64,000 nt of DNA, from the IMG/VR virus record IMGVR_UViG_3300020455_000892, positions 18,032 through 82,031 of that record, one strand, 5' to 3'. This document shows positions 1 through 64,000 of this stretch, piece after piece. The translations under genes were made by a program, and so were the position numbers. The DNA comes from a virus. The notes under the pieces are model-generated. The model made no database searches. It saw only the letters and a list, made by a program, of their open reading frames with translations, and had not been told where the DNA came from. The stretch's first letter is position 1. Every line of letters starts with the position of its first letter.

Positions 1-509
1 TTTGCGGCGGCTGTACCAGGTTCAAATTTTCCACTAGTACTATTCCAAACAATAGTTTGCCCATTTGTGGGAGGTGTTGTATTAGTATCAACATCAGTTA
101 AATCATTAATGCTCATACCTTCAATGGTTGCAAACAAAGACTTGTTCATTGTCCAACGATCATTGGTAGCATCGTATGTAAATGTTGCATTAGCTCCATC
201 TACAGTTAGTCCAGCTCCATCTGCCGCGGCGGCATTTGCCGATCCTTTGGCTACAGTGATATTAAGATCATCTACGTCAAGTGTTGTACTGTTTATAGTA
301 GTTGTTGTACCATCAACTTGTAGATTACCTTTGATTTGTAATAAGCCAGTTGCATCACCTACAGCCGCAGGATCAATAATAAATGTACTTGGACCTCTTA
401 GTTCACCTGTAAGTGTGATATTGTTGGAAATTTCTGTATCACCAGTACTTGGATCATGATCCACATTATTTGCAAAACTACCTAATTCAAAGTTCTTACT
501 TGTTGGCAT
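1..509 (-). CDS. Tail fibre/virion structural protein, truncated by the window edge (not in ORF track)
   Basis: Read by hand from ATG at 509: MPTSKNFELGSFANN...GNLQVDGTTTTINSTTLDVDDLNITVAKGSANAAAADGAGLTVDG. The same module occurs in ORFs 6361-7887 and 16477-17610. An AGGA Shine-Dalgarno lies upstream. Confidence 0.8.
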   Translation of the reverse strand, partial: MPTSKNFELGSFANNVDHDPSTGDTEISNNITLTGELRGPSTFIIDPAAVGDATGLLQIKGNLQVDGTTTTINSTTLDVDDLNITVAKGSANAAAADGAGLTVDGANATFTYDATNDRWTMNKSLFATIEGMSINDLTDVDTNTTPPTNGQTIVWNSTSGKFEPGTAAA

Positions 510-520
510 CTTTTATTCCT

Positions 521-763
521 TTATGATTTCCAATATGTACGACCAGTTGCTATTACTTCATTGATTCTTGTCAAACTTTTACCTGCTGTGGTATATTTGT
601 CGTCCAGTATCTCTGCTTCTAATTGCATTACTATACCTCCCACAGAGCTTTTTTTATCTGTGTCAGGTGCATCAGCCATTTTCATACCAGCGATAATATT
701 TTCTATTATATCACAACTGTGTAACATTCTCTGATAATCTCTGTCAAGTTCGTTAACTGCCAT
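521..763 (-). CDS. Small hypothetical protein (partner gene following a fibre gene)
   Basis: 80-aa ORF tightly packed between fibre genes, with a GGAGG SD upstream. Confidence 0.65.
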   Translation of the reverse strand: MAVNELDRDYQRMLHSCDIIENIIAGMKMADAPDTDKKSSVGGIVMQLEAEILDDKYTTAGKSLTRINEVIATGRTYWKS

Positions 764-765
764 TT

Positions 766-3102
766 TTAACCTCCATTTTTCAATGTATTTACTTCAGCTT
801 GTAAGCTGTCAACTTTAGCTGATAATTCTTGTATTGCTTTAATTAGTATTGGATATGATTGCATAGGTGCCGCAAGTAATTTGCTAGGATCCTCATCATT
901 GACCATGTGAGTTCTATTTTTTGTGTTGAAATCCATTTCAACTTCTTGCAGTTCTTGTGCTATAAATCCTACTTCTTTTCTAGTACCTAGTGTACCATCT
1001 CTGCGATTCCAAGTGAATTGTACTGGTCTCATTGCTTTGATAAAATCCAGTCCAAGTGTCAAATCTTGTATATCTGTTTTGTCTCTTTCGTCTGATAATG
1101 CACTGATAGATTGTACATTACATGTAAAACTTGTAATATTAGCATCTCCTAGTACAATAGTATTGGACATACTATCACTTGTACTTTGTGCGAGAGCACC
1201 AATAATTGTATTGTTAGATCCACTGATTAAATCATTTGAACTAGTTTGTGCCGCGGCATATCCAACGAATGTATTATTACTTCCAGTGGTAAGATCAAAT
1301 CCTGCATTATTGCCTACGAATGTATTATTATTACCGCTTTCTACGTTGCGACCAGCTCCTCTGCCACAGGCGGCATTATGTGCTCCGTTGGTTAGATCTC
1401 TAAGAGAATCCACACCAATTGCGGTGTTATAGCTACCACTACCTCCTGCATAACCTGAGGCATATCCTATGAAAGTACATTGATCTCCGCCATCCATGTC
1501 ATAGCCAGCATATCCTCCAACCAATGTAGTATAGTCACTTTGATTATACATACTAGAACCAGCATATGATCCTAAACTTGTACCATTTGTATGACCGTGT
1601 TTAGTATTATAACCTAAACTAACTCCATAACTACTGTTATTGTAGTAGCTTCTAGCATAACTGCCTATTTGTGTGTTATAATCGCCAGTTGCAGTGTATT
1701 GACCTGCTCCAACGCCAATAAAAGTGTTGTATTGTAGACTGGCGGCAGAACCATGTGTGCCTACGTTTATACTACCTATTGCTGTATTGTAATTATGACC
1801 GGTTCCAACTCCCAGAACACTTTCGCCTATAGCAATGTTGCCACTGCCGGTTGTTTCTGAGTCTATGCAATTCTTACCTATCGCAAAATTCCTATCACCT
1901 GTTGTCAGAGCAGTTAAATTTTGATTACCAATAACTATATTTTTGATTGCACCAGCTTCGATGCTAGCCATTGGTTGTCCTGTGGCTCCATGAGAAATAA
2001 TTAAATTTCCATTATCATTAGCAGGATCACCGCCTAGGTTTTCGTTTGTTAAAACTGTGTTGATATCAAGTACGTTTGCATCAAACATATTGTATGCAAT
2101 TACATCTACAAGATCATTTTGGTAGAGATTGCTAGCAAACACAACACTGTTTCCTGTGGTTGCTTGATAATCTTTGCCTGTACCTTCTTGTTGTTTAACA
2201 CCATTAACAAATACTTCAACTACATTGTTTCCAGCAGTATAACTTAGTGTGTTGCCATTTACGTCAGCACCACTTACGCTGGTCACTGTACTAGATATTT
2301 CATATATGTATTTTGCATAAGCAGTTGAGGGTCCACCGATACCTAAATCTGCTGGAGTAATTTTTTTCAACACACCGCCGTCGCTGATTAAAATATGATC
2401 TGCGTCACTGCTACTAGTTGAAGTTGCTCCAACATCTGCATTTCCGGTAGTGACCACAGTACCACTAGCATCAGGTAGTGTGATTGTTTTGTCTGAAACA
2501 GTAGGGTCTTCAACAGTTAAGGTTGTTTCATAAGCATCACCTGTACTTCCTTCAAATCTTAAAGTTTTTCCAGTAGTTAAATAAAGACCACTAGAAGTAA
2601 TACTTGCAACATTACCATTACCATTATTAAAAAATATAGAATAACCAGCTTTTGCATTTATATAAGTTGAACCACTAGCATTTGCTAATAGTGCATAATC
2701 ATTTATTGAAGTACGATCTACATGGCTAAAAGTAGCATTATCTGAAGTTGGTGAATGTATTAATGCTCTGCCTAATGAAGCTGTTGCGTCTGTATCTGCA
2801 TCTACTGATAGAGTTCCAGTAATAGTTTGACTATTCAAGTCTAATTGACCACCCAGTTGTGGCGTAGTATCATCTACTAAATCTGACATGCTACCGCCAC
2901 CACCACCAGCGCCTGGTTCCCATTGACTGTTAGCATTTACCCAAATCAGTGTTTGACCATCTATTGCTCCACTTTGATGCAGTTTGGCGGCAGTTATTTC
3001 ACCGTCATTGATATCTGCTAATGTAATAGATCCTGTAGCCAACAAGTCGGCTGTAATAGCATCTATTTCAATTGATGTTGTTTTTAATTTATTTAAAGGC
3101 AT
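766..3102 (-). CDS. Tail fibre protein with C-terminal intramolecular chaperone (peptidase S74 type)
   Basis: SDERDKTDIQDLTLGLDFIKAMRPVQFTWN...GFIAQE motif and a terminal coiled coil; ~14-aa NT(A/F)(I/V)G beta-roll repeats; DDTTPQLGG motif. Confidence 0.85.
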   Translation of the reverse strand: MPLNKLKTTSIEIDAITADLLATGSITLADINDGEITAAKLHQSGAIDGQTLIWVNANSQWEPGAGGGGGSMSDLVDDTTPQLGGQLDLNSQTITGTLSVDADTDATASLGRALIHSPTSDNATFSHVDRTSINDYALLANASGSTYINAKAGYSIFFNNGNGNVASITSSGLYLTTGKTLRFEGSTGDAYETTLTVEDPTVSDKTITLPDASGTVVTTGNADVGATSTSSSDADHILISDGGVLKKITPADLGIGGPSTAYAKYIYEISSTVTSVSGADVNGNTLSYTAGNNVVEVFVNGVKQQEGTGKDYQATTGNSVVFASNLYQNDLVDVIAYNMFDANVLDINTVLTNENLGGDPANDNGNLIISHGATGQPMASIEAGAIKNIVIGNQNLTALTTGDRNFAIGKNCIDSETTGSGNIAIGESVLGVGTGHNYNTAIGSINVGTHGSAASLQYNTFIGVGAGQYTATGDYNTQIGSYARSYYNNSSYGVSLGYNTKHGHTNGTSLGSYAGSSMYNQSDYTTLVGGYAGYDMDGGDQCTFIGYASGYAGGSGSYNTAIGVDSLRDLTNGAHNAACGRGAGRNVESGNNNTFVGNNAGFDLTTGSNNTFVGYAAAQTSSNDLISGSNNTIIGALAQSTSDSMSNTIVLGDANITSFTCNVQSISALSDERDKTDIQDLTLGLDFIKAMRPVQFTWNRRDGTLGTRKEVGFIAQELQEVEMDFNTKNRTHMVNDEDPSKLLAAPMQSYPILIKAIQELSAKVDSLQAEVNTLKNGG

Positions 3103-3136
3103 TTATTGCGTCCATCTGCTATACATATTTAGCGGA

Positions 3137-4396
3137 TTATCCCGCAACTGTGAACTCGTAGAAATAAGTATCACTTGTTAGCCCTTGTGCATCAACATCG
3201 AAGAACCAGCTTTTGTAATCATTATTTCCAAAATATCCAATTTGACTGCTTACGCCGCCTGAAATAGTAAATGTTTTACTAGGACTAAACGGAGCTCCTA
3301 CTGTAATAGTATCGCCCGCTGTCTTATCATCTAATGCATTTCGAAGATTTACTGCTAGTGTAGATTGTGATTGTCCACCTATTATTTGTTGTCTAATCCA
3401 TATCTGTGTATTACTTGTTGTACTAGTTGATGCAGTTCTCCATTGTCCATGTGTTATAGAAGATGCAGAATAATATTCACCTCCTGTATAATTTTGATAT
3501 GAATGATTAAAAGGATTGGTTACTCCCCATACTATTCTAACTGCTCCGTGTGCTCCGTTACGCATACCTTCGTTGTGGTATCCACCTGCGGCTCCACCTC
3601 CGTAAAGTCCACCAGTGCCTGCGGGCCATGCCGCGGCATCACCGCCTCCAGCACCACCTGTAGCCGGAGGATATGGATAAGTGCCGTATTCACCACCTTG
3701 TCCATCATTTGCATTATATCCAGTAGGACCGTCGAGACCAACACCTCCGCCACCTCCAGCATAAGAGCCACCAGTAGGTCCACCAGCACCTCCGCCACCT
3801 CCGTATCCTATAGATCCTCCAGATGTTGTCCATGCTATCTGTCCTGTATCACCACCAGGTCCGCCTGCTCCAGTGTAGCCTCCTGCTCCACCTCCGCCTC
3901 CTGGACTATGATATTGACCTCCTGTACTATCTCCACCATCGCCGCCGTTACCACCGCCTAGTCCGTTAAACTCACCGCCAGTCCCTCCTGCTTTTAATCC
4001 GCTTTCATTTAAAGCTCTACTTGCTCCATTTCCTCCACCATATCCGGCAACAGTTTGTTCATTGATGAAAGAACTGTCGGCGCCACTAGCACCACCAGAT
4101 CCACTGCCAACTACTACTGTATAGCTTTGTCCAGGAGTTACTGCTATATTATTTCTATAAGCAAGACCGCCTCCGCCTCCGCCTCCAGCGTAACCATATG
4201 TTATACTACCCGGTGCAGATCCTCCTCGTCCGCCGGCTCCAACAGCCACAACGTGTACTGTGGTTACACCAGCTGGTGCTGTCCATGAATCTATTCCAGG
4301 AGTTGTAAATATTTCGTCACTTCCACCAGCGGCTCCAGATGATCCACCTATACCGCCGAAAGCTCTAACACTTGTTGCTGAACAAATTATAGGCAT
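3137..4396 (-). CDS. Glycine-rich virion/adhesin-like protein
   Basis: FTTPG..WTAPAGVTTVHVVAVGAGG start, many GGGGG tracts and a GAVRIVW end, typical of phage glycine-rich domains. Confidence 0.7.
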   Translation of the reverse strand: MPIICSATSVRAFGGIGGSSGAAGGSDEIFTTPGIDSWTAPAGVTTVHVVAVGAGGRGGSAPGSITYGYAGGGGGGGLAYRNNIAVTPGQSYTVVVGSGSGGASGADSSFINEQTVAGYGGGNGASRALNESGLKAGGTGGEFNGLGGGNGGDGGDSTGGQYHSPGGGGGAGGYTGAGGPGGDTGQIAWTTSGGSIGYGGGGGAGGPTGGSYAGGGGGVGLDGPTGYNANDGQGGEYGTYPYPPATGGAGGGDAAAWPAGTGGLYGGGAAGGYHNEGMRNGAHGAVRIVWGVTNPFNHSYQNYTGGEYYSASSITHGQWRTASTSTTSNTQIWIRQQIIGGQSQSTLAVNLRNALDDKTAGDTITVGAPFSPSKTFTISGGVSSQIGYFGNNDYKSWFFDVDAQGLTSDTYFYEFTVAG

Positions 4397-4405
4397 TTTA
4401 TCTCC

Positions 4406-6364
4406 TTATGCAAATTGTGTAAATGTACCATAAACTTCAAACTGTGAGGCGCCTGTTTTTACTATACTGAAAGTATACCAATCATCACTACTAGCATTGC
4501 CACCACTTGGTGCAGTACCACCTGACCATTTAGGTGTAACTGAGCTACCATCAATTTGTACAGCGTTTATGTAATAAGGAGTTGTACCATTTTGAAATGA
4601 TACTGCTATTGTTCTAACTTCATTAGTAGCCATACTATTATTAAATGTAGTGCCACTGTCGCCACTTATACTCAATGTTCTATTGTTATTTTGATCTACA
4701 TTCAGTCTTAAAATTTGATAATCGTTAGCAAAGAAAGTAATAGTACCAGCATTGGTATTTGAAGTAGTTGACTGTTCTATTAGACTTCCTACAGTTCCAT
4801 ACTCAGAGGAAGTTGTTACAATGTTTTTCCAAGCACCATTTTCTGAAACGTAGGTTTTATTCAAAGTACTATCATAAACCAAGTCTCCGTCTGCTAGTGT
4901 AATTAAATTTCTGTTTGTTGTTGATACATTGTACAATCTTAAAGGACTTTGACTAACATGTACTCTACTGCTAGTATCAGCTTCTAGTGTAATACTACTG
5001 GCACTTGTTAATACAGGAGCACCTGCTTGACTACTAGTGAGTGTACCTGTTACTGTTAAATTATCATCAACTGTAACTGTAGTTCCACTACTGGTTATTG
5101 TACTACCGCTAAAACTTATATCGCCTGTTGTTGCACTTGGGCCTAGTATTTTTATAGTTCCATTCATACTACTGTGTGCATTACAATAGTAATACAATTC
5201 ACTAGGAGCATCCATTGGAGGTATAAAGGTTACTGTACCACTACCATTATTATTACTAACACCTGCGTTGTATAAGGAACCGCCCGCAGTGTTTTGGCTT
5301 TGTATTCTAAATGGGTGACTGCTACTAATATTAGTAAATTTGTATTTTACGCCTCTCGACAAGTAAAGCGTAGGATTGTTTGTAGCACCACTAAAAAAGT
5401 GATTACCTCCAGCAAATATATAGTTAGGCGATGAACTGCCTGATAAACTAAAACTGTATTCAATAGCATTTCCGTTGACATCTAAATCACCACCAAGTTG
5501 AGGTGTCACGTCATCAACTACATCTCCTCCAGAACCAATGTCACTGTAGGTTGCGCCGTCATTTGTAAACTCCCATTTATCAGTGGTTTCGTTCCATCTA
5601 ATATCAACATTTGAACTTGTGCCTCTTTCAACAGCAATACCTGCATTTTGACTTGGTGTGCCTGTTTCGTCATTGTTGAGTGTGATAATATTGTCGCTTA
5701 CTGTTAGTTCAGTTGTGTTAATCGTAGTTGTAGTTCCATTAACTGTAAAGTCACCACTTACTGTAAGATTGCCTGTTACTTCTATACCTGTTGATATTGT
5801 TTTAAATTTTTCAATTCCATAATGATATAATATTGCTTCGCCAGTTGATCCATCTGCCTTAAAGTAATTTGCGATACTACCGACGCCATCATCTGAAACT
5901 ATTGTAACATCTGCATCGTCAGCATAAGTTCTAATAACAATATCGCCAGTATTCACATTAACAACAAATCTTGTACCAGTATGTTTGATATTTGCATCAT
6001 CATTACTTCCAAACACAACTTCATCACTGTCAGCCATTTTAATGTTACTGCCGTTTGATAGTAGATTACCACCTAGCTGTGGAGTCGTATCATCAAGCAC
6101 ATCATTCATTGTTCCGCCGCCACCGCCACTTACTTGTGACCAAGCAAAGCTGGTAGTTGCATGATCGTATTTTAAATAATACCCATCGTTACTGGCACTT
6201 ACTGCGGCTACATCTGCTATGTCTTGTAAATGTATATTGGAAATTGTACCATTTGCATCCAAATCAGTTGTTTGGATCATATTTGCAATATATTTGACTC
6301 CGGCACCGTGTGTGTAATCTTCACCTGCAAATTGAAAATCTGCTTTATCTCTTACTCTACTCAT
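4406..6364 (-). CDS. Tail fibre-like protein with an internal cupredoxin-like domain
   Basis: Two DDxTPQLGG motifs; GDFTVNGTTTTINTT module; NPTLYL...HPF...YYYCNAHSSMNGTI. Confidence 0.75.
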   Translation of the reverse strand: MSRVRDKADFQFAGEDYTHGAGVKYIANMIQTTDLDANGTISNIHLQDIADVAAVSASNDGYYLKYDHATTSFAWSQVSGGGGGTMNDVLDDTTPQLGGNLLSNGSNIKMADSDEVVFGSNDDANIKHTGTRFVVNVNTGDIVIRTYADDADVTIVSDDGVGSIANYFKADGSTGEAILYHYGIEKFKTISTGIEVTGNLTVSGDFTVNGTTTTINTTELTVSDNIITLNNDETGTPSQNAGIAVERGTSSNVDIRWNETTDKWEFTNDGATYSDIGSGGDVVDDVTPQLGGDLDVNGNAIEYSFSLSGSSSPNYIFAGGNHFFSGATNNPTLYLSRGVKYKFTNISSSHPFRIQSQNTAGGSLYNAGVSNNNGSGTVTFIPPMDAPSELYYYCNAHSSMNGTIKILGPSATTGDISFSGSTITSSGTTVTVDDNLTVTGTLTSSQAGAPVLTSASSITLEADTSSRVHVSQSPLRLYNVSTTNRNLITLADGDLVYDSTLNKTYVSENGAWKNIVTTSSEYGTVGSLIEQSTTSNTNAGTITFFANDYQILRLNVDQNNNRTLSISGDSGTTFNNSMATNEVRTIAVSFQNGTTPYYINAVQIDGSSVTPKWSGGTAPSGGNASSDDWYTFSIVKTGASQFEVYGTFTQFA

Positions 6365-7887
6365 ACTGGCATATACCTTAGATCTATTTGTTGTCCGTTA
6401 AGCGGAGCACTACCAAATGTAAGTGTTGTTCCGCTTACACTATAATCAGCTGGAGGAAGTATAAGTCCATCTAATATTACAAGAATGTCAGCTGAAGTAT
6501 GTCCTGCTTCTATAGTAAAATCAGTTAGTGTTCCGTTACCTGTGTACTGATTACTTGTATATGTTAAGTTCAGTTTTACATTTGTAACAGTGCCATCGCT
6601 AGGTGCACCAATATTATTAAGTATTCCATATCCTCTGGCTTCAACTATTTGTCCGTTACTTGGTGTTCCACCAAGTGTTAAACTTGTGCCACTTAATGTA
6701 ATGTTGCTGTTAAGCTGTGGAACTCCATCTACAAATATCAATAAATTTGTTTTTGATCCTGGATCTTGACTAAGTGTAAAACTTGCTGATCCGCCATTTG
6801 CTGTAAACTCGTCTACAAAACTGTTTGTGGTATTAATATTAGATGGAGAAATTAAACCTGGTTGATATTCACCAGCACTTTGGTTGTAAATTAAAACTCT
6901 ATTGTCTGCCAATCCAGTATTGACAACATCACTTAAATCATGTATACTTTTTGTTGCAAAGTCAGTATTGAAGTTACCAGTTGCATATCCATCTCCTGCA
7001 ACAAATTTACTGCTCGAACTATTGTATACAAGTATTTGACCATTTGTGATACCTGTAGTATCAATTTTTGCGGCAAAATCAGTGTTAAAATTTCCTGTAT
7101 CATATGGAACAGCTGGCACAAATTTATTGACATCCCATACAAGCATATTGCCTTGTGAAGGTGCGTTGGTAGTTATATCAACATCACTTAATTCACCAAT
7201 ACTATTTGTGCTTAAACTTGTTACACTACCAGAACTACCACTTGTATTTCCTGTAACATTACCTATTACATCTCCAGTAAGATTACCATGTACTCTAGAA
7301 ACTGTAAGTTCTCTATTTAGGTTCCATCTATTATTACTAGCTGAATATGTAAATGTAGCTCCAGAACCATCAACTGTGAGTCCTGCGCCATCAGCGTCTA
7401 GTGCAGTAGCCGCACCACTAGCTATAGTAATATTAACGTCATCTACGTCTAATTGGGTACTATTTATAGTGGTGGTAGTTCCATTCACGGTCAAGTTACC
7501 ATCAATGACTGCATTACCCGCCATATGCAAGTCTTTCCACTTTTTAGCTGTACTACCTATGTCTCTTAAATTATTTTGATCTGGTATCAAATCTGATGTA
7601 AGATTAGATGTATCAACAACTGCATTTAAGGTAAGTTGATTATTAGCATCATCATAGTTTACTGTAATATTGTTACCAGCTTGTATTAATGATCCGACTC
7701 TATCGTCAATACTTTCGTTGGTTGCATACAAGTTTGTTGTACCTTGTGCAACATCATCACTATCAAATGCAGTGTTAACACGGATCAACGCTTCCCAACT
7801 GCCAGAAGTTGAATTGTATTGCCAACCTCTGCCTAGTGCTACGAATGTTTGTCCATTAGTTGGATTTGTAGGAAAATTTATTGCCAT
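6361..7887 (-). CDS. Tail fibre/virion structural protein
   Basis: MAINFPTNPTNGQ start; shared DGAGLTVDG module; two C-terminal (F/Y)TxNG...F/L-x-DG beta-sandwich repeats. Confidence 0.75.
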   Translation of the reverse strand: MAINFPTNPTNGQTFVALGRGWQYNSTSGSWEALIRVNTAFDSDDVAQGTTNLYATNESIDDRVGSLIQAGNNITVNYDDANNQLTLNAVVDTSNLTSDLIPDQNNLRDIGSTAKKWKDLHMAGNAVIDGNLTVNGTTTTINSTQLDVDDVNITIASGAATALDADGAGLTVDGSGATFTYSASNNRWNLNRELTVSRVHGNLTGDVIGNVTGNTSGSSGSVTSLSTNSIGELSDVDITTNAPSQGNMLVWDVNKFVPAVPYDTGNFNTDFAAKIDTTGITNGQILVYNSSSSKFVAGDGYATGNFNTDFATKSIHDLSDVVNTGLADNRVLIYNQSAGEYQPGLISPSNINTTNSFVDEFTANGGSASFTLSQDPGSKTNLLIFVDGVPQLNSNITLSGTSLTLGGTPSNGQIVEARGYGILNNIGAPSDGTVTNVKLNLTYTSNQYTGNGTLTDFTIEAGHTSADILVILDGLILPPADYSVSGTTLTFGSAPLNGQQIDLRYMPV

Positions 7888-7911
7888 ATGTATATCCTAG
7901 TCTGTTATACA

Positions 7912-7919
7912 TATTTATG
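7912..7919 (-). promoter_or_regulatory. Late promoter variant CATAAATA
   Basis: Upstream of 6361-7887, within a 19-bp sequence duplicated at 12132-12150. Confidence 0.65.
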
Positions 7920-7925
7920 TTTAAG

Positions 7926-8219
7926 TTAGATGTCTTCTACTTTTTCTCTAGCTTCTTGTCTTTTGGTCAAAACATCATCAGGTATAGCTTTGCCAGTTTC
8001 TGCTTTTCTAGTCACATACCAATCTGTTTCTGTTAGGTATTTCCTAGCTTCATAATTTTCCATTGCTACTAAATTATTGGCAATTTCTTCTGCTGTAGGT
8101 TCTTGTCTTTCTAACTCAGGCATGTCTTCTACAGTATCACCTTCCTCTACAATGCTGTCTAAGAATGCTTCTACCACATAAGTTACTGTACCATCTGCTT
8201 TTGTAACTTTTTTTGTCAT
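7926..8219 (-). CDS. Putative tail fibre assembly chaperone
   Basis: ARKYLTETDWYVTR...IPDDVLTKRQEARE resembles phage tail assembly chaperone motifs; coupled to the upstream fibre gene by a TAATG overlap. Confidence 0.6.
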   Translation of the reverse strand: MTKKVTKADGTVTYVVEAFLDSIVEEGDTVEDMPELERQEPTAEEIANNLVAMENYEARKYLTETDWYVTRKAETGKAIPDDVLTKRQEAREKVEDI

Positions 8220-9790
8220 TAGTATTGCCTTCCTGTACTACCGTTCCATGTATATTGAGTGAGTGTAAGTGGACTATTTCCAGTAATTGTATCAGTGCCT
8301 CCAAAAAACAAATAGCTACCCCATCTATTACCAGTACCACCTGCACCTGTATCAATTACTAGTTCAACTCTATTTTGAATATTTTGGTATACTGCTACAC
8401 AATGCCCACTAACTGCACTAGAATACAAACCTGCCTGACCAGCGGTGTTATAGATGTATCCACCGGCGCCTCCACTCCTGTATCTTCCGCCATAATCATA
8501 ACCTAAGAAATGAATGTGTAACATATCTCCACCTTGTGCTTGAAACTGTACATGCATGTATTGACCACCACTGCCATTATTACTAACACTACAAATTGGA
8601 AATGTCATATCTCCTTGTTGACCTACTTCAGGATAAAATACTACACCATTATTTCTAAATTCAATATTTTTTCTTCCGCCACCTAATAAGTTAATAGTGT
8701 TGGTGCTTCCTGTTGCACCACCAATGTTAATATTATCGGGTGAATAAAACCAAACTTCTCCAGCATTAGCGCCATGAGCACCATAACTGGAACCTAGTAC
8801 TGCTATATCAAGTGTAGCACTACCATCACTGTTATCAACATATATGCCAGATGCTGTAGCACTGGCTCCTCCAACATTCAAACCTGTGTTGGTTCTAGCA
8901 TTTGAATTTATTCTCACTGAAGTAGTTGTATTAGTTGCAAGATCTAAATTACCATTTGTATAAAATATTGCTTCGTCATTACCTACACCATTGTAATTAA
9001 ATCTCAAAGTATCATCATTGTAAGTGTATACATACCATTGATTTGTTTGGTCATCTATAGTTCTTAACCGTAGATGTTGATCTGCTACTATGTCTCCATT
9101 AAACTCACTAACACCACCATGAGTAACAATAATAGCACTTCCTGCTAGATCTAAATTACCACCATCATAGTTAATATGTAGCGTTTGACTAACATCACTG
9201 GAGTCATAAAAGTTAAGCTCGTTAGTATCTTTTAAAGACAAATAGTTTGTGGTTACTCCATTAACAGGATGAATTTTTCCACTAAAACCAGCTGATGTAG
9301 TAATGCCAGTAATATTAACATTACCGCTACTGTCTGCTGTGAGTAATGTGCCATCAGCATCTGGAAAGTTTATAGCTCTACCCGCAGTTAAATCATTTAC
9401 ACCTACAAATAGATCATTTGTCGTTCCTTTGTGGTCAACCCATCCTAATTTAGGATTATAACCTTGGAAATATATATCACCCCAACTGTTCATAAACATA
9501 GTTTCTTGCAAGGTGCCTTGCCTCATACTCATAAATTGAAGTCTTCCGTTTTCAGTACCATCTGCTACATCTTCAATTTGAGAATTTATCCGAAAATACT
9601 CTATACTTTCATCTGCATCGTTTCTTCCTGTGAATACTATCGTACCAGTTTTATCCCAATTGGCAGGGCTTGCTGAATTTCTGTCAAGAGTTATAATTGG
9701 GCCTACATCAGAACCAGCATCAGTTGATCCTAAGGTAAGTGTATCAAATGATAAATCTGCTTGATTTGCTAAATCTCTTGCCCTAGTCAT
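8219..9790 (-). CDS. Tail fibre/receptor-binding protein
   Basis: MTRARDLA N-terminus, G/T/N-rich beta-strand composition, located in the fibre cluster. Confidence 0.7.
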   Translation of the reverse strand: MTRARDLANQADLSFDTLTLGSTDAGSDVGPIITLDRNSASPANWDKTGTIVFTGRNDADESIEYFRINSQIEDVADGTENGRLQFMSMRQGTLQETMFMNSWGDIYFQGYNPKLGWVDHKGTTNDLFVGVNDLTAGRAINFPDADGTLLTADSSGNVNITGITTSAGFSGKIHPVNGVTTNYLSLKDTNELNFYDSSDVSQTLHINYDGGNLDLAGSAIIVTHGGVSEFNGDIVADQHLRLRTIDDQTNQWYVYTYNDDTLRFNYNGVGNDEAIFYTNGNLDLATNTTTSVRINSNARTNTGLNVGGASATASGIYVDNSDGSATLDIAVLGSSYGAHGANAGEVWFYSPDNINIGGATGSTNTINLLGGGRKNIEFRNNGVVFYPEVGQQGDMTFPICSVSNNGSGGQYMHVQFQAQGGDMLHIHFLGYDYGGRYRSGGAGGYIYNTAGQAGLYSSAVSGHCVAVYQNIQNRVELVIDTGAGGTGNRWGSYLFFGGTDTITGNSPLTLTQYTWNGSTGRQY

Positions 9791-9795
9791 AATTG

Positions 9796-10077
9796 TTATC
9801 CTTTAGCGTCTAATTCATCATCAAATTCAGCGTTGCGTTGTGCAACTGTTTTGGTCCAACCTCTATCAAAAGCGTCCAATACTATTTCATCTTTAGAACC
9901 AGGCACTGTAATTCCTTCTTCTAAATATCTGTCAACAGTAGTACTATATATTTCATTATATGCTTCTCTGCATCTTAACTCTATTGCACTTTTTGCCCAT
10001 TCAGCAGGATCTAATGCCGCTGATTCTAATGCTTTGTACATTGCATCGCTTATTTCAGTTGTAATTGTTTTTGTCAT
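9796..10077 (-). CDS. Small hypothetical protein, paralog of 14318-14596
   Basis: TITTEISD...EWAKSAI...DEIVLDAFDRGWTKT aligns by eye with ITVTISD...VWADAII...DAQITQAYDLGVVKT. Confidence 0.7.
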   Translation of the reverse strand: MTKTITTEISDAMYKALESAALDPAEWAKSAIELRCREAYNEIYSTTVDRYLEEGITVPGSKDEIVLDAFDRGWTKTVAQRNAEFDDELDAKG

Positions 10078-10083
10078 TTTTCC

Positions 10084-12114
10084 TTATCCTAAAAAGTATA
10101 TTGCACAGGCAGTTTCAACGCCACCTTTTACTGTGTGTCCGCCGCCTGATCCAGTCATTTTCCATTCTATATAATCACCACTGCTACACTTTAAAATACA
10201 ACTGTGAGTATGATGATAGTATGTAGCATTTGGTGAATCTTGAGGTACAAAGTCTGCAAAGTTCATACCATTACTTGCATTAGTTGCTCCGTTTATACAT
10301 GGAAAAAAGTATCGCCATACTGATCCACCGTTGTTTTCCATTTGTACACTTGTTGTACACAAATATAGTCCAGTTTCTGGACAGGTATATCTTCCATTGC
10401 CACTATCCCAAGCACTGGTGTTTCCCTTTTGATAAACCACAGTAGTTAAATTTACTTTTACCCAATTATTACCACTTGCCCAGGTCTGACTGCTGGGTAA
10501 TGTAAGACAAATACCACTTTGTCTCGGACGCAGATTGTTGCCGTTGGATTTAAGTTCAAGTGCTGGATCGTCTGTAATTTGATGTGCAAGTTTTGTTGCC
10601 GCCGGTGTAGCAGGTATTTTGAATTGCATACTACCATAACTACTCCAAAGAGTCATACGTTCATTGCCTTTGTGATCGTATTGTATTCCGCCTCTGGTAT
10701 TGTTGTCATAACCAAATGCCATACCCCATACAGTGTGATCGCCGCTAGTATCTCTGTTGTTGTTATCATGGAAAAAGTTCATGTAATGTCTTCCAAGATA
10801 AGTTGTTTCAGTAGTATACAGTTGAGCTATATCTTCTTGATATCCAGTTGAATGTCCAGTGGCAGGTTTGTTTACTGTAAATTTTGCTGATAAATTTCCA
10901 CTAGCACCAACACCAACAACACCACCATACGGATTTATTAAAAAGTCATTTGCAGTATTATCGCTTGTATCAAATGTTTGTAGACCACTTTGATTTCCTT
11001 GACCCATTGAACCCATTGAAAAGCCTTTTGTTCTTGCTTCTCTATGAGGTGATACAACTAAAGCCATATTTGCATTGCTCGCTTCTGCAACACTAACAGC
11101 GGTCCATGCCGCCGCACTATTATCTATTGTTAAACCTCTACCGCCAGTTTTTACAACTCCATCGCCATCTATTTGCAGACTCACTCTGCTGTCTGTAACA
11201 TCATAAAACTGCAATGCACCATTTATAGTCTCTCCGTCTACTATTCTCCAAGACTGTGTAGTTGATCCTGTTTTTTTAATTTCTAATCCAACAGTACTGT
11301 TTGCGTTGACTTCTGCTTTGTATAAAGTTGTACCTGCACCAGTATAGAGATGCATTTTTTGATCAGGACTAGCAGTGCCAATACCAACATTACCAGTTGA
11401 CATTAAAGTCATTACCACACTGTCATTGTCATCTTCCCAAAACTGGTATTTTCCTGCTACTCTTTCTCCAATTTCCCAATTTGTACCAGATGTAGTTGCG
11501 TCTTGTCTGATGATACTGTCCATAGATGCAGTACCCCCAAGATGAAGTTTTTGGCTTGGACTCGTTGTACCAATGCCAATTCTGTTATTAGAACTATCCA
11601 CATGTAACGTATTTGTATCCACTGTCAATCCGTTACTGACTATTGTTCCTGTAGTAGTAATGTTAAATGCTTGTCCATCTAAATTACCACCTAGCTGTGG
11701 AGTAATGTCGAGTACTAAATCTGTTGATATGCCACTAAGATTGCTTCCGTCTCCACTATAACTGGTAGCTGTTACTGTACCTGTTACACTTACATTACCA
11801 CCAAATGCACCACCTGATGCTTTGCTTACTGCATCGCCTACTTCAAATACTGCGAAACTTTTAACACTCATGACATCGCCAGTTGTTGCTCCTATTGCAA
11901 GCACAACACTGGTACCGTTTGTTGCTGTAAAGTCTGCTTCTTCTAAGCGTACACCATTCAAAAATACTTCCATATTACCAGGATTGTATTCCAGCGTTTT
12001 GCCGTCAGAATCTACACCAGTAAATGTAGTTTGATTACTGGTTGCAGTAAAATTAAATTCGTCAAAAGTATTTTCACTTACTATTGTGCTTGGAGCTTGT
12101 CCAATATATGCCAT
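10084..12114 (-). CDS. Tail fibre protein with C1q/TNF-like C-terminal tip
   Basis: GNVGIGT-x-x-P shaft repeats; C-terminal GRYTCPETGLYL...GDYIE...AIYFLG. Confidence 0.8.
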   Translation of the reverse strand: MAYIGQAPSTIVSENTFDEFNFTATSNQTTFTGVDSDGKTLEYNPGNMEVFLNGVRLEEADFTATNGTSVVLAIGATTGDVMSVKSFAVFEVGDAVSKASGGAFGGNVSVTGTVTATSYSGDGSNLSGISTDLVLDITPQLGGNLDGQAFNITTTGTIVSNGLTVDTNTLHVDSSNNRIGIGTTSPSQKLHLGGTASMDSIIRQDATTSGTNWEIGERVAGKYQFWEDDNDSVVMTLMSTGNVGIGTASPDQKMHLYTGAGTTLYKAEVNANSTVGLEIKKTGSTTQSWRIVDGETINGALQFYDVTDSRVSLQIDGDGVVKTGGRGLTIDNSAAAWTAVSVAEASNANMALVVSPHREARTKGFSMGSMGQGNQSGLQTFDTSDNTANDFLINPYGGVVGVGASGNLSAKFTVNKPATGHSTGYQEDIAQLYTTETTYLGRHYMNFFHDNNNRDTSGDHTVWGMAFGYDNNTRGGIQYDHKGNERMTLWSSYGSMQFKIPATPAATKLAHQITDDPALELKSNGNNLRPRQSGICLTLPSSQTWASGNNWVKVNLTTVVYQKGNTSAWDSGNGRYTCPETGLYLCTTSVQMENNGGSVWRYFFPCINGATNASNGMNFADFVPQDSPNATYYHHTHSCILKCSSGDYIEWKMTGSGGGHTVKGGVETACAIYFLG

Positions 12115-12137
12115 ATGTACACCTTATTTGCTATACA

Positions 12138-12145
12138 TATTTATG
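12138..12145 (-). promoter_or_regulatory. Late promoter variant CATAAATA
   Basis: Upstream of 10084-12114, within a 19-bp sequence duplicated at 7906-7924. Confidence 0.65.
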
Positions 12146-12146
12146 T

Positions 12147-12404
12147 TTAACTTGGTGCTGGAGGATCTTCTACGTCAAATGCCGCTTCTATCAATTCATC
12201 ACTAAAAATTGTTTTACAATGAGCTAAAAGTTCAGCATCAGTCATTGTTGCGATGCCTAGTTCATCAGCTTCGCCTATAACTTCTTGTGCTGATATTTTT
12301 TTGGTTACGCCATCTTTTACAAGTGTTACTCTATGTGCAATACCCAACAGATCTCCAAAGTCATCTGTTCTTTTGTTGTATGCGTATGTTTTTGTTATTG
12401 CCAT
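12147..12404 (-). CDS. Small hypothetical protein (partner gene)
   Basis: 85-aa ORF with an AAGGA SD, located between fibre genes. Confidence 0.65.
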   Translation of the reverse strand: MAITKTYAYNKRTDDFGDLLGIAHRVTLVKDGVTKKISAQEVIGEADELGIATMTDAELLAHCKTIFSDELIEAAFDVEDPPAPS

Positions 12405-12413
12405 TTTATATCC

Positions 12414-14318
12414 TTATGAATGCGACTGTATACAATTTACTTTAGTAGTTAATGAACCCGAACTGTATCTTAAGTATAATGCATACCCACTTCCTGTATA
12501 AATTCTGCTAGGTGGTGATCCAGCAATAGTCTGTTGTGCTATTATTGTAGGACTAGCATTGTATCCAAAGTAAACTAGATCACAAAACTGCCCGTTGCCA
12601 TATCCAGCTACAAATACCAATGCTCCAAAAGCACTGTTTACGACCTGTATATTTGACGTTCCTATACTTGTTCCTGAGCCACCTGTATACTGTGAAGTTT
12701 TGATCGACAGTTGATTCCCTCCATTGCCCCAAAAATTAAATGAACCACTGCCACTTGGAGTAAAATCCATACCGCCTGTTGACATTACTGCCATTTCATT
12801 ATAGGTTCCTGCACCTTGAGGATCAACTGATTTCTGAAAACTAATTTCGCCGCCAGTATAGATATCAGTTGAATTACTTGAAATTCCCAAACCACTTACC
12901 CAGCTACCGTCATTTTGTAGCACAATCTTATTCGGTCCTCGTTGAGTATCTGAATAGTCAGTATCAAAGCCAATTCTTCCATCCATAGAGGTAAAAGCTG
13001 TTGAACTGTTTGTTCCAATAGAACTATTTAAAGTAAGTGTCTGATCTGGAGCATTTGTACCAATACCAACATTGCCACCTGATAGTATAGTTAGTTTATC
13101 ACCTACTCCGTTTTCATGTATTTTAAAACTGCTAGCACTTGCCACAATCCACCATTCAGAAGTTCCATTTTTTTGAAATTCTAACTGATAATCTGTATTA
13201 GTACTATCAAGTGATAATGGATAAGCAGATGAACTGCCAACTATTCTCATTTTTCTTGCACCTGGATTATCAGTACCAATACCAACATTACCATTATTTT
13301 TAGCAACTAAAATATTATCAAAAGTTCCATGTGTGGCATTATTAGCGGCAATTCTTAGTACATTACCTGTACCAGACACCGCATTTGTGCCTTCTGTTTT
13401 AACTACTAATCCTTGATCTACATTATTATTACCACCTCCGCCAGATTGAGTAATATACATAACAGCTTCATTGCTTGCCGAAGCTATAGTTGCCATTACT
13501 TGACCAGTTGCTCTGGCTTCAAAACCTGTCGTAGCACCATCAGAAATATTTTTAGCTACTAATAAATTACCAGACGTATCAATAACTAACCTATTTGCAC
13601 CTGCATCAAAATCTACAACAGAAAAATATGAACCTGCTCTGTCTGCTCTAATTCCAAAAGTTTTATTATCATTTATTAGTTTAATATCTGTGTCTGTAGT
13701 TTGAGCACTTATTCCTACGTTTATTCCAGCTGTGGTTGTTTCAAATTTAGTAATATTATTATGTCGTAACTGCACTTGTGCATCTGCGTAAAATATAGCA
13801 TAATATTCAGCGGCATTTTTCTTAGTTAATGCTAGATTTCCGTCTGTTTGAATCCAAGTATTATGACCATTGGTGGCTCTTATAATGTTATTATTCCCGT
13901 CATGATGTATTGTAAAATCACCGTTATCACCCAGGCTAATTTTATCAGCATCACCCATTGCCAGTGTTTGTGCAGTTGAAGTATCAACTGTTATAGTTGT
14001 GCCTTGTACAGTTAGGTTACCTGTCACTGTAACGTCACCTGTAAAGGTTCCGCCAGTACTAGCACTTACTACATCTGCTAAACTAAACAAATGTTGTGAA
14101 ATAATTGTAATTTCATCATTGACAGCGGCGCCAACAGCTAGTACAACTGTGGTTCCATTGGTTGCAGTATAATCACTAGGTGCTAGCAAAATACCATTTT
14201 GATAAACGTCTACATAACCTTGTGTGTATGAAGCACTAAAAGTTGTCTGGCTGGCTGTAGCAGTAAATGTATTGAGCTGTCGTCTACCTTGTTGTAAACC
14301 TTGTCCAATATATGGCAT
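12414..14318 (-). CDS. Tail fibre protein
   Basis: N-terminal MPYIGQ/FTATASQTTF...DYTATNGTTVVL module shared with 10084-12114; GNVGIGT repeats. Confidence 0.8.
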   Translation of the reverse strand: MPYIGQGLQQGRRQLNTFTATASQTTFSASYTQGYVDVYQNGILLAPSDYTATNGTTVVLAVGAAVNDEITIISQHLFSLADVVSASTGGTFTGDVTVTGNLTVQGTTITVDTSTAQTLAMGDADKISLGDNGDFTIHHDGNNNIIRATNGHNTWIQTDGNLALTKKNAAEYYAIFYADAQVQLRHNNITKFETTTAGINVGISAQTTDTDIKLINDNKTFGIRADRAGSYFSVVDFDAGANRLVIDTSGNLLVAKNISDGATTGFEARATGQVMATIASASNEAVMYITQSGGGGNNNVDQGLVVKTEGTNAVSGTGNVLRIAANNATHGTFDNILVAKNNGNVGIGTDNPGARKMRIVGSSSAYPLSLDSTNTDYQLEFQKNGTSEWWIVASASSFKIHENGVGDKLTILSGGNVGIGTNAPDQTLTLNSSIGTNSSTAFTSMDGRIGFDTDYSDTQRGPNKIVLQNDGSWVSGLGISSNSTDIYTGGEISFQKSVDPQGAGTYNEMAVMSTGGMDFTPSGSGSFNFWGNGGNQLSIKTSQYTGGSGTSIGTSNIQVVNSAFGALVFVAGYGNGQFCDLVYFGYNASPTIIAQQTIAGSPPSRIYTGSGYALYLRYSSGSLTTKVNCIQSHS

Positions 14319-14596
14319 TAACTCTCACCTGGCGCATCTGGCACATCATTTAATCTATCTTTTGCAGTTTTTACTACACCCAAATCATATGCTTGTGTAA
14401 TTTGTGCATCTTCTCCGGTTGCAATAGCTATATCATTTGCGTTGCAATGTGCAACCAACGCTGATATAATTTGTGATTTCAGAACATTGGCTTTGTTTTT
14501 AATAATAGCATCTGCCCACACGTCCAAATCATCTGCAATATCATATTGCAAACATTTTTCTTCTGTGTCTGAGATAGTAACTGTTATATCTGGCAT
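14318..14596 (-). CDS. Small hypothetical protein, paralog of 9796-10077
   Basis: 92 aa with an AGGAG SD; follows a C1q-tipped fibre gene. Confidence 0.7.
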   Translation of the reverse strand: MPDITVTISDTEEKCLQYDIADDLDVWADAIIKNKANVLKSQIISALVAHCNANDIAIATGEDAQITQAYDLGVVKTAKDRLNDVPDAPGES

Positions 14597-14617
14597 GTTT
14601 TCTCCTATTTGTATTAT

Positions 14618-16165
14618 TTAACCTAAAAAGTATACCCAATAACCACAGTATGGCGAATATACTTGGAATGAACCAGTCCCAGCGACATATACGCCTATTT
14701 GTACATAATCAGTATCAGTCATATAGACTATAACACTATGGCTGTTCATTTTGTCATTTGTATCTCCACCATAGTTAATAATATGTCCACCAAACTGATT
14801 ACTGCCATTTTTATATACATTTGCATATCCATAAGGACTGCTGTTTGAACCTGTGGTAGCATAAATTTCTGGGTTAACCAAATACCAACCTGCTACGGGG
14901 GCGTAAAATCTACCAGCGTCATCTATTGTATTAGCACCAGAGTTTTGTTGCCATGCCGCCGGAGTGTACCAACTGCTAAAAATATTATGATTGTTACCAT
15001 TTAAAGTAATCCAAGTGTTAGAAGCAGAAACATTTCTTCTATATCCAACTGGTTGATTAGGTGTTGAAATATGACCATCTTCAGTTATTTGCATTTGCTT
15101 GGTGTAAGCACCTGTAGCACTATCTGTGTAGAACTCCATTTGACCACCATGACTTGTATCAACTTGCCTAAATCTTATACCAGAGGCATAACTAGAGTCT
15201 GCTGACGAGTACTGCCATTTTAAATCACTATACGTTCCTGCTGAGTTATTGTTATTTGTTAATAGTATGCCACCACCTGTTGCTGATGCTTCTTGTATAT
15301 GCAGTTTTGTTCCAGGATTAGCTGTACCAATACCAACATTACCACCCTCAGCCTGTAATGCAATTTGATAAGCCGCATTGGAACTGATTGTTTTACCTTG
15401 TATGTTTAGTAAAGCACCAGTTGTAGTCCCTAGCAGTAATTGTAAATTGTCTGCTGTGTTTCTAATAGAACTGGCATATTGTGCAGTCGTTCCATGATCT
15501 ACTTGTAATTTGTACCCAGAACCAGTTGTACCAATACCAACATTTCCAACACTATCAATTTTCATATGTGAAGTCATAGTAGTCAAATTATTATCTGTAG
15601 CACCAAGGTCATCGGTAGTTTGAAAAACTATTTCTCCAGATTGTTGATAAATCCTACTAGCTTTACCTGAGCCTAAATACTTAAAAGCTGAACCGTTCCA
15701 ATAAAAATTATGTCCTATTTGAGTACTCGTATCATTTCCAAGAAGCACACCTTGTTCTCCTAGTGAAATATTACCAGGAAAAGTAGAAGCACTTATATTA
15801 CTATTAGGAGTTACACCAATACCTATTCTACCACCGTCATCAATTCTCAAGCGTTCATTTGTGCCAGTGGCAAATCTCAAAGTTGATGCTCGCATACCCA
15901 TACTACGCAAGCCGTCATTTGCATCATTTGTTGCTTGAAATCCTGGTACACTACCTATTTCACCTATATTACCAGAGAATCTAATCTTTTTATTAGTACC
16001 CATGTCTATAGCAGGATCAGTAATAGGTAACTTTGTTGCTAGACTATTTGTTACTGTGGTTGCAAAGTTTGCGTCATCACCTAATGCCGCGGCAAGTTCA
16101 TCCAGTGTGTCTAGTGCCGCCGGAGCATCTGTCAACATTGTTGCTATTTGTTTTGACTTACCCAT
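14618..16165 (-). CDS. Tail fibre protein with C1q/TNF-like C-terminal tip
   Basis: APAALDTLDELAAALGDDANFATTVTNSLATK fibre motif; GNVGIGT repeats; GRFYAPVAGWYLV...TDYVQ...WVYFLG. Confidence 0.8.
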   Translation of the reverse strand: MGKSKQIATMLTDAPAALDTLDELAAALGDDANFATTVTNSLATKLPITDPAIDMGTNKKIRFSGNIGEIGSVPGFQATNDANDGLRSMGMRASTLRFATGTNERLRIDDGGRIGIGVTPNSNISASTFPGNISLGEQGVLLGNDTSTQIGHNFYWNGSAFKYLGSGKASRIYQQSGEIVFQTTDDLGATDNNLTTMTSHMKIDSVGNVGIGTTGSGYKLQVDHGTTAQYASSIRNTADNLQLLLGTTTGALLNIQGKTISSNAAYQIALQAEGGNVGIGTANPGTKLHIQEASATGGGILLTNNNNSAGTYSDLKWQYSSADSSYASGIRFRQVDTSHGGQMEFYTDSATGAYTKQMQITEDGHISTPNQPVGYRRNVSASNTWITLNGNNHNIFSSWYTPAAWQQNSGANTIDDAGRFYAPVAGWYLVNPEIYATTGSNSSPYGYANVYKNGSNQFGGHIINYGGDTNDKMNSHSVIVYMTDTDYVQIGVYVAGTGSFQVYSPYCGYWVYFLG

Positions 16166-16473
16166 TACGTCTGCTCTAGTACACTTATTATAGCATCACA
16201 GCTACTAGCAGTGTCACTGGTTACTACAATAGTATCAGCGGCTTCTGCAATAATTTTTCCTTCTAGTACACTTAATGCACCACCACTCGGTATAGGTGCA
16301 TCTTTAACAATGTATGTCGTTCCTAGTTGAGCACTAACTGTAATTTGTGATGCTGTTGTATTTGCTAAGTTAACTCCTATTAGTATAGAAGTTGTTGCAC
16401 TTGCTACTGTGTAAACAGTTGTTGGTGATGTTCCTATGCTAGCTGATGTATAATTTTTAAATGTTTGTGCCAT
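16165..16473 (-). CDS. Small virion structural protein
   Basis: MAQTFKN...TTVYTV...LAN...IVKDAPIPSGGAL; compact all-beta composition. Confidence 0.65.
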   Translation of the reverse strand: MAQTFKNYTSASIGTSPTTVYTVASATTSILIGVNLANTTASQITVSAQLGTTYIVKDAPIPSGGALSVLEGKIIAEAADTIVVTSDTASSCDAIISVLEQT

Positions 16474-16476
16474 ATT

Positions 16477-17610
16477 CTATCCTAACGCTATTGCCAATGC
16501 AGTTGCTTCAGCAATAATATCTGTAAATTCCTTGTCGTCTAATTTGTCAGCGTTCAAGTTGCTGACCATTGTTGTACTTGTTACTGTTAATGGTGCAGTA
16601 CCTGTTGCTATTGTACTTATTAGTGTTTCACTTGTTGTACTTCCTGTGACTGCTACACCAGTACTAGTTGTTGCAATTTTCTTAGAACCATAATGATATA
16701 ATTCAGTTGCACCAGTTGAACCGTCTGCTATAATGTAGTTTGCTATACCACCACTGCCGTCATCTGAACTGATTGCAATAACTTCGTCATTGTCATAAGT
16801 TCTAATATCAATGCCACCAGTAGTACTGAAAAGTAGTAACTTGCCACTAGCACCAGTGTGTTCTAACTTGCCTCTTTCACCTGTGCCTAATGCAATTTTA
16901 TTATTGTCGGCCATTTCTATATTAAAGCCGTTTGATTCTAAATCGCCACCTAGCTGTGGACTTGTATCATCTACTACATCAGCAATACCACTTGATTGTG
17001 CCACCCATGCATAATCTGAACCATTCCAACTTAATACATATCCTGATGTTGGATTGCTTTGATTTAAATGTGTGTCAACTCTTGCATCTGTGTAATATAA
17101 ATTAGTACCTTCTGATAAATCTGATGTTGACTTTGCACTTAATCTTGTGTCAAATCTTGCATCTGTATAATATAGATTTGTTGTTCCTTCGCTCAATGAG
17201 TCTGTGTCGTGATTGCTTATATCACTTACTGTGCCTGTAATATTTCCTGTAACATTTCCTACTATATTACCAGAAAGATCCTTGTTGATTGCCCAACGAT
17301 CATTTGTACTATCATATGTAAGTGTTGCTCCAGCTCCGTCTACCGTAAGTCCAGCTCCGTCGGCGGCTCCTGCATTTGCCGCTCCTTTGGCTACTGTAAT
17401 GTTGAGATCTGCTACATCAAGTGTTGCACTGTTGACAGTAGTTGTTGTGCCGTTTACTTGTAGGCTACCTTTTATTTCAACAGTACCGGTATCATCACCA
17501 ACACCTGCTGGATCAATTACCAAGTTACTTGGACCTGCTAAGTATCCGCCTACAGTAATATGCCCTGCCATTTGGGCATTGCTTTTAATCATAAAATCTT
17601 TTAATGCCAT
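16477..17610 (-). CDS. Tail fibre/virion structural protein
   Basis: LSEGTNLYYTDARVD repeats, DDTSPQLGG motif and C-terminal ATALAIALG. Confidence 0.75.
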   Translation of the reverse strand: MALKDFMIKSNAQMAGHITVGGYLAGPSNLVIDPAGVGDDTGTVEIKGSLQVNGTTTTVNSATLDVADLNITVAKGAANAGAADGAGLTVDGAGATLTYDSTNDRWAINKDLSGNIVGNVTGNITGTVSDISNHDTDSLSEGTTNLYYTDARFDTRLSAKSTSDLSEGTNLYYTDARVDTHLNQSNPTSGYVLSWNGSDYAWVAQSSGIADVVDDTSPQLGGDLESNGFNIEMADNNKIALGTGERGKLEHTGASGKLLLFSTTGGIDIRTYDNDEVIAISSDDGSGGIANYIIADGSTGATELYHYGSKKIATTSTGVAVTGSTTSETLISTIATGTAPLTVTSTTMVSNLNADKLDDKEFTDIIAEATALAIALG

Positions 17611-17611
17611 A

Positions 17612-20600
17612 TTACACCAACATACTTTGTCTAATTACTTTATATTGTGTGCTATTAGTACTAGCACCGGTTGCTAATAATCTAGCATTGCCACTGTTTG
17701 TATCTGCATCTAGTGTAAACAATTCTGCACTACCTGTCATTACAATACCATAAACACTGACATATGCAGTGGAGCCATCATGTACCAGTAATGCTTCTGT
17801 TATTTGATATTCGCTACTGACTGTATCAGTAGCTTGGATTACATATTTGCAACTTCTAAATTTTGTAAGTGCAAAAGTGTCTATTGCCGTCTGAGTTGTT
17901 GTTGCGAGAGTGGTTGCGGCTGTTTCGAGTGTGCTTACACCATTAATACGGATGGCTCCATCTACATGTAGTTTTTCCAACGGATTTGTCTGACCGATGC
18001 CAACATTACCTGTAGTGTCTGGCATGATCTCAATGTCTCTGCCACTACTGCTTACAATTTGATGTGTTATTACATCTAAGTTGCCACCTAGTTCTGGACT
18101 AGTGTCTTCGTTAACATTTTGCATGCCACTGCCACTTAGGTTTTGTACACTGGTAAACACCAGTTGTCCACTACCGTTAGTTGCTAGTACTTGGTCTATA
18201 TTTCCATCTGCTGTTGGATAATTAATACCACTGATTTGTACTTTACCAGTACCATCAGGTTGAATAACAATATTACCACTATTAGTACTAGTAATTGTTT
18301 TATTGTTAACTACTAAGTTACCACCTAATTGAGGAGTTGTATCGTTTACAAGATCAGCTCTAGCTTGTGTAAAGTATAAGTTTGTGCTACCTTCTGGTAA
18401 ATCATCTGTGCTAACTTGATTTGTACCTGTACCGAAATCAATGTGTGTATCATTTATACTGTTTGCTGTTGGACTAAAAGTTGGAGTAACTGTGCTTACT
18501 CCAGTAACATGTCCTTCTGCATCAACAGTTACTATTGGTATAAGTGTAGCTGATCCATAAGCGCCTGCACTAACACCACTATTTCCACTATGTACATTAG
18601 CACCATTTATTTGTGTTGCGCCGGTTGTGTAATCTATTGTAAACTTGTTTAAGCTAGCTCCAAAAGCAAAATTACCAGTTGCGCCAATTTGCATACGCTG
18701 TGTGCCAGCAGTAAAGAAATCCATTTCATCATTGTCACTGGTACCTGTTTCAAATTCAATTTTTGTATCACCGTCGCCGTCTTGTGTTGCACCAGCACCT
18801 TCAACTGCTAGTTTTTTCCATACAGTATTAGTACCATCATAGTACTCCATTTTTTGGTCATCTGTATTGTACCTAAAAATACCTTGCACAGGAGTTGGTC
18901 GTTGTGCAGTTGTTCCAGTTGGCCCTTGTATACCTCCTGTACCTACTGCACCGAATACATTACCTGTCCAGTATAATGCGTTTGATCCAATTAATTCACC
19001 GCTTATAGCTGTGTAAGGAATCTGTGTAGAACTTAAATTTTGTGCTTTTAAACTAGTTGCTTCTAAGTTACCTGCATTATCAATACTAATTAATGTGTGG
19101 TTTGACAACCCTAATTGTGGAAGTGTAATAGCAACTATCTCACCAGTAACAATAATATCAATCTGATCACCATTCTGAGGAGTTGATAAAAATGTGATTA
19201 CACCACTTGACTCAGTATAGTCATTTGTTTTTTGCATCAACACACCGTTTAAAAACACCATGCTTACAGTACCATCACCTGCAACAGGATCAAATACTGT
19301 AGTTGATCCATTAGCTGTAAAGTTTACTGGAATAAAACCTGTGTCAGCACCACTAACAACAGATACCCATTCGCCGCCTGTATATACATAAAGTTCAGCT
19401 GTAGTACCTGTATCAAACCAAAGGTCACCAGCATTAACACCTACAGTAGGTGCATTGTTTTGATAGTATGCTGTTCCGCTTCCGCTAGCAATAGTTTGGA
19501 ATGTTGCAACTCCATTTGCATCTAATACCGGTACTTGTCCTGTTGTTCCTCGTACAGTTGGTAATTTATAGAATGTTGAACTGCTGGAATCACCAATAAT
19601 AAAATCACCATTGGCATCTATCATTGCTCTTTCTGTGCCAGCTGTAGTGAATCTTATTTTGTCTTCATCAGCTGAAGCTTCTACTTTAATATGTGTGTCT
19701 GCATCTTGGTCTGTGATTGCATCACCAGAACCTCCACCACCACCGCCTGTGATAGTTATAGTTTTGGTTGCGCCTGTACCTGTTGCTGTAACACCAGGCC
19801 CTACAAAATTAAGTGTAGTAGCGGCTGTGGTTAAATTTGTACCTTCGTCTTGTACTGTAATTTGACCACCAACAGTTCCCCAACTGTAATCTGCACCATC
19901 ATAAATTAATGCTTGACCAGTTGTTGCTGTGCTTAGATTTAAGTGTGCGTCAACATCACTATCGCCATATTGAGCTACACCTGTAATTGTAATTTCATCT
20001 GTAGTAGCATCTGTGGTAATTGTAATACCTGTTCCTGCTACTAGTGTTAGTGTGTCAGTACTGCTATCTGCTTCTACTGTAGTTTGTCCACTTACTGCAA
20101 TCTTATCAAATACATTTTGTGAACCACCAGAAACAGAAAATATAACTCTGTCGTTGATGTCATCAGTTGTAAGAGTCATACCAGGACCAGCAACAAATGT
20201 TAATGTGTCTGCTACGTTATCAGCATGGATAGTATTTTGTCCACTTATAGCAATTTTATCAAACAAGTTCTGTGCAGATCCACCTCCACCTCCTACAGTT
20301 TGAATAGTAATTTCATCTGTATTAGGATTAGTTGTAATCGAAATACCAGTGCCACCTACAAGTGTTAGTGTATCAGTACTGCTATCTGCAACAACATCTG
20401 ATTGTCCACTTACTGAAATAGTTTTGAATGTTTCAGTAACTTGTGAATTTTCTATTGTTATTTCATCTGTAGTTGCATCTGTACTAATTGTAATACCTGT
20501 GCCAGCTACAAGCGTGAGTATATCTTCTGCTTGATCTGCTACTATGCTGTCTTGTCCAGTTACTGAAATAGTTTTAAATGCTTCATTAACTGGAGGTGTT

Positions 20601-21262
20601 GTGCCAACTTCTACCCAAGCTGTACCATTGTAAACTTCTGCTTTGTTATTAGTTGTACTAAAACGTAACATACCAGTTTGAGCAGTACCTGGTCTTTCTG
20701 CATCTGTACCTTGAGGAAGGATAAATGACTCTGTGCTAGCACTAGCATCTATAGTGCCTCCTATAAAAATATTTTTCCATTTTTTAAGAGAACTACCTAA
20801 ATTGTATGTACTATCTAAATTAGGAAGTAAACTGTTATTAAAGTCTGAATTAACGTTGATGCCATCTGTGTCTGCATCACCTATTGTAATATCTCCTCCA
20901 ATAGTAACATTACCTTTTAATTCTGTATTGCCTTCAACTGTAAATTTACCAGTGTTATCAATGCTTACACGTTCTGTGCCAGCAGTAAAGAATTTTATAG
21001 TATCATTATCTAGAGGATTATCAACTTCAATATATGTATCTTGGTCGGCATCGATTACGCCACCAATATTTTTCCATGCTACACCATTGTAGCCTTCAAA
21101 CCTGTTAAGTTGTGAATTAAATCTTATTTGACCTGTAGCCGCTGTACTAGGTCGTTGAGCTGTATTACCAACAGGAATTCTGATACTCCCGTTGGTGTTA
21201 ATGTTAAGTGTACCACTTTGAGTGGTAATTCTATCCTTCTGATGATCTAAATTTAATGCCAT
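17612..21262 (-). CDS. Large modular virion structural/fibre protein (1216 aa)
   Basis: Three P-x-G-(N/T)-x-A-(Q/E)-RP...G-x-x-R(F/Y) modules, three D-x-D-x-DT...F-x-TAGT(E/Q)R modules and four tandem ~52-aa repeats. Confidence 0.75.
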   Translation of the reverse strand: MALNLDHQKDRITTQSGTLNINTNGSIRIPVGNTAQRPSTAATGQIRFNSQLNRFEGYNGVAWKNIGGVIDADQDTYIEVDNPLDNDTIKFFTAGTERVSIDNTGKFTVEGNTELKGNVTIGGDITIGDADTDGINVNSDFNNSLLPNLDSTYNLGSSLKKWKNIFIGGTIDASASTESFILPQGTDAERPGTAQTGMLRFSTTNNKAEVYNGTAWVEVGTTPPVNEAFKTISVTGQDSIVADQAEDILTLVAGTGITISTDATTDEITIENSQVTETFKTISVSGQSDVVADSSTDTLTLVGGTGISITTNPNTDEITIQTVGGGGGSAQNLFDKIAISGQNTIHADNVADTLTFVAGPGMTLTTDDINDRVIFSVSGGSQNVFDKIAVSGQTTVEADSSTDTLTLVAGTGITITTDATTDEITITGVAQYGDSDVDAHLNLSTATTGQALIYDGADYSWGTVGGQITVQDEGTNLTTAATTLNFVGPGVTATGTGATKTITITGGGGGGSGDAITDQDADTHIKVEASADEDKIRFTTAGTERAMIDANGDFIIGDSSSSTFYKLPTVRGTTGQVPVLDANGVATFQTIASGSGTAYYQNNAPTVGVNAGDLWFDTGTTAELYVYTGGEWVSVVSGADTGFIPVNFTANGSTTVFDPVAGDGTVSMVFLNGVLMQKTNDYTESSGVITFLSTPQNGDQIDIIVTGEIVAITLPQLGLSNHTLISIDNAGNLEATSLKAQNLSSTQIPYTAISGELIGSNALYWTGNVFGAVGTGGIQGPTGTTAQRPTPVQGIFRYNTDDQKMEYYDGTNTVWKKLAVEGAGATQDGDGDTKIEFETGTSDNDEMDFFTAGTQRMQIGATGNFAFGASLNKFTIDYTTGATQINGANVHSGNSGVSAGAYGSATLIPIVTVDAEGHVTGVSTVTPTFSPTANSINDTHIDFGTGTNQVSTDDLPEGSTNLYFTQARADLVNDTTPQLGGNLVVNNKTITSTNSGNIVIQPDGTGKVQISGINYPTADGNIDQVLATNGSGQLVFTSVQNLSGSGMQNVNEDTSPELGGNLDVITHQIVSSSGRDIEIMPDTTGNVGIGQTNPLEKLHVDGAIRINGVSTLETAATTLATTTQTAIDTFALTKFRSCKYVIQATDTVSSEYQITEALLVHDGSTAYVSVYGIVMTGSAELFTLDADTNSGNARLLATGASTNSTQYKVIRQSMLV
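19980..20590 (-). repeat. Four tandem ~52-codon intragenic repeats
   Basis: F(KT/DK)I(S/A)(V/I)(S/T)GQ....AD...DTLTLVAG.G.TITTD...DEITI occurs four times; boundaries approximate. Confidence 0.8.
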
Positions 21263-21290
21263 GCATGTCTCTCACAACTGTTTTATATAT

Positions 21291-21824
21291 TTAGTTGTTT
21301 GAGACCGCCATTTGTTTAAAAAGCTCTGTGGCAAAGTCGAAACATATTTTTGCTTCATCTGCCATACTATCATCTAGTTTTGTACGAATTTTGTCTTTGA
21401 GTACATCTACTTCTTCATCAAATTGGTACATAGTTCCTGCACCAGGAGTGCGTTTAGCAATCATTTGTCCACCACTAAGGTCACCCATATGACGTACATA
21501 TATGTGTGCCATAAGTTTGTTAGGGTCGTCTTTGATTGTTAACAAATGATTTGCATACTTTTCAACTACAGGATATATTGTTGGTTTATAATCTGTAAGT
21601 TGTTGTTCTAATTCTAGTATATCGGCATGTATCTTCGGAGCAATAATTACATCAGTGAGGTTATGCAATCTTGCAAAATTTTCTAATATATTATATTGAG
21701 GGTGTTGGTTGTGTAAAAAATCACAGTAACGCTCGGCACTAATACCGCCCATTAGTTCTTTCACAAAATCTTGCCGTTCAGCATTTTTGTGATGTTCCCA
21801 AGTTAGTTCTTTAAGATTACTCAT
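21291..21824 (-). CDS. Heme oxygenase (auxiliary metabolic gene)
   Basis: LKELTWEHHKNAE carries the proximal His; AHIYVRHMGDLSGGQMI is the distal-helix signature; EAKICF near the C-terminus. Confidence 0.9.
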   Translation of the reverse strand: MSNLKELTWEHHKNAERQDFVKELMGGISAERYCDFLHNQHPQYNILENFARLHNLTDVIIAPKIHADILELEQQLTDYKPTIYPVVEKYANHLLTIKDDPNKLMAHIYVRHMGDLSGGQMIAKRTPGAGTMYQFDEEVDVLKDKIRTKLDDSMADEAKICFDFATELFKQMAVSNN

Positions 21825-21829
21825 ACTTT

Positions 21830-21857
21830 AATGTAGCACACTTCTTAGATTTGTCAA
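21830..21857 (-). promoter_or_regulatory. Putative sigma70-type promoter for heme oxygenase (leaderless or near-leaderless transcript)
   Basis: TTGACA-N16-TACATT with a TG extension; the ATG lies 5 nt downstream of the -10 box and there is no SD. Confidence 0.55.
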
Positions 21858-24262
21858 TCTCTTTGAATATTCCAAGTACCACTAACAGTTAACCCACTTC
21901 CGATGGTAAGATCTTTAGCTGTTGTTTCTTTAGTAGTATGACTGTATGTACCACCTTGATATATTACTCTAGCAGTTGCACCTTGAAGTTTATTATAATC
22001 ACCATGTCCTGCATCTGTAGCACCAGTATCTTCTACACCATCATAAAAATCATTTGTAGTGTCTTGATTCTGTAGTGTTGCAAGCCAAGTTTTTATATCA
22101 GCTGTTGACCAACTACGATTGAATTCAACTACTGTTGCAATTAATCCTGCCGCTATAGGACATGCCGCACTAGTGCCACTGAATCTTACATCTCTGCTAG
22201 TACTAGCTGATCCAGTTTGTCCATCACTCCAGGTTGTATTGCCACTTTTACTCACATATGAATTATCATATCTAGGAATGTCAGTACCATAAGTTCCTAC
22301 AGTTGCGGCTAAACTTCCATCTCCTGGTGAAAACAAATCAATCATATTTCCCATATCACTGTAATTTACTTTGCGTTCTTTTGTGCCAGTGGCAAATTGA
22401 TCATCTAAACAACCAACATTAATTGCTGGGTTTGTTCTATTTCCTGGCTGTACAATAATACTACCTTGCATTGCACCGTGGTATTCGCAATTATAATAAA
22501 ACTGTTCACCACCTGTGCTTGATGCTGTACGCTGGTTAGGTGACCAGATTACTGTACCACTTTGTGCTCCGTTACCTGATGCTGTAGGGTAATCCACAGC
22601 ATTTGCTGTGCCTGTACCAGCTGTATGATTGATATAAAAAGGATGCCCGTTAGCACTTACACTAAATTGAACAGTATCTCCTCTGTTAATAGTAACAGTA
22701 GGATTGCTTCCGCTTACACTTCCGTTTCTATCTGTACCACTTAATGTATAAGCACTTGATCCACTTGCGGTTACTGTAATATTAAATGTCTGAGGATCTC
22801 CCCAAGTCGCTCCTGCATGTTGTGGGAACCCTGGTCTATTAGTTGTGGGCATAACTTGATATCCAAATTGATAAATGCCTACACCATCTCCAAAGTGTCC
22901 TGTATTACTAGTATGCCAGTAGTTGTCATAGTCTGGATGATCCCATCGTGTTTGTTTTTGATTACTGTTTCCAGATGCACATACAAAAAGAACACCAGCG
23001 TCAACCATTTCTTTTGCACTTGTTACTATACTTGAATCTAAGAATTCACTTTTCATTCTACCGCCATCACCTGTATCGCCTACATAACGCATAAACTGTG
23101 GTTTGTTGGAATCTTGAGTGTAAGATATTGCACTACCGGTTCTATGAAATGCATAAGCACTACTGTTAGGGGTTGCTCTATATCCCCAACTGTTTGAACT
23201 TATTGTTGGATCTTGTGTTCCGTAGTTTGGATTAACAGGTTTAGCTTGATGAAATATTTTTTGTACGTCCCATACTCTGGTGAGTCCTAATCCATATCCA
23301 CTATATCCATCAATTACCCATTTGTTGGCATTGTATGCCCATCCGTGTGTTCTTCCATATATTTGACTACCACACTGTGTACCATGTGTACCGTCATATG
23401 TATTTGTGTTAAAATCACCGTTTGCTCTTAGTCTTGTATAACCTGATGGTACTGCTACTGTACCATAACTAGAAAAAGCGGCACTTCTATTACTTGTGCT
23501 TCCCCACCAACTTCTAGCTTCTGATTCAGTAGGCACTGTAGTTCCATCCCATCTAGTTTCTAGTCTACTGCCAGGAGCGGCATCAAACCATGCAGGGTCT
23601 ATATAATAAGGACCGTCCAAAACTAAATCTAAACAATCGCATATACCATCACCTGGTAATACATTTCCACCAATGTAATCTTGTGGTGATTCACTAGCTG
23701 GTCGGTTGTTAATAAATTCTATATGTCCAATCCAAGTACCATTGTCCATGCACACAACATCTACATCTTTACCTGTGCCATACTTTTTAATATTAGCATT
23801 TACTGTAAGTGCATCACTTGACCAAATATCTCTTTTTGCTTTTGGACCATTTTCTCTTGTTGTTCTTAATAACTGATATCCACATCTTTTTAAGTCAGTG
23901 ATGTCCGGAACAGAAGGATAATCACTAGCACTTGCATATCGATTCCTATGCTTGACTGGTGCGTTATATCTATAAGTTTCTGTAATCATACAGTGTAATT
24001 CATCAGCAGGTGGTTGAGGATAGTCATCAGGGTTTCTGTCTGGATCTTTATGTAAAAAAGCAATCTGCGGATCTTTTTCTAGTTCTGCCGCTTCCTCTTC
24101 GCTTAACCAAAACACACCTCTTGTAGGACTATGTAATATATCATCAGTTTGCTCTACTTCTCTAGCAATATATGTTGGATCATCAGGATCACGTAAACTA
24201 GAGTCTAGTGCGTCATATTGTTCTTTGGTATGTGTACCTAAATGATAATGAAAACTTGCCAT
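21854..24262 (-). CDS. Subtilisin-like S8 serine protease with inserted cupredoxin-like domain
   Basis: Catalytic motifs DVVCMDNG (Asp), HGTQCGS (His), ASGN (oxyanion Asn) and FSGTSAACP (Ser); insert HPFYI...YYNCEYHGAMQG. Confidence 0.85.
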   Translation of the reverse strand: MASFHYHLGTHTKEQYDALDSSLRDPDDPTYIAREVEQTDDILHSPTRGVFWLSEEEAAELEKDPQIAFLHKDPDRNPDDYPQPPADELHCMITETYRYNAPVKHRNRYASASDYPSVPDITDLKRCGYQLLRTTRENGPKAKRDIWSSDALTVNANIKKYGTGKDVDVVCMDNGTWIGHIEFINNRPASESPQDYIGGNVLPGDGICDCLDLVLDGPYYIDPAWFDAAPGSRLETRWDGTTVPTESEARSWWGSTSNRSAAFSSYGTVAVPSGYTRLRANGDFNTNTYDGTHGTQCGSQIYGRTHGWAYNANKWVIDGYSGYGLGLTRVWDVQKIFHQAKPVNPNYGTQDPTISSNSWGYRATPNSSAYAFHRTGSAISYTQDSNKPQFMRYVGDTGDGGRMKSEFLDSSIVTSAKEMVDAGVLFVCASGNSNQKQTRWDHPDYDNYWHTSNTGHFGDGVGIYQFGYQVMPTTNRPGFPQHAGATWGDPQTFNITVTASGSSAYTLSGTDRNGSVSGSNPTVTINRGDTVQFSVSANGHPFYINHTAGTGTANAVDYPTASGNGAQSGTVIWSPNQRTASSTGGEQFYYNCEYHGAMQGSIIVQPGNRTNPAINVGCLDDQFATGTKERKVNYSDMGNMIDLFSPGDGSLAATVGTYGTDIPRYDNSYVSKSGNTTWSDGQTGSASTSRDVRFSGTSAACPIAAGLIATVVEFNRSWSTADIKTWLATLQNQDTTNDFYDGVEDTGATDAGHGDYNKLQGATARVIYQGGTYSHTTKETTAKDLTIGSGLTVSGTWNIQRD

Positions 24263-24272
24263 TTATATCTCC

Positions 24273-24512
24273 TTATGGGGCAAAAGGTCGCCCGTTTTTT
24301 AATCCACCTGTGTTTGGGTTATCTATCATGCTAGAATGAGTGTTGTCATTTGGTCTATATCTAGTTGGTAATTCTGTTGCATCTGCTGTGGTTACTGCAT
24401 AGCGTCCTGGTGTTACAGTATTTGCATTTGTTCTATCCGTGCTAGCTAGTGCTAGTTTTTGATCTTGCCTATCTCTTTTATAGGTTAGTGTGGATATTCC
24501 GTTCTGTGCCAT
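24273..24512 (-). CDS. Small hypothetical protein
   Basis: 79 aa with an AAGGA SD, within the late operon. Confidence 0.65.
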   Translation of the reverse strand: MAQNGISTLTYKRDRQDQKLALASTDRTNANTVTPGRYAVTTADATELPTRYRPNDNTHSSMIDNPNTGGLKNGRPFAP

Positions 24513-24521
24513 TGTTATTCC

Positions 24522-25199
24522 TTAATGTAAATCTACCCAACTACCATTTGCGTAGCCTTGAAATTTGTTTGTTGTACTATTATAAATCATATCGCCGTCT
24601 GCACTAGTAAGTGCATCTCTTTGGGTTGTAGTAAAACTATGTAACTTTAGAGGAGTATCTGCAACGATAGTTCTTGTTGTTGCTTGTAAGGTAAGTGTTG
24701 TAGCACTAGTTAAAACTGGTGCACCTGCTTGACTACTAGTAAGTGTGCCTGTTACAGTTACATTATCGTCTAGTGTAATTGTTGTTCCACTACTGCTCAT
24801 TGTACTTCCGCTTACAGATAAATCTCCTAATGCGCCACCACCTGATGTTGCATCATCTGCTATTTCCCAATTACCTGAAGTACTATTATATTTTAAAATT
24901 TTGTCATTTGCTACTCCAGTTGTATCTACATCTGTTAGTCCGCCTATTGTACTTGACCCGCCTGCGATTGTAACAGTTTTAGTAGCACCAGTACCACTAG
25001 CTGTAACACCTGCACCAACAAAGTTAATTGTTGTAGCCGCAGTAGCTAATGCACTACCTTCATCTTGAATATTCAGTGGATTTCCGCCACCGCCTCCACC
25101 GCCTGGTAAATTTGTTAAAGCACTTCCATCACCAACAAATGCTGTTGCTGTTGCTGTACCTGTAACATTTATATTTTGTTCAAAGTTTGTTGCCATCAT
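24522..25199 (-). CDS. Virion structural protein, mosaic of fibre modules
   Basis: QDEG...ATTINFVGAGVTA module shared with 17612-21262; LTSSQAGAPVLTSA module shared with 4406-6364; C-terminal GDMIYNSTTNKFQGY. Confidence 0.7.
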   Translation of the reverse strand: MMATNFEQNINVTGTATATAFVGDGSALTNLPGGGGGGGNPLNIQDEGSALATAATTINFVGAGVTASGTGATKTVTIAGGSSTIGGLTDVDTTGVANDKILKYNSTSGNWEIADDATSGGGALGDLSVSGSTMSSSGTTITLDDNVTVTGTLTSSQAGAPVLTSATTLTLQATTRTIVADTPLKLHSFTTTQRDALTSADGDMIYNSTTNKFQGYANGSWVDLH

Positions 25200-25215
25200 A
25201 CACTCCTATTAAACA

Positions 25216-25223
25216 TATTTATT
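25216..25223 (-). promoter_or_regulatory. Late promoter variant AATAAATA
   Basis: Just downstream of the capsid terminator and upstream of the AGGAG SD of 24522-25199. Confidence 0.55.
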
Positions 25224-25233
25224 AGAAATCCAC

Positions 25234-25263
25234 AAACAAAAACAGGGCCCGTAGGCCCTGTTT
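25234..25263 (-). terminator. Rho-independent terminator after the major capsid gene
   Basis: Minus strand AAACAGGGCC-UACG-GGCCCUGUUU followed by U-rich sequence: a perfect 10-bp stem with a cUACGg (UNCG) loop. Confidence 0.9.
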
Positions 25264-25283
25264 CGTTTCTTTGAAAATACCTA

Positions 25284-26444
25284 TTAGGTAAATGCAAGTT
25301 GACCAGTTGTAACTGCGATTTTGCTGAGGTAATCAGCCGCGTTACCAAGTGAGCTAGCCTGGTTTGAAAGCTCTACATAACCATATCTGGTCATAAAGCT
25401 AACTACTGGCTCAAATGTTTGTGGGTCAAGTACTGTACCGCTTGACATCAACGGAATGTATGGGCAATAGAACGCCGCGGCGTCTGTCTCTGTTGCACCT
25501 TTGTAACCAACTAGTACGTCATCATCTGCCGCATACTGGTTTACATAAATTCTCATTGTGCCGTTCAAAGTACCTACAAATTTAGTATTTGTTGGTGCTT
25601 CAAAAGCGCCTTCAGTTGATCTTGCGAACGCTGAAGTTGTAGCACTTTGTAGTACTGTTAGTACTGTTGGGCTTACAACTGCCCAGTTACCAGCGCCACG
25701 TCTTGTTCTTGCGGCGATAGTGTTTGCGTTCTTGTTGATAAGAACTGCAAGAGCGGCATGCTCGTCACCTACGAATGTTGCAGTACCTGATACGCTACCT
25801 TGAGCATATGTATCAGCCGCCGCACCAGCAAGTGATGTTAAGCTAGCAATGATCTCTTGATCGATTTCAGCAGTAATCTCTTGGGCTAGTGCCTGCATGA
25901 TTTCTGCTTCTACGTCCAAGCCATGCATTGATTGTGCATCTTGAGCCGCTTCAAAAGTCCAGCGAGCTGATAGCTTTCTGGTTTTTGCTTCGACTGTTTG
26001 CTTCAATACTTGGATTGAAAGCTTCTTACCACCAAGACCCTCTAGGGCTGAAGTAGCATCTGCTTTGTTAGTACCTGCATTACCTGAATATCCAGTTGCG
26101 ATTTGGAATGGGCTCAATGCCTCATCACCAGCTACAGCTGAATCAAAAGTTTCTGCATAACGCACTCTAAGAGTGTGAATTTGTCCAACAGGGCCTGTCA
26201 TAGGCTGTACACCAACGATCTCGTTGGCGATAACTGTTGGCATGACACGTCTAATCACTGGAAGAATAACCTTGTTAAGTGTCGCAATGTTGCCTGCTTG
26301 AGTAGCACCACCGGAAGCCGCCTCTGAGAGGTACTTCTTAGTGTTTTCAAGCGTAGTTTCCATTACTTGCTTTTTGGTTCCAGTTAGACCGTCAGTTAGA
26401 GCTATTTTAGTTTCGCTCCAATTTTCCATTAAATTGTCTGCCAT
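25284..26444 (-). CDS. gp23: Major capsid protein (T4 gp23-like)
   Basis: LPVIRRVMPTVIANEIVGVQPMTGPVGQI, VEAKTRKLSARWTFEAAQD, AFYCPYIPL and FMTRYG motifs. Confidence 0.97.
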   Translation of the reverse strand: MADNLMENWSETKIALTDGLTGTKKQVMETTLENTKKYLSEAASGGATQAGNIATLNKVILPVIRRVMPTVIANEIVGVQPMTGPVGQIHTLRVRYAETFDSAVAGDEALSPFQIATGYSGNAGTNKADATSALEGLGGKKLSIQVLKQTVEAKTRKLSARWTFEAAQDAQSMHGLDVEAEIMQALAQEITAEIDQEIIASLTSLAGAAADTYAQGSVSGTATFVGDEHAALAVLINKNANTIAARTRRGAGNWAVVSPTVLTVLQSATTSAFARSTEGAFEAPTNTKFVGTLNGTMRIYVNQYAADDDVLVGYKGATETDAAAFYCPYIPLMSSGTVLDPQTFEPVVSFMTRYGYVELSNQASSLGNAADYLSKIAVTTGQLAFT

Positions 26445-26455
26445 TTTCGGTCTCC

Positions 26456-27553
26456 TTAACTTATACCGGCTAATTTTTGAAGGTAAACAATATCAGCTGT
26501 CTTGCCGTCAGCTGATGCTGATGCTTCTGCTTTGTTTCCAGTGATTTCTGTAGTAGATTCACTTAATACCTTCTTTTCTGGTTGTTTAGCGTCTTCCTTC
26601 AAAACTGAAGGGAGATACTTGTTGAATGCATTTTGTAACTTGTCTGTTTTAACACTTTCAAGTAACGCACCCATAATTTCTTTGTGATCTTTGCTGAGGG
26701 GTTGCATCATTTCTTGCATAATTGCTTTTCTTTCTGCTGTGTCTTTAGCAATCCGTACAGTTTTTGCACTTTCTGCTATCATCACTTCCTTATCAGCAAT
26801 GGCTTTATCTTTGTTTTTAATCTCGCCTTGCAGATCTTCTACTACCTTATTCAACTTAGCAACTTCCGTTCCTTCGTTGAGGTAGCTTGACATAAATTCA
26901 GCGGCAAATGTTTCAAATATCTTACGTCCAAAGGTATTTTCTTTGGCTGATTTGATATCTTCACGCAATGTATTAAGTTCTGACTTAATGGTGTTTTCCA
27001 TTATGCCTTCAACTTTCTTTGCGGCTGTGTTTACAAAGTTCTGTTTAGTTTGATTAATAACCTCTTTGCCTTCTTTGATCATTTTGACTTTTGCTTCAAC
27101 TAGTGAGCGTTTGTCTTCATGAAACTCATTGAGCTCTTTAGTTAACTGCTCTAGTACAAATCCTTCCAACTTGGACATATTTGCATCTTGAGCAGAACGG
27201 TCATTACGAAGTTCGTCAATTTCCTTCGCAAGTGTCTCCATCACAAACTTATCAAGAACTTTTGCATGTTCTTTCATGTGCTTGCGATATGCAACACGGT
27301 CTTCGCTGACTTTTGCTTTATCTTCTTTGAACTCTTCGAGTTCTTTTCCGATAACATCGCCAATCATTTTATCCATAGCTTCTACCATTTGCTCTTTGTC
27401 ATTTTCATAACGCTGTGCAAACTCTTCTCTAAGTTCTGCTGTGATTGTCTCACGAGCTTCCGTTAGTTGGGTATCCCAAGCTTCAGATATCGAAGATCTA
27501 ACCTCTTCGGAGAGCGTATTTGAGTTTAATAGTTCATCCATTGCATGAGCCAT
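26456..27553 (-). CDS. Prohead scaffolding protein (gp22-like)
   Basis: Highly charged coiled-coil protein containing FGRKIFETFAAEF, located between the protease and capsid genes. Confidence 0.85.
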   Translation of the reverse strand: MAHAMDELLNSNTLSEEVRSSISEAWDTQLTEARETITAELREEFAQRYENDKEQMVEAMDKMIGDVIGKELEEFKEDKAKVSEDRVAYRKHMKEHAKVLDKFVMETLAKEIDELRNDRSAQDANMSKLEGFVLEQLTKELNEFHEDKRSLVEAKVKMIKEGKEVINQTKQNFVNTAAKKVEGIMENTIKSELNTLREDIKSAKENTFGRKIFETFAAEFMSSYLNEGTEVAKLNKVVEDLQGEIKNKDKAIADKEVMIAESAKTVRIAKDTAERKAIMQEMMQPLSKDHKEIMGALLESVKTDKLQNAFNKYLPSVLKEDAKQPEKKVLSESTTEITGNKAEASASADGKTADIVYLQKLAGIS

Positions 27554-27554
27554 A

Positions 27555-28193
27555 TTAATCTCTCCTGTATCTTAGGTTTTTAATAAAGTTAGTCACCTCT
27601 TCCTGGAGATAACGTTGTGCGCCACGGTCGTGTCTAGTTGCATCAGCGACATCCATCAACACATTACCCCGTCTATGATTCATTATTCTTTCATAGATTG
27701 GATCAGGGTAGGCATCTGGAGCACTTGGATTTGCAACGATATCGACAGTAATGATTTCAAAATCCTTTACTATGCCGCTTTCGTTAACATTGCCACTGCC
27801 TCGGCTTGACACGCCTAATTTTACACCACTCTCCAATAAGGTTTTACAAATATTTCCCATTGGAGTTGGTAAGATTTTTAGCTTGCCGATCCCATTTGCG
27901 CCATCAGTATCCATTTCAGTGATCATGTGACTTACACGATCTAAATTGATATTCAGGTCATCTGGGTGATCAGCTTCGCCTAATACACTATATCCACCTT
28001 TGATTTTTTCATTGATTGCTTTAACTGCACTATGAATTTCTTCTTTGGTGTATATCCTGTTGTTCTGGTTTCGAACATCGCCTTCAATAAAAATACCTTT
28101 CATATACAAGTTCTTACCGTTACCTTCTTCTAATGTTTCAGTAACAATATTCGCTTGATTATATGTTAAGTGTTCTTTTAGCGAGGTCATCAT
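27555..28193 (-). CDS. gp21: Prohead protease (gp21-like)
   Basis: RNQNNRIY, GEADHP, LPTPMG, LGVSSRGSG and DIVANPSAPDAYP motifs. Confidence 0.95.
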   Translation of the reverse strand: MMTSLKEHLTYNQANIVTETLEEGNGKNLYMKGIFIEGDVRNQNNRIYTKEEIHSAVKAINEKIKGGYSVLGEADHPDDLNINLDRVSHMITEMDTDGANGIGKLKILPTPMGNICKTLLESGVKLGVSSRGSGNVNESGIVKDFEIITVDIVANPSAPDAYPDPIYERIMNHRRGNVLMDVADATRHDRGAQRYLQEEVTNFIKNLRYRRD

Positions 28194-28194
28194 A

Positions 28195-29019
28195 TTACTT
28201 TACGCCTTTAATTGGACTATCGGACTTGGTGTCTTCGTCTTTTGCTTTAGGCGCCGCACTTGGTGAACCAGCTTCTTGTGGACCATCAACACCCATATCC
28301 TTAGCCGCTGGAGCAGGTCTACCCTTCTCTTCACCGCCTGGGGCTGAGTGTGCTTTAGCATCGTTAGGTGCTTTAGCTTGTGATGCTACAGGTGAGCCTT
28401 TGTCAGATGTGTCACTGTGTGATACACTAACTGCACTCATTGAAGCGCCTTCTTCAACGGCTTCCACTTCTTCAGTTGCTACTGATTCCATTTCGTCGTC
28501 CATTTCTGGCTCTTCATCACCTGGCTCTTCACCTTGCATTTCTGCAAAAGCGGCTCTAAGTTCGGCAATAGCATCTTCTACGTTGTCCATAGCTTCTTCA
28601 GCGTCTGGGGCTTCTTCGTCGCCCATTTCTTCTGCGTCTGCTTCTGGTTCCATGTCCATAGCTAAATCCATTTCAGCTTCTGGCTCTTCCATGTCGTCGT
28701 CGTCCATGATTTCTTCTTGGTCAATCTCTTCTTCAGCTGTTTCAATGTCGTCTAAGAAATCTTCTTCAGCATCGGAAGCGTCAATCGCTTCTTCTACTTC
28801 ATCCTCAGAATCATCGTCAGCTTCGTCAAGATCGATAGTTTCGTCTAGGTCTTCATCGGCAATCTCGTCTTCTACAATTTCATCATTCTCTTGTAGTGAT
28901 GCCCAATGATTTTTAGCTTTTTCTACAAACACGTTGTGAAGTAGATCAGCCGCTTTATCTTGCTCATCATTAACGATATATTCGAGGACCTTTACTAAAG
29001 ATTCCTTGTGTTCGCTCAT
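28195..29019 (-). CDS. Highly acidic prohead core protein (gp67-like position)
   Basis: Very D/E-rich, AGGAG SD, located between portal and protease genes. Confidence 0.7.
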   Translation of the reverse strand: MSEHKESLVKVLEYIVNDEQDKAADLLHNVFVEKAKNHWASLQENDEIVEDEIADEDLDETIDLDEADDDSEDEVEEAIDASDAEEDFLDDIETAEEEIDQEEIMDDDDMEEPEAEMDLAMDMEPEADAEEMGDEEAPDAEEAMDNVEDAIAELRAAFAEMQGEEPGDEEPEMDDEMESVATEEVEAVEEGASMSAVSVSHSDTSDKGSPVASQAKAPNDAKAHSAPGGEEKGRPAPAAKDMGVDGPQEAGSPSAAPKAKDEDTKSDSPIKGVK

Positions 29020-29163
29020 ATCATTCTCCTTAAAAAATTACAGGCTTACCAAGATGGTTTACATCTATATTTACACAACCAAGACGTTTTGCTTGGAAAA
29101 CACCCTAAAAAATGGGTATTTTATGATTATCTCTCTGAGATAAGTAAATTTTACGTTAAAAAA

Positions 29164-29367
29164 TTACTGTGCAGGGGGTTTTGCATAGATCTTTTTAATC
29201 TTTTCAATACGAGTAGCATGTTCAATATTATGCACTTCTCTTTGCTTTCTAAGACGATTAATATGCTTTAAAGTTAGTCTCTGCTTACGAACATCGTCTA
29301 TCTTTCTGTTACTATAATTGTCTTTTTCTGCATCATAATACTCGTTTAAAATATCTGTACTACGCAT
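29164..29367 (-). CDS. Small head-module protein
   Basis: Likely start at 29367 (AGGAG SD 6 nt upstream): MRSTDILNEYY...RKQRLTLKHINRLRK. Confidence 0.65.
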   Translation of the reverse strand: MRSTDILNEYYDAEKDNYSNRKIDDVRKQRLTLKHINRLRKQREVHNIEHATRIEKIKKIYAKPPAQ

Positions 29368-31039
29368 TCTCATCTCCTGCTGGTGCCGCTTCTGCTCCAC
29401 TAATTGGGCTTGCACCTTCCTCTGTACCTTCTGCTCCGTCTACATCTGGGATATCCATATCTGCACCGCCATCTGGTACATCAAATCCTCTTACACCAAC
29501 ATTGCCTAATCCTGGTAATGCATCTCCTTCAGGAGCAACGCCACTTGAGTTCTCTTCTTCCCACATACGTTCATTTTTAATGATTTCTTCTTCAGATAGA
29601 CCCAAGTATTTTTCCATTAAGAAACGTCTACTCATGTAAGGTACACCTTCTAATCCACTGAATACATTGGCTCTAGCCGCATGTACTTCAATTTCTTTAT
29701 ATTGACTAAAGCTCTGTGGTTCAACAAATTGTAAATCAAACAATCCAGCATCAATATTAATACCTTTGTTTTTCATAAACAATTTAAATTCTTTATCCAT
29801 TACAGGTGCAACTGCATTTTGTAATCTCATACAGTATTGATTAAATCTGTATTCTTGTATAAATGCTGTACCAACTCTTCCATCTACATAGCTTGCTGTT
29901 CCATCATCTGGTCCTGTTGGCAAGTAACTGCTAGGCACACGCAATGCTCTAAGCATTTTGTTTGTAAAGTATCTCAGATCATCAATCTGACCTAAGTTCT
30001 CACCACCCGGAAGAACTTCAACTTTACTACCTCTGCCTTCACTAGTCTGTGCAAAAAAGTAGTCTTCCATAATTGATAGCGGATTATAAGCCGCATCCAT
30101 AATAGTAGTACCGCCACCTGTTTTGTTTGGAATACGTTTTTGATGTATTTCATTTTTAACACGTTCAACAAAACCCATTGCTTTGTTAGGTGGCATGTTA
30201 CCTACGTCTACATAAAACACACGTCTTTCAGGTGCTCTTTGTACTCTGTAGATAATAATACTATCTTCTAATAATTCTTTTTGTTTGTATGTTTTAAAGA
30301 TTGGATCAAGTATACTGCTTCCAAAAGGCCAATTCATGTCCATGCCTTCGGTCATACCCATATGAACTATGTGTTGTGCATCTACTGTGTACTCTTGTAT
30401 GTTACCCATGTTTCCGCCATAATCTCCTGGCGCACCACCATAGTTACTTCGATCCATAGTTTGACCACGCATCATACTGTTAACTGTACCGTATGTTTGT
30501 GCATGTTGCACAGGTTTACTTACAGTTTTTTCCTGCATGTTCATATCTATATTTTTTACAATATACTGCTCAGGCTTTTTGCCTTTTGCTTCATTGACAA
30601 CTGCTTTGGTTACATCAACTGGATTGACATAATACAGTTCCCAAGTTTCAGGATCTCTGATAAAAAATTGATCTCCATATTTAATAGTGTTTCTAAACAT
30701 ACGGAAAATACGTTTATCCCAATCTTGCAACGCACACCATTGACTTAGTGTTTGCTCAAGTATTTTTGTTTCACTTTCTGTTGCTTGTTCTTTGAATTCT
30801 ATTTTAAACGGAAGACCATTTGTCTCATCGACTTGTGTACTAAACTCACTAATAATGTCAAGAGCCGCGTTGATTTCGCTGTCCATATCCATTTGATCGT
30901 ATTGTGTATATCTTTCAACACGATTAGGTTGTCCACTATAGACTTCAGGTAGCCAGCTTTGAAAACGGCTAGCACTACTAGGCTTCATGCTATCTGAGCC
31001 TTGTGCTCCGTATGCGGTAAAATGTTTTTTCCAACTCAT
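29360..31039 (-). CDS. gp20: Portal protein (gp20-like)
   Basis: LEDSIIIYRVQRAPERRVFYVDVGN and EDYFF...GRGSKVEVLPGGENLGQIDDLRYF motifs. Confidence 0.97.
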   Translation of the reverse strand: MSWKKHFTAYGAQGSDSMKPSSASRFQSWLPEVYSGQPNRVERYTQYDQMDMDSEINAALDIISEFSTQVDETNGLPFKIEFKEQATESETKILEQTLSQWCALQDWDKRIFRMFRNTIKYGDQFFIRDPETWELYYVNPVDVTKAVVNEAKGKKPEQYIVKNIDMNMQEKTVSKPVQHAQTYGTVNSMMRGQTMDRSNYGGAPGDYGGNMGNIQEYTVDAQHIVHMGMTEGMDMNWPFGSSILDPIFKTYKQKELLEDSIIIYRVQRAPERRVFYVDVGNMPPNKAMGFVERVKNEIHQKRIPNKTGGGTTIMDAAYNPLSIMEDYFFAQTSEGRGSKVEVLPGGENLGQIDDLRYFTNKMLRALRVPSSYLPTGPDDGTASYVDGRVGTAFIQEYRFNQYCMRLQNAVAPVMDKEFKLFMKNKGINIDAGLFDLQFVEPQSFSQYKEIEVHAARANVFSGLEGVPYMSRRFLMEKYLGLSEEEIIKNERMWEEENSSGVAPEGDALPGLGNVGVRGFDVPDGGADMDIPDVDGAEGTEEGASPISGAEAAPAGDENA

Positions 31040-31060
31040 TGAGTACTCGATTCCTGTTTT

Positions 31061-31088
31061 ATTATAATGTATTTATAGGATTTGTCAA
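31061..31088 (-). promoter_or_regulatory. T4-type late promoter TATAAATA (31070-31077) nested inside a sigma70-like TTGACA-N16-TATAAT
   Basis: Minus strand reads TTGACAaatccTATAAATAcatTATAAT, upstream of the portal gene. Confidence 0.7.
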
Positions 31089-31094
31089 CCATTA

Positions 31095-32972
31095 TTAATC
31101 CGTAGGATTAATATCAGTGTTTTGGTTTGGTGTAGTTTTAAATGCGTTTGCTAGCTTCTCTATTGATGACTGTGCAATCGCAACTGTCGAAGATCCCATG
31201 TGTTCTACAATTTTGTTATAATCTAAATCTGGTTTACCGTCTCCATCAGCATCTTGACCTGTTAGAAAGTTTGGGTCATTGCCGTACTGAGCTCGAAGGA
31301 ATGCGTCACCTCCAGCCAGCAAAGCTCTACCTCGTTGAGGCGTCTGCATTAGATTTGCTAAATCCTCAGGTATAACACCTGCCGCATTTCCAAATAAACC
31401 TGCTAAGAACATCGCTTCAAGTCCATCTACATCACCATTAAATGCATTTAAGAAAGGTTGCACAGTTACCATACCGATTGAAGTACCAAATGCTTCAAAC
31501 AACCCTTTTGTAAATTCGCTTGACATCATTTCAGTTGATCTATCAATAAAGCCTTTCATACTAGTTACTAAGTCAGCATCTGATCCACCACCTAGTTTCA
31601 TTATAGCACTAAGAGCAAGATTTGCCGCTTCAGCATCTCTTTTGTTAAGTCCAAGTGTAAAAGATCTCATAATTTCTAATTCTTTTTGTCTTTCAGTTAT
31701 GAATTGTTTTTCAACTTCGTTACGTTCTTTTGCAAGATCAATTCCTGTTTCATTGATATTAACTGCCATTTGCATTAGTTTCATAGCATCTTCGTTACCA
31801 CCAAATGCTTGAACTTGAAACAGTTTAGTATCAGCATTTTGTTTAAAATTTTGTAATAATTGTGCTATAGCAACATTTGTATCAGTACCACTGTCTCCTG
31901 ATCGAATTCTAGCAATGCCTTCTGTTATAATAGCCATAAGATTTCCGGTTGTATCTAACTGTGCCATTCTACCACCAGCAGTTGCCATTTCACTACCTTC
32001 TACAGCAACACCTTGAATAATAGCATTCATTATTTCTTTTCCAGCTGGTCCCAAGTTGTCTGTTAAATTGCCAGTTACATCTTTAATTGCTTGAATTTGA
32101 TCTTTTGTCATACCTTGCATAGCAACTTGTAGTCTTACATCTTCTTGTGCCGCCATTTGAGCTCGTATTCTTTCACGAGTATTTTGACCAGTGACCCTAG
32201 CCATTTTTTCTTGTTCTCTATAATTGGCAACCATAGCATCAGTAAGATCATTTTGTACATAAAGTCTAAGCTGTTCAGCATCCATACTTTTTCTTCGTAT
32301 GTCAATTTCTTCAGCTAAAAACTGTGCTTGTTCATCTGCCGCCAGTCCGAAGTTTCCAAACTGTTCTGAACTTTTTTGTAGATTTTCTAAAATACCTATA
32401 AAATTCTGACTTCCTTCTTCAACACTGCCTCCAAGTTCTCTCATAGCACCTGTGTTTTGTGCAATAATATTTCCAAACATATCAAGTTGTAAACCTGTTT
32501 TAGCAAGTCTTCTCTGAGTAAGCATTACATCTTCGCCAAATGTAACACCAACATCTCCTGCAAAAGCAAATGTACTGCCAAGCTCTTTAGCTAGTCCAGA
32601 TACCATACCAAATGCAGTAGCCATTGTGCCTAAGCCAAGTGCTTTCATAAAACTTGTAACCATACCAGGTTTAGCTACACTTTGCATCACACCCATAGAA
32701 CTTGCTTTGCCAACTTCTTTAGCAAACTTAGTATTTTGTACTCTGCTTTTTGTTTCGTTCCAAACTTTTTGATAACCTTTAAGATCATCAACAGCAGATT
32801 TAATACTCATTTCACCTGCACTTGTGCCTTTGTTACTTGTTTGTAAACCTGTTAGATTTGTGGCTAAATCGGATAAAACCGCTTTGATATCTGACTGTGT
32901 TGACTCCATTGCAAAGTCTGGAACGTCAACAGTCATTGGTCTTCCGCCCATATTAATTTGGATAACTGCCAT
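31095..32972 (-). CDS. Probable tape measure protein
   Basis: 625-aa helical, A/G/M-rich protein with hydrophobic segments; similar in length to T4 gp29; adjacent to a tail chaperone-like gene. Confidence 0.55.
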   Translation of the reverse strand: MAVIQINMGGRPMTVDVPDFAMESTQSDIKAVLSDLATNLTGLQTSNKGTSAGEMSIKSAVDDLKGYQKVWNETKSRVQNTKFAKEVGKASSMGVMQSVAKPGMVTSFMKALGLGTMATAFGMVSGLAKELGSTFAFAGDVGVTFGEDVMLTQRRLAKTGLQLDMFGNIIAQNTGAMRELGGSVEEGSQNFIGILENLQKSSEQFGNFGLAADEQAQFLAEEIDIRRKSMDAEQLRLYVQNDLTDAMVANYREQEKMARVTGQNTRERIRAQMAAQEDVRLQVAMQGMTKDQIQAIKDVTGNLTDNLGPAGKEIMNAIIQGVAVEGSEMATAGGRMAQLDTTGNLMAIITEGIARIRSGDSGTDTNVAIAQLLQNFKQNADTKLFQVQAFGGNEDAMKLMQMAVNINETGIDLAKERNEVEKQFITERQKELEIMRSFTLGLNKRDAEAANLALSAIMKLGGGSDADLVTSMKGFIDRSTEMMSSEFTKGLFEAFGTSIGMVTVQPFLNAFNGDVDGLEAMFLAGLFGNAAGVIPEDLANLMQTPQRGRALLAGGDAFLRAQYGNDPNFLTGQDADGDGKPDLDYNKIVEHMGSSTVAIAQSSIEKLANAFKTTPNQNTDINPTD

Positions 32973-32991
32973 TAACTACTCACTTAACTAT

Positions 32992-33023
32992 GATAAATAA
33001 CTTTAACATATATTGTATTTATA
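32992..33023. promoter_or_regulatory. Face-to-face late promoters: GATAAATA (+, 32992-32999) and TATAAATA (-, 33016-33023)
   Basis: gp55-type motifs in the 62-bp gap between divergent genes. Confidence 0.65.
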
Positions 33024-33034
33024 GGCAAAAACTA

Positions 33035-33898
33035 ATGGAAAATCCACTACAGAATTATTATCGACATAAAGATATCTATGTTAGACTTCCAACTGGAGGT
33101 AAATGGATGAGAGAACAACCAAATCTTACCGCTGATGGTGAAATTGGTGTTAGAGCTATGACTGTAAGAGATGAACTTTTGCTTAACATACCAGATGCAT
33201 TATACAATGGGCAAGCCATTTACGAGCTTATAGAAAGCATTTGTCCTGACATTGGTGATGCTAGCGATATGAGTTTGCCTGATGTAGATGTAATTATGCT
33301 AGCCAGCAGGGCTACCAGTTACGAAAAAACTTTTCCTGTTGAGGCAACATGTTCACATTGTGAAACTGCTCAAATGTTTGAAGTAGATTTACAAAAAGTT
33401 TTAGGTAATGTGAAAAGTGTATGGGAGCAAACAGAATTAGAAGTTGATGGTCTAGTTGTAGAAATGAGACCAAACACTGTATCTGCCATACATGCAAGCA
33501 ATATCAAAGTAAGTGAGACCAGCAGAGTGCTATCTTCAATGAAAGAGACTGAAACAGTAGATGAGCAATTAAAAGTACAGTACAGCGAAAACATTCAGCA
33601 GATTGCGGCGGCAAATGTAGTTTTACTAGCAGATTCTATTGTTAAAGTTACAATGCCAGACGGAAAGACAGTCGATGAACCACAACACATTATTGATTGG
33701 TTAACAAATTCAAATAGAAAAGTAAATGACATACTCACCAAACAACGCTTGAGAATGAATCTAAATGGAATAGATAAAACTTTTAAGTTTACTTGTGCTC
33801 AAGAAGATTGTGCAAAAACATTTAGTGCAGATATAGAATTTAACCCAAGTTTTTTTTTCACCAGCAACTCCGACTTCAAAAGAACTCTGAACAAGTAA
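33035..33898 (+). CDS. Baseplate hub/tail assembly chaperone (T4 gp26-like)
   Basis: MENPLQNYYR...YVRLPTGG...MTVRDELLL..PDALYNG...DVDVIMLASRATSY; CxxC (CSHC); ends FNPSFFF. Real start is likely 33035, not 32990. Confidence 0.8.
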   Translation: MENPLQNYYRHKDIYVRLPTGGKWMREQPNLTADGEIGVRAMTVRDELLLNIPDALYNGQAIYELIESICPDIGDASDMSLPDVDVIMLASRATSYEKTFPVEATCSHCETAQMFEVDLQKVLGNVKSVWEQTELEVDGLVVEMRPNTVSAIHASNIKVSETSRVLSSMKETETVDEQLKVQYSENIQQIAAANVVLLADSIVKVTMPDGKTVDEPQHIIDWLTNSNRKVNDILTKQRLRMNLNGIDKTFKFTCAQEDCAKTFSADIEFNPSFFFTSNSDFKRTLNK

Positions 33899-34113
33899 AC
33901 AAACTTATTTCATACCACGAAAACAATAGTCAACGCATAAGAGAAAGTCTATTAGAAATAGTTCTATATACTGAAGGTGCATTTAATTACACAGACCTTG
34001 AACAATATCCTTTGAGATTAATACAAGATATCAACAAAGCAATCAAGAACAAGAATGACAAGATGTCTGAAGCTATGGATAAAGCAAAAGGTACTAATCG
34101 TAGAAGATTTTAA
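33850..34113 (+). CDS. -1 frame extension of the gp26-like chaperone (gp51/GT-like), with no start codon of its own
   Basis: Open frame from the T9 run to TAA at 34111: FFFHQQLRLQKNSEQVNKLISYHENNSQRIRESLLEIVLYTEGAFNYTDLEQYPLRLIQDINKAIKNKNDKMSEAMDKAKGTNRRRF. The frame is closed upstream by TAA at 33841. Confidence 0.7.
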   Translation, partial: FFFHQQLRLQKNSEQVNKLISYHENNSQRIRESLLEIVLYTEGAFNYTDLEQYPLRLIQDINKAIKNKNDKMSEAMDKAKGTNRRRF

Positions 34114-34141
34114 ACATTCTTTCGAAGAGCTAAAGCTCATC

Positions 34142-34176
34142 GTCATACTCATTTCATTTCGTATGATAATTTTTTT
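34142..34176 (+). terminator. Possible terminator for the plus-strand chaperone gene
   Basis: GUCAUAC/GUAUGAU stem followed by AAUUUUUUU; the stem is weak. Confidence 0.35.
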
Positions 34177-34199
34177 AAACATTTTTTTATATGATACGT

Positions 34200-34507
34200 T
34201 ATTACCTTGTTTTCAGTCGCACTTAGCTTGTTACAGCCAAGTGCAAAAAAAAAACGAAACGGTCATTACCCCTCTCCAGCTCGCATCGTTATAGTATAAC
34301 CTATTGCTAGGCAGAGGCGGTTTTGCTATACCCCTTTACATACTGCTTAAAACGCAGAAACACTCTAAGCCATAACGACGACTTTTGAGTTATCCGTGGG
34401 TTACAATGGCACAGTAGAGCCCACTCTTTTGGTTCGTTTCCCTCAGGCAAGTTCCGACGGCCCGCATTGCTACGAACAATCTCAATGCTTTTAACAAAGA
34501 GGGTATG
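34200..34507 (-). ncRNA. Putative structured non-coding RNA (or structured ssDNA element) downstream of the GIY-YIG gene
   Basis: Several hairpins pair fully only on the minus strand via G-U; two GCAA tetraloops; candidate pseudoknots; higher GC than its flanks; no credible ORF. Confidence 0.6.
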
Positions 34508-34936
34508 TTACGACTGTTGTCTGTTAAGTGATTCTATAAGTGCCTTGGAACTGCCAACTCTTACGTTTATAATGCCGTTATAGTATTCATCAGTTTTAAG
34601 AACTTCACGGTCAAACTGTTCTTTGGCTTCTAAATAGCTTAGTTCGCCTCTGCTGGTGCAGTAGTACAGTATTTCTCTTGTAAAGTTTTCAGGGCCTAAT
34701 TGTTCAACATCTTCATTTAAATGGTCACTGCTTCCCCAATAAGTTCGCCAGTCACTTTCTTTAGTTGAACGTCTTTTGTTTTTCTTGCCTTTGAGAGGTT
34801 TTTTAGTTACTTTAAATTTTGCCAGTTTTTTGCCAATGTACTTTTTGCCGTTTGTGAGGTTGGTAATAAGATATACAAATCCTATGTATTCCTCACTGAT
34901 CTCTTCTACTATTTTGCCTTGATAAGTCCATTGCAT
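34508..34936 (-). CDS. Stand-alone GIY-YIG family nuclease (Seg-like catalytic domain only)
   Basis: GFVYLITNLTNGKKYIGKK...YWGSS...FTREIL...YLEAKEQ...YYN motifs, with a Lys/Arg-rich insert. Confidence 0.85.
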   Translation of the reverse strand: MQWTYQGKIVEEISEEYIGFVYLITNLTNGKKYIGKKLAKFKVTKKPLKGKKNKRRSTKESDWRTYWGSSDHLNEDVEQLGPENFTREILYYCTSRGELSYLEAKEQFDREVLKTDEYYNGIINVRVGSSKALIESLNRQQS

Positions 34937-34953
34937 TGTTATTCATTACAACA

Positions 34954-34983
34954 ATTATATATATCTTCTTTGCCGTTTGTCAA
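34954..34983 (-). promoter_or_regulatory. Sigma70 consensus promoter for the GIY-YIG gene
   Basis: TTGACA-N18-TATAAT; the -10 box is 17 nt upstream of the ATG. Confidence 0.7.
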
Positions 34984-34988
34984 CCGGT

Positions 34989-35681
34989 TTAGTGCATGTT
35001 TTTTAAGATTTCCCAAGTTTGTTTATATCCTTGATCAATCTGATGAAAATGTGTACTTGCTTGTGCGGCTGTAAAATCATTACCGCCTGGGTTGCAATGG
35101 TCACCAAAATAAATTGTTGTACCTTCTTGTTCTCTTATAGCTTGACTCTTGTCACAGCTTTTCTTAAAAATATCTATGCTGGTCTGACCAGCTACTTGTG
35201 CAATGCTATCATCGAATTCTTGATTGTAATACATTGCTACTGTATCTCTACCTTTGTTAGTCTTTTCCCAATTGGCGTATCTAGCACGTTGATCCCAGTT
35301 AGCATTACGTCCAACTATGCTAAAGTTTGCAGTACCTGTACGGTGTTCGATATGATTACCAGTCATTTCAGGATAATCAAAAGTGTGTAAGATAGTTTGT
35401 AAAAAAGTTTGTTGAGCTTCTGATAATGTCCAATCGCTTTTGTATACTTCTTTATTACCAACAAACACATGGTTACCACTGCAATGATATACTCGTGCAA
35501 AACTATTGGTCAAGTCTTCTCCAATTTGTTCAATTGTTTTAGGTCTATCACTTCCTGTTACAATCATACATGTATTGTTTGCAACAAAATCAAACATAAA
35601 CTCTTCGAAATCTGGCTCTATTGCACGTCTTGGGTCAGTAAGTGTGCCATCAACATCAAACATAAAAATTTTATTCGTCAT
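34989..35681 (-). CDS. HAD-IIB hydrolase, eukaryote-type phosphomannomutase-like
   Basis: FDVDGTLT, VTGSD, IEHRTGTANFSIVGRNA, GQTSIDIF, DK and YFGD...GGND motifs. Confidence 0.85.
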   Translation of the reverse strand: MTNKIFMFDVDGTLTDPRRAIEPDFEEFMFDFVANNTCMIVTGSDRPKTIEQIGEDLTNSFARVYHCSGNHVFVGNKEVYKSDWTLSEAQQTFLQTILHTFDYPEMTGNHIEHRTGTANFSIVGRNANWDQRARYANWEKTNKGRDTVAMYYNQEFDDSIAQVAGQTSIDIFKKSCDKSQAIREQEGTTIYFGDHCNPGGNDFTAAQASTHFHQIDQGYKQTWEILKNMH

Positions 35682-36018
35682 CTATTTCTTTCATTTGTTC
35701 AGGATACCATTTGTGTAGTAAATCGATTGGCAACTTTTTTTGTTTTGTTGGTGCAAAATGTGGCATGTCTTTTATAGTAAACGTTGGCGACAGTCCTGTG
35801 ATAGTACTACCGCCGCCTAGCATAGTGCTTGTGCATGTAGCATGTTGTGACAAATCAACTGTATATGCCATTGAGCCTTCTGCAAGTGTTCCAATAGTTG
35901 CGTCTTCAGGTACAAATGGTGCTTCATTTGCCATCCATGTTTCAAAGTCGTCATCACCTTTGTTACCTTTATTATTAAAGCTATCTATGTGTATTGTGTA
36001 TTCGTCATCATCATTCAT
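35671..36018 (-). CDS. Hypothetical protein
   Basis: ORF overlapping both neighbours; start uncertain (36018 or 36051). Confidence 0.55.
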   Translation of the reverse strand: MNDDDEYTIHIDSFNNKGNKGDDDFETWMANEAPFVPEDATIGTLAEGSMAYTVDLSQHATCTSTMLGGGSTITGLSPTFTIKDMPHFAPTKQKKLPIDLLHKWYPEQMKEIDDE

Positions 36019-36328
36019 TGCTTTGTCCAAATAGTTTATAGTATACGTCAATAGGTAATATCTTGCTTGTTAGTAATTCTTGTGGATAATATCCGAATAG
36101 TTTTTCACCTGTAGTTTTGTACATCTTCTTCTGAAAAGGAGTTTGCTTCCTATTTCCTGTTGCTTCAGTTTCTCCACACCAATCACATTCTGTACCTTTT
36201 GGAAATCCCATAACATCTTGTTGGGATTCACAATAGTGTTCCCAAAATGTATCCTGCTTCCATGCACTTTGATCATGTCTTGGATCCATCATTTGTTTAA
36301 TATGTTCTTTAGAGTAATTACTTGGCAT
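36011..36328 (-). CDS. Hypothetical protein with possible Zn-binding HYC...CDWC motif
   Basis: 105-aa ORF overlapping the end of gp46. Confidence 0.55.
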   Translation of the reverse strand: MPSNYSKEHIKQMMDPRHDQSAWKQDTFWEHYCESQQDVMGFPKGTECDWCGETEATGNRKQTPFQKKMYKTTGEKLFGYYPQELLTSKILPIDVYYKLFGQSNE

Positions 36329-38087
36329 CTACAAACTCCGTATCAGTACTGAATGTAGTAAAGCCACCTTCTTTGATAACTTGTAGTATTGTGTTTACAC
36401 GACCTACAAGTTCGTCTCTGTGTGAGATTAAGAAGATGTTTTTACTACGTTCACGTTCTATCTTTTTAAGTACACCCAATGCACCATCAACACCATTAGT
36501 GTCCATACCACTATCAATAAGCTCGTCAATAGCTAAAAAGTTTATTGGTGTGTTCATACTTTCAAAAACATCTCTGAAACTCCAACTAAGTCCTAGTATA
36601 AGTCTATTACGTTCTCCTCTGCTAAGATTGTCAAAGTCTAAATCTCTGCCTAACTCTGTTATTTCAACTGTTAGGTCTGGCTGGAACGCAACCTCATGTG
36701 GCAAGCCTAGCTTTGTCAAATAGTAAGCTAATCTACTGTTCAAGTATTGCAAGTTCTGTTCAATAATGCGTTTTCTAATAAAACTATCTTTGTTTGTTAA
36801 CAGTTTATACAAAAAGTCCTGATGATCTTTTACTGTATTCAATTGATTCATAGTATCCCAGGTTATCTCTTGTACGCCAGTTTCTCTTAAACTTTCTATC
36901 TGTTCCTGATAAGTGTCAACTTCGCTAGACTTTGTAGTAGCTTGACTACGCAAGTTTTCTAGTTCCATATTGTGTTTGTGTGCTTCTGTTTCTGTATTGT
37001 AGTGTGTAGCAGGAATCTGTCCAAGTTCTCCAAGTTGTGTAATAGCATCAAACCACTCTTTTTCTTGTTCATGATTTGTTTTAACTTGCTGTTGAGCATC
37101 ACTAAGTTGTTCTTGTTTGCTACCTAAAATACTTTCTTGTTTTTCGTCGTGTAAATCTTGTCCGCAAGAGTGGCACTTGTGGTCTTTCAATAAATTGATT
37201 TCTTTGTTAAGTTTATCAATCAGCTTTTGCTGTTTAGTATTATCAGTTTGAATATTAGATAACCAACGTTCTGCTTCGTCTTTCAGCTTTTTCTTTTCTA
37301 GGTAATCACTTAACAGTGTATGATTGCTAAGTTCAGTTTGGATATCTATTTTTTCCAGTGTGTTTATTTGTTTCTGGATACCTTGGACAGTAGTTTCTTG
37401 TTGATCCCGCCAAATTTTCTGCCTGCGTTCCAAATCACTGATACTTTTCTCAATCCTGGAATTTGCTTCTTCAACTGCATTAATTCGATACTCTTCTTCT
37501 TTAATTGCATCTCTCGTTAACCTTTGTTGTTCTTTGAGAACCTCTGCTTTTTCACTAAGCATTGTTATGCCTAGTAACTGCTCAATAATTGCTCGCTGAT
37601 CGTTTGCCCGCATACTGAGAAAAGGTTCTGTGTATGTGTTGAGTGCAACAATGTGTTTAAACATGTCATGGCTCATACCAAACAGTTTTTCTATTTGTGT
37701 CTGAGTTTGACGATTTTCACCTTGTGCTTCGTCTTCTTCAACATTCTCTTCGTTGACATAGTATTTAAGCACATTAGGCTTTCTACCCCGCTCAATGCGG
37801 TATTGAGTACCATCTATTACAAAATCCAGTGTAACCATCATGCTTTTGCCGTTGGTTTTGTTTACTAGATTGTCTTTTCTAATATTAGTAAGTGCATTTC
37901 CAAATATTGCATAACTGAGTGCATTTATAATAGTAGTCTTGCCAGTACCATTTCTACTACCATCTCCACCCAAGTCTACATTGTTTCCAAGTACAAGTGT
38001 TAGTCCATTATTAGTAAAACGTACAGCTTGTGTAACGTTGCCAACACTCATAAAGTTTTTTACAGTTAAATCTTTGATTACTATCAT
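36318..38087 (-). CDS. gp46: Recombination endonuclease ATPase subunit (gp46/SbcC/Rad50)
   Basis: KNFMSVGN; Walker A NGTGKTT; CHSC zinc hook; LSRGE signature; LAIDELIDSGMD Walker B; ISH. Confidence 0.95.
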   Translation of the reverse strand: MIVIKDLTVKNFMSVGNVTQAVRFTNNGLTLVLGNNVDLGGDGSRNGTGKTTIINALSYAIFGNALTNIRKDNLVNKTNGKSMMVTLDFVIDGTQYRIERGRKPNVLKYYVNEENVEEDEAQGENRQTQTQIEKLFGMSHDMFKHIVALNTYTEPFLSMRANDQRAIIEQLLGITMLSEKAEVLKEQQRLTRDAIKEEEYRINAVEEANSRIEKSISDLERRQKIWRDQQETTVQGIQKQINTLEKIDIQTELSNHTLLSDYLEKKKLKDEAERWLSNIQTDNTKQQKLIDKLNKEINLLKDHKCHSCGQDLHDEKQESILGSKQEQLSDAQQQVKTNHEQEKEWFDAITQLGELGQIPATHYNTETEAHKHNMELENLRSQATTKSSEVDTYQEQIESLRETGVQEITWDTMNQLNTVKDHQDFLYKLLTNKDSFIRKRIIEQNLQYLNSRLAYYLTKLGLPHEVAFQPDLTVEITELGRDLDFDNLSRGERNRLILGLSWSFRDVFESMNTPINFLAIDELIDSGMDTNGVDGALGVLKKIERERSKNIFLISHRDELVGRVNTILQVIKEGGFTTFSTDTEFVDAK

Positions 38088-39100
38088 AGGTTGTTATATA
38101 TGTCCACTAGCAGTTTCTTATCTATTAGATCGCTGTCCACAGCATTTAAACTATTATACACTATTTGGTCTACATTTTCAACTTCAATATCTTCTACTAC
38201 TCGCCAATCTTGTGCATGTTCTTCTTTCTTAGTAGGCATAAGTGTTATCTCTCTTACGCCATACTGTTGACTAAATGTTTCTTTAATAAATGTTGCTTCT
38301 TCATAACTTATTGCAATATCCAGTGTAGCTCTACAATAAGTTTTGTTGTTGAGTATTACATCTGGTTCATCAATCAGTCTGCTCAAACTTACTGTTCTAT
38401 AACGTGGACCTGCAAAGTCTATGTACTCAGGTTTACCTCCCCACTCTAATACCATCATACCACGCTCGTCGTCCCAAGCATCAGCATAGTTGTGTGGAAA
38501 AGGTGATCCCAAGTAATGTACATTGCCTTTGTTTTGCCGTTTGTGAAAATGTCCAGTAAACACATACTCTGGACCTTGCAAGTGTTCTGCATTCAGTTGT
38601 CCGTGGTCTGGCATTTCTACCATAGCATTCATTTTAAAGTAAGGAAGTTCGAAGTGTCCAAACATATATCTACATTTTGTTTTGCTTATGTGTGTCCACT
38701 CATCTCCAACTAACCACGGAACAAGTGCAACATCATCTTGTACAAGTGTTTGCTCGTTTATAAGATGAACATTCTCAAACAGTTCTGCATAAGGTAAACT
38801 GTTATAGTCACGTTTTTCTCTGTAATATAAATCATGATTGCCAGTAATCATGTATACTTGCTTAAATGCACGACTGAGCTTTGCTACGTTTTCCACACTA
38901 TAGTTAAGTGTACTCACGTTTACACTAGCACGATGATGGTGCCAATCTCCTAAGAATATACAAGTTTCACAGTTTTGCTCTTTGGCTTGTTCAACAAACC
39001 AATCAACAAATTCTACACAATCGCGATTGTGTTGTTTGCTATTATTCTTGTTTCCGAAATGTATGTCCGTGAAACAAGCCGCACGGTTAAAGAATGTCAT
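38084..39100 (-). CDS. gp47: Recombination endonuclease nuclease subunit (gp47/SbcD/Mre11)
   Basis: Metallophosphoesterase motifs DIHFG, LGDWHH, GNHD, GHFE and GHFH. Confidence 0.95.
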   Translation of the reverse strand: MTFFNRAACFTDIHFGNKNNSKQHNRDCVEFVDWFVEQAKEQNCETCIFLGDWHHHRASVNVSTLNYSVENVAKLSRAFKQVYMITGNHDLYYREKRDYNSLPYAELFENVHLINEQTLVQDDVALVPWLVGDEWTHISKTKCRYMFGHFELPYFKMNAMVEMPDHGQLNAEHLQGPEYVFTGHFHKRQNKGNVHYLGSPFPHNYADAWDDERGMMVLEWGGKPEYIDFAGPRYRTVSLSRLIDEPDVILNNKTYCRATLDIAISYEEATFIKETFSQQYGVREITLMPTKKEEHAQDWRVVEDIEVENVDQIVYNSLNAVDSDLIDKKLLVDIYNNL

Positions 39101-39133
39101 GGATTTCCGTTCACTCAGTTTAAACTTTCACTT

Positions 39134-39162
39134 AGTATAGCTTCATAACTATACATTGTCAA
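39134..39162 (-). promoter_or_regulatory. Sigma70 promoter for the gp47-gp46 operon
   Basis: TTGACA-N17-TATACT. Confidence 0.7.
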
Positions 39163-39165
39163 TAC

Positions 39166-40044
39166 CTAAACGTTGTATCCGTGTTCTTTACGTTCTTTGT
39201 CAGCTTTTTCGTCCCATTTGGCTCTTTCTGCCATCTCATGTTCAATTTGGCGTGTCCAACTAGGCATTTGACCTGCTTCTTGCAATAGGTCATCTCTTAT
39301 GTTTTGATTACGTTTCTCTAGGTTAAGCACCCTAGTAAAACTGTTAGTAACTGCCGCTGTATAGTATGCAAATGGATTTTCACTTTTCAGTTCGTTAAAC
39401 TGCAATCCAATCTGCGATAGTTGCAATAATGCATGACTACGCATCTCATCTACATATGTATATCCACGCCAGTTGCTACGCATACTGTAACGTTCGCAAA
39501 GTTTAATATACATCTTTGCTAAATTATTTGTAATTTTACCATGTTGTGTATTAAATTTACCGTTATCTAATCCACCTTCCCAATGACTACGCAAACATTC
39601 TTTTATGTCATCATTGATATAAGCATAATGTTTAAAAGGTGGAAAGTTGCATTTACTATGATGATCAGCAGTTGTTTTAGGTTTATTTTTTCTACCAGGT
39701 TCCAATGGTATATGATCATAAGTCATCAATCTAAAAACTAATGATTTCTCTTCAATTGTGTTTGGATCGATTTTAAAATTAATCTGTTTTGGTTTTTGAC
39801 TTTGTTTTCTACTACTGTTGTCATACCATTCTAAATATGCTGTTTCATATGCTTGAGTACTTAATTGCCTAGCTCTATTTTCTTTAGCAGTTTGTATTAC
39901 TTCTGGAAGTTTAATATCATCTATTGATTCTACTATTGTATCAAACCTACTATATTCATCGTCTAAGACATAACAATAGCTTAATTTGCTTTTGTGTATT
40001 TCTTTAAGCATATCTTTGTTGTTTAAATAATTTTGTTTCCTCAT
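39166..40044 (-). CDS. gp55: Late-transcription sigma factor (gp55-like), with a long N-proximal insertion
   Basis: NYLNNKDML...NWRGYTYVDEM...F...KSENPFAYYT; adjacent to gp47 as in T4-like phages. Confidence 0.9.
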   Translation of the reverse strand: MRKQNYLNNKDMLKEIHKSKLSYCYVLDDEYSRFDTIVESIDDIKLPEVIQTAKENRARQLSTQAYETAYLEWYDNSSRKQSQKPKQINFKIDPNTIEEKSLVFRLMTYDHIPLEPGRKNKPKTTADHHSKCNFPPFKHYAYINDDIKECLRSHWEGGLDNGKFNTQHGKITNNLAKMYIKLCERYSMRSNWRGYTYVDEMRSHALLQLSQIGLQFNELKSENPFAYYTAAVTNSFTRVLNLEKRNQNIRDDLLQEAGQMPSWTRQIEHEMAERAKWDEKADKERKEHGYNV

Positions 40045-40066
40045 CGTAATTCCTTATTCTGATTTC

Positions 40067-40095
40067 ATTATACACAATTTAATTCGAGTTGTCAA
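40067..40095 (-). promoter_or_regulatory. Perfect sigma70 promoter for gp55
   Basis: TTGACA-N17-TATAAT. Confidence 0.8.
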
Positions 40096-40116
40096 TAACT
40101 ACACATATAATTATTC

Positions 40117-40124
40117 TATAAATA
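40117..40124 (+). promoter_or_regulatory. T4-type late promoter
   Basis: TATAAATA upstream of an AGGAG SD and the ATG at 40143. Confidence 0.8.
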
Positions 40125-40142
40125 CAACTATAGGAGACACCA

Positions 40143-40736
40143 ATGAGAATATCGCATTTGAAAGAAGATATTGCAAAAGATGTTGCTGTATTTTACGGTG
40201 GCAGATTCCAGCCTATGCACAAAGGTCATAACAAAGTGTATATGGGTTTGGTAGAGCAATTTGGTTCCTCTAACGTATTTATCGCTACTACAGTTAGCAA
40301 GACAGCAACACCGGAACGTGATCCATTTTCGTTTGAGGAAAAGAGAAAAATAATGAATGAGATGTTTAACATTCCTACTAGCAATGTTATTCAAACACAA
40401 CCTTACAGACCAGATGTAAGTTTAACCGGAAAAGACCCTAACAACACTGCGGTAATATTAGTTTTTAGTGCTAAAGATGCTGGCAGACTCAAGCGTGGAG
40501 GTTTCCTCAGAGATTATGTACCAGGTGCTGAAATGGTGCCTAGTGACCAAGGTGCATACATATTAGAAGTACCAATCCAAGAAGGTGGCATGAGTGCTAC
40601 AGACTTTCGAAATGGTATGAAAAATGACAGTCTAAATGACAATCAAAAAGTTATGCTGTTTAGAGAATTTTTTGGTTCTATTGAGCCAAAAACATACGAA
40701 TTTGTAAGGGATAAACTAAATGCCGGTACTAGCTGA
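40143..40736 (+). CDS. HIGH-motif nucleotidyltransferase (cytidylyltransferase-like)
   Basis: GGRFQPMHKGH, DPFSFEEK and MSATDFR motifs. Confidence 0.8.
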   Translation: MRISHLKEDIAKDVAVFYGGRFQPMHKGHNKVYMGLVEQFGSSNVFIATTVSKTATPERDPFSFEEKRKIMNEMFNIPTSNVIQTQPYRPDVSLTGKDPNNTAVILVFSAKDAGRLKRGGFLRDYVPGAEMVPSDQGAYILEVPIQEGGMSATDFRNGMKNDSLNDNQKVMLFREFFGSIEPKTYEFVRDKLNAGTS

Positions 40737-41337
40737 AAATAGAGCAAGACTAATGTTAAAACCTGGTGCAAGAAGCATTTACTTCAATGGTAATAGTATA
40801 TTGTCTCCTCTAGTACCACATCATGGTATTATGTTTCCAATACAACCTGACATCACATATTCACAAAGTGTATCATATACTCCATATGACCTTACACATA
40901 CCAACTATACATTCCAAGCATATAGAAATACACCTAGTCCTGATATACAGTTGACTTGTCAATTTGCTAGTGTTACAGATGAAGAAGCTAGATATACATA
41001 TGCAGTGATACATTTTTTAAGAAGTGTTTCCAAAATGTGGTTTGGAGCAAATGAAGGCGCAAGCGGTGTTGCACCTGGTACACCTCCTCCTGTTTTATTG
41101 TTTAGTGCATTTGGTCAACAACAATTTTCAAATATTCCGGTAGTAGTTACACAGTTTAGTACGACTTATGATAGTAATGTAGACTTAAAATTAATCGATG
41201 GTAATTTACAAATTCCAGCAATGATGAATATGTTTATTGGAATTGCAGTTCAACAAAATCCAGATAGACAAAAGAACGTGTATAGTACTACTGATTTCAT
41301 ATCAGGTAGATTATATGGCGAGCAAGGATTTATTTAA
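40720..41337 (+). CDS. Baseplate/tail tube initiator-like protein
   Basis: FPIQPDI...Y...THTNY...HFLRSVSKMWFG..GTPPPVLLFSAFG..F.NIPVVV; first structural gene of the baseplate operon. Confidence 0.6.
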   Translation: MPVLAENRARLMLKPGARSIYFNGNSILSPLVPHHGIMFPIQPDITYSQSVSYTPYDLTHTNYTFQAYRNTPSPDIQLTCQFASVTDEEARYTYAVIHFLRSVSKMWFGANEGASGVAPGTPPPVLLFSAFGQQQFSNIPVVVTQFSTTYDSNVDLKLIDGNLQIPAMMNMFIGIAVQQNPDRQKNVYSTTDFISGRLYGEQGFI

Positions 41338-41639
41338 TGGCTACAAGATATAATGAAAGAAGTAATTACGCAGGTACAAGTCAAAACAAAAAGTATCTAG
41401 AATTATACGACCCACCGCTAACTACTGAAACACTTTCTGAACAGACAGTAACATTTGTAATAGAAGCAAAATACAATAGACGTCCTGATTTACTTGCATT
41501 TGATATGTATGGAAGTCCAAAAATCTGGTGGGTGTTTGCACACTACAACAGAGATCAATTAAAAGACCCTGTGATGGATTTTACGTCAGGTCTTAAAATA
41601 AAAGCACCAAAGACGTTTAGAGTATTAGGGGCTACCTAA
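41337..41639 (+). CDS. Baseplate wedge protein (gp53/LysM-like)
   Basis: RPDLLAFDMYGSPKIWWVFAHYN motif. Confidence 0.8.
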   Translation: MATRYNERSNYAGTSQNKKYLELYDPPLTTETLSEQTVTFVIEAKYNRRPDLLAFDMYGSPKIWWVFAHYNRDQLKDPVMDFTSGLKIKAPKTFRVLGAT

Positions 41640-44359
41640 TGGCTATACAGCAAATCTTCGAAGATAACGTACTCAACAAGTACGATAACGTTACTTATAA
41701 ATGGACCATGTATATGATGCGTCCAGAAGATGTCAATCAATATGATGCAATTCTAAATACAAATCCTCCTGCATATAGAATTATTGCTGAATCCGGAGTT
41801 GAGAGTGAAATCAACATCGAAAGTGTTGAACATGATATGAAACTTACGTTTAACAAGCGTATGACTGACAGAGAAGCAGTTGCAAATATGTTTAGTATAC
41901 AACTTGTTGAACCACAAGGTGCAACATTGTACACAAGAATATTTGTTGCGGCTCAAGAATTAAAAATTATAAATCATCTTAAAGCATGTTATCTATTAGA
42001 ATTAAAATTCTTAGGTTATCATGAAGATGGCTCACCAGCAAATAATATCACTTCTCCTTATTACTATGCTTGTACAATGACTGGTTTAGATTTTCAATAC
42101 AACGAAGGTGCTACACGATACAGAGCTGATCTAATCGAAACTACACAAGATGCATTTAAAAGACTTACACTACACCTCAAAGAAGATCTTACAATACAAG
42201 CAAGTACATTTGGAACGTTCTTACAAAATTTAGAAGTTAAAGTAAATGAACAAGAAGCAAGGCAAGTCCTTAATAGTATTTCTAAACAATGGCCTCATGT
42301 TTACAGGTTTGCAACTGGAGGTAATGGAGCTGAAAGTTGGGGTAGCTGGGCTTTTGATACTGGTGCAGGCATAAGTGGTGAAACACCAGATCTTAGCAGT
42401 GTGAGTATTACAGGTAGTGGTAATTTAACTTTTGTAATCAAACAAGGTACAAGTATCAGTGATATTATTATTATAGCTTTGATGCAGACAAAAAACTTTA
42501 GAAAATTGCCTACAGATGACGGAGGATTTCACAAAGACAATCCAAATGATCAGGTAGCTAAACCACCTACATTTAGAGAACTAAGCAAATGGTTTGCTTT
42601 TGATTGTAAAACTGTGTACATGATATACGACACAGTTGCAAAAGATTTTGCAAAAGAGTTTACACTCAGTATAGCAGGTTATACTGTACCTGAATTATCG
42701 CATGATGCTAAAACATTCGAAGAAGTAGTTACTAACAAGTCAATACAAGTTGCAAGACTTAGAAATCTAGTAAGCAAAGAACTATTGAAAAAACGTTTTG
42801 ATTATCATTATACTGGTCTTAACACAGAAGTTTTAGGTTTAGATATCTATTTAAACAACACTTACTATCAAATTCAAGCCCTAAACCAAGGTGAAGGTAG
42901 ATTTGAAGGACAAAGTCAAGCTGGAGAAGGAAAACCAGATAATGAATTTAACCGTAACTCAACAGAGATCGATGCCTTAAAGAAAAAACTAAGGATCTTA
43001 GAAGATGAACTTGTAACACTCAGAGGACAGAAGGATAGTTTTTTCAGTGATCAAAACAGACTGAGAACAATGAATCCACCAGAACTAGCCGCCAAAGAGG
43101 CAGAGTTCAAAAATCAAATAGATGCAAAAGAAGCAGAAATAAAACAGACTAAAGAAGCAACAGAACAAATTGTAGAAAAAACTATACCGTTATTACAAGA
43201 AGCGGCGGCGGAAGAAAGACTAAGACAAGGCGCCGGAGTTAACTTAGTAAGTGGTGATAGATATCTTACGCAAAGTGAATTGTTTGGAAGAAGCAAACTT
43301 GATGATAATAAAAGTCACCCTGTAAGTTTTGATATTACAAACATTAATAGTAAAGCAACCAATGGTCCTGATGAAAATGACACAAGTGGTGCTGTTTTTC
43401 TAGGAGCTGTTGAACTTAATCTAAACAGTATGGGTGATTTAGTACAACAGCAAATTAATATTAGAGGAGATCCTTATTGGCTTGGCAGACCTAAAAGTAG
43501 AAAATCTACTTTGTTTGGTGCAAACTACGAAAAAGGTGGCGTAAGTTACTTTTTAAATGTTAACTTTCCTACATATCCAAATCAAGATTCAGGTTTGATG
43601 CAAATACCAGAAGCAAACTTTGGTATAGTAGGCGCTTATCGTGTGCATACTGTAGTTGCTAGATACCAAGATGGTCAATTTACTATGACGTTGCAATCCT
43701 ACAGAGACATACAAACTAATGTTGGATTGTTATACGACCTATTGCAAAAAGGCACAATAGAAGCAGACGAAACTGACCAATTAGATCCAAATAAAATAGA
43801 AGAGCAAGGTGAAGGTGACAGTGAAGGCGAAACAACAGAAGAAAACCAAGGACCACAAATAATTGAACCTCCAGTAGATGGTGATGCAACTGGTGTAGTT
43901 ACACAAAGTCAACTTGGTTCAAGTAAAATTAGAAATCAAGCGGTTGCAAGTGATTTAACTAGCATTCTACAACAAGCAGGTGCGGCGGCTGGAGTTAATG
44001 TTAATGTTACTAGTGGCGGACAACCTGCAAAAGGTAGTGGTGGTAGAAGAACAGGAAGTACAAGACATGATAATGGACATGCGGCTGATGTGCAACTATC
44101 ATTAGCTAACGGAAGAGTGCTTAGTTTGAATAATCCTGGTGATGTGCCTATTATTCAAAACTTTATCAGAGAAACAAAAAGATTTGGAGCTACTGGTGTT
44201 GGTGCAGGAAACGGATACATGGGAGATAATACTTTCCATATTGACAATGCTAGTTTATATGGACAAGGCAGTGCAGGTTATTGGGGTGGACATTTCGACA
44301 ATGGCACATACAGAGCAAGAAATGCTCCGCGGTGGTTAAGAGATATATTTACAGCATAG
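41639..44359 (+). CDS. Baseplate hub protein with C-terminal M15-like Zn peptidase domain
   Basis: INIRGDPYWLG and GAYRVHTVVARYQDGQFTMTL hub motifs; C-terminal STRHDNGHAADV...FHID. Confidence 0.7.
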   Translation: MAIQQIFEDNVLNKYDNVTYKWTMYMMRPEDVNQYDAILNTNPPAYRIIAESGVESEINIESVEHDMKLTFNKRMTDREAVANMFSIQLVEPQGATLYTRIFVAAQELKIINHLKACYLLELKFLGYHEDGSPANNITSPYYYACTMTGLDFQYNEGATRYRADLIETTQDAFKRLTLHLKEDLTIQASTFGTFLQNLEVKVNEQEARQVLNSISKQWPHVYRFATGGNGAESWGSWAFDTGAGISGETPDLSSVSITGSGNLTFVIKQGTSISDIIIIALMQTKNFRKLPTDDGGFHKDNPNDQVAKPPTFRELSKWFAFDCKTVYMIYDTVAKDFAKEFTLSIAGYTVPELSHDAKTFEEVVTNKSIQVARLRNLVSKELLKKRFDYHYTGLNTEVLGLDIYLNNTYYQIQALNQGEGRFEGQSQAGEGKPDNEFNRNSTEIDALKKKLRILEDELVTLRGQKDSFFSDQNRLRTMNPPELAAKEAEFKNQIDAKEAEIKQTKEATEQIVEKTIPLLQEAAAEERLRQGAGVNLVSGDRYLTQSELFGRSKLDDNKSHPVSFDITNINSKATNGPDENDTSGAVFLGAVELNLNSMGDLVQQQINIRGDPYWLGRPKSRKSTLFGANYEKGGVSYFLNVNFPTYPNQDSGLMQIPEANFGIVGAYRVHTVVARYQDGQFTMTLQSYRDIQTNVGLLYDLLQKGTIEADETDQLDPNKIEEQGEGDSEGETTEENQGPQIIEPPVDGDATGVVTQSQLGSSKIRNQAVASDLTSILQQAGAAAGVNVNVTSGGQPAKGSGGRRTGSTRHDNGHAADVQLSLANGRVLSLNNPGDVPIIQNFIRETKRFGATGVGAGNGYMGDNTFHIDNASLYGQGSAGYWGGHFDNGTYRARNAPRWLRDIFTA

Positions 44360-44368
44360 GAAAAAACA

Positions 44369-45790
44369 ATGAGATACAACGCAAGTAATACACCAAGTCA
44401 AGGAGTACCAAGAACTACTTTTAACAAAAACGCAAGCGTCGGCGGTGTAGTTAAAAATGCTGGTTTGTTTGTAGGAAAAGTTATCGAGACAGTTGATGAT
44501 CGCTATGAAGGTTATTTGCATGTAGAAATTTTTGGACAAGGCTATGTTGGCGAAACTGATAGCAAGGCAGAACGTGCAAATTATGTAAGAGTAAGACGAG
44601 GTAGTCCTTACGGAGGCAGTTATCAATTTGCAAATGCAACAAATAGCTACGGAATGAGTAGTCACCCACCAGCACCGGGTACATCAGTATTGGTTGCTTT
44701 TCCTGCTAATAGTAATACAGGAATAATGGTATGTGTACTACCTGATATTACAAGAAACGCAAGTGTTCCGACAGATCCTACAGCTTTTGTAGATAGTGAA
44801 AACAATGCTATTGGACCTACATTAGATCCAAGTGTAAAAAAACAAACAGGCAAGAATAAAAAACCAAGAGCTACTCCTGAAACAATTCAAAGCGAAGCAA
44901 CAGATCAAAAAGACAAAATAAATGACAGTGAAATTACAAGTCAAGGTATTGGTTTAGACAGTATTAGAGGATTAAGCAGTAGTAGCCAAAGAAGAGAATC
45001 TCCTACACAAGTTTTTGGTTTTAACACACCGGGTGGACATCAGTTTGTTATGGATGATGGTACACTGCCTAACAGTGACACATGCTTAACTCCTGACAAA
45101 GAAAGAGAAGGTGGATTAAGCAAACTTACACGTTTTAGAAGTGCCGGCGGTGCTCAAATATTATTCCATGATGGTGTAGGGATTGTTTACATTATTAATC
45201 AAAACGGAAGCAGTTGGATTCAAATGGGAAGTGATGGCAAAATTGATGTCTATTCTGAGAGTGATATTAGTATGCACACAGAAACTGATTTTAATTTTCA
45301 CTGTGGTGGAGATTTTAACATAGATGCTGATAGTATTAATATGAAAGCCAGAGGAACTGATGGTGCTACTATTGAAACTGCAACTGGAGAATTTAATTTA
45401 CATGCAAACAAAGATATAAAATTAACATCTGATCTAAATGGACACATAAAATGTAGTGGATTTATTAGAGAAACAGCAAGTTTAATTGATATGAATGGTC
45501 CCGAAGCCACAGCCGCTACAAAAACCACTGCTAACAATCTCACAGTTAATAGAACAGTAAAAGAAAGTATTACAGGTAGAGTACCCGAAGCAGAGCCTTG
45601 GGGCGGACATGATGAGGAACAAGAAAACGTTCCACAAGCCGCTAGTCCTGATACTAACTTTGCCGCAACTGATATTGACATGGCAAGTATTATGAATAAT
45701 CAGCAACCTGCTCCTGAACAAACTACACAGCAAAAATCAAATACAAGAGTTGCCAATCCAAGAGCATTTGCAAAGGATGTGCCAAGATGA
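44369..45790 (+). CDS. Baseplate central spike (gp5/VgrG-like)
   Basis: OB-fold-like start (GKVIETVD...PPAPGTSVLVAF), TPGGHQFVMDDG, beta-helix repeats and RVPEAEPWGGH. Confidence 0.8.
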   Translation: MRYNASNTPSQGVPRTTFNKNASVGGVVKNAGLFVGKVIETVDDRYEGYLHVEIFGQGYVGETDSKAERANYVRVRRGSPYGGSYQFANATNSYGMSSHPPAPGTSVLVAFPANSNTGIMVCVLPDITRNASVPTDPTAFVDSENNAIGPTLDPSVKKQTGKNKKPRATPETIQSEATDQKDKINDSEITSQGIGLDSIRGLSSSSQRRESPTQVFGFNTPGGHQFVMDDGTLPNSDTCLTPDKEREGGLSKLTRFRSAGGAQILFHDGVGIVYIINQNGSSWIQMGSDGKIDVYSESDISMHTETDFNFHCGGDFNIDADSINMKARGTDGATIETATGEFNLHANKDIKLTSDLNGHIKCSGFIRETASLIDMNGPEATAATKTTANNLTVNRTVKESITGRVPEAEPWGGHDEEQENVPQAASPDTNFAATDIDMASIMNNQQPAPEQTTQQKSNTRVANPRAFAKDVPR

Positions 45791-46689
45791 CAACTACAGT
45801 TGAAGAAAGATTTACAAGAAATTGGAATGACTACACAGTAAAGGATCATACTGCATATCACACTGTTCTCAATATAGCAAATGTAACATCTAGTCAAAAA
45901 GCTATAGATTGTGCATTAGGCTTTTTCTCAAATTACAGTGGATTTGATCAAACTGCATACGGAGAAGGAAGTTATATCACAGGATTAACTGAACAACAAG
46001 CATTTGATTTATGGAAAGATGCTTACAACAAACAAGAAATACTTGCTAAAAAACAATTAATATCAAATGGAATCGCAACAATTACTCAATCAGTTTATGA
46101 TGCAATAATACTTTATCATTGGGCAACAGGCAAATTGTTTAAAGTATTTCACGGAAAAGTAATTTATGAAATATTACCTGTACTAAAACAAGGTAAGTAT
46201 GATACTTTAGCTGATATGATTATAAACAGTCAACTTAACAAACCTTTGTGTATCAAAATAGCAACTATTCTAAGACTTGCAGATTACGGAAAGATTAAAA
46301 CGAGAACATGGTATCGCAGTAATGGCGTATTCAAAATACGTGATTTCAATGAAAAAGGTACACTAAACAATGATCAACTGTCAAGAGCAAGATTTGCTTA
46401 CTATGCCGAGACAGGAAATTTTTTGCCCAACACTCCGGAAGGACTAAGCAGAAAAATTGTTACAGATTATAACAAAACTTTGGTCACACAAATTTTTACT
46501 TTTGACGGGTCTTCTACCAGCTTTAGTCTGCTTGCTAATGCTAGTATGAGTCCAGTAGAAAAACTAGCAGTTACTATAAATGATGAAATACAACAGCATT
46601 TCTTTGATTTTACTTTGGACGGATTTACAGTTACAATTACAAAAGCAATGAATACCGGTGATATTATAAAAACAACTATAAAGATTTAA
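45787..46689 (+). CDS. Baseplate protein with degenerate lysozyme (GH24)-like region
   Basis: GLTEQQAFDL...ITQSVYDAIILY resembles GH24 helices; no clear catalytic Glu-Asp-Thr. Confidence 0.45.
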   Translation: MTTTVEERFTRNWNDYTVKDHTAYHTVLNIANVTSSQKAIDCALGFFSNYSGFDQTAYGEGSYITGLTEQQAFDLWKDAYNKQEILAKKQLISNGIATITQSVYDAIILYHWATGKLFKVFHGKVIYEILPVLKQGKYDTLADMIINSQLNKPLCIKIATILRLADYGKIKTRTWYRSNGVFKIRDFNEKGTLNNDQLSRARFAYYAETGNFLPNTPEGLSRKIVTDYNKTLVTQIFTFDGSSTSFSLLANASMSPVEKLAVTINDEIQQHFFDFTLDGFTVTITKAMNTGDIIKTTIKI

Positions 46690-46707
46690 CTGAGTATTTA
46701 ATTTTAC

Positions 46708-46715
46708 CATAAATA
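46708..46715 (+). promoter_or_regulatory. Late promoter variant CATAAATA
   Basis: Lies 5 nt upstream of the gp25-like ATG. Confidence 0.6.
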
Positions 46716-46720
46716 ATAGT

Positions 46721-47083
46721 ATGGTAACCTACATCGGATATAGCACAATAGACAGCATAAGTGGTAGTAAAACATTAACAGATGTTAATCTTGCCAAACG
46801 TGATTTATTAAATCATTTTTACACAAGACGTGGTGAAAGGGTAGGATTTCCTAGTTTTGGAAGTATACTACCTAATTTAGTATTTGAACCATTGGATAGT
46901 GCAACAGAAAGAGAAGCATTAGATGATGTAAACAAAATTGTTAACAATGACCCACGTTGGCGAGTATTAGAAACACTTCTAAGTAAACCCGATGATCATA
47001 CATTAGAAATTAAAGTTAGGTTAGAATACAACGACACAGGAACAGCAGAAGAACTGTTTCTGAGATTTATAGGTGAAGAATAA
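46721..47083 (+). CDS. gp25: Baseplate wedge subunit (gp25-like)
   Basis: DLLNHFYTRRGERV..PSFGS...LVFEP...DPR motif. Confidence 0.9.
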   Translation: MVTYIGYSTIDSISGSKTLTDVNLAKRDLLNHFYTRRGERVGFPSFGSILPNLVFEPLDSATEREALDDVNKIVNNDPRWRVLETLLSKPDDHTLEIKVRLEYNDTGTAEELFLRFIGEE

Positions 47084-50000
47084 TGGCACAAGGCGCAAGA
47101 CAAGCTAGTTTATTTGCCGCAGAAGACTTTACAGTAGCATACGAAAGTTTTGCTCAAGCTAATCTGCAAGCATATGATTTTGATACAATCAGAACTGCAA
47201 TGGTAAACTATATTAGCACAAACTATCCAGAAAATTTTAATGATTACATTAATTCAAGTGAATTTATAGCACTTATCGAATTAATGGCATTCTTAGGACA
47301 TAACCTAGCATTTAGAGCTGACCTCGGGCAAAGAGAAAACTATCTAAGTACAGCAGAACGCAGAGAAAGCGCCTTGCGTATTGCTGAATTTTTAGGATAT
47401 ACACCTACTAGAAATGTTGTTGCAAGTGGTTATTTAAAAATAGATACAGTTGAAACAAATGAACAAGTTTTTGATTCAAACGGAAACAGTTTAGCAAATG
47501 TTAACACACAGTTTGAAGATGCAACAAATCCAACAAGCTACCAAAACTTTTTAACTATTATGAATGCTATTTTTCAAAGTAGTAGTAAGTTTGGATCTCC
47601 GTTTGCTACATCAACAACGGGAACGGTTACAAATGAAATTTATAGAACAAATAGTACCAATAACACAGCTACAAGAGAATTTACAAATAAAATAAATGGT
47701 GCTAGTGCTACATTTAGTTTGTACAGTGCAGGAGTTGATACTGCAACAAACGCACTAATAGAAAAGATTCCTAATCCTTATGGTGCAGTTGACTTACTTT
47801 ATAGAAATGATAACAGTGGATTTGGTTCACCAAACACAGGATTCTTTATTGGATTTAAGCAAGGATCTTTATCATTCAAAGACTTTGAAATCAACAACGG
47901 ATTGCCTAATCTTTCAGTTGATATCAATGCAGACAATGTAGCCAACGGACAAATTTGGGTACAGACTGTTGACGAAGTCGGACAAGTACAAAAAACATGG
48001 ACAAGAGTTGATAGATTGTTTGGCGCAAGTGCAATGTTTAACGCAAGACAAAATAAAATACGTGATATCTATTCTGTAAGCAGTAGAGAAAACGACCAAG
48101 TAAGTATTGTATTCAGCGATGGCAACTTTGGTAATATTCCAAGGGGAATTATTAGAGTCTGGTATAGAACAGGACTTAACCAAACATATAGTTTAGTACC
48201 TGATTCGTTTAATCAAACTTCATTTAGTATTGATTACATTAGTTCTTCAGGTAACCTACACACTGCTAAGTTTAGAGCAAGTTTAAAATCTATTGTTAGT
48301 AACGCAAGCGAAAGAGAAACAGTATCTAGCATTAAAGCTAATGCTCCTAGATTCTTTGCTACACAAGATAGAATGATTACAGCAGAAGATTATGCAATTA
48401 CACCATTGACTGCTAGTGAGAATATTAGAAAAATTAAAAGTATAAACAGAGTACACAGCGGACACAGTAGATTCAGAGATATATACGATCCAACTGCAAC
48501 TTACAGTGATGCTACACAGTATAGTGATGACATTTATCTTTATGAACAAGGTATTACAAACAGAAGTGTAATTAGTTTACCGTCAAGTTTAACTGGTACA
48601 CAAATATATGACAAGTATATTAAACCTATGCTTGCTGATCCAGAAATATTTAATTTTTACTACAGCAGACAAGGATGGTCATCTACAACACATGATGCAA
48701 AGTATGATTTCAACAACACTATAGATGGAATTACATTCTTTAATTCCAGTGGCACTGAAACAAATGTTTTTAGATGGAATCAAATTACAAGAGGCAGTGA
48801 TGGTTGTAGCGGATATTTTACTTACAATAGTATTGTACAAAGAGTTGGAGATACAGCAACAAATAGTTTAAAGAAAGCTGATATAAATGGACTAGTTGAA
48901 TTTATTGATTCTCCTTATAAAATGGGATATATCAGTGATGCTACAATATTAAGTGCAGGTAGTGGATACACAACTACACCTACAGTTACAATTACTGGAA
49001 AAGGTAGTGGTGCTACAGCGACTTGTACTATTGCTAATGGAGCAGTCACTAGTATTGCAATTACTGACAGTGGCAGTGGATACGATCAAAGCACAAGTAT
49101 TTCAATTACTGGCGGTGGCGGAACAGGTGCTCTTGTAAAAGGCACTATTGTAGACGCAAAGACACAATGGGTAAAAGTAGACAGACTTTATAAAAATGGA
49201 CTAGGTGATGATAATAGTGCAGGCAATCCAACAGGTATTGATAATACTGGTAAAGGTTCAATAGTGCTTAATGCAGTTGTTAGCAGTGGAGCAAGAGTAA
49301 GACGAATAGTTCCAAGATTAAGCATAGATTTAGATGAAACAACTAGAACAAATGTAATTGCAAAAATAAACAATAAAAATACTTTTGGATTACGATACAA
49401 TGCAAGCTCGCAGAAATGGATTATTATTGATAGTGCAAATCTTCCAGCCAATAGCACAACACTTAATTCAGTTGCCAACTGGAGTTTAGAACATGCAGGC
49501 GATGGAAGCAGTACTGGTATTGACAATAGTTGGGTTGTAAGATTAAATCATGGCACAACAGAATGGGAAATGCTAACAAGAAGAACGCAATACATTATAG
49601 GAAGTGCGAATAAGTTGAAGTTTACTAATCTAAACTTTAATAACACATTTAGTAGTGAAACAAACAAACCTCTCAGAGATAATATTAAGGTATTGAAGAT
49701 CAATTCTAAGAGTGAATCTGACCCAAATCCATTGGGAAAAGATTACAAGTTTAATGCATACGGATACTTTACATATGCAGATGGTTACACAGATCCAAAT
49801 AATATTAGAGTTACACTTGCTGATCCTGACAATGATGGTTATCCAAATGATCCTGAAGCATTCAGCAATATTGTAGGTAGTTCAACTATAAAGTTAGGAA
49901 CTAAAACTGTAGATGGATTTAATTATACAACAATAGACCCAGATAGCGGAACAACAGTTGTAAGTGGAGTTGGAAATTTACACACACAATACAACAGAAT

Positions 50001-50652
50001 AGCTGACTTGAATTCATTGATTGATCCTAGTACAACTAATATTATTGATACATATGTTCTATTAAACAGTTTCAACAATGAGTATAGGAATTGGGCACAG
50101 TATGATGGTAGGGCAGAAACACAACCAAATCCTCCAACTATAAGTGAACTTACAGATACTTTTCAAAGTTTAAACACTAAAAAATCTATAAGCGACCAAG
50201 TGATTTATAGACCAGTAAAATATAAACTATTGTTTGGAGATCTAGCTAGTGGTGAACTGCAAGCAACATTCAATGTTACAAAAACAAGCAACAGTACAAT
50301 AAGTGACACAGAAGTCAAGCAGAGAGTAATTGGTCTTATCAATCAATATTTTAACATTGATAATTGGGACTTTGGAGAAGATTTTTACTTTACTGAAATG
50401 GCGGCTTTCATACATAATAACATGATTGGTGAGATAAGTCAAGTAACAATTTCAAGTGTAAGTAACCCAGCAGATGGTACAAGTTTATTTGAAATTTCAA
50501 GTAACAGTGATGAATTGTTTTTACCGTTAGTAAAACAAAACAATATTACTGTACAAAGTTCATCTAATGCTAATTTAACAACTATAGGTGAAAATACAAG
50601 TGGCAACATTTCTGCAAGTAATGTTTCTAGCACATCAGGCGGAGGCTACTAA
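47083..50652 (+). CDS. gp6: Baseplate wedge subunit (gp6-like)
   Basis: DFDTIR..M..Y...YPENFNDYINSSEFIALIE, FSDGNFG and IKANAPRFFATQDRMITAEDY motifs; follows gp25. Confidence 0.85.
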   Translation: MAQGARQASLFAAEDFTVAYESFAQANLQAYDFDTIRTAMVNYISTNYPENFNDYINSSEFIALIELMAFLGHNLAFRADLGQRENYLSTAERRESALRIAEFLGYTPTRNVVASGYLKIDTVETNEQVFDSNGNSLANVNTQFEDATNPTSYQNFLTIMNAIFQSSSKFGSPFATSTTGTVTNEIYRTNSTNNTATREFTNKINGASATFSLYSAGVDTATNALIEKIPNPYGAVDLLYRNDNSGFGSPNTGFFIGFKQGSLSFKDFEINNGLPNLSVDINADNVANGQIWVQTVDEVGQVQKTWTRVDRLFGASAMFNARQNKIRDIYSVSSRENDQVSIVFSDGNFGNIPRGIIRVWYRTGLNQTYSLVPDSFNQTSFSIDYISSSGNLHTAKFRASLKSIVSNASERETVSSIKANAPRFFATQDRMITAEDYAITPLTASENIRKIKSINRVHSGHSRFRDIYDPTATYSDATQYSDDIYLYEQGITNRSVISLPSSLTGTQIYDKYIKPMLADPEIFNFYYSRQGWSSTTHDAKYDFNNTIDGITFFNSSGTETNVFRWNQITRGSDGCSGYFTYNSIVQRVGDTATNSLKKADINGLVEFIDSPYKMGYISDATILSAGSGYTTTPTVTITGKGSGATATCTIANGAVTSIAITDSGSGYDQSTSISITGGGGTGALVKGTIVDAKTQWVKVDRLYKNGLGDDNSAGNPTGIDNTGKGSIVLNAVVSSGARVRRIVPRLSIDLDETTRTNVIAKINNKNTFGLRYNASSQKWIIIDSANLPANSTTLNSVANWSLEHAGDGSSTGIDNSWVVRLNHGTTEWEMLTRRTQYIIGSANKLKFTNLNFNNTFSSETNKPLRDNIKVLKINSKSESDPNPLGKDYKFNAYGYFTYADGYTDPNNIRVTLADPDNDGYPNDPEAFSNIVGSSTIKLGTKTVDGFNYTTIDPDSGTTVVSGVGNLHTQYNRIADLNSLIDPSTTNIIDTYVLLNSFNNEYRNWAQYDGRAETQPNPPTISELTDTFQSLNTKKSISDQVIYRPVKYKLLFGDLASGELQATFNVTKTSNSTISDTEVKQRVIGLINQYFNIDNWDFGEDFYFTEMAAFIHNNMIGEISQVTISSVSNPADGTSLFEISSNSDELFLPLVKQNNITVQSSSNANLTTIGENTSGNISASNVSSTSGGGY

Positions 50653-53600
50653 TGAGCGAACGTAAACCGAATCCTAGTTTAGCACCTAATATACAGAGGC
50701 CAGGCGAAAGTTTAGAAAAAACAGGTACCAAACGTGTAACTGAACTGCTACCCGATATTCTCAAAACAACTGTAAACAAACAATTTTTTGATTCAACATT
50801 TGAACAATTACTAGCTAGTGGTAGTTTAGAATCCATTAAACATTTTGTTGGTGAAACTACAGGTGATGATGTTAGAGATGCGGTTCCAGCTATAACTGAC
50901 AACTATTTGCTTGATAATAGATCTAATGATCCGTACCAGTTTCAACCTGGAATGGTTAACAAGAATGAAGACAATAGTATAAGCCATGCACTAGCATATG
51001 ATGACTTATTAAGAAGTTTTGATTATAATGAAGTTGATACAAACAATCATCATAAATTTTTAGCTGAAGTAGGATACACACTAGACTTACCCATTAACTA
51101 TGATATGTTTATAAACTATCACAGATACTATTGGGTTTTAGATGTTATGCCACCGTGTGAATTACAATACACAACTGGATTTGATATGGATACAATCAAT
51201 GGCGAAACATCCTATACAACTCCTGTGATGAAAAATGGTAAAACACTTACGTTAGAAAACGGAATGAGAATAAAACTTGCTCCGCATACTGTAGACAGAT
51301 TTACACAAACCAATAGTGCAAATACTACTTTTACAGCAACAGTACAGAACGGGGTTCAAGACTCGTTACGAGTTTATAAAAATAACTCAAAACAAGATAT
51401 TACAACAGATTATACATACAACGCAACAACTGGTGTTGTTACCTTTACAACTGCACCAGCAGTGAACGAGGAAATAGAAATACACACATACTATTCCTAT
51501 AGTACTTCAGGGACTTATGAGAATGATGCAATTCTTATAGTTGACGGAGTTGGAGATCCAAATGGTATAGTACTAACAACGCAATTTAGTCCAGGACAAT
51601 ACGAAGGCAAACAAGGCAAAAGAGTGTGGTGTAATATTACAACCTATAGTGCTCAAGAGCCAAGTGGATTTGACGAAGATCAATATAGTTTTGATTTTAG
51701 AAAATTTGATCTCAGAGAACATAGAATGACTACAAGGGACTACACTTGTGAACAAAGACAATCACCAGATCAAAGTGCATGGAGTAGAAGTAATTTATGG
51801 GTGCATGAAGAAACAATTAAAAATGCTTTGATATATCAAGGTGTAACAGATGATGTCTATACGTTGGATCGTTACAGAGCAGTTAGACCGATCATTGAAT
51901 ACAAAGCAAATCTAGAGAAATTTAATTTTGGTAAAAAACATGTTGTAAATGTAGATCATGCATTAGAAAGTGCAATAGATCCAGCAACTGTAATAGTTGG
52001 ACAAACAAGTTTTAATGTATTTCCAATTGGATTTAATACTGAGTGGACAGCAAGAGGATATGACTTTGGAGAAAAAGTTAAAGTAACAAGCGGATCGAGT
52101 CCTAACTTTGTAATTACATATTGGGAATGTGTGAAAGCACATGGTGAAGAACGCAAACCAACACATGGTGAACATTTAGAATTCTGGGAGCAAGTTACTC
52201 CTGTAGAATTAGAAAACAATGACTTAATTATATTCTTTAATACTACAAATAGTGCATACACCAATAAAATTTTTACAGTTACCGGAGTAGGCGTTAGTAT
52301 AGCACTAACCGAAACATATAACTTTGATGGTAGCAATAGTGCAACACAATTAACCGCTGGCGAAAAAATACTAATTCTCAATGGTCATAATGTTACTGAT
52401 AAAGTTTTGGCTGGTGAGAGTATATCAAACAGAGAAGCTCCACTAAGTGGTAGTGAGATATATTTCGACGGCACTACATGGATACAAAGTCAACAAAAAG
52501 AACACAGAAGTCAGGGTATGAAAGTACAGCTATATGATGTAGACTTAATTAAGTTGGATAGTGCAACACAATACCCAGACAGTGATTTTAACGGTTCTAC
52601 TATTTTTGATTTTGTACACAGTACTACGAGTAGTTATGATGATGCACTAGGGTTTAACGCTGAGTATGTTGATTATGGAAATACACCAGGTCTAAATTTT
52701 GATGCACAGCTATTGAGTAAAAAGTCTACCTATGTACAAAAAAGTAGCGATGGTAGTAAAAATCAAATCAAAAACATAATAGGTCAATACTATTATAAAG
52801 ATTTTGTTAATGACAGATATTACAACGGCTGGACAGCAGATAGATTTGGACAGGTTGTTAAAAAACGTATTAGAAAAGTAATTACTGATCCTTCAAAACC
52901 TTTACTAGTAGATGTTGGACATTCAAAAACAATTTCTGATAGATACTACAACATATTCCAAGAAAGTAGTACACTAGCAGTAAGCACACAGCCAACAGCA
53001 AATGTATCTGATGGCAGAGTTACTAGGGTTGGCGGCAAATTACCTACATTGTTTTTCTTTAACGATAACACCTATACAATATCAACACACTTTCCTCAAG
53101 CAGAAATAGAGTTTGTAAACATGGATGGTTCTCCAGTTGGTGGTGGCATTTTGAGAACAGCGGGTAGTGGCAACACTTTTACTATAGTAATTACAACACC
53201 AACTGTTAACAGTATAAAGTATAGATTAGTTTCGGATCCAGCTAAGTTTGGCGTAATATTTTTTACCGAAAATGCAAATGAAACAAATGTTGAAGTAAGG
53301 AAAAATGGTAAAGCATTTACAAACTTTACACATACAAATAACATTGTAACCATTAGCAGTGGACTAGTATTAGATGACATTTATGAATTTGTATTCAAAT
53401 CAGATGCAAATTATAGTGCTACAGGCGAAGGAAACTTTGAAGTTGCAAGTACACAACTTAGTAACCCACTCAATCAAAATTTTGAGAAAGTAAGCTATGG
53501 AGATCTTATTAGACATTTGACTTCACAAATGAAATCAAATCCATTGTTTACAGGAAACTTGCACGGCACAAACAACTATAGAAACATTGTGCAAACACAT

Positions 53601-56600
53601 GATACAGGTGGACTGATAAAACAACAACCATTTAGTACAGAACTAGCAAACCAATTATTGGTTGATAATAATACTAATCCATACAGTGCTTTGCAATTTA
53701 CAAATGCAAATTACAACGAATTTATAAACAAATTTAAAAATAAAATTACACAGCTTCATAATAGTACAGAAATAAACGTACCAGTGTACCAACTAGTTGA
53801 CAAAACACTTGAAGCACTAAACATTGGAAAGAACAGTAGCAATGCTTTTGCAACCAGTCAAATGGCAATGTATAGAGATTATAAAAGTTTTGATGGTAGT
53901 TGGGTACTCAATCAAACACCTACATTTGATTTACCAGAAGAAGTAAACATTTATGATGATACATTTAATCATGTACAAGTATGGATACAAATTCCAGATT
54001 CAAATGGTGAACATATTTGGAGAGGACTGGTTAAAGATGTAGATTACACAATGGACGATTATAGTGTAACAGTTACATTAAGTGGTATAACTTTTCCAGG
54101 CTCTGGTAAAAACAATATTCACATAAGATGGTACAAAAGAGGAAGTGTAAGTTTTGTACCTTACAGTGCAGTCAAACTAGGAATGATAAAACCATTTGTT
54201 CCTGAATTAAGAACGGACTACAGTAAAGATAGCACAGGCACAGCAACAGATAGTGTTATTATTGGACACGATGGTAATGTACATGTACGAAACGGAACAG
54301 AATTATACGCTAGAACAGTAGTAGGATTTGATCCTGTAGATGCAGGATTATGGGATCTGGAACTGAGAATATACAATAACCTTAACAGTAATCTTGACAA
54401 TGTTGTAAATCAAAGCACCTGGACGCCAAATGCTCATAGACCAGCAGTGTATACCTGGAGTGAAGTAAACAATACAATTAGAAGTGAATTTAACAAATAC
54501 AAATCTGCTAACAATATTGTGGCTCTCAATAGTACAACATACTTTGATGGTAGCGATAAGTTTACTTGGAACTACAGTACTGTGTCTCCTAACATTGGTG
54601 GCTGGAGAGGCATATATCATTACTTCTTTAGAACTGATAGACCACATACTCATCCTTGGGAAATGTTAGGATTTAATAAGAAACCTACTTGGTGGGACGC
54701 AAACTACAGTTGGACTGATGCACCAAAACGTACTGCACTTTTACTAGCACTTGAATTTGGTAAAACAAGTAATCCAAGTAGTAGTGATACATATGATGTT
54801 GATTACAGTTATAAAAATTACGATTGGCAAAATAACACATTGGTTACACTGTTAGGGGCATTAAATGATCCTATTACAGCAGGTGTATGTTCTACGCCAA
54901 CACTAACAGATAGACAAAAAGATTTTGAGTTTGGAGACTGGGGTCCTGTAGAAGCTGAATGGCGCAGAACAAGTCAAGGAAAGATTGCAAACATAATTTC
55001 ATTTATGAGAACAAGACCATTAATTGCACTTAACAATTATTTTAGAACACAAAGAAGAGTAGTTAAAAATCTTGCAGGCTATGATATACCTTACATTATG
55101 GATATTGCTTACAAAGGATTAAACAGTTGGGCAGACATGGCATTAACTGGATCCAGCAACATAGGTAAAATTATTGAAAGTGTTAATATTATAAATCCAG
55201 GAAGTGGATATACTAGTTCGCCTAATGTGATTGTTACAGATAATTTTGGTAGCGGTGGATCTGTTGTAGTTAAAGTAGAAAATGGATCTGTTGTTGGAGC
55301 CAAAGTAAATTTCCAAGGTGTACAATATTATAATAGACCTCAGCTAGATGTAAGCACAGGTAATGCAGTATTAGATCCTATACTAGCTGACGATACTAAA
55401 ACATATTTTGATGGACTAGCAAATGCAATTATTGAATTTGGTAACACATACGGCACAGATGCAGATGCTTTAGCAAAAAGATTTTATAACATAAGTTTTA
55501 GACCTATAATTAAAGCAGGAGGCTTTGTTAGTAGAAATCAACAGTTTATTTTAGAAAGCAGTCAAGATAAAGGTAGAGTCTTTGTACCAGAAGAAAATAT
55601 TGATACAATTTTATATACAAACAAACCTTCACAAGAATATTTCTTTGGTGGTATCAAAGTAAACAAAACTGCAAACGGTTATACAATAGATGGTTATGAC
55701 AATAGCCTAGCATACTTTAACTATTATAAGCCAAGAACATCTACTCCAGGTATTACTGTAACTTTTGAAGGAGTTACAACTGTACAGGTGTTGAGATATA
55801 ACGAGTATGAGAATATTCTATCACAGTTGGATTACAATACTGAACTTACATCAATCCAAGAAGTGTACAACTTTATTAATGGATATGGTCATTACTTGAA
55901 TACCTTAGGATTTAATCAGCAATGGAGATCTTCTGCAAGCAACTTTGTAACTTGGGCAGTAGGCTCAAGCACCGTACAGTTACCGCTTATTCCAGACTCA
56001 TCCAAAGTTACAGTCAATGACGGACAAGATGGTTACTTTGATAATATAGACAAAAAATATGACGGAGTCTACAATATTATAGATGCTAACGGAAATCAGA
56101 TTAGAGCATATGATGTTTTAATTGACAGAAAAAGTATGGAGCCAGATAGCGAAACAGTATTCCAAGTAAAGGATGAAGAAGCAACACAAATTTATGGTAT
56201 AAGGCTTTACAAGGTACAACTTGAACACATATTCATTTTTGATAATATTACAAATTTCGACGATGCTATACACGATCCTACTATTTTCCTTGCACACAAA
56301 AGAATTATATGGAGAGGAAGTAGAACAAAAAATTGGAATGGTAAATTATATTCACCAGGCTATATTGTAAATGAAAATTCAATACTTCCAAACTTCGATA
56401 CTACAGCTAGAGAAGTAGATCAATACTATGGTAGAACAAAAACCTTAGGCAACAAACAGATAAGTGATATAGCAAGATTCAACGCAGGATATAATAGACC
56501 AGAATGGAGTCATAAACTTGATTTAGATGATGATGCAGTTTATGAATTTGTAAAAGGTAGTTACAAGTATAGAGGAACAGATCATGCTCTGAGTGCATTT

Positions 56601-59600
56601 ATGAGAAACAATAGTCTGTTTGACGGAAACGCTACAGCAGAACTATTAGAAAACTGGGCAATAAGAACTGCTGATTTTGGTGATACAAGAAAAAGAGAAA
56701 CACTAGAATTTCAAATTACACCTGATTTATTAACAACAAGTCCTCAACCTGTTAGATTTACAGATGGATTGAAACATGATGTGCTGAGTGATATAGTGAT
56801 TGACATAGACAGTATTAGTCCATTAAAAGTTTACGACAGTGGAACAACTTTTAATACAAGACCCGTAAACAATTACAAAAGTACTAGTGATGAATTATTC
56901 GATAGCGATCTCAACAAAGCAGGATTACCATTATTACTAGAAAGTGATTATAGAGTAATCAACAAAGAAGACTTCACACAGTTTCCAACTGAAGTAAAAC
57001 CTGCATATGACCACAGTGGTGATTGGCAAGATATTGGACAATGGGATAGTACTGTAAGTTATAAGTTTAACGAAAAGGTACTTTACACCGGTAGAAGTTG
57101 GGCAATGCTCGACGAAGATGGAAGCAGTGGATTCAGTACAGCAAACGATCCTATTGATGTGTTAGGATCTAATCAACTTCCTGTAATACCTAGTGCAGGA
57201 CAAACTTTAATTATTGACGGTAATACTATTACCCTATCAAAAACAGCAACAAGTCAAACTAGAAATACAATTACTGTAACAGGTAGTAATAATATATCTA
57301 GTAGCAATGTTGTTACACATGGCTCTACAGTAATATTTGGTGAAAGTTCAACAAACAATACAACAATTACTTTTAGCAATAGTGTTATCACTACAACTTT
57401 TAATGACATAACAAAAACAGGTTCAGTAATTAATCCTTCGTTTACAGGTAGTAATTCATCTACACTTATTATCGACGGAACTACAATTACATTCAATGAT
57501 ACAACATCCAGCAGTTCAAATATTACTGCACAAACAGCCTACGAAAATGCCTTTAATGCCAGTTGGACACAAAATCAGTCTAGTATTGCTTCAACGGCTA
57601 CAACAAGGATATCAAGAATAGAAGGTCTAAGAGCGGCATACATTGCATCTAATAGTGCGGCGGCATGGACAACTTGGATTACAACTTACTATGCAAATAA
57701 CGCAGGTCTTAATATAAGTCAGTTAATAACTGAAATTGGGTTAGCTGGTTCTACGCAAACAGCGGCACAGTTTTTACTGGATCAAGACTTAATTATTATC
57801 AACAATATTCAAGGAACAAATTATATAGGAACAAATGTAGCAAATGGTACAGAAACAGTTGCACCAGCTGATATTACAAATTCACAAGCGGCATTAAACA
57901 ATGGTAGCTTTACTGCTAATATAGCCAACTATCTTAAAAGTGCATCAAATGCCTCGACTACGTTTACAATAAACACAATAGTAACCACACAAAGCAGTAG
58001 TAATTTTAAAGTTTATCAGTTGTCGGATATTATACAAGAAATTAATGATGCAAGTATTAGTAATGTAACAGCAAGTGCAGATACAAGTAGTAAACTAAAA
58101 ATAACTAAAACCACAAATGATAATACAACATCTTTTTCATTAAGTATTAGTGTAGGTTCTCTTAATAATACAGTTGGATTTAACAGTGCTACAGAAACAA
58201 TTAACAGTACAAGTTCTAGCACACAATCTACACCAAATCTTACAATACAGCAAGTGCTAGATCAAATTAATGGTGCAGGAGTCAGCGGAGTAAGTGCTCA
58301 GTTAGGTACAAATAACAATACAGTATTACAAATTAATGCAACACTGCCTAACTTGTTTATTGGTAGTGGTACAGCAAATAGCGTAATTGGATTACCTACT
58401 GGACTTGTACCAGCAACAGTAACAACTGCAACATCATCTATAGGATTGAATATTACTGATATTGTAGAAAGAATTAATAGTGCGGCTATAAGCGGAGTAA
58501 CAGCAGTCAACCAATCCAACAAAGTCAAACTTACAAGCACAAACAGTACACTTGTAATTGGTTCTGGAACAGCTAACAGTACAATAGGTTTAATAGCTCA
58601 GACTTATAGTGCAACACAATCACAAGTTAGTGCAGTATTCAATGCTTTGGTTGATGCAAACGGCGTTCCGGTATTCAAAGAACAAAGCAACGATCCAAAC
58701 ATTTTCAATATATGGGTAGCAGATGACAGTGAGTTTGGCAATTACAACTTGGGATATCAAGTTTATCAAACTATGGACTTTGGTATGTACACTTATGATA
58801 TTTGTGCAGGTGTAGTAAGTGCTGACGAAGCACAGATAAAAGTAAGAAGACAAACAGGTGATACACAAGCACATAACTTATCAATTGGAGACTACATACT
58901 GGTTAGAGGCAGTGATAGTGTTCCTAACATTGATGGTATACATAGAGTAACAAGAATTGATAATGATCCAGCAATATTCTACATAGATGAGTTTATTGAA
59001 ACAAACGGGCATGTGGGTAACATTTATCCTTTAAGAAAAATGAGATTTAAAAGTTACGCAGATTTAGAAGCAAATAGACAAGACAAAGTTAATGATATTT
59101 TCAAATATAATTTTGCAGATATAAGACAAAACAATACAAGCAATCCAATTTATGCTTTTGTAGATGATGATGGCACAGGTACTAGTGCAGTTTATAGTTG
59201 GCTAGGTACTTGGAGTGAAAATAATGGTCATGTTGGTTCGTGGAATAAAGTTAGATCAGGTATTAAACAAGCAAGAAATGATCTCATTGAAAACATCAAA
59301 CTTTATAATGCAGATACACAAACTACTATAACAAACCTTGAAATATTTGATCCAGCAAAAGGAATACTATTTGGATTTGTAGATAATGAAATAGATTTTA
59401 AAATTACAAATGATATTGCAAATTACAATTATAATAACATAGACGGTGAAGTTATTAACGTAGAAGCATGGGGAAGACAACATATCGGAAAACGCTGGTG
59501 GAATACAAGCACATCTGTTTACCTAGATTATGAACAAGGTTCAATAGACTATCAACAAAATAATTGGGGTAGACTAGCTGATGGTGCAAGTGTTGACATT

Positions 59601-62600
59601 TATGAATGGACAGCAAGTCCTGTGCTTCCAGAACAATGGGTTGACTTAGTTTCTAAAAAAGTTCAAGTAGATGGTAACGAAGCAAGTGGCGAAGTTTACG
59701 GCAATGTAATAAATGGTCAAACTGTATATAACTGGACAGAAGAAAACTATTATAACGATAAACGAAAACAAACTGAGACAGTTTATTACTTCTGGGTAAA
59801 AAATAAAACTTCTAGTGTAAGAAAGAGTAATTATAATATACTTCAAGTAGCTCAAATAATAACCAATCCTGCTAATTTTAATCTTGCATGGGCGGCTCAA
59901 ACAGGAAATGATACTATATTGCTAGCAAACATTAGACCATTTGTATCAGAAAGCACAGTAGCACAAGTAAATCTAAAAGTTACAAGTAATGCTAGTTCAA
60001 TGCAAGAGTGGTTAATGTTAGCTGAAGGTGATCCTAATTGTACTGTACCAGAATACTTGCATATTAAGATGCGTGATAGTTTAGCTGGATTCAACAGGTA
60101 CAGCGTAGATTTCCCATTTGGAGATTGGTCAAGTTCATCAGTATATGTAAAAGATGCAGTAGTAAGAGAAAACAATGAGTTTTATATTAGTTTGGTTGAT
60201 AACAATGTTAATCAACAACCTAATTTAGATACAAATATGAGTCATTGGAGTAGAGTATATGACTTTAATTTTGTTGAAAGCACACAAAGTGATGATATTA
60301 GTATATGGAGAGGACAGCCTGTACCAGATTTAAAACTGCACAAGTATAACAGATACGGACATCAAATACGTCCAAGACAAAGTTTGTTTAGAAATTTAAA
60401 AGATGCTAGACAAAACTTTGTTCATAGTGTAAACTCATTGTTAAGTGAAGTAAATGTTATTGACGAAATTAATAATTGGGAAAATGCATTTAGTACAACG
60501 TTTGTTGAAGGTACAGTAACTTACAGAGTAAAAGATTATGTTAATTTAATAGATTGGCATCTTGTAGAAAAAGATAATGACGGGAATGTTACATATAGGT
60601 TCAATCCAAATATAGTAGCTGACTTAGTTTACGATACATTTGACGATTACTTAAATGCAGGAGAGCCTGAGTCAGATGGCAGTTATGTGTTAATTAAGTC
60701 TTCATCTCCTGGAGCAGATATTGATAGAAGTGAAATGTACCACTTTACAGGAGGCACAGATAAACTGGTTTTCAAAGAAAAAGCAACAGTACAAATCAGT
60801 GAGGAAATGTGGAATCAAGCAAAGTTTGGACATGGGTTTGATACAATTGGTTTTGATGTAACTCCTTTTGATAGTTGTAGTGATAATGTTATTGGTAAAC
60901 TTATGGATCTACTTAGAACAGAAATATTCATAGGCAGACATCATGTTATGTACAATAAAATGTGGTTTAAACTATTATACAATGCAATACTACAAAACAC
61001 AGCAAGTGATTTTGCATTCAAAACAACTTATACACACTTAGGAGTAAAGAGACCATTGCTTACTGAAAAGCAAAATTATCAAGAATACAATATACAAACT
61101 GTTGAAGATTTTGTTAAAGATATTAAACCATTCCATACAAAACTTCTAAGCAGTATGGAAAGCAATACCTTTGGTGAATCAACTAACATAGAGATAGACG
61201 AAGAACCTAGAACTGGCGTTATTACTTTGAAGTATGAAGATCACAGCACCAGAGATTGGGCATGTGATGTAGTATTAACTGGAGGTCAATTTGGTGTACC
61301 TCACAATACAAACTTAGATGAATCTCAATTCACAACTGCACAATCTAGTTTTACTGATATCTACAACGGCAATGTGTTTATACAACCTGTTTGTGAAGGT
61401 TGGGGCGAAGAACTTGTTCCTACAGACTTCACAGAGAATATCAACATGCTAGTACAAACAAACGCAAGCGGTTCTGTTACAGTTACAGCAGGTGCAACTT
61501 ACAGTGTAAATTCTGAGGAAACTGGTCCTAGAGGAATTACATTTAACAACGATGGAACAAAAATGTTTGTTTGTGGTACAACTGGAGATGATGTGAATGA
61601 ATATACTCTTTCAGTTGGATTTGATTTAACTTCTACAGTAACCTTTATAGACAGTTATGCAGTTACTGAATGTCCAAATCCAACCGCAGTAAAATTTAAT
61701 GCTAACGGTACACAAATGTATGTTACTGGTGTAGGCAATAGTAATGTTCATGAGTATGCATTAACAACTGGCTTTGATGTTTCAACAGCAAGTTTCACAC
61801 AAACACTTGTTACAACTGTAGACAGTGATAACTTTGGACTTGACTTTAAAGATGATGGTACTAAAATGTATATCACCGGAGATCAAACTAACAAGATTCA
61901 TGAATACAATTTATCCAGTGCATTTGATATTTCAACAGCAACATTTAACCAAGATTTAAGTGTAACTGCTACAGACATAGAACCATTTGGTATAGAGTGG
62001 AGTCCCGACGGTCAAAGATTGTTTATAGTAGGAACACGTGGTAATGGTGTAGATGAATTTAAAGTACCTACACCTTGGGATATTTCAACAGCAACGCATG
62101 TAGGATTTTATTTTATAGGTGGTAATCCTTCCGGCATACATTTTAGTCCAGATGGATTAAACATGTTTATTACTGGAAATACAAGTGACCTAGTTAAATC
62201 ATATGCATTATCCGATCCTTACAGATTAATATTACTAGACGGAACTTCTGCTACAGCAGACAGTAGATCATTTAGAATGATGCAATACCAACCAATGGAT
62301 ATTCAAATAAGCAATGTTATTGTAGATACACAAAAAACAACACTAACTGCGAATATAACTGAGTTTGATACAACAATACCAGTTACAGACGCTACTGTAT
62401 TAGATGATCCTAATACAATTTCAGCAGTGCCTGGAGTAATTTATATTGGAAATGAAAGAATAGAATACCAAGCTATAGAACAAAATAACTTGTTGTTCTG
62501 TACAAGAGGTACATTAGGTACAAGTATTAAAGCACATACAAGCGGTGATACAGTTATTAACAATGGTCCAACAACTAAGATTCCAACAGTAGATAAGTTC

Positions 62601-62717
62601 TCACATTATGGTGACGGACTACGCCTAGCATACAATGATAGTGGCATAAGTTTAACTGCCGCTGGAACTACGCCCGAACATGCTTTCATTAGAAATGCAG
62701 GCAAAGGAACGATATAA
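50652..62717 (+). CDS. Giant virion/baseplate protein, 4021 aa (gp7-like position)
   Basis: Follows gp6; starts with ELLPDILKTTVNKQF and has DFVKDIKPFHTKL near the end; internal repeats and a beta-propeller-like region. Confidence 0.7.
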   Translation: MSERKPNPSLAPNIQRPGESLEKTGTKRVTELLPDILKTTVNKQFFDSTFEQLLASGSLESIKHFVGETTGDDVRDAVPAITDNYLLDNRSNDPYQFQPGMVNKNEDNSISHALAYDDLLRSFDYNEVDTNNHHKFLAEVGYTLDLPINYDMFINYHRYYWVLDVMPPCELQYTTGFDMDTINGETSYTTPVMKNGKTLTLENGMRIKLAPHTVDRFTQTNSANTTFTATVQNGVQDSLRVYKNNSKQDITTDYTYNATTGVVTFTTAPAVNEEIEIHTYYSYSTSGTYENDAILIVDGVGDPNGIVLTTQFSPGQYEGKQGKRVWCNITTYSAQEPSGFDEDQYSFDFRKFDLREHRMTTRDYTCEQRQSPDQSAWSRSNLWVHEETIKNALIYQGVTDDVYTLDRYRAVRPIIEYKANLEKFNFGKKHVVNVDHALESAIDPATVIVGQTSFNVFPIGFNTEWTARGYDFGEKVKVTSGSSPNFVITYWECVKAHGEERKPTHGEHLEFWEQVTPVELENNDLIIFFNTTNSAYTNKIFTVTGVGVSIALTETYNFDGSNSATQLTAGEKILILNGHNVTDKVLAGESISNREAPLSGSEIYFDGTTWIQSQQKEHRSQGMKVQLYDVDLIKLDSATQYPDSDFNGSTIFDFVHSTTSSYDDALGFNAEYVDYGNTPGLNFDAQLLSKKSTYVQKSSDGSKNQIKNIIGQYYYKDFVNDRYYNGWTADRFGQVVKKRIRKVITDPSKPLLVDVGHSKTISDRYYNIFQESSTLAVSTQPTANVSDGRVTRVGGKLPTLFFFNDNTYTISTHFPQAEIEFVNMDGSPVGGGILRTAGSGNTFTIVITTPTVNSIKYRLVSDPAKFGVIFFTENANETNVEVRKNGKAFTNFTHTNNIVTISSGLVLDDIYEFVFKSDANYSATGEGNFEVASTQLSNPLNQNFEKVSYGDLIRHLTSQMKSNPLFTGNLHGTNNYRNIVQTHDTGGLIKQQPFSTELANQLLVDNNTNPYSALQFTNANYNEFINKFKNKITQLHNSTEINVPVYQLVDKTLEALNIGKNSSNAFATSQMAMYRDYKSFDGSWVLNQTPTFDLPEEVNIYDDTFNHVQVWIQIPDSNGEHIWRGLVKDVDYTMDDYSVTVTLSGITFPGSGKNNIHIRWYKRGSVSFVPYSAVKLGMIKPFVPELRTDYSKDSTGTATDSVIIGHDGNVHVRNGTELYARTVVGFDPVDAGLWDLELRIYNNLNSNLDNVVNQSTWTPNAHRPAVYTWSEVNNTIRSEFNKYKSANNIVALNSTTYFDGSDKFTWNYSTVSPNIGGWRGIYHYFFRTDRPHTHPWEMLGFNKKPTWWDANYSWTDAPKRTALLLALEFGKTSNPSSSDTYDVDYSYKNYDWQNNTLVTLLGALNDPITAGVCSTPTLTDRQKDFEFGDWGPVEAEWRRTSQGKIANIISFMRTRPLIALNNYFRTQRRVVKNLAGYDIPYIMDIAYKGLNSWADMALTGSSNIGKIIESVNIINPGSGYTSSPNVIVTDNFGSGGSVVVKVENGSVVGAKVNFQGVQYYNRPQLDVSTGNAVLDPILADDTKTYFDGLANAIIEFGNTYGTDADALAKRFYNISFRPIIKAGGFVSRNQQFILESSQDKGRVFVPEENIDTILYTNKPSQEYFFGGIKVNKTANGYTIDGYDNSLAYFNYYKPRTSTPGITVTFEGVTTVQVLRYNEYENILSQLDYNTELTSIQEVYNFINGYGHYLNTLGFNQQWRSSASNFVTWAVGSSTVQLPLIPDSSKVTVNDGQDGYFDNIDKKYDGVYNIIDANGNQIRAYDVLIDRKSMEPDSETVFQVKDEEATQIYGIRLYKVQLEHIFIFDNITNFDDAIHDPTIFLAHKRIIWRGSRTKNWNGKLYSPGYIVNENSILPNFDTTAREVDQYYGRTKTLGNKQISDIARFNAGYNRPEWSHKLDLDDDAVYEFVKGSYKYRGTDHALSAFMRNNSLFDGNATAELLENWAIRTADFGDTRKRETLEFQITPDLLTTSPQPVRFTDGLKHDVLSDIVIDIDSISPLKVYDSGTTFNTRPVNNYKSTSDELFDSDLNKAGLPLLLESDYRVINKEDFTQFPTEVKPAYDHSGDWQDIGQWDSTVSYKFNEKVLYTGRSWAMLDEDGSSGFSTANDPIDVLGSNQLPVIPSAGQTLIIDGNTITLSKTATSQTRNTITVTGSNNISSSNVVTHGSTVIFGESSTNNTTITFSNSVITTTFNDITKTGSVINPSFTGSNSSTLIIDGTTITFNDTTSSSSNITAQTAYENAFNASWTQNQSSIASTATTRISRIEGLRAAYIASNSAAAWTTWITTYYANNAGLNISQLITEIGLAGSTQTAAQFLLDQDLIIINNIQGTNYIGTNVANGTETVAPADITNSQAALNNGSFTANIANYLKSASNASTTFTINTIVTTQSSSNFKVYQLSDIIQEINDASISNVTASADTSSKLKITKTTNDNTTSFSLSISVGSLNNTVGFNSATETINSTSSSTQSTPNLTIQQVLDQINGAGVSGVSAQLGTNNNTVLQINATLPNLFIGSGTANSVIGLPTGLVPATVTTATSSIGLNITDIVERINSAAISGVTAVNQSNKVKLTSTNSTLVIGSGTANSTIGLIAQTYSATQSQVSAVFNALVDANGVPVFKEQSNDPNIFNIWVADDSEFGNYNLGYQVYQTMDFGMYTYDICAGVVSADEAQIKVRRQTGDTQAHNLSIGDYILVRGSDSVPNIDGIHRVTRIDNDPAIFYIDEFIETNGHVGNIYPLRKMRFKSYADLEANRQDKVNDIFKYNFADIRQNNTSNPIYAFVDDDGTGTSAVYSWLGTWSENNGHVGSWNKVRSGIKQARNDLIENIKLYNADTQTTITNLEIFDPAKGILFGFVDNEIDFKITNDIANYNYNNIDGEVINVEAWGRQHIGKRWWNTSTSVYLDYEQGSIDYQQNNWGRLADGASVDIYEWTASPVLPEQWVDLVSKKVQVDGNEASGEVYGNVINGQTVYNWTEENYYNDKRKQTETVYYFWVKNKTSSVRKSNYNILQVAQIITNPANFNLAWAAQTGNDTILLANIRPFVSESTVAQVNLKVTSNASSMQEWLMLAEGDPNCTVPEYLHIKMRDSLAGFNRYSVDFPFGDWSSSSVYVKDAVVRENNEFYISLVDNNVNQQPNLDTNMSHWSRVYDFNFVESTQSDDISIWRGQPVPDLKLHKYNRYGHQIRPRQSLFRNLKDARQNFVHSVNSLLSEVNVIDEINNWENAFSTTFVEGTVTYRVKDYVNLIDWHLVEKDNDGNVTYRFNPNIVADLVYDTFDDYLNAGEPESDGSYVLIKSSSPGADIDRSEMYHFTGGTDKLVFKEKATVQISEEMWNQAKFGHGFDTIGFDVTPFDSCSDNVIGKLMDLLRTEIFIGRHHVMYNKMWFKLLYNAILQNTASDFAFKTTYTHLGVKRPLLTEKQNYQEYNIQTVEDFVKDIKPFHTKLLSSMESNTFGESTNIEIDEEPRTGVITLKYEDHSTRDWACDVVLTGGQFGVPHNTNLDESQFTTAQSSFTDIYNGNVFIQPVCEGWGEELVPTDFTENINMLVQTNASGSVTVTAGATYSVNSEETGPRGITFNNDGTKMFVCGTTGDDVNEYTLSVGFDLTSTVTFIDSYAVTECPNPTAVKFNANGTQMYVTGVGNSNVHEYALTTGFDVSTASFTQTLVTTVDSDNFGLDFKDDGTKMYITGDQTNKIHEYNLSSAFDISTATFNQDLSVTATDIEPFGIEWSPDGQRLFIVGTRGNGVDEFKVPTPWDISTATHVGFYFIGGNPSGIHFSPDGLNMFITGNTSDLVKSYALSDPYRLILLDGTSATADSRSFRMMQYQPMDIQISNVIVDTQKTTLTANITEFDTTIPVTDATVLDDPNTISAVPGVIYIGNERIEYQAIEQNNLLFCTRGTLGTSIKAHTSGDTVINNGPTTKIPTVDKFSHYGDGLRLAYNDSGISLTAAGTTPEHAFIRNAGKGTI

Positions 62718-62720
62718 ATA
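62713..62720 (+). promoter_or_regulatory. T4-type late promoter
   Basis: TATAAATA overlapping the stop codon of the giant gene. Confidence 0.75.
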
Positions 62721-62726
62721 CATTAA

Positions 62727-63341
62727 ATGGAAAGAGCTATGAGTTTAGACAAGATAAATGATACATCACTAATAGGCATTGAGGGACATATTAAGATATG
62801 GGATCCAGAGTCTGGTGAAATTCTAGTCAAAAGAAGAAACGCTATTAATTATGAAAACATGAGTATTGCTCTTGCAAGTTTACTTGCAAACGAAGCTGGC
62901 AACACAGGTTCACATCAGATAGCTACAATGAGATTTGGAAACGGTGGTACAACTATAGACGGACTAGGAAATGTTACATATAAAGCAACCAACACTAACA
63001 GTTCAAGTGGAGCATTATATAATCAAACATTTAGTCAAGCAGTAGATGAAGCCGTAAGTGGAAGTGCATTAAACGGCACAGAAATTAGTCATACTGCACC
63101 AAATACGTTTACAGATGTTATAACAACATGCACATTAGATTATGGAAGTGTTAGTGGACAAGATAGCACAGATACAGCCACTAGCATGGATGGAACATAT
63201 GTATTTGACGAGCTGGCAATATACAGTGGCAACAACGATTTGTTGACACATGTAGTCTTTCACCCAGTACAAAAAAGTGAAAACAGAAAAATACAAGTAA
63301 TTTATACATTAAGAATTAGGTCAAGTTTCGCAGACTTGTAA
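62727..63341 (+). CDS. Putative baseplate/virion structural protein
   Basis: IEGHIKIWD...KRRNAINYEN...FDELAIY...LLTHVVFHPVQKSENRKIQVIYTLRI; start may instead be 62739. Confidence 0.65.
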   Translation: MERAMSLDKINDTSLIGIEGHIKIWDPESGEILVKRRNAINYENMSIALASLLANEAGNTGSHQIATMRFGNGGTTIDGLGNVTYKATNTNSSSGALYNQTFSQAVDEAVSGSALNGTEISHTAPNTFTDVITTCTLDYGSVSGQDSTDTATSMDGTYVFDELAIYSGNNDLLTHVVFHPVQKSENRKIQVIYTLRIRSSFADL

Positions 63342-63352
63342 GGAATAAGAAT

Positions 63353-64000
63353 ATGCCATATACAATAGATTATAGTCAAAGTAGTAAAACAGCAATAGTT
63401 GTAAATGACGGTACAATAGATACCAGTACAAGTATCGGACTTATAGGTAAAAACTACACACGTTTTGGTGAAACACTAAACGAAAACATGTTGCATCTAT
63501 TAGAAAATTTTGCTAATACTAGTGCTCCAACAAATCCAACTGAAGGTATGTTGTGGTATGACACAGCAAACAGCCAACTTAAAATATACGATAACGGTGT
63601 TTGGAGTGTAATTTTAAGTGGTGCTGGTACAACAAAAATTGAATTTAGAAACAGAAAAGACACTGGCGGTAACTACCACAAAACAATAGAAATGATAGTT
63701 GATGCAAACATTGTTACAATTACAGTAGATGATACAGTAGCTTGGACACCTCATGCAGATGAAAAACTAGAGGATGGTGTAACGGCATTAAGCACACAAT
63801 TTCCAAGTATAGCGGCTGGTGTAAACATGAACAATACTACAAATTATAAATTTAGAGGTTTGGCAACTAGTGCAGAATATGCCGACCTTGCTGAAAGATA
63901 TGAAGCAGATGCAGAATACGAAGAAGGTACAGTGGTAAGACTAGGCGGAACACACGAAATTACACAAACAATGCAAGCACATGACAGTGATGTGTTTGGT
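63353..64000 (+). CDS. Virion structural/fibre protein, truncated by the window edge (not in ORF track)
   Basis: MPYTIDYS...LIGKNYTRFGETLNENMLHLLENFA...PTEGMLWYD...ADLAERYEADAEYEEGTVV; the last motif resembles autoproteolytic chaperone domains; AAGGA SD. Confidence 0.75.
   Translation, partial: MPYTIDYSQSSKTAIVVNDGTIDTSTSIGLIGKNYTRFGETLNENMLHLLENFANTSAPTNPTEGMLWYDTANSQLKIYDNGVWSVILSGAGTTKIEFRNRKDTGGNYHKTIEMIVDANIVTITVDDTVAWTPHADEKLEDGVTALSTQFPSIAAGVNMNNTTNYKFRGLATSAEYADLAERYEADAEYEEGTVVRLGGTHEITQTMQAHDSDVFG

What the first reader, a model, noticed from the sequence alone, without database searches (positions are those of the whole stretch)
34114..34983. Self-contained unit: sigma70 promoter, minimal GIY-YIG nuclease, then a ~300-390 nt highly structured non-coding element (candidate nuclease-associated RNA)
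Seen: this is the only long gene-free stretch in 64 kb and it begins immediately after the nuclease stop codon. On the minus strand, the same strand as the nuclease, it forms a dense series of stems. These are GUUCGUA-GCAA-UGCGGGC (34477-34460, three G-U pairs), GUGGG/CCCAC (34424-34396), ACUC..AAGUCGU-CGUU-AUGGCUU.GAGU (34390-34362, two G-U), CUGC/GCAG (34357-34343), AGGGGU/GCCUCU (34335-34313), CCUA-GCAA-UAGG (34311-34300), a U10 run (34254-34245), and GCACUUGGCU-N6-AGCUAAGUGC (34244-34219, one G-U). The G-U pairs become A-C mismatches on the plus strand, so the structure is strand-specific. The 142-aa protein has only the GIY-YIG catalytic core plus a basic arm (KKLAKFKVTKKPLKGKKNKRRSTK). 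Established: GIY-YIG homing endonucleases such as I-TevI get specificity from extra C-terminal DNA-binding domains, which are absent here, and compact nucleases such as IscB and TnpB use adjacent structured RNAs. Inference: this may be an undescribed nuclease-RNA complex, possibly RNA-directed. It could instead be a nickase plus structured origin or packaging site, or an independent phage ncRNA.
Basis: partly seen in the sequence, partly recalled or inferred. Interest (0 to 1): 0.85.

Follow-up and report, generated by a model that had tools for sequence, protein, structure and literature searches.

The report
Knotted phage RNA beside nuclease gene
The gene-free stretch behind a small DNA-cutting enzyme gene of this uncultured marine T4-like phage encodes a real, roughly 310-base, doubly knotted RNA of an almost uncatalogued family, which looks like a gene in its own right and not a guide for the enzyme; its job is unknown.

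Summary
Window 34196-34505 (minus strand) encodes a folded RNA of about 310 nt. I found ten helices and two pseudoknots: 97.2% of cells paired against 31-45% in slid controls, and 23 pairs with changes on both sides. The TTGACA-18-TATAAT promoter matches 12/12, and the 142-aa protein is a full SegE-type GIY-YIG domain.

The RNA matches no Rfam family. It belongs to a modular superfamily of uncultured marine T4-like phages, and one relative carries Rfam Polynucleobacter-1 (RF01718) as its 5' domain. It has two "twin boxes", short words that flank a long hairpin and change together.

An RNA-guided nuclease is not supported:
- A complete phage genome has the nuclease without the RNA.
- Two loci have the same RNA behind an unrelated PD-(D/E)XK nuclease.
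- A 94%-identical nuclease is followed by a different RNA type.
- One RNA class has its own promoter.

Best reading: an independent early ncRNA gene that travels with a Seg-like nuclease gene as a laterally exchanged cassette. Its function is unknown. This scan had already found the family on other DNA.

The parts
34954..34983 (-). Sigma-70-type early promoter TTGACA-18-TATAAT in front of the nuclease gene; left edge of the exchanged cassette
   Evidence: 12 of 12 consensus positions. TTGACA is kept in part of the related class I loci. Identity to relatives rises at about this point.
34508..34936 (-). Stand-alone GIY-YIG nuclease gene, 142 aa, SegE-type catalytic domain only
   Evidence: Pfam PF19835, E 3.3e-36, profile 1-123/123. 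Y22, Y33, G35, R55, E103 and N120 are invariant in 8 homologues. Single copy in the 82-kb record.
34196..34505 (-). Structured non-coding RNA, type A class I, about 310 nt: helices P1-P10, two pseudoknots, two twin boxes
   Evidence: Covariation counts. No Rfam match. Model R1 scores 161.8 bits on 34284-34426. The ends are inferred from where conservation stops, not mapped.
34440..34503 (-). 5' domain: P1 (34503-34499 with 34444-34440), P2 (34489-34486 with 34449-34446), conserved UUGAG, variable hairpin P3 (34477-34460)
   Evidence: P1 and P2 covary (helices 1 and 2). P3 folds as one hairpin in 34 of 35 distinct versions.
34287..34377 (-). Pseudoknot PK2: P5 loop CGUUA (34377-34373) pairs with UAACG (34291-34287)
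   Evidence: 41 of 41 sequences pair at all 5 positions; 4 of the 5 pairs change on both sides (helix 5).
34320..34353 (-). Pseudoknot PK1: P6 loop GUUU (34353-34350) pairs with P7 loop AAAC (34323-34320)
   Evidence: 93.3% of cells paired; 2 of 4 pairs change on both sides (helix 7).
34262..34271 (-). Twin box 1 (GGGUAAUGAC), displayed in the loop of the inferred hairpin P9 (34276-34256)
   Evidence: P9 was read by eye from the alignments and not counted formally.
34209..34254 (-). Long hairpin between the boxes: U-run (34254-34245), P10 (34244-34235 with 34228-34219), then GACUGAAAAC whose GAAAAC (34214-34209) can pair with the U-run
   Evidence: P10 is 100% paired in 54 sequences with one double change and 99.3% paired in 41 with two. 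The extension has partial support. A comparable hairpin followed by GACUGAAAC follows the unrelated type B core.
34198..34207 (-). Twin box 2 (AGGUAAUAAC)
   Evidence: The two boxes change together between classes and within class II and type B.
34123..34166 (.). Two conserved hairpins (UCAUAC..GUAUGA and CGAUGAGC-UUUA-GCUCUUCG) between the RNA and the convergent + strand coding region; possible terminators, outside the swapped RNA unit
   Evidence: Conserved in A1 and kept in L008, where the RNA itself is replaced. The simple terminator scan calls none, so the role is inferred.

Best explanation
The stretch is an RNA gene of its own, not a guide for the nuclease.

The RNA. It is made early in infection. 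Here it is read through from the sigma-70-type promoter in front of the nuclease gene. In the sister class it comes from a promoter of its own. It folds into a compact core of ten helices locked by two pseudoknots. It ends in a long hairpin flanked by two identical short single-stranded 'twin boxes'.

The nuclease. The small GIY-YIG gene in front is a Seg-like, free-standing nuclease gene that travels with the RNA gene as one cassette. As T4 SegB does for the neighbouring tRNA genes, it probably favours inheritance of its own allele of the locus in mixed infections. That would explain why the cassette is more alike between phages than its flanks are.

What is shown and what is inferred:
- Shown: the fold, the family, the linkage, the cassette-wise exchange, and the fact that each partner can occur without the other.
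- Inferred: transcription from these promoters, processing at the long hairpin, and homing-type behaviour of the nuclease.
- Guess: the RNA acts in trans by binding two copies of one partner (a dimeric protein or a nucleic acid) through its twin boxes.
For: Fold: 49 pairs are 97.2% paired against 31-45% in slid controls, 23 pairs have double changes, and both pseudoknots covary. Class I alone gives 95.3%.

Family:
- 89 stretches in IMG/VR match the first type A core pattern and 103 match the second, broader one; the two sets overlap.
- 94 metagenome stretches match.
- No match in 50,697 cultured phage records. No match to the type A pattern in one genome for each of 185,579 bacterial and archaeal species.

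Independence of the RNA:
- Class II has a conserved promoter overlapping the nuclease stop codon in 21 of 21 distinct sequences.
- The same RNA and promoter follow a PF24608 PDDEXK nuclease in L370 and L405.
- The type B RNA in L284 has no nuclease within 1.4 kb upstream.
- The RNA type is swapped behind a 94%-identical nuclease in L008.

Independence of the nuclease: Melnitz and cyanophage homologues lack the RNA.

Cassette: in pairwise comparisons the block from the promoter to just past box 2 is 85-99% identical. The PMM gene to its left is 60-76% identical and the DNA to its right 50-65%, for example in L111, L107, L093 and L112.

Parallel: Syn9 and S-RIM2 homologues sit just upstream of a tRNA-Arg gene. 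T4 SegB lies in the tRNA cluster and drives its preferred inheritance (PMC2330249, abstract start in the listing).
Against: - The RNA is almost never without a nuclease gene directly upstream: 242 of 245 loci with enough flank have the GIY-YIG gene (the scan sets overlap in part), 2 have a PDDEXK nuclease, and 1 has none. For a mere selfish neighbour I would expect many nuclease-free alleles. None was seen for class I.
- The GIY-YIG protein is 72-99% identical across phages whose gp26 is only 24-70% identical. That is unlike decaying homing endonuclease genes.
- The protein lacks any DNA-binding domain, so how it would find a homing site is open.
- No cleavage site, no empty allele and no transcript ends are known.
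- RNA-library contigs cover the RNA and the nuclease gene only at low depth and cannot prove transcription.
- The twin boxes have no explanation under this reading.
Confidence: 0.6

Rival explanations
1. Nuclease-RNA partnership without guiding. The RNA binds the neighbouring nuclease, for example two protomers on the two identical boxes. It acts as scaffold, inhibitor or timer of the enzyme, protecting phage DNA or limiting toxicity.
For: Near-obligate adjacency and same orientation in four independent scans. A nuclease stays upstream even when its fold changes. The RNA-linked subfamily has a basic arm 5 residues longer than the cyanophage homologues. Two identical boxes suit a dimer.
Against: - Two unrelated folds, GIY-YIG and PD-(D/E)XK, would have to bind the same RNA.
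- A 94%-identical nuclease sits in front of two RNA types with unrelated cores.
- Melnitz has the long basic arm but no RNA.
- L284 has the RNA without a nuclease.
- Box words change between close relatives while the protein stays 70-80% identical.
Confidence: 0.17
2. RNA-guided DNA targeting. The RNA supplies sequence specificity to the domain-less GIY-YIG core, in the manner of omega-RNA with IscB or TnpB, perhaps through the twin boxes.
For: The protein is a catalytic core only. The RNA starts 2-5 nt after its stop codon in class I. The twin boxes are short single-stranded words that vary between lineages yet stay identical to each other, as a base-pairing element would.
Against: - All the points listed against a partnership apply here too.
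- No terminal variable guide next to a constant scaffold.
- The boxes are only 7-10 nt.
- The window box word is not enriched elsewhere in the window: 5 matches against 6.4 expected.
- No HEARO or other Rfam guide family matches.
- Cyanophage homologues of the nuclease work without such an RNA.
Confidence: 0.06
3. Cis-acting 3' untranslated region. The structure only stabilises or regulates the nuclease mRNA, as a 3' exonuclease block, an RNase III site or a translational control element, and has no function of its own.
For: In class I there is no promoter between the stop codon and the RNA, so they should be co-transcribed. Contigs from RNA libraries of two studies bridge the stop codon: X16 record 5 and X17 record 11. 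The long irregular hairpin resembles RNase III sites of phage early transcripts (recalled, not tested).
Against: - A 310-nt double-pseudoknot core with invariant single-stranded segments is far more than mRNA protection needs.
- Class II has its own promoter.
- The RNA persists when the upstream gene is replaced or absent.
Confidence: 0.1
4. DNA-level element: a replication origin, packaging site or recombination site whose repeats and hairpins act in DNA. The twin boxes would be a target-site duplication around an inserted hairpin element.
For: Direct repeats flanking a hairpin look like a target duplication. The locus is a boundary of genetic exchange.
Against: - G-U-specific, strand-specific covariation and two pseudoknots point to RNA.
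- A one-off duplication would let the two copies drift apart. Instead they stay identical through at least 8 different words.
- There is only one copy of the hairpin element in the window.
Confidence: 0.04

Closest known systems
Polynucleobacter-1 RNA motif (Rfam RF01718; Weinberg et al. 2010, PMC2864571; I saw only its Table 1 row)
   Same: A relative of this RNA (L076) starts right after a 76%-identical GIY-YIG gene. Its first 147 nt match RF01718 at 107.8 bits against a cut-off of 37, E 1.9e-22. The same RNA goes on with a P7-like hairpin ending in AACC-GCC and with twin boxes around a hairpin. The catalogued motif is therefore one module of this superfamily.
   Different: The window RNA does not match RF01718 at all; its 5' domain is different. 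The Rfam motif is 141 nt, was listed as probably cis-regulatory in Burkholderiales and fresh-water or estuary samples, and has no described function. My one text search found no later paper on it.
T4 segB in the tRNA gene cluster (free-standing GIY-YIG homing endonuclease beside structured RNA genes; PMC2330249 and PMC13096335, abstract starts in the listing)
   Same: A GIY-YIG gene embedded next to structured RNA genes in a T4-like phage. The nuclease plus neighbouring RNA genes are inherited as a block. In Syn9 and S-RIM2 the homologue of this nuclease sits just upstream of a tRNA-Arg gene. The cassette has elevated identity.
   Different: The RNA here is not a tRNA. The nuclease has no DNA-binding domain and is conserved rather than sporadic. 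No cleavage site or marker exclusion has been shown.
OMEGA systems: omega-RNA/HEARO with IscB, reRNA with TnpB
   Same: A compact nuclease gene with a large structured RNA directly at its end; the two move together.
   Different: The nuclease fold is different (GIY-YIG, not RuvC/HNH). There is no Rfam HEARO match and no terminal variable guide. Each partner occurs without the other.
GOLLD and ROOL, large ornate RNAs of phages and prophages (Rfam RF01998, RF03087; names recalled and as cited in earlier scan notes)
   Same: Large, multi-pseudoknotted, phage-borne RNAs of unknown function.
   Different: No sequence or structure match. This RNA is smaller, is tied to a nuclease gene, and has co-varying twin boxes.

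Membership tests
GIY-YIG nuclease, Pfam PF19835 SegE_GIY-YIG | Profile match above the curated cut-off over the whole domain | tested here: met
   124.7 bits against a cut-off of 25, residues 3-123 on profile 1-123/123.
GIY-YIG nuclease, Pfam PF19835 SegE_GIY-YIG | GIY and YIG tyrosines and the catalytic Arg, Glu and Asn are kept | tested here: met
   Y22, Y33, G35, R55, E103 and N120 are invariant in 8 homologues down to 37% identity. The roles of these residues are recalled from the I-TevI literature.
Free-standing homing endonuclease (Seg/Mob type) | Separate DNA-binding domain that gives site specificity | tested here: not met
   142 aa, catalytic domain only.
Free-standing homing endonuclease (Seg/Mob type) | Sporadic presence, replaceable by other nuclease genes, and a co-conversion tract of raised identity | tested here: inconclusive
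   Raised identity of the cassette and replacement by a PDDEXK gene in 2 of 62 loci. But the gene is present in nearly every locus and is highly conserved.
Free-standing homing endonuclease (Seg/Mob type) | Cuts the nuclease-free allele and biases inheritance | not testable with these tools
   Needs enzyme assays and phage crosses.
Rfam RF01718 Polynucleobacter-1 | Covariance-model score at or above the gathering score of 37 bits | tested here: not met
   No hit in the window at gathering score or at E up to 10. Met only by the relative L076, at 107.8 bits.
OMEGA-type guide RNA (works-like comparison) | Constant scaffold plus a variable terminal guide, and obligatory pairing with one nuclease family | tested here: not met
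   No variable terminal segment. The nuclease occurs without the RNA. The RNA occurs with another nuclease or none.
Group I intron | Interrupts a host gene with flanking exons; matches an intron model | tested here: not met
   The upstream PMM-like and GIY-YIG ORFs are complete, and no minus-strand ORF follows the RNA. No Rfam intron match.
tRNA / tmRNA | Detected by ARAGORN or the Rfam models | tested here: not met
   0 genes in the window; no Rfam match.
'Twin-box' phage RNA (label used in earlier unpublished notes of this scan) | Large pseudoknotted RNA behind a small nuclease gene, with two short boxes that change together and flank a hairpin | tested here: met
   Pseudoknots. Boxes at 34271-34262 and 34207-34198. 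The boxes change together in class II and type B relatives. Within class I the word GGUAAU does not vary.

The most novel reading that the evidence does not exclude
The twin boxes are a programmable recognition element. Two identical single-stranded words, held at the foot of a long hairpin by a knotted scaffold, would base-pair with a repeated or two-fold target (DNA or RNA of a host or a competing phage). They would then recruit whichever small nuclease is encoded upstream. That would be a new kind of RNA-aimed nuclease system built on catalytic-core-only GIY-YIG or PD-(D/E)XK enzymes.
Probability: 0.08. Interest if true: 0.9.

Novelty: new variant of a known kind. Interest (0 to 1): 0.62.

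Why it matters
Large, multiply pseudoknotted RNAs are rare, and most known ones turned out to be ribozymes or central machines. This family is abundant in uncultured marine T4-like phages: the four pattern scans returned 89, 103, at least 120 and 94 stretches, in overlapping sets. It is expressed from early promoters. It is missing from RNA catalogues except for one 141-nt module with no known function. It also shows an unusual signal, two short boxes that stay identical while they evolve.

Working out its partner would add a new player to phage-host biology in the ocean. It would also settle whether small nuclease genes merely ride beside it or use it. The locus is a clean natural example of nuclease genes marking boundaries of genetic exchange between phages.

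Tried and rejected
Known RNA families. Rfam at gathering score on the whole window gave 0 matches. At E up to 10 on 33800-35100 there were only five chance-level snoRNA or sRNA hits, with E of 0.93 or worse. Rfam on L008, L060 and L077 gave 0 matches. ARAGORN found nothing. Group I intron, tmRNA, RNase P, GOLLD/ROOL and HEARO were considered and dropped for lack of any match and, for an intron, lack of exons.

Pseudoknot GUAUAGC/GUUAUAC from another first-reader note. Only the first two pairs hold; the third to fifth pairs hold in 28 to 36 of 54 sequences. Rejected as stated.

Cis partner for the twin boxes. No complementary site at a consistent place in 66 type B RNAs. The box-like words in the 5' leader of the window's nuclease gene are not conserved in relatives. 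Small ORFs starting in box 1 are not conserved in frame or length (read by eye).

Longest-direct-repeat statistic. It is no longer than in shuffled sequence. The twin-box signal rests on position and on the words changing together, not on repeat length.

RNA libraries. Contigs of X16, X17 and X19 cover parts of the RNA and the nuclease gene at depth 2-7, and X15 covers only the PMM gene. Contigs show neither strand, ends nor level, and DNA carry-over is possible, so I do not count this as proof of transcription. RNA runs from the same samples as the best DNA holders held next to none of the words, which is no proof of absence.

Other searches:
- Simple terminator scan: none called.
- Sequence search of solved structures with the nuclease: only a chance hit, E 0.73.
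- Pfam on the small 86-aa (L008) and 69-aa (L284) ORFs: nothing.
- Model R1 hit in S-SSM7 (18.6 bits, E 0.018), inside a coding region: taken as chance.
- Literature searches for a described GIY-YIG-linked structured RNA found nothing relevant.
Full report
WHAT IS THERE

The window comes from an 82-kb IMG/VR virus record. The phage is an uncultured marine T4-like myophage. Its nearest named relative over this stretch is Methylophilales phage Melnitz, Kyanoviridae, and the best DNA holders are marine metagenome runs.

On the minus strand the order of features is:
- a gp46-like gene and two small ORFs;
- a phosphomannomutase-like HAD gene (PMM) at 34989-35681;
- a perfect TTGACA-18-TATAAT promoter at 34983-34954;
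- a 142-aa GIY-YIG gene at 34508-34936;
- 394 nt without a gene;
- convergent plus-strand coding that ends at 34113, behind the gp26-like baseplate hub gene at 32990-33898.

CHECK OF THE OBSERVATION

The minus strand folds better than shuffled sequence: z -2.88, with 1 of 100 shuffles as good. The plus strand does not: z -0.97, with 12 of 100. GC rises to 0.43-0.47 in the RNA against 0.29-0.40 in the flanks. Once ORFs of 75 aa or more in any frame are masked, this is the only stretch of 200 nt or more left in the 64 kb.

The decisive test is comparative.
- A conserved-core pattern found 89 stretches in IMG/VR.
- A broader pattern found 103, including a sister class.
- On 54 distinct class I sequences, my 51-pair structure is 95.3% paired against 35-47% when partners are slid by 1-3 columns. 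15 pairs change on both sides against 2-6 in the slid controls, and no shuffle of 500 reaches the covariation score.
- On 25 class I plus 16 class II sequences, the shared core with two pseudoknots is 97.2% paired against 31-45%, with 23 doubly changed pairs.
- One-sided changes are C-G to U-G and A-U to G-U, so the strand is the minus strand.

ANATOMY (window coordinates, minus strand)

- P1: 34503-34499 with 34444-34440.
- P2: 34489-34486 with 34449-34446. P2 encloses a conserved UUGAG and P3 (34477-34460).
- A conserved A-rich joiner follows.
- P4: 34424-34396.
- P5: 34390-34362.
- P6: 34357-34343.
- P7: 34335-34313.
- P8: 34312-34299.
- Pseudoknot PK2: the P5 loop CGUUA (34377-34373) pairs with UAACG (34291-34287). 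All five positions pair in 41 of 41 sequences, and four of the five change on both sides. In class II the pairs are UACCA/UGGUA, UACUA/UAGUA and UAAUA/UAUUA.
- Pseudoknot PK1: the P6 loop pairs with the P7 loop (34353-34350 with 34323-34320). Examples are GUUUU/AAAAC, GUUG/CAAC and GUCUU/AAGAC.
- An inferred hairpin P9 shows box 1 (GGGUAAUGAC, 34271-34262) in its loop.
- Then the U-run, P10 (34244-34219), GACUGAAAAC, and box 2 (AGGUAAUAAC, 34207-34198).
- Folding and partial pair counts suggest that the U-run pairs with GAAAAC. The two boxes would then sit at the foot of one long irregular hairpin.
- A pseudoknot proposed in another first-reader note (GUAUAGC with GUUAUAC) is not supported beyond two pairs.

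THE FAMILY IS BROADER AND MODULAR

I looked downstream of 58 close homologues of the nuclease that had at least 350 nt of flank:
- 10 have this RNA (type A).
- 29 have a different core (type B). L008 is one of them. It lies at the very same PMM-gp26 locus, with a 94%-identical nuclease and 92-95%-identical flanking genes.
- L076 and L078 are further variants.
- L028, L033, L050 and L062 are hybrids that mix the 5' domain of one type with the core of another. My covariance model of the type A core scores L028 at 21.8 bits and L033 at 14.6 bits.

In L076 the first 147 nt after the nuclease gene are an Rfam Polynucleobacter-1 RNA (RF01718, 107.8 bits, E 1.9e-22). That 141-nt motif was listed in 2010 as a probable cis-regulatory RNA of Burkholderiales and fresh-water or estuary samples (Table 1 row). 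The one text search I ran found no later paper on it. The window RNA itself does not match it.

All types end alike: box, long hairpin, a GACUGAAAC-like strand, box.

TWIN BOXES

In 68 of 68 distinct type B RNAs a word after CUC and a word after UCU lie 45-80 nt apart. They are identical over their first 7 letters in 67 of 68, through eight different words: ACAUGAA, ACAUAAU, ACAUGAU, GCAUAAA, ACGUGAA, GCAUGAA, GUAUGAA and ACAUGAG.

In class II the shared words are UGUCAAG, GGUGAAG, UGCCAAG and UGUGAAG. In class I, which includes the window, the word is GGUAAU in both boxes and does not vary.

I found no consistent complementary site within the RNA and no enrichment of the word elsewhere in the window. 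I have no explanation for the boxes. Two identical docking sites for one partner is the simplest guess.

LINKAGE TO THE NUCLEASE

The GIY-YIG gene lies directly upstream, on the same strand, in:
- 77 of 77 class I loci with at least 318 nt of left flank; the other 3 of 80 have under 240 nt;
- 35 of 35 new class II loci;
- 70 of 71 type B loci with at least 900 nt of flank;
- 60 of 62 metagenome loci with at least 900 nt of flank.

These sets overlap in part, because IMG/VR contigs come from the same metagenomes.

The exceptions are informative. L370 and L405 have the same class II RNA with the same promoter, but behind a 182-aa PF24608 PDDEXK_15 phage endonuclease (E 1.5e-24). L284 has a type B RNA behind a 69-aa ORF with no nuclease within 1.4 kb.

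The nuclease also occurs without the RNA:
- 17 of the 58 loci have other downstream sequence.
- The complete Melnitz genome has a 79%-identical protein with the same basic arm. It has no type A or B core at up to 2-3 mismatches, no RF01718, and a best model hit of 10.3 bits.
- 361 cultured phage records, mostly cyanophages, carry 35-47%-identical homologues, often mislabelled 'NAD synthetase'.
- None of the five I opened has such a gap. Two of them, Syn9 and S-RIM2, have a tRNA-Arg gene just downstream.

EXPRESSION SIGNALS

In the window the only promoter-like site of full strength precedes the nuclease gene. The RNA's first helix starts 5 nt after the stop codon, so read-through is expected.

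In class II the nuclease gene abuts the preceding ORF without a promoter. A TTGACA-N17-TATTAT promoter overlaps its stop codon in 21 of 21 distinct sequences. The same promoter is kept behind the PDDEXK gene. The RNA is therefore a transcription unit of its own in that class.

Contigs from three RNA-library runs cover the RNA and the nuclease gene at low depth, and two of them bridge the stop codon. That is compatible with co-transcription but proves nothing.

CASSETTE BEHAVIOUR

In pairwise sliding comparisons the block from the promoter to just past box 2 is 85-99% identical in phages such as L111, L107, L093 and L112. Their PMM gene is 60-76% identical and the DNA beyond box 2 is 50-65% identical. 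The block is even more alike than the conserved gp46 gene.

In L008 the breakpoints of the RNA swap lie in the last codons of the nuclease gene and just before the two conserved hairpins at 34166-34123.

Both findings fit lateral exchange with nuclease genes at the boundaries. That pattern has been described for phage nuclease genes in general (PMC10448857, abstract start in the listing).

INTERPRETATION

The RNA is real and belongs to an essentially undescribed family. This scan has met the family repeatedly on other DNA and called it 'twin-box RNA'. I found the boxes before reading those notes. I tested two of their claims here: the RF01718 link and the swappable nuclease. Both hold.

The idea of an RNA-guided GIY-YIG enzyme does not fit, because each partner occurs without the other and the same RNA tolerates an unrelated nuclease fold.

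My best reading (0.6) is an independent early ncRNA gene travelling with a Seg-like nuclease gene as one cassette, on the model of T4 segB and the tRNA genes.

What keeps the rival partnership reading alive (0.17, plus 0.06 for true guiding) is that a nuclease gene of some kind sits upstream in all but one locus. Also, the GIY-YIG protein is far better conserved than its neighbours and has no DNA-binding domain of its own.

What the RNA does is unknown.

LIMITS

- RNA ends, strand of transcription, P9 and the P10 extension are inferred.
- The alignments are MAFFT alignments, checked by eye.
- The sequences fall into a few clades, so cell counts overstate the number of independent events.

Noticed in passing
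window 33859-34113 (+): The frame after the gp26-like gene stays open for 84 codons with no ATG until near its end, and stops at 34113. It is conserved like coding sequence in relatives. This fits another first-reader note that proposes a -1 frameshift extension of gp26 at the T9 run. I did not test the frameshift itself.
   Followed up: partly
L008:2919-3179 (+) and L284:13734-13943 (-): A small 69-86-aa ORF with a C-x2-C motif and a shared ...HGGK(V/I)IC N.C....VAW(I/L)PK... ending sits directly in front of the type B RNA in these two loci. In L284 it does so without any nuclease gene. No Pfam match.
   Followed up: partly
L219 (Synechococcus phage Syn9) 2453-3170 and L222 (S-RIM2) 1465-2155: The cyanophage homologue of this nuclease (T4-like gene cluster 213, often annotated 'NAD synthetase') lies just upstream of a tRNA-Arg gene in 2 of 5 cultured phages opened. 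This recalls T4 segB in the tRNA cluster.
   Followed up: partly
L057, first 260 nt after the GIY-YIG stop: One type B locus has an extra stretch that looks like a small ORF inserted between the nuclease gene and the RNA. Seven of 71 type B loci have 480-590 nt instead of 140-400 nt between the gene and the core motif.
   Followed up: no
PHROG 447 and many GenBank cyanophage records: The family of this GIY-YIG protein is widely labelled 'NAD synthetase', although Pfam places it in SegE_GIY-YIG with intact catalytic residues. This is probably a propagated misannotation.
   Followed up: partly
window 34123-34166: Two conserved hairpins lie between the RNA and the convergent coding region. They are shared by loci with type A and type B RNAs. 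On the plus strand they are followed by a T-rich run, so they may be terminators, but the simple scan calls none.
   Followed up: partly
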